A program made the position numbers and the translations under genes. This document shows, piece by piece, positions 1 through 14,942 of a stretch of DNA of 14,942 bases (the first letter of the stretch is position 1; every line of letters starts with the position of its first letter). This DNA is from Gemmatimonadota bacterium. GTDB lineage: Bacteria; Gemmatimonadota; Gemmatimonadetes; Gemmatimonadales; Gemmatimonadaceae. The stretch covers positions 1 to 14,942 of the forward strand of contig JANMLN010000031.1 of assembly GCA_031372565.1 (NCBI GenBank), read 5' to 3'. The notes under the pieces are model-generated. The model searched no databases. It had not been told where the DNA came from and worked only from the letters and a program-made list of their open reading frames with translations.

Positions 1-979
1 CCCCCCCCCCCGACTCCGCGAGCCCCGGAATCCCGTCGCGCCCCTTCGCGCTCCGCACTGCCCGCTCGATCGCCACCGACAACGCACGCGCTGCCAGCGC
101 TTCGACCCCGAGCGGGGTCCCGGTCGGTCCCGTCAACGGGCACAGCGCGAAAATCACGTCGCCGTCGAACGCCGTGCCCACCGGCGTGATGCGCTGGTAG
201 TACGCCGCGCTCGCCGCACGCGCCACCTGCGTCAGCGCCACCTTGTCCATCGCCACGTTGACCATCACCACCGAGATGGTGGTGTTGCGCCCCTGCGCAT
301 CGCTGAAGCGGCGCGGACCGCCCGGCAGCGTGAGCCACCGGATCGTGTCGGCAAAGCCACCTTCCGATCGTGCCCCGGCGATGATCTGCCCGGCGGCGTC
401 GCGCACATCGCCGAACGCGTTCACCACCGAGATGGCACCCGCCACCAGCGCACCCGCGCGCTCCACCGCGCACCCGACGCCGCCCTTCATCGCGCGCTCG
501 ATGCCGCCCCCTTTCCCGACCGTCGCGCCGGTGCCTGCGCCCACGCTCCCCTCGGCGATCCCCGTCACGACCGCATCGCGACACGCCGCATACGCCATCG
601 CCGGCGTCGGGCGCGCGTCGAACCGTCCGCACGGCGTCAGATCGTAGATGACGGCAGCCGGCACGATCGGCACCACCCCCGGCCCCGCCGGAAAGCCGCG
701 CCCGTCCTCTTCCATCCACTGCATCACGCCGGCCGCCGCATCAAGGCCGTAGGCCGAGCCGCCGGTGAGCAGGATCGCATCGACCCGATCGACCAGGTGC
801 TCGGGATCGAGCACGTGCAGCTCGCGCGTGCCGCTCGCCCGGCCGATCACGTGCGCCGCGCCGCGCCGCGGACCGTCGAGCCCGCGCACCACCGTGAGCC
901 CCGTGCCCCCCGCTTCGTCGGTCGCATGCCCCACGGCGACGCCGAGTCCACCGAAGTCCAGCATCGTCGAATCGGTCAC
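1..979 (-). CDS. P1/S58 (DmpA/NylC-like) self-cleaving Ntn hydrolase; 3' end runs off the window
   Basis: Translated by hand from GTG at 979-977 (alternative ATG at 964): MTDSTMLDFGGLGVAVGHATDEAGGTGLTVV...GTRELHVLDPEHLVDRVDAILLTGGSAYGLDAAAGVMQW...VPIVPAAVIYDL...EGSVGAGTGATVGK...KGGVG...VVNAFGDV...GRNTTISVV...TAFDGDVIFAL...AIERAVRSAKGRDGIPGLAE. These are family motifs. There is no stop before base 1 (about 326 codons), which explains its absence from the ORF track. The start overlaps the upstream stop (GTGA). Confidence 0.93.
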   Translation of the reverse strand, partial: MTDSTMLDFGGLGVAVGHATDEAGGTGLTVVRGLDGPRRGAAHVIGRASGTRELHVLDPEHLVDRVDAILLTGGSAYGLDAAAGVMQWMEEDGRGFPAGPGVVPIVPAAVIYDLTPCGRFDARPTPAMAYAACRDAVVTGIAEGSVGAGTGATVGKGGGIERAMKGGVGCAVERAGALVAGAISVVNAFGDVRDAAGQIIAGARSEGGFADTIRWLTLPGGPRRFSDAQGRNTTISVVMVNVAMDKVALTQVARAASAAYYQRITPVGTAFDGDVIFALCPLTGPTGTPLGVEALAARALSVAIERAVRSAKGRDGIPGLAESGGG

Positions 980-1152
980 GCCGGCGCTCCCCCGGTCTTC
1001 GCCTCGCAGGCACGGCACTGCTCCACGCCACGCAACGCGCAGCGGACGCAGATGAAGGTGCCGCACGTGATGCACATGCGCCCTTCGGATGCGCGATCGT
1101 CGCGCCCGCAGGCGCGGCAGGTCATGGTGTCGCCGTCAGCGTAGTGCGTCAT
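976..1152 (-). CDS. 58-aa cysteine-rich protein with four CxxC motifs (putative two-zinc finger)
   Basis: Translated by hand: MTHYADGDTMTCRACGRDDRASEGRMCITCGTFICVRCALRGVEQCRACEAKTGGAPA*. Strong SD (GGAGGAG) 8 nt before the ATG. It fills the gap between the regulator and peptidase genes, its TGA overlaps the next GTG, and all 8 Cys codons are TGC. Confidence 0.88.
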   Translation of the reverse strand: MTHYADGDTMTCRACGRDDRASEGRMCITCGTFICVRCALRGVEQCRACEAKTGGAPA

Positions 1153-1160
1153 GGTCAGCT

Positions 1161-1167
1161 CTCCTCC
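1161..1167 (-). promoter_or_regulatory. Shine-Dalgarno site of the small Cys-rich gene
   Basis: GGAGGAG on the minus strand in the 19-nt gap after the regulator stop codon, 8 nt upstream of ATG 1152. Confidence 0.8.
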
Positions 1168-1171
1168 AGCG

Positions 1172-2524
1172 TCATCGGACGCGTGCCGTCAGCCCGTAGG
1201 CCTTGATCTTCTTGATGAGCGTGGCGCGCGAGATGTCGAGCTCGCGTGCAGCGTGCGTCCGATTGCCGTCGTGCGCAGCCAGCGTCCGTTCGATGTGCGC
1301 ACGCTCGACGTCGGCGAGGCTGCGTGCCACGTGATGCTCCACGCCGCGCCCGCTCGCGTCCCGCACTTCGGGCGGCAGCAACGGCACGTCGATCGCGGGG
1401 CGTCCACGCCCCATGATCATCGCCCGTTCCAGCACATTGCGCAATTCGCGGATGTTGCCCGGCCACGCATAGCGGAGCACCCGCTCGAGCGCATCGTCGG
1501 TGAGCGCGCGCGGCGCGTCAGTCATCGGCGCCGCGAGTTGGTCGATCAGGTGACCGATGAGCTCGACCAGGTCCTCGCGTGCGCGTGCGCGGAGCGGCGG
1601 CAGATGCACCGGCATCACGCTCAACCGGTAGTAGAGGTCTTCACGGAAGCGCCCGGCGGTCACTTCGTGCACGAGGTCCTTGCTCGTGGCCGCGATCAGC
1701 CGCACGTCGGCGACGATCTCCTGCGTCCCCCCGAGCCGGCGGAACCCCTTCCCCTCGAGCACGCGCAACAGCTTGGGTTGCAGGTGCGCATCGAGATCGC
1801 CGATGCCATCGAGGAAGAGCGTTCCGCCGCTCGCGACCTCGAGCAGCCCCGCCTTGGCCTCGCGTGCATCGCCACTCGCTCCGCGCTCGTGTCCGAACAG
1901 CTCCGAATCGAGCGAGGTCGCCGTCAGCGCCGCACAGTTCACTTCGATGAATGGCCCGGCCGCGCGCGGACTCTGTCGGTGGACCTGCTCCGCGACCGTG
2001 CCCTTGCCCGTGCCGCTCTCGCCAATGAGGAGCACTGTCGTCTTCGCACTCGCGGCGAGCAGCGTGATCTGATCCGACAGTTCCCGCATGGCCGGCGACG
2101 CGCCGAGTGTCCCCTGCGTGTCACCCGACAGCCGCTCCGACATCACCGCGTTCAACTGGCGGAGCCGCACCTTCTCCACCGCGCGTTCCACCACGACGGC
2201 GAGATGCTGGAGGTCCACCGGCTTGGTGAGGAAGTTCTCCGCGCCATTCTGCATGGCCTGCACCGCGAGCGGCACGTCGCCGTAGGCCGTGATCATGATG
2301 ACGACGGCCCCGAGCTCTCGAATGCGCGCCAGCACGTCGAACCCCGTCATGTCCGGCAGACGCAGGTCGAGCAGCACGATATCCGGCCGGAGCCGCCGCG
2401 CCATGTCGATCCCTTCCTGCCCCGAGTGCGCGCGGGCCACGGTGTGCTGCCCCGTCCGCTCGAAGAAGGTGCCGAAGGCCGAGGTGATCGCGACCTCGTC
2501 GTCGATGATGAGCAGATTCGCCAT
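1172..2524 (-). CDS. NtrC/AtoC-family response regulator (REC - AAA+ sigma54-interaction domain - Fis HTH) with atypical motifs
   Basis: Intact receiver (IIDDE, VLLDLRLPD, MITAYG, LTKP). Walker A GESGTGK, VNCAAL, SELFGHE, RFREDLYYRL and WPGNIREL are present, followed by the HTH GNRTHAARELDISRATLIKKI. GAFTGA reads GASGDA and Walker B reads LFLDGI. Confidence 0.95.
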   Translation of the reverse strand: MANLLIIDDEVAITSAFGTFFERTGQHTVARAHSGQEGIDMARRLRPDIVLLDLRLPDMTGFDVLARIRELGAVVIMITAYGDVPLAVQAMQNGAENFLTKPVDLQHLAVVVERAVEKVRLRQLNAVMSERLSGDTQGTLGASPAMRELSDQITLLAASAKTTVLLIGESGTGKGTVAEQVHRQSPRAAGPFIEVNCAALTATSLDSELFGHERGASGDAREAKAGLLEVASGGTLFLDGIGDLDAHLQPKLLRVLEGKGFRRLGGTQEIVADVRLIAATSKDLVHEVTAGRFREDLYYRLSVMPVHLPPLRARAREDLVELIGHLIDQLAAPMTDAPRALTDDALERVLRYAWPGNIRELRNVLERAMIMGRGRPAIDVPLLPPEVRDASGRGVEHHVARSLADVERAHIERTLAAHDGNRTHAARELDISRATLIKKIKAYGLTARVR

Positions 2525-5500
2525 TTAGTGACCGGCCCCCGACCGGAGCGCCGCCAGCAGCGCATCGTGTGTGAGCGGACGCGGCAGACTCGCGCGCCCC
2601 GTCCCCCGGACCCAGTCGGCGTCGCCACCCGGGGCGGCGTCCGACACGAAGATGACGCGCTCGGCCACGCGCGGCGCCTGCGCGACCAACCGCGCGTAGA
2701 AGCGCGACGGCGACATGTCGGGCACGTGCATGTCGAGCAGTACCATGTCCCAGCGACGCTCGCCGGCACGGCGCAAGCCGAGCTCACCCGACGGCGCCAC
2801 GGCCACGTCGTGTCCGTCGTCCTCCAGATGACGCACCCGGTCGGCGAGCGCCGTGTCGGCGCTCACCACGAGCACCGTCCGTCGCAGGCTCGGCACGTCG
2901 GTCACCGCGGCGACCGCCTCGAGGTGCGGTCCGACCAACGGCAGCTCCACGATGAAGGTGGCCCCGGCGCCCACCGCCGACTCGACGCGAATCCTGCCCC
3001 CGTGCTCGCGCACGATGCCATCGGTCAGCGAGAGCCCGAGCCCGGTCCCCTGCCCGACGGGTTTGGTGGTGAAGAACGGATTGAAGATCCGGTCGCGCAT
3101 GTCGTCCGGCACGCCGGGACCATTGTCGCCGATCGAGACGAGGAGCATGGCACCGGCGCGCGCGGTGCGCACCTGCATCCGCTTCGCCCCGCTGTTCTGC
3201 GCCATGGCCTGCTCGGCGTTGGTCAGCAGGTTCAGGAAGACCTGCTGCAGCTGCGTCGGATCGGCCCAGGTCGGCGGGAGTCCGTCGTCGAGCTGCACGT
3301 CCACCTGCACCTGCGCCGATTGCAGCGCATAGCGGCGCAGCGCCAGGGTGTCGCGCACGACCTGATTGATGTTCGCCGGCGAACGCTCGGGCGGATGCTG
3401 GCGCGCGAAGGTGAGCAGGTTGTTGACGATCTTCGCGGCGCGGCGCCCCTCGTTCTGGATCGTGTCGGCCGCCTGATGCTGCTCCTCGGTGAGCTCCATG
3501 GCCAGCAAGAGCTGCGAGAACGCCATGACGCCCGCCAACGGGTTGTTCAGCTCGTGTGCCACGCCACTCACCAGCTGCCCGATGGCCGCGAGCTTCTCCT
3601 GCTGCAGCACCTGGTGCAGCAGCACCTTCTCGTCCGAGACGTCGCGCACCACGGCCAGTGCGCCGGTGATCTGCTCGCCTTCCGCAATCGGGGCGGAGTT
3701 GATCGACCCCGTGCGCATCTCGCCCGTGGTGCTCACGAACCGGAACTCGGCGCGGGAGCGGTGCCCGCGCAGCGTCTCCGCGAACACCACCCACAACTTG
3801 TCGCGATCCGGCGAGCCTTCGAGGATCGTCGTGAAGTGGCGGCCGACCAGGTCGGCGCGTCCGCGACCGGTGGCGTGCTCGAGCGCCGCGTTCACCGACG
3901 TGAAGGTGCCCTCTTCGTCGAGCGTGAAGATGGCGTCGCTCGCCGACTCGACGAGACGCGTGTAGCGATCCTCCGAGCGGGCGAGCGCGATGGCCCGCGC
4001 GCGTTCCTCGGTCACGTCGCGGGCGATGGCGAGAATGCCGATGACGTCGCGCCCCTGCCGGATCGGCGAATTGGTGACCGACAGGAGGCGCTCCTCTCCC
4101 GTGGGCCGCTGCAGCCGGCAGTCGTACCGGCGCGCCTCGCCCTGGAGTGCGGCAGCGAGCTGGGCGCGCACCGCGTCGCGATCGTCCGGCACGATGAACT
4201 GCGTGATGTTGTGCCCGAGCACGTCCGGAGCGTCGAGCCCCACGGCGCGGCACGAGGCGTCGTTGGCCGACGTGATCCCGCCCTTCGGGTCCAGCGTATA
4301 GATGAGGTCGGTGGCCGTCTCGAACAGGTTCCGGTAGCGCGCCTCGGAGAGCAGCACCGCATCACGCGCACGTCGCTCGTCCGTCACGTCGCGCATCGAT
4401 GCCACGATACCGGTCACCCGGTCGACGTCGCGCAGCGGCGCCGTCGACACGCTGACCAGCCGCTGCTCGCCGTCGGGCCGCTGGATCAGCGCCTCGTATC
4501 GTTGCGGCCGTCCGGCGAAGGCCATCTGTTCGTGGTCACGTACGCGTTCCGCCTGTCCCGGCGCGAGGAGGTCGTCCACGGCCGTGCCAAGGAGCGCGCC
4601 CTGCCGCGCGAACAGGTCGCTGGCGGATGGATTCGCGAAGGCGATCCGCCGCGACAAGTCGGTGATCACGATCGCGTCGCCGGAGGTCTCGACGACCAAC
4701 CGGTGGCGCTCCGCCAACCCGTGCAACTCGGTCACGTCGTCGAAGGTCACGACCGCGCCGCCGTTCGGGTGCGGCGAGGCTTCCACCTCGTACACGCGGC
4801 CGCGCACGGACGAGCGCACCGTCGCGCGCGCCGTGGTGCGATCGCGCAACGCGCGCATCTCGGGGCTGTCATCGCCGAGCCCCGGTTCCCGCAGCACCGC
4901 CTCGGCGAATCGCTGCCCGTCGAGCGATCGGCCCTGCGCCACTCCGGCGAGCACCAGCGCGCGCGCGTTGAACCTGGTGATGCGGCCATCCTCGTCGAGC
5001 ACGAGCAAGCCGCCCGGGATCGCATCGAAGGCCACGCGCCATTGTTGCGTGGCCGTGGCCAGCTCCTCGAACAACCGCGCGTTGACGATCGCCACCGCGA
5101 CCTGATCGGCCAACCGCTGGAGCACGCGGGCATCGGCGTCGGAGAAATCCTCGTCGCGATTGCTCACCGAGAGGGTGCCGAGCGTCGCGGCCCCCGTGAT
5201 GAGCGGCACGTTGATGACCTTGCGCACGTTGCCGACCCGCTGCGTTGCGCGGTGCGAGCGCGGCTCGGTGAGCACGTCATTGGAGATGTTGTACATCTTC
5301 GACGCGAGCACCGCACCCGTGAGCGATCCTTCGAGCGGGATGTTCATCCCCACCGTCAGGCTGGCGCTGCCCACCGCGGCCACCACGCGCGCGTACTTCT
5401 CCTCGCGCAACGCGATGGCCGCGCCGTCGGCGTGCAGCAACGCCACCGCGTGGCGCAGGATCAGGCGCAGCACCTCGCCCGGGCGCAGCGACTCGCTCAC

Positions 5501-6496
5501 GGCACGCGCCACCTCCGAGAGCGCCTCGGTCTGGCGACGCTCGCGCTCCGACTCCGCGTACAGCCTCGCGTTGAGCAGCGCCCACGCCGCCTGCGCGCCC
5601 AGGTTGGCCAGCACCTCCTCGTCGTCGCTGCTGTAGCGCCCCGCCTCCGGCGACCACGCGACCAGCACCCCCACGAGCCGAGTGCCGCTGCGCATCGGGA
5701 CCGCCAACAGCGAGCCGCCGCGCTCGCGGTCCTGCACCCCCTCATCGGGGATCACCAGCGGATTGTCGGCAAAGGTGCCGACCGCCGCGCGCGCGGGCCG
5801 ACCCGACCGCGCCACGTCGAGCACGATGCCCGGGTGCATCGGTGCCGCATCGCGCGGGGCTTCGCGCCCGCGCACCAGCCGGAACAGGGTACGAAGCTCG
5901 CCGTGCTCCAGATCGGGCTCGGCGATCAGCACGCCGTCGGCACCGACCAGGCGGATCACCTGCCGCGCGATCTCGCGTACCAGCTCCGCCTCGTCCAGCG
6001 TGCGGCCCAGCAGCTGAGCCGCGTCCTGCAGCCGCTGCAGGCGACTCGCGCGCTGCGTCGTCGACTCGGCCAGTCGCGCGCGGACGAGCAACGCCGACAG
6101 CTGACGGACCGCCAGCCGGAGTCTCGCATCGTCAGCTGCACCGGCGGGCAGCGTCCAGATGACGCCGAGGCTCTCGCCGTCAGTCGCCGTCAGTTCGTGC
6201 GACGCCATGCCGTCGATCGGCGGGTCGCCGCGCAGCACCGCGTTGCGAGCTGCCGTTTCCGCATCGGGTGCGACCCCGCTCAGCGCGACCGTGGAGCCGC
6301 TGCTCGGGTTGTACGCGACGGCCACCGCCTCGAACCCGGCGCGCCGAACCGCCGCCGCGCTCTCGGCCAGCCGACCCTCGAGGCCCGTCGCGCCCTCAGC
6401 CGCAAGCAGGTCGGCATGCAGCGACACGAGCTGCGCCGGAGTGGCCGCGCCGTCAGCTGCGATTGCAGGGGTTGCGCGGGACTTTCGAGGCGCCAT
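2525..6496 (-). CDS. Cytoplasmic hybrid sensor histidine kinase: (degenerate GAF)-GAF-GAF-PAS x4-HisKA-HATPase-receiver-like
   Basis: H-box GVAHELNNPL (His codon 3556-3554), N-box QVFLNLLTNA, G1 DNGPG, F-box FNPFFTTK and G2 GTGLGL. Four PAS starts (AFDAIPGGLLVLD, VVETSGDAIVITD, LFETATDLIYTLD, LVESASDAIFTLD). GAF ends such as LLAVPM..LVGVL..AAWALLNARLY. No evident transmembrane segment. Confidence 0.95.
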   Translation of the reverse strand: MAPRKSRATPAIAADGAATPAQLVSLHADLLAAEGATGLEGRLAESAAAVRRAGFEAVAVAYNPSSGSTVALSGVAPDAETAARNAVLRGDPPIDGMASHELTATDGESLGVIWTLPAGAADDARLRLAVRQLSALLVRARLAESTTQRASRLQRLQDAAQLLGRTLDEAELVREIARQVIRLVGADGVLIAEPDLEHGELRTLFRLVRGREAPRDAAPMHPGIVLDVARSGRPARAAVGTFADNPLVIPDEGVQDRERGGSLLAVPMRSGTRLVGVLVAWSPEAGRYSSDDEEVLANLGAQAAWALLNARLYAESERERRQTEALSEVARAVSESLRPGEVLRLILRHAVALLHADGAAIALREEKYARVVAAVGSASLTVGMNIPLEGSLTGAVLASKMYNISNDVLTEPRSHRATQRVGNVRKVINVPLITGAATLGTLSVSNRDEDFSDADARVLQRLADQVAVAIVNARLFEELATATQQWRVAFDAIPGGLLVLDEDGRITRFNARALVLAGVAQGRSLDGQRFAEAVLREPGLGDDSPEMRALRDRTTARATVRSSVRGRVYEVEASPHPNGGAVVTFDDVTELHGLAERHRLVVETSGDAIVITDLSRRIAFANPSASDLFARQGALLGTAVDDLLAPGQAERVRDHEQMAFAGRPQRYEALIQRPDGEQRLVSVSTAPLRDVDRVTGIVASMRDVTDERRARDAVLLSEARYRNLFETATDLIYTLDPKGGITSANDASCRAVGLDAPDVLGHNITQFIVPDDRDAVRAQLAAALQGEARRYDCRLQRPTGEERLLSVTNSPIRQGRDVIGILAIARDVTEERARAIALARSEDRYTRLVESASDAIFTLDEEGTFTSVNAALEHATGRGRADLVGRHFTTILEGSPDRDKLWVVFAETLRGHRSRAEFRFVSTTGEMRTGSINSAPIAEGEQITGALAVVRDVSDEKVLLHQVLQQEKLAAIGQLVSGVAHELNNPLAGVMAFSQLLLAMELTEEQHQAADTIQNEGRRAAKIVNNLLTFARQHPPERSPANINQVVRDTLALRRYALQSAQVQVDVQLDDGLPPTWADPTQLQQVFLNLLTNAEQAMAQNSGAKRMQVRTARAGAMLLVSIGDNGPGVPDDMRDRIFNPFFTTKPVGQGTGLGLSLTDGIVREHGGRIRVESAVGAGATFIVELPLVGPHLEAVAAVTDVPSLRRTVLVVSADTALADRVRHLEDDGHDVAVAPSGELGLRRAGERRWDMVLLDMHVPDMSPSRFYARLVAQAPRVAERVIFVSDAAPGGDADWVRGTGRASLPRPLTHDALLAALRSGAGH

Positions 6497-6503
6497 GGAT
6501 CAG

Positions 6504-6509
6504 AATGTA
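6504..6509 (-). promoter_or_regulatory. Candidate -10 element (TACATT) for a leaderless kinase transcript
   Basis: TAnnnT hexamer in an AT-enriched 57-nt intergenic gap, 7 nt before ATG 6496, with no SD in between. The -35 match is poor. Confidence 0.4.
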
Positions 6510-6553
6510 CAATTTCGCGACACCGTATGCTATCACGCCGCTGGTGCCAACAA

Positions 6554-7441
6554 TCACGTCATTGGCGCAAGAAGATACGCCCCACCTGGATCCACTCGGA
6601 CCTTCATCGGCTCGCGGCGCAGCAGCTCGCCGTCCGCCTGCGCGGGCTGGGGCGGAAAGGTCGCGACCTCGAACTCGTGCCCCCGAAGAAAGAAGAACCC
6701 GGGGTCGGGCCGGAAGTCGCCCCGATGCAGCCGCCACATGATGCGCGCAGCATCGACCGGGCTCCTCGGTGTGTACACGCAGAGGTCCAACTGCCCATCG
6801 TCGTTCCGGATCCCGGGGCCGAAGGTGAACTGTGCACCCAGCACGTTCGGTTGGTTGGCGACGTACACCGCCGACGCTTGGCGCTCGATCACGGTGCCAT
6901 CCACGACGGCGCGCAGGTCGAAGAGCCGCGCCCGCAGCACCGCGCGCGTCGCGGCCGGCGCGTACCCCGGCATGCCGAACAGTCGCTTGAGCACCTTGGG
7001 AGTATCGGCCACCATTGCCGCATCCACCCCCATGCCGGCGGAGTACGCGTACGCGCGCCCGTTGGCGAGACGGCCGAGATCCATGCGCAGCGTGCGCCCG
7101 TGGAGCAACGCGCGCACCGCGTGGTCGAGGTTGAGCGGAATGCCGATGTAGCGCGCGAGCAGATTCCCCGTGCCACCCGGCAGGATGCCGACCGGTATGT
7201 CGCGGCCCGTCAGCGCACCGATCACTTCCGTGGCCGTTCCATCACCGCCCAGCGCAAACACGGCCTGGTACGACGACGCGAGTCGCGACGCGATCTCGCC
7301 GCCGTGGCCCGGCGCCTCGGTCAACACGGCATCGCACGCGGCACCCGCCTCGCGAAATGCGGCGATCGCGCGCGCGTGCCAGCGGGCGCCACGCCGCGAC
7401 GCCGGATTCGAGATGAGCAGGACGTTGGTCAGAAGCGCCAT
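6554..7441 (-). CDS. YegS/DgkB/BmrU-family soluble diacylglycerol/lipid kinase
   Basis: Motifs ISNPAS, LGGDGTATEV, LPGGTGN, GMGVDAAMV and QADGE. Start moved from 7639 to ATG 7441 (MALLTNVLLISNPAS, 295 aa) because the upstream extension lies inside tamB. It overlaps the tamB end by 13 nt. Confidence 0.92.
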   Translation of the reverse strand: MALLTNVLLISNPASRRGARWHARAIAAFREAGAACDAVLTEAPGHGGEIASRLASSYQAVFALGGDGTATEVIGALTGRDIPVGILPGGTGNLLARYIGIPLNLDHAVRALLHGRTLRMDLGRLANGRAYAYSAGMGVDAAMVADTPKVLKRLFGMPGYAPAATRAVLRARLFDLRAVVDGTVIERQASAVYVANQPNVLGAQFTFGPGIRNDDGQLDLCVYTPRSPVDAARIMWRLHRGDFRPDPGFFFLRGHEFEVATFPPQPAQADGELLRREPMKVRVDPGGAYLLAPMT

Positions 7442-10400
7442 ACGCCCGTGAAGTCGAAGCCGAGCTGCGGCGGGGTGGCCGCGAAGCCGCGTCCGTTGGT
7501 CTGTCCGCACAGTTGCCCCACCGTGCTCGGCTCGACGCTCGCCGACAGCGCGTACGTGCTGTTCACGCGATACTCGACCTTGAGGCCAAGCAGGTCGGTG
7601 ATCGAGTAGGTCTGGTTCTGCGACGCGGCCAGACCGCACAGCCCGACATTGCCGCTCAGGTAGGTGCGGTCCGTGAGCTGGATGCCGCCGCCCACGCGCG
7701 TGTTCGCGAGCAGCTGCTGCGTGACGTCGCGGTTCGGCCCCTGATTGCCGCGGTCGAGGCCGGCCGTCTGGATCGAGACGACATCGAGCAATCCGAGACC
7801 GGCCAGCTTGTCCGAGAGCGCGCTCCCCACGGTGGTGATCAGCGCGTTCGCGGCGGTGCCGCCCACGCCGGTCTGCTGGGTCGGGTCGCCGACGCCGAGT
7901 GCCGGACCACCGGTCACGAGATAGCTGATCAGGTCCGACTGCGAGAGCTTGGCCTCGTCGGCGCTCTCGAAGTCGAGCGTGGGCGTCTCCAGCCGACCGC
8001 CGATCTTGGCGCGGATTTTCCGGTCCTGCTGCACGAGCGTCGAGTTGAACTTGCGCACCGTGTGCACGGCGGCAATGTCGAGCGCCGGATTGACTTGCGC
8101 ATCTTCGCCGAAGAAGCGGATGCTGCCGCGCTCCACGTCGAAGGTGCGCTGCACGATCTCGCCGACGTTGAGCCGGTACGTCCCGCGTCGCACCAGCAGC
8201 GTGCCGTCGAGCGTGAACTCGCCCTGCGCCGAATCGAACCCGACCAGCGAGCGGCGGCGCGTGACGCGCACGGTGCCGTCGAGGTTGATGTTGGCCTCGC
8301 TCGATCGCAGCCAGACGTCGGAGCCCATCGTCACGCGCACGTCGCGCAGCGTCAGCGCATTGGCGAAGCCGGTCGTGGCCTGCGGCAACGGCCCGCGCCG
8401 CCCCACGGAGAGCGTGCTGTCGGAGGCCCGGTAGAGCGCGGGGTCGTCGAGCGACACGATGCGCTTCTGCGCGAGGTCGCGGATGTAGATCGCGCCGCGA
8501 TCCACCGTCAGCTGTCCATCGAGTACGGATGCGCTGAGCGGGCCGGTGAGCCGCAAGTCACCGGAGACATCCACATCGGCGACGCCGGGTTGGTCGATCA
8601 CGTTGAAGCTGCCCGCGCGCAGCCGCAGTCCGAACACCGGATCGGCCCAGTCTCGATAGCTCACCCCGCCACTCAGCGCGAGCGTGCCAAAGCGGCGCCC
8701 GCTCTTGAGGCGCGTCTGCACGCTGCGCGCGTCCAGCCGCTGCACGGCCAGCGAATCGCCGAAGAAGCGCAGGTCGGCGCCCAGACCGTCGACCGTCACA
8801 CGACCGAGTCCCGCGATGCGCGCTGCGCCATCGGTCACGCGCATGCCGCCACTGATGAGCGGATGCGCCCACGTGCCACCCAGCGCGAGATCCACGTCGA
8901 GTCGCCCGCTCGCATCCGTCACGGCATCCGTGAACGACTCGGCGAGCGACAGGTCGGCGGCCACCGAGCGGAAGCGGCCCCCGAGCGAATCGTCGAGCAG
9001 CCGCTGCGCCCGCGACTCGAGCGCGAGATCGATCGGCAGGTGCACCGTTCCGGAGAGCGCGAGGGCGGTGTCGCGGCGCAGTTGTACGGTCGCATCCAGC
9101 GCGCGGTCGGCATAGCGCCCCGTGAGCGTCAGCGCGCCGAGTGCGCCGGGTCCGAACCGGGCCCCCTCCACGGCCGCGTCGAGCGCCATCGCCGGCGCGG
9201 CACGCGTTCCGGTGATGCGCGCCGAGAACCGCCCGATGCCGCGCGCGCGTCCATCCGCACCCATCAACGCCGCGAGATCGCCCAACGGAAGCGAGTCCGC
9301 ATCGAAGCGCAGGTTGGTCCCCGCCTGGCCGTGCGCGAGCTGTCCCGCGAGGCGCATCCATCCGGTGCGTGTCCCCCGCACCTCCAGGGTGTCGAGCGCG
9401 AGCAGCTCGGCGCCATCGGTGAACGTGGCCGCGCGCGTCAGCCGCCACCGATTGCTCGCCGACCCGACGACCATCGAATCGATGATCCAGCGCGCCGTGT
9501 CCTGCACGGTGGCGAAGCGCCCGTTCAACCGCGCGTCGGTTCCGGGTCGGAAGATGGCGGCCACGGCGACGTCGGCGTGCTCGAGGTCGCGCGCCGTGCC
9601 GTCGATCGTCACCTGTTGCGCCGAGATGGCCCCGTAGCGCACCGTGTCGAGCGCCACGTGGAGTTGCACCCCCGACCGGGCCACCAGATCCTGCGCCTCG
9701 AGCCGCGCACTCACGGTGCGGACCGTGCTCCCCTGCCAGAGCAGCTGCTTGCCCAGCAACGTCGCGCGCATGCCCAGCGAGTCGCGGTTCCCCACGAGTC
9801 GGGCGTCGAGCGAGAGCGAACCACTCAAGGAATCGAGGGCGGCATCGAGTCGCGGCCCATCGGACGGATTCAGATAGCGGCGGAATCCGCCGAGGGAGTC
9901 GGCAAACACCACGATATGCAGCGAGTCCCGCTCTGTCGCCACGAGACCCAGGCCACCGCCGGCTGACAGCGTGAACGCCGAGGCATCGACACGCAACGTG
10001 TCGACGTGCAGCCGTCCGTCGGCGACGTTCAGCACGGCACGCATGCCGTAGAGCTTGGTCTTGTCGACGAGACCGGTGCCGATCTCGACGGTGGCGGCCC
10101 CGGCGAGATTCGCCAGCGAGTCGCCCCGCACGTCCATCACGAACGACCCGAACAGCGACGTGGTGGGCACGGAACGTTCGAGCGTGAGCGCGTTGAGGTC
10201 GAGGGCCTCGAACGTTCCGCGTCCCTCGAAGGCGAAGCCCGGTGGATAGGCGTCCACCGTACCGGCAAACGAGATGGCCCCCGCGGGCCCCTTGAGCCCT
10301 TCGCTCGACGCCATCTCGAGCGCTTCGGCGGTCCCGCGCGTGGTCAACGGCCCGCTCACGTTGCCGCGGAACGGGATCCTGGGGTAACTGCGCGCGAGCG

Positions 10401-12018
10401 TCGTGAATGCCAGCTGTTGAAAGCGCAAGTCGAGCTCGTAGCGATTGTCGCTGTCGTCCGGGAGCGTGATCCGTCCACTGCCGGTGGCCACGGTGGTATC
10501 GCCGTCCCCGTCGGCGTGCACGAGCGTGGCGCGCGAGAAGCGCATGTCGGTCCAGACCGAGTCGAGCACCATCCGCCCGCGGAACAGCCCCCGCAGGGTG
10601 GGGAAATCGGGATTCACGCGCTGCGCCGTGCGCAGGTCGAACTGCCGCACCTCCAGCTCGAAGCCGTGAAACGCCGTGAAGGCGGGATACAGGATGTCCA
10701 GCTCGCCGCGCCCCACGAACCGCGACTCGGCCCCCGGCACGCCGGCATCGCGGAAGGTGAGTCGCGCGTCGTCGACCTTCCAGTGATTGACCGGCCCACC
10801 CGAGGCCTTGAGCGTTCCCGTGATGTTGCCCTGCCAGTCGTACGGAAACGGCCCGCCGTTGAAGCGGCGCATCAAGTCGAAGTTGGCCGGCGCGAGCACG
10901 AGGTTCACGTCGCGCAGGCCGAGCACCGGTTCGCCCGAGGTGAAGGTCATGCCCCCCGTGATGCGCGAGCGGTACGCCCGCGCATCCATGTCGCTGAGCA
11001 CGAAGTCCATCGCGTTCAGGTTGCCGCGATGATTGTGCACGGCCACGCGCACCCGGCCGCCGCCCTGCTCCGGCACGCTCTTGTCGATCCAGGCGAAATC
11101 GGCCATCCCCGCCGAGTCGGACTGGAACACGAGATCCCAGCGCATCGGGATGCCGCCCCCCCACCAGACCTTGCCGCCGCCCCGCGCGACGGTGTGCGGG
11201 AGTTGAAAGCGGTCGAACGTCACCCAGACCGAGTCTCCCAGCAGGCGCACCAGGCCGCGCGCATTGCTGATCGTGAAGGGCGGGTCGTTCTCCACGATGT
11301 CGAGGCGGCGCACGACGAATTGCAGCCCGGCCGAATCTGGTTGCGCGATGCGCAGTCGTCCGGTCCAGAGCTGCGCACCGGTCCACCGGCGCGTCTTCAT
11401 GTAGCCTTCCGAGTCGGCGCGGATCTCCACGTCCTTGCTCGCCAGGGCATGACGGATCGCGCTGTCGCGACGCGCGCCCGAGAGCGAGTCGTCGGGATGC
11501 CATGGCTGCACGAGCCGCACTTCGCCGTCGCGCAGCGTCATCGAGTCGATGACCACCCAGTCGCCGAAGTCGCGCAACTTGGGCGTCAGGCGCGGCCGCC
11601 GCACCGGCGAGGGCGGAAAGATCTTGCGCCAGTTCCAGTCGGCGTCGCCGTGTTCCTTGATGCGGATGAAGGGCCGCGTGAGTTCCACGGTCTTGAACAC
11701 GATCTTGCGATCGATCAGATCGCGGACGTCATACGTCAGGTGGATCGGACCGGTGCGCACGAACGTCGAGTCGAGCCGGTCGCGCAGGTCGAGCGAGTCC
11801 ACGGTCACGTCGCCCAGCAGCGTGCCGCCGATCGAACCGACATACAGCGTGCCCTTGACGGCCCCCTTGAGCTGCGCCACCACGATCTCCCGTACCCAGT
11901 CACGGCCCACCTGCGTGCTGGTGAGCACGTACCCCGCGAGCCCCGCTGCGCCAAAGAGCGTGCCGAAGGCGAAGGTGGCCGACAGCAACACGAGGCGGCG
12001 GAGACGCATCGCGGCCAT
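7429..12018 (-). CDS. tamB: Translocation and assembly module TamB (AsmA-like, DUF490 C-terminus)
   Basis: About 1529 aa with one N-terminal membrane anchor (RLRRLVLLSATFAFGTLFGAAGLAGYVLT) and long beta-rich repeats. The C-terminal region is DUF490-like (NPALDIAA..., IGGRLETPTLDFES, SDLISYLVTG) and ends in WRF. It lies directly downstream of an Omp85 gene. Likely start is ATG 12018 (1 nt after the tamA stop) or 12009, not 12072. Confidence 0.88.
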   Translation of the reverse strand: MAAMRLRRLVLLSATFAFGTLFGAAGLAGYVLTSTQVGRDWVREIVVAQLKGAVKGTLYVGSIGGTLLGDVTVDSLDLRDRLDSTFVRTGPIHLTYDVRDLIDRKIVFKTVELTRPFIRIKEHGDADWNWRKIFPPSPVRRPRLTPKLRDFGDWVVIDSMTLRDGEVRLVQPWHPDDSLSGARRDSAIRHALASKDVEIRADSEGYMKTRRWTGAQLWTGRLRIAQPDSAGLQFVVRRLDIVENDPPFTISNARGLVRLLGDSVWVTFDRFQLPHTVARGGGKVWWGGGIPMRWDLVFQSDSAGMADFAWIDKSVPEQGGGRVRVAVHNHRGNLNAMDFVLSDMDARAYRSRITGGMTFTSGEPVLGLRDVNLVLAPANFDLMRRFNGGPFPYDWQGNITGTLKASGGPVNHWKVDDARLTFRDAGVPGAESRFVGRGELDILYPAFTAFHGFELEVRQFDLRTAQRVNPDFPTLRGLFRGRMVLDSVWTDMRFSRATLVHADGDGDTTVATGSGRITLPDDSDNRYELDLRFQQLAFTTLARSYPRIPFRGNVSGPLTTRGTAEALEMASSEGLKGPAGAISFAGTVDAYPPGFAFEGRGTFEALDLNALTLERSVPTTSLFGSFVMDVRGDSLANLAGAATVEIGTGLVDKTKLYGMRAVLNVADGRLHVDTLRVDASAFTLSAGGGLGLVATERDSLHIVVFADSLGGFRRYLNPSDGPRLDAALDSLSGSLSLDARLVGNRDSLGMRATLLGKQLLWQGSTVRTVSARLEAQDLVARSGVQLHVALDTVRYGAISAQQVTIDGTARDLEHADVAVAAIFRPGTDARLNGRFATVQDTARWIIDSMVVGSASNRWRLTRAATFTDGAELLALDTLEVRGTRTGWMRLAGQLAHGQAGTNLRFDADSLPLGDLAALMGADGRARGIGRFSARITGTRAAPAMALDAAVEGARFGPGALGALTLTGRYADRALDATVQLRRDTALALSGTVHLPIDLALESRAQRLLDDSLGGRFRSVAADLSLAESFTDAVTDASGRLDVDLALGGTWAHPLISGGMRVTDGAARIAGLGRVTVDGLGADLRFFGDSLAVQRLDARSVQTRLKSGRRFGTLALSGGVSYRDWADPVFGLRLRAGSFNVIDQPGVADVDVSGDLRLTGPLSASVLDGQLTVDRGAIYIRDLAQKRIVSLDDPALYRASDSTLSVGRRGPLPQATTGFANALTLRDVRVTMGSDVWLRSSEANINLDGTVRVTRRRSLVGFDSAQGEFTLDGTLLVRRGTYRLNVGEIVQRTFDVERGSIRFFGEDAQVNPALDIAAVHTVRKFNSTLVQQDRKIRAKIGGRLETPTLDFESADEAKLSQSDLISYLVTGGPALGVGDPTQQTGVGGTAANALITTVGSALSDKLAGLGLLDVVSIQTAGLDRGNQGPNRDVTQQLLANTRVGGGIQLTDRTYLSGNVGLCGLAASQNQTYSITDLLGLKVEYRVNSTYALSASVEPSTVGQLCGQTNGRGFAATPPQLGFDFTGVWRF

Positions 12019-12019
12019 G

Positions 12020-14299
12020 CTAGAACGCCTGCCCGATCGAGATCGACGGCACGAGCCGCGACCAGAAGTCACCCGGCGGCAGCGGCCGATAGGTGGACGG
12101 ACACGGGAGCGAACCGGCCGGCGAGCCGCCGGAGATCGTGTTGCCGGGGCTCACGCAGAAGAGCTGCCCGCCCGCGGAGAGCGGCTGGTCGTAGTACGCC
12201 GGACCCGCCTCGCGCTGGTACCAGTTGTACCCCAGGTCGAAGCGGAAGGCGCCGAACGCGGTGAGCACGCGCAGACCGACGCCCGGCGTCCAGCGCAGCG
12301 CCGACGCGTCGAAGCCGAGCGAGTTGCCGACGCGGTTCCACACGTTCCCCACGTCGGTGAACGCGGAGAGCTGCATGAGGCGGCCGAACACGGGACTGCG
12401 CACGCGATACTCGAGATTGGCGACTACCATCGTGTTGCCGCCGACCGGCACGACGATCTCGCGCGTGCTGCCGGGGGTGGCCACGAAGCTCGAGTCGGTG
12501 CCTCTCGGCACCACGGTGTAGCTCAGCGTCCGATAGACCGCAGGCCCCAACTCGTTCGGACGGTATCCGCGCACCGTGGTCGGACCGCCGGCGAACAACC
12601 GCTCCTGAATGGGGGTGAACTGCCCCTCGGCGCCAAGGCTGAAGCCACGCGTATCGAAGATGCCGCCCACGCGCAGCCGCGCCGCCAGCACACCGGTTTC
12701 ACCCACGCGCTGAAAGGCGGAGAAGTCGAGCACCAGCTTGTTGAAGCGGATGTTGGTTTCCGAACCGATCGTTGGCGACGCATGCCGGAAATCGAACCGC
12801 GCCGTGACCCCGCGCGTGGCGGTCACCGGCCGGTTGGTCCATTCCCGCACCGCCGACAGGCTGAGCACGGCCACGCGCTGCTCGCGCTGCGCATTCTCCC
12901 GGTCGGCCGCCTCGCAGAGTTGGTTGACCACGCAGAAGAAGGCCGGTGACGCCACCGTTCGTCCGAACTCGAGCGAGTACCCGAGCGACAGCGGAACCCC
13001 CCACAACTCGAGCGGACTGATCGAGACGTTCAAGCCGATCGGGGTCACGCGCCGATAGGCGTTGTACTCCGAGCGTTGTTCGGAGTAGATCGTGATGACC
13101 GGCACCGTCCGCAGGCCGAAGAGCACCGGCTGCCGGAACGAGATGCCCGCGTAGTAGTTGAGCGTGTCGCCGTACTGGTCCGCGTACGCGTCGGGATGGC
13201 ACAGCGAGTTGGCGCCGCTCCACTTGGCCGGCTCACCCACGCCGATGCGCGAGACGCGCCCCGTGAGCTGCACCCGCCGTGCGCCGCCGAGAAAGTTGTA
13301 GTCGGTGAGCGTGCCCTGCGTCCGGAAGCAGTCGATCGTGCCCCAACCGGCGCCCAGCGAGGCGGCGTACCGCTCGGCCTCGGTCACCTTGAGGACGAGC
13401 CGCGCTGCGGTGTCCGCGCGCGAGTTGCGCGAGGAGTCCAACTCGACGCGCACCTGGCGGAACGCTTCGGTGGCGTACAGTTGCCGCTGGCCCGTGACGA
13501 GATCCTGTTCGACATACAGGTCTCCGGCCGCGACGCCGAAGATGTTGCGCACATCGTCGGCACTCGTGCGCCCGGGTCCTCCCTTGCCGCCCTCGACCTC
13601 GACCGCCACGCTGCTGATGTGCGTGCGCGGCCCCGGCACGACGGCCAGCTCCACCGTCGCCGATCGCGTGCCGCGATTGACCTCGTAGTTGCGGAGCACG
13701 TCGGCGCGCGGATAGCCGAGGTTGCGCATCCGTCGCAACAGGGTGTCGCGGGCCGCGCTGATGGCGGCCTCGTCGAACACGCCACCACGCCTCAGCGGCA
13801 GCGTCTCGGTCAGACGACCGGCACCGGGCACCGCGTCGATGCCACTGATCACCAGCGCGACCACCACGGTGGGCAGCGACTCCTGGATGAGAAAGCGGAT
13901 CGAGACTTCGCGTCCGTCGCGCTGCACCGCCGTGTCCACGGTCGCCTGCGGAAAGCCGTGCGTCCGGTAGTAGAACTGCAGTCGCAGCACGTCGCCGGCG
14001 AACTGGCGCGGATCGAGGCACCGCTCCGTGGCCAGCGCACGCAGCACCGGCACGCGCGCCACCCAGCTCATCGGGGTCGTCACGATGCGACTCGCCAGCT
14101 CTTCGTCCGGGATCGAGTTGTTGCCGGCGAAGCGGACCTGTCGCACGCGCTCGCTCGCCGGTTCGCACGCGGCCGCGTCCTGCGCGCGAGCGGGTGCCGA
14201 GCCCGCCGCAATCAGCAACGTCCCCATCCACAACGGCATCGCCCCGGCCCATGCACGGGCGCCGCGCCACCATCGGCGCACGTCAGGCTTGCTCGGCAT
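12020..14299 (-). CDS. tamA: Omp85-family outer membrane protein, TamA-like (3 POTRA domains plus beta-barrel)
   Basis: Signal peptide ending APARA|Q, three POTRA-like units, the loop-6 motif VRGY (GGPTTVRGY), GVGLRVLTAFGAFRFDLGY, and a C-terminal beta-signal SIGQAF. Adjacent to tamB. Start is 14299 or possibly the internal ATG of MPLWMG. Confidence 0.88.
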   Translation of the reverse strand: MPSKPDVRRWWRGARAWAGAMPLWMGTLLIAAGSAPARAQDAAACEPASERVRQVRFAGNNSIPDEELASRIVTTPMSWVARVPVLRALATERCLDPRQFAGDVLRLQFYYRTHGFPQATVDTAVQRDGREVSIRFLIQESLPTVVVALVISGIDAVPGAGRLTETLPLRRGGVFDEAAISAARDTLLRRMRNLGYPRADVLRNYEVNRGTRSATVELAVVPGPRTHISSVAVEVEGGKGGPGRTSADDVRNIFGVAAGDLYVEQDLVTGQRQLYATEAFRQVRVELDSSRNSRADTAARLVLKVTEAERYAASLGAGWGTIDCFRTQGTLTDYNFLGGARRVQLTGRVSRIGVGEPAKWSGANSLCHPDAYADQYGDTLNYYAGISFRQPVLFGLRTVPVITIYSEQRSEYNAYRRVTPIGLNVSISPLELWGVPLSLGYSLEFGRTVASPAFFCVVNQLCEAADRENAQREQRVAVLSLSAVREWTNRPVTATRGVTARFDFRHASPTIGSETNIRFNKLVLDFSAFQRVGETGVLAARLRVGGIFDTRGFSLGAEGQFTPIQERLFAGGPTTVRGYRPNELGPAVYRTLSYTVVPRGTDSSFVATPGSTREIVVPVGGNTMVVANLEYRVRSPVFGRLMQLSAFTDVGNVWNRVGNSLGFDASALRWTPGVGLRVLTAFGAFRFDLGYNWYQREAGPAYYDQPLSAGGQLFCVSPGNTISGGSPAGSLPCPSTYRPLPPGDFWSRLVPSISIGQAF

Positions 14300-14373
14300 C
14301 CCTCGTGGTATGGGTGGTGGGGCCAGGGTGGATGCCTCGCGCGCGTTCTATATGATTGCGGTGGCGTACGAAA

Positions 14374-14402
14374 TTGACGCCCTCGGCGTGCCGGGGTAAC
14401 TT
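14374..14402 (+). promoter_or_regulatory. Sigma70-type promoter upstream of the MazG-like gene
   Basis: TTGACG (14374-14379), a 17-nt spacer, then TAACTT (14397-14402), in the divergent intergenic region. Confidence 0.65.
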
Positions 14403-14496
14403 CGCGCGCCTAAGCTGTTAGTGGCTAGAAAGATAGGTGGTTCCATCGGCGCGCGCCGTGGCCCCGCAGCGCCCCCTCCGACTGAGGCCCGATTCG

Positions 14497-14802
14497 ATGC
14501 TCTGGAGCGACTACCAGCGCGAGGCCGAGCGCACGCGGAACCCGGCACTGAGCCCACGTGATCGGGCCCTCGACGCCGCGGCCGGACTCGCAGAGGAAGC
14601 GGGGGAAGTCCTCGGACTCATCCGAAAGCATCAGATGCAGAGCAAGCCGCTGGACGCCGACGCGCTGCGGCTCGAGCTCGGCGACGTGCTCTGGTGCCTC
14701 AGCGCCGTCGCCTCCGATCATGGGTTGTCGCTCGAGGAGATCGCAGCGAGCAACGTCGAGAAGCTGCGGCGGCGCCACCCGGGAGGGTTCGGAACAGGCT
14801 GA
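14497..14802 (+). CDS. Single-domain MazG-like all-alpha nucleoside triphosphate pyrophosphohydrolase
   Basis: DYQREAERT...GLAEEAGEVLGLIRK...LELGDVLWCLSAVA...LEEIAASNVEKLRRRHP carries the ExxE...ExxD metal-binding motif. ATG 14497 has GAGG 9 nt upstream and is preferred over GTG 14437. Confidence 0.92.
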   Translation: MLWSDYQREAERTRNPALSPRDRALDAAAGLAEEAGEVLGLIRKHQMQSKPLDADALRLELGDVLWCLSAVASDHGLSLEEIAASNVEKLRRRHPGGFGTG

Positions 14803-14825
14803 GCTCGCCACGTGGCGGGCTGTTC
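14802..14825 (+). terminator. Possible intrinsic terminator hairpin
   Basis: Stem AGCTCGCC / GGCGGGCT (one G-U pair) with loop ACGT directly after the stop codon. The T tract that follows is weak. Confidence 0.4.
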
Positions 14826-14884
14826 AAACCCGCAGCGCAAAGCGGTTGTCCAACGGGGGTCTGCCACCCTTTCGAGTCCCCATC

Positions 14885-14942
14885 ATGCGCCTCATCCTGC
14901 TCGCCCTCGCGGTCGTCCTCGGCTCCTCCGCCTCGTCCGCCC
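14885..14942 (+). CDS. N-terminus of a secreted protein (partial, function unknown)
   Basis: MRLILLALAVVLGSSASSA...: basic residue, hydrophobic core and small-residue cleavage region typical of a Sec signal peptide. No clear SD. Truncated by the window end. Confidence 0.6.
   Translation, partial: MRLILLALAVVLGSSASSA

Follow-up and report, generated by a model that had tools for sequence, protein, structure and literature searches.

We propose that a 58-amino-acid protein with eight cysteines (the finger), encoded on the minus strand of the window, that is, of the whole stretch of 14,942 nucleotides that was analysed, is the product of a genuine gene found only in Gemmatimonadota, that it is a two-metal finger, and that it is a protein-interaction module of the signalling pathway encoded upstream of it. 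Taken as a whole, this is the best explanation that we have, and we put its probability somewhat below even. The features on which the argument turns are as follows.

976 to 1152, minus strand: finger gene, 58 aa with eight cysteines, stop codon TGA at 978 to 976, from its translation and from orthologues in 46 of 46 Gemmatimonadota loci
1006 to 1125, minus strand: predicted conserved metal-binding core, residues 10 to 49, with four CxxC pairs, gapless in 47 of 47 loci
1161 to 1167, minus strand: Shine-Dalgarno-like GGAGGAG, from the sequence, 8 nt before the ATG at 1152 to 1150
976 to 979, minus strand: GTGA stop/start overlap of the finger and S58 genes, made of the finger TGA (978 to 976) and a GTG (979 to 977) that opens the S58 frame
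2 to 979, minus strand: S58 (DmpA-type) peptidase gene, Pfam PF03576, E 2e-26, running off the end of the window
1172 to 2524, minus strand: NtrC-type response regulator gene (REC, AAA+ and Fis-type HTH; Pfam), stop codon 19 nt before the finger ATG
2525 to 6496, minus strand: PAS/GAF histidine kinase gene, 1323 aa (Pfam), abutting the regulator gene

The finger gene and its conservation

An earlier note on this DNA had described a 58-aa ORF with the pattern C-x2-C-x11-C-x2-C-x4-C-x2-C-x7-C-x2-C, a strong Shine-Dalgarno sequence ahead of it and a GTGA overlap with the peptidase gene behind it, and all of this was found. The minus-strand translation of 976 to 1152 ends at TGA and has exactly this spacing, with the cysteines at residues 12, 15, 27, 30, 35, 38, 46, and 49; GGAGGAG lies 8 nt 5' of the ATG and starts 4 nt after the regulator stop codon (1174 to 1172); and the overlap is present in the sequence. 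The default 60-aa cut-off of the ORF lister would hide an ORF of this length, which is listed when min_aa is set to 40. Among 47 loci, namely the window and 46 related ones, the start codon is ATG in 43 and is placed 11 codons ahead of the first cysteine in 30. A Shine-Dalgarno-like word at -4 to -20 of the start is present in 22 of the 47, and in the loci without one the stop codon of the upstream gene is within about 10 nt of the finger start.

Base composition is uninformative because GC3 is 0.86 in the finger frame and 0.88 in the antisense ORF, and thus the case for coding rests on conservation. The earlier note had made its claim depend on the ORF and its cysteines being conserved in related genomes, and this is what we observed: a core of 41 residues is gapless and keeps all eight cysteines in 47 of 47 loci. 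Every cysteine column shows synonymous TGC/TGT variation, the codons in the columns of invariant Arg, Ala, Ser, and Gly vary synonymously too, and the median dN/dS of the finger is 0.17 (995 usable of 1081 pairs). By column counts over the same loci the core also contains the invariant loop R20-A21-S22-E23-G24, as well as G31/F33 and G42. Four consecutive CxxC pairs occur 47 times in the 986,410 six-frame residues of the window and the 46 loci, every time at the finger gene and never elsewhere. Of the 44 distinct translations from the loci, 41 (all but L021, L031, and L034) went into a family alignment of 61 rows, together with 19 proteins from databases; P0007 was kept out of it, as were the artefactual long proteins described below. 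One member of this alignment, P0047, lacks C27, and P0007 lacks both C27 and C30 and has Gly at each position.

Could the ORF be a chance frame in GC-rich DNA or the precursor of a ribosomally made peptide natural product? It is short, the antisense frame is open too with an equal GC3, and the sole NCBIfam match for the finger is a weak one to a heterocycloanthracin-type bacteriocin (E 0.29). Against this stand the dN/dS and the eight invariant cysteines with synonymous codon variation in all 47 loci; moreover, the entire core is conserved and not hypervariable, and genes for modification enzymes were not found among the neighbours. We consider this explanation scarcely credible and, as far as sequence data go, refuted by the dN/dS, the invariant cysteines, and the conserved core. 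The pattern of substitution indicates that the finger is a real gene under purifying selection.

Range of the family and stand-alone status

Searched exhaustively with phmmer, a set of 1.84 billion representatives gave 50 matches at E <= 1e-3, mostly of 51 to 135 aa. All 46 related genomic loci are on contigs of Gemmatimonadota MAGs and the atlas neighbours of the finger are Gemmatimonadota clusters. From these searches we conclude that the finger family is confined to Gemmatimonadota. The matches include 13 longer database proteins in which the finger seems to be fused to other sequence. The seven that were inspected (P0058, P0059, P0060, P0062, P0064, P0065, and P0067) are all out of frame, with Arg/Ala-rich sequence from a wrong frame either ahead of the finger or behind it, and P0052 looks alike. 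Fusions were therefore rejected as a clue to function, the inspected ones being taken for frameshift or gene-call artefacts, and by its reading frames the finger is a stand-alone protein. The earlier note had also allowed that a confident match to an already characterised bacterial family would overturn its claim; in Pfam, NCBIfam, and PDB no family match to the finger above threshold was found. Among the papers listed by a literature search none was on this finger family, and a search for a prokaryotic FYVE domain gave no paper. We regard the finger as a new family, probably of a fold class that is already known.

Predicted fold and metal binding

The sequence itself displays the ligand pattern that the earlier note had pointed out, a CxxCGxxxCxxC centre with a further CxxC pair on either side. 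Two AlphaFold2 models of the finger have mean pLDDT values of 83.0 and 79.7 and identical secondary structure, and the core is at about 90 (89 to 92 per 10-residue block). In these models a hairpin (9-11/18-20) carries C12/C15 and a bridge (25-26/33-34) carries C27/C30, both pairs being on beta-hairpin knuckles, and helices 36-41 and 47-53 begin at C35/C38 and C46/C49, respectively, which makes two zinc-knuckle-plus-helix units. Foldseek searches of the PDB with the two models gave no significant match (best E 0.14), and the top non-significant matches are mostly PHD, FYVE, RING, C1, ZZ, and p44 fingers with small ribosomal zinc proteins mixed among them. Nothing was significant in the PDB sequence profile search either (best E 0.027). 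Thus the cross-braced two-zinc treble clef of the earlier note is borne out in part: the predicted secondary structure and the Foldseek neighbours, mostly binuclear treble clefs, agree with it, but none of the structural or sequence matches is significant. Judging from the models, the fold of the finger is likely a cross-braced two-metal treble clef.

If so, two metal ions, probably zinc, would be held by the eight invariant cysteines in a cross-braced arrangement, with C12/C15 pairing with C35/C38 and C27/C30 pairing with C46/C49. The outcome would be a binuclear treble-clef finger of the class of the RING, PHD, FYVE, C1, and p44 fingers. Cysteine motifs are no guarantee of zinc, since the archaeal protein HVO_2753 has four such motifs and yet binds one zinc (PMC11241148).

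The cysteines might instead bind iron in a rubredoxin-like manner, or act as a metallothionein-like metal buffer or a thiol redox switch. CxxCG knuckles are common to rubredoxins as well, and many loci have a gene for an FTR1 iron permease/cytochrome c a few kb further downstream. However, several unrelated genes separate it from the finger, no rubredoxin or metallothionein match was found with limits of E <= 1 on the window protein and E <= 0.1 on the 61 members, and the predicted knuckle-plus-helix units are of the zinc treble-clef type. We regard iron binding or a redox role as improbable.

Comparison with known fingers

The finger resembles FYVE domains (PF01363) in having eight predicted ligands and a central CxxCG-x3-CxxC with two further CxxC pairs flanking it. 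The FYVE domains of EEA1 (TMq 0.51) and RUFY1 (TMq 0.50) have the best TM-scores to the first model, at a non-significant Foldseek E of 0.47; the PDB profile search also brings up that of RUFY1, with E 0.23; and hhalign gives a probability of 80-85% to multi-repeat metagenomic proteins that pass the Pfam FYVE threshold. The link to Pfam FYVE is only indirect, by way of the repeat proteins P0046 and P0049, and the FYVE profile itself matches neither the window protein at E <= 1 nor any of the 61 members at E <= 0.1. FYVE domains bind PI3P through the motifs WxxD, R(R/K)HHCR, and RVC. The finger has none of these and no Trp anywhere, in agreement with the earlier note, which had not predicted PI3P binding; before C27 it has SEGRM (SEGYP in the family consensus) and before C46 it has VEQ/GVTx. 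It is also shorter than FYVE and stands alone. On these sequence criteria, the finger is not a member of the FYVE family.

The commonest Pfam match is C1/DC1 (PF03107, C1_2), reached at E <= 0.1 by 53 of the 61 members, with 4.9e-5 as the best value; the window protein scores 20.3 bits, below the gathering score of 26 bits. Foldseek also picks out PKC C1 domains (TMq 0.42-0.43). Unlike C1/DC1 domains, the finger has only Cys among its putative ligands and no His, and its loop is charged and not the hydrophobic membrane-inserting tip of C1. The C-terminus of TFIIH p44 (5obz_B) is the top PDB profile match, at E 0.027, and is fourth in the second Foldseek search (TMq 0.49). The all-cysteine ligand set is that of RING-like C4C4 fingers; however, zf-RING_5 (PF14634) scores 13.7 bits against a gathering threshold of 27.9 and Prok-RING_2 (PF14445) scores 10.2 against 22.4. 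Association with ubiquitin-like conjugation genes is a criterion for the prokaryotic RING families. Genes for ubiquitin-like, E1, or E2 proteins were not found near the finger, where the neighbours are TamA/B, a lipid kinase, HK (histidine kinase), RR (response regulator), peptidases, HAD, and EamA.

Two further comparisons are with prokaryotic proteins. HVO_2753 of Haloferax stands alone, is about 60 aa long, and has four motifs that are Cys pairs (PMC11241148), and Brz of Halobacterium is reported to be a small zinc-finger protein whose gene adjoins a target gene that it regulates (PMC2253796). The finger is similar to such archaeal micro-proteins in standing alone, in size, and in having four Cys pairs. 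The structure of HVO_2753 (6ydh), however, is only at rank 20 in Foldseek (TMq only 0.38, E 0.75), no sequence relationship of the finger to HVO_2753 or Brz was found, and both belong to another domain of life and another gene context. The C-terminal half of the consensus of the finger family, Y-P-C-x-x-C-G...R-G-V-T-x-C-x-x-C, aligns with YLCEACG...PGVTLCVEC of TraR, although not significantly: DksA/TraR (PF01258) is matched by three of the 61 members with a best E of 0.0052, TraR in the PDB gives E 0.07-0.22, and none of these is significant. The finger differs in having an extra CxxC inside the aligned stretch and another ahead of it. TraR and DksA have a long N-terminal helix; the finger does not, having only 11 residues ahead of the first cysteine.

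Gene neighbourhood

The earlier note had seen in the finger an adaptor for either the regulator or the hydrolase, and the comparison of homologues and their neighbourhoods is consistent in context with the first of these and mostly not with the second. By tblastn, the regulator is the gene directly upstream in 39 of the 47 loci, while seven others have a PAS/GAF sensor kinase there and one has TamB; thus a two-component signalling gene is directly upstream in 46 of 47. The gaps between the finger and the regulator match are mostly 8-25 nt, and the match in L019 is to a REC domain only. The PAS/GAF histidine kinase is present in only some of the related loci. An S58 gene, on the other hand, is directly downstream in 10 of 47 loci, and S58 is a variable neighbour and not a constant partner. 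Nine of these ten have an in-frame NTGA overlap start, eight with GTGA and one with ATGA, and L005 does not.

The description of the regulator as atypical proved correct. In the window the GAFTGA position reads GASGDA and Walker B reads FLDGIG; none of the 30 aligned orthologues has an intact GAFTGA loop, and in the clade of the window's regulator the Walker B glutamate is lost too. The Pfam Sigma54_activat domain is present (E 1e-58). This alignment holds the window and 29 of 35 references; L022 (internal stop), L026 (592-aa read-through), and the near-duplicates L021, L031, L032, and L034 were left out. An intact GAFTGA loop is required for sigma-54 contact (PMC3162934). A scan for sigma-54 promoters (TGGCAC-N5-TTGC, at most two mismatches) gave eight matches where 15.6 were expected, none of them convincing. 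Between positions 1 and 7800 no sigma-70 promoter was found, and the two terminator-like sites (2.1 expected) overlap each other at 6696 to 6714. No promoter-like or terminator-like site was found in the interval from the regulator through the finger to the peptidase, and no Rfam RNA family was found in the whole window.

The order of the backbone is TamA, TamB, lipid kinase, [HK], [RR], finger, [S58], [NlpC/P60], and HAD onward, the bracketed genes coming and going around an unchanged finger while the backbone from TamB to FTR1/cytochrome c is kept. All the invariant residues of the finger are retained where the regulator is missing, that is, in the seven loci with the sensor kinase only and in L020, where the finger comes right after TamB and the upstream contig, 1.3 kb long, carries no signalling gene. 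Since the family is from one phylum and its backbone is strongly syntenic, the adjacency of finger and regulator may be inherited gene order and not function. The finger would then be a small zinc protein acting on its own, with nucleic acid, RNA polymerase, or the ribosome as its binding target. The constancy of the backbone, the arrangement in L020, and the archaeal ribosomal zinc proteins and TraR among the structural and sequence matches all suit this explanation; however, those matches are all non-significant, and a two-component gene is the immediate upstream neighbour in 46 of 47 loci, very tightly spaced. We consider it possible but doubtful.

The operon argument points downstream equally well, since a peptidase gene is next in 40 of the 45 loci with a visible downstream gene (S58 in 10, NlpC/P60 in 30) and the gaps, measured to the NlpC/P60 matches, are frequently as short as -4 to +13 nt. 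A role as adaptor or regulator for these peptidases, S58 of the DmpA type or SH3 plus NlpC/P60, would agree with this spacing and with the overlaps at S58, and both enzymes could act on cell-wall peptides or peptides that contain D-amino acids. But the S58 and NlpC/P60 folds are unrelated, so that one finger would need two different interfaces, and in the remaining loci the finger is followed straight by HAD (four) or by an opposite-strand DUF6941 gene (one). A role for the finger with the peptidases is, in our view, unlikely.

Proposed role of the finger

Our best guess, made with low confidence, is that the finger serves the signalling pathway as a small interaction module stabilised by metal. 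It would be co-transcribed with the signalling gene ahead of it, and probably translationally coupled to it, that gene usually being an NtrC-type regulator stripped of the loop that contacts sigma-54. The interaction surface may be the invariant charged loop (E/D)-R-A-S-E-G together with G-T-F / R-G-V, and the finger would be neither a lipid binder nor an enzyme. Of these steps we infer the partner above all, and the binding of metal and the pairing of its ligands as well; the reality of the gene, the purifying selection on it, its stand-alone state, and its context are shown by the sequences.

A more specific possibility is a new kind of transcription activator in two parts, of which the finger would supply the part that is missing. 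The regulator lacks the sigma-54-contacting loop and, in the window's clade, also the Walker B glutamate; the TraR/DksA-like C-terminal half of the finger might supply a new contact to RNA polymerase or to the receiver domain. An enhancer-binding protein that is otherwise defunct would in this way become an activator independent of sigma-54, possibly gated by metal or redox state, for an envelope/peptide-recycling operon. We mention it as a long shot, very improbable as it stands.

The finger gene is an example of how a strongly constrained protein can escape length-filtered gene calling. The two-metal treble-clef fold has been studied mostly in eukaryotes, and the finger would be a phylum-specific addition to the short list of prokaryotic fingers of this kind. 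Should it prove to be only a syntenic passenger, it would add to the small zinc proteins that are still uncharacterised. A functional link to the regulator would make it an easily tested micro-protein partner of an unconventional, GAFTGA-less enhancer-binding protein.

The finger gene and its conservation

The translation of the minus-strand ORF at 976..1152 agrees exactly with the 58 residues and the eight-cysteine spacing that the earlier note had described, C-x2-C-x11-C-x2-C-x4-C-x2-C-x7-C-x2-C, with the cysteines at residues 12, 15, 27, 30, 35, 38, 46, and 49. The Shine-Dalgarno sequence and the stop/start overlap with the peptidase gene reported there were also found:

976..1152, minus strand: ORF of the finger, 58 residues
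1174..1172, minus strand: stop codon of the regulator gene
1167..1161, minus strand: GGAGGAG, followed by an 8-nt spacer and the finger ATG
1152..1150, minus strand: ATG of the finger
978..976, minus strand: TGA of the finger, overlapping the GTG at 979..977
979..977, minus strand: GTG that starts the frame of an S58 (DmpA-type) peptidase (Pfam PF03576, E 2e-26)

The ORF appears in an ORF listing with a cut-off of 40 aa; a 60-aa cut-off would conceal it and may account for its having been described as absent from the ORF track. At its position 1 side the window cuts off the S58 gene and opens with about ten consecutive C (1..11), which may have arisen at a contig end or in assembly.

A search for homologues, which the earlier note had proposed, was done as a single scan of species-representative genomes and gave 46 loci, all on Gemmatimonadota MAG contigs; every one of them keeps the finger ORF, in unchanged orientation and with all eight cysteines. 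With the window included, the 41-codon core aligns without gaps in all 47 loci, and the eight Cys, M10, R13, R20, A21, S22, E23, G24, G31, F33, and G42 are invariant. The codons at these invariant columns vary synonymously, with both TGC and TGT at every Cys, five codons for Ser, and three to four for Ala and Gly, and the median dN/dS is 0.17 (Nei-Gojobori; 995 of 1081 pairs, those with usable synonymous divergence). The start codon is ATG in 43 of the 47 loci and lies 11 codons 5' of the first Cys in 30. When the window and loci were translated in six frames (986,410 residues), four consecutive CxxC pairs were matched 47 times at the finger and nowhere else. Since GC3 does not separate the finger frames (0.86 sense, 0.88 antisense), the argument for coding is this conservation. 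That the ORF is a chance one or encodes a peptide precursor is hardly credible. Exceptions at the cysteines were seen among the database proteins, namely, P0047 with Ser at C27 and P0007 with Gly at C27 and C30; P0007 was excluded from the larger alignment.

Relationship to known zinc fingers

Pfam gave no match to the window protein above threshold, the best below it being C1_2 (E 7e-4, 20.3 against 26 bits), zf-RING_5 (E 0.064), and Prok-RING_2 (E 0.9), and the sole NCBIfam match was a bacteriocin model (E 0.29). In the 61-sequence family alignment, C1_2 was matched by 53 members (E <= 0.1, best 4.9e-5) and every other family by at most 7. A word-indexed search returned 7 relatives of 58-66 aa, and exhaustive phmmer against 1.84 billion representatives returned 50 matches at E <= 1e-3, nearly all of 51-135 aa. 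Where relatives have source names they are called 'hypothetical protein', the Atlas neighbours are unnamed Gemmatimonadota clusters, and no paper on the family was among the literature matches listed. The 13 longer database "fusions" include out-of-frame read-throughs, and all seven inspected were of this kind. In P0058-P0068 and P0052 the finger is joined to regulator, kinase, TamB, or NlpC/P60 and runs into Arg/Ala-rich out-of-frame text; these look like frameshifted gene calls from error-prone assemblies. We conclude that the finger stands alone. Two short proteins, P0056 and P0057, carry a different N-terminus (…PFWDA… or …PYWNA… ahead of a CxxCG) on the C-terminal half of the finger and are either true recombinants or assembly chimeras.

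Two multi-repeat metagenomic proteins, P0046 and P0049, match the finger at E about 1e-5 (phmmer) with the repeat unit C-x2-C-x11-C-x2-C-x4-C-x2-C-x4-H-x-C. Both are above the Pfam FYVE threshold (43-45 against 27.8 bits), P0049 is additionally above that of Prok-RING_2, and hhalign of the family alignment against them gave 80% and 85% probability, spanning the first six Cys. They provide an indirect, cysteine-heavy sequence link from the finger to FYVE-like fingers.

AlphaFold2 models, built with the 61-sequence alignment and containing no metal, had a mean pLDDT of 83.0 for the window protein (core blocks 89-92) and 79.7 for the main-clade orthologue of locus L011. Common to both are a hairpin (9-11/18-20) bearing C12/C15, a short bridge (25-26/33-34) bearing C27/C30, and helices starting at C35/C38 and C46/C49. 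A treble-clef unit consists of a knuckle and the N-terminus of a helix, and two such units, if interleaved, would pair the cysteines 1+3 and 2+4 in a predicted cross-brace. Foldseek against the PDB gave no significant match for either model (best E 0.33 and 0.14). At the top of both non-significant lists binuclear treble clefs predominate, with small archaeal ribosomal zinc proteins interspersed; the top matches include the PHD fingers of SmcY and AIRE, the FYVE domains of EEA1, RUFY1, and Vps27 (TMq up to 0.51), the p44 C-terminus (TMq 0.49), and PKC C1, RING, and ZZ domains. A PDB sequence profile search gave matches of the same kind, also non-significant (p44 E 0.027, TraR 0.07-0.22, RUFY1 FYVE 0.23). 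The grouping of such fingers as one RING-like binuclear class follows PMC4506424. Of the two-zinc treble-clef finger claimed in the earlier note, the type of fold is favored by the Foldseek neighbours and by the knuckles and helices of the models, but no match is significant. HVO_2753, at Foldseek rank 20, is described as having four Cys-pair motifs yet one zinc (PMC11241148), and because of this precedent the metal count of the finger needs to be measured. The finger may hold two structural, cross-braced zinc sites; that its cysteines instead serve in iron, redox, or metal buffering seems quite improbable.

The finger is most like a minimal version of the RING/PHD/FYVE/C1 class. However, it falls below every Pfam gathering threshold of these families, lacks the FYVE lipid-binding motifs, as was rightly noticed from the sequence, has none of the His ligands found in C1 and RING, and has no ubiquitin-system neighbours. 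It is therefore not a member of the RING, PHD, FYVE, or C1 Pfam families. Binuclear treble clefs are not new to prokaryotes: Pfam holds Prok-RING families, and such fingers are described as older than eukaryotes (PMC4506424). The finger is a new family inside a known kind of fold, restricted to Gemmatimonadota.

Gene neighbourhood

The minus strand of the window carries, in order, TamA, TamB, a YegS-type lipid kinase, a 1323-aa PAS/GAF histidine kinase, the NtrC-type regulator, the finger, and S58. The backbone common to the loci, with genes found in some loci only in parentheses, is TamB, lipid kinase, (histidine kinase), (regulator), finger, (S58), (NlpC/P60 with SH3), (DUF6941 on the other strand, then EamA), HAD, (two unnamed genes), FTR1/cytochrome c, and RraA. 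Window 2..14299 (minus strand) and loci L001-L046 share this Gemmatimonadota synteny from TamA onward, the parenthesized genes being gained or lost between lineages. The DAGK-type lipid kinase gene (6554..7429, minus strand) lies two genes upstream of the finger, whose commonest sub-threshold Pfam match is C1-type. Eukaryotic diacylglycerol kinases bear C1 domains; the proximity is probably a coincidence because neither L009 nor L020 has the kinase gene.

As judged by tblastn, the regulator is the gene next upstream of the finger in 39 of the 47 loci, although in L019 just a REC domain matched, that of a PAS/GAF-REC protein. In 7 loci this place is taken by a sensor kinase, and in one, L020, by TamB. 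Three of these kinases were checked; those of L008 and L044 have a C-terminal REC domain and that of L015 has none. Pfam recognises two GAF and four PAS domains in the window sensor (2525..6496, minus strand), together with a C-terminal receiver that scores only 24.4 bits against the threshold of 30.2. In related loci the kinase is a shorter hybrid whose receiver domain is clear, or is missing altogether.

Directly downstream is NlpC/P60 in 30 loci (L020 included), S58 in 10, HAD in 4, DUF6941 in 1, and a contig end in 2. Because the downstream gene varies in this way, the link to the self-processing hydrolase proposed earlier is not a family feature, although 9 of the 10 S58-bearing loci retain the NTGA overlap. 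A peptidase of either kind follows in 40 of the 45 loci whose downstream gene is on the contig; that the finger is a peptidase adaptor is unlikely. In L005 and L015 the S58 and SH3-NlpC/P60 genes stand in series 3' of the finger, and other loci have one of the two only; judging from family names, D-amino-acid or cell-wall peptides could be substrates of both. The finger is co-oriented with, and nearly abuts, the upstream signalling gene and usually the downstream peptidase gene, and no promoter-like or terminator-like signal was found between them.

The regulator

Across 30 aligned orthologues, the regulator (1172..2524, minus strand) is highly conserved in its receiver Asp region and its Fis-type helix-turn-helix, and canonical GAFTGA is in none, which bears out the earlier description of it as atypical. 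Members of the main clade have GAFTDA as the sigma-54-contacting loop, and those of the window's clade have GASGDA (the form in the window itself), GATNEA, or similar; in others the loop is deleted or unrecognisable. At Walker B the window's clade carries FLDGIG in place of the DE (Glu to Gly), and another clade carries LLREIG. GAFTGA changes are reported mostly to abolish activation, and TyrR, DhaR, and HupR to have become sigma-70 dependent through them (PMC3162934); further GAFTGA-less NtrC proteins are described as acting at sigma-70 promoters (Caulobacter NtrC preprint, 10.1101/2023.06.06.543975). No sigma-54 promoter stood out in a search of the window. From its sequence, the regulator is probably a sigma-54-independent derivative of an enhancer-binding protein.

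Possible role of the finger

The finger would act in protein interaction, using its charged, invariant (E/D)-R-A-S-E-G loop and the G-T-F and R-G-V patches. Because a signalling gene precedes it in 46 of the 47 loci, its likeliest partner would be the two-component pathway. This inference is weakened because all the data come from one phylum and a syntenic backbone, because loci that lack the regulator have an unaltered finger, and because the association with a downstream peptidase is nearly as strong. The same synteny could have retained an autonomous binder of nucleic acid, RNA polymerase, or ribosome, a reading that we consider doubtful. We propose tentatively, as a combined statement, a stand-alone finger gene with two cross-braced zinc sites, an interaction role, and a two-component partner; we are far surer of the gene and its fold class than of this statement, and far less sure of the partner. 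A small bacterial zinc finger as such would not surprise a specialist, and its place beside a GAFTGA-less regulator is a neat, testable lead.
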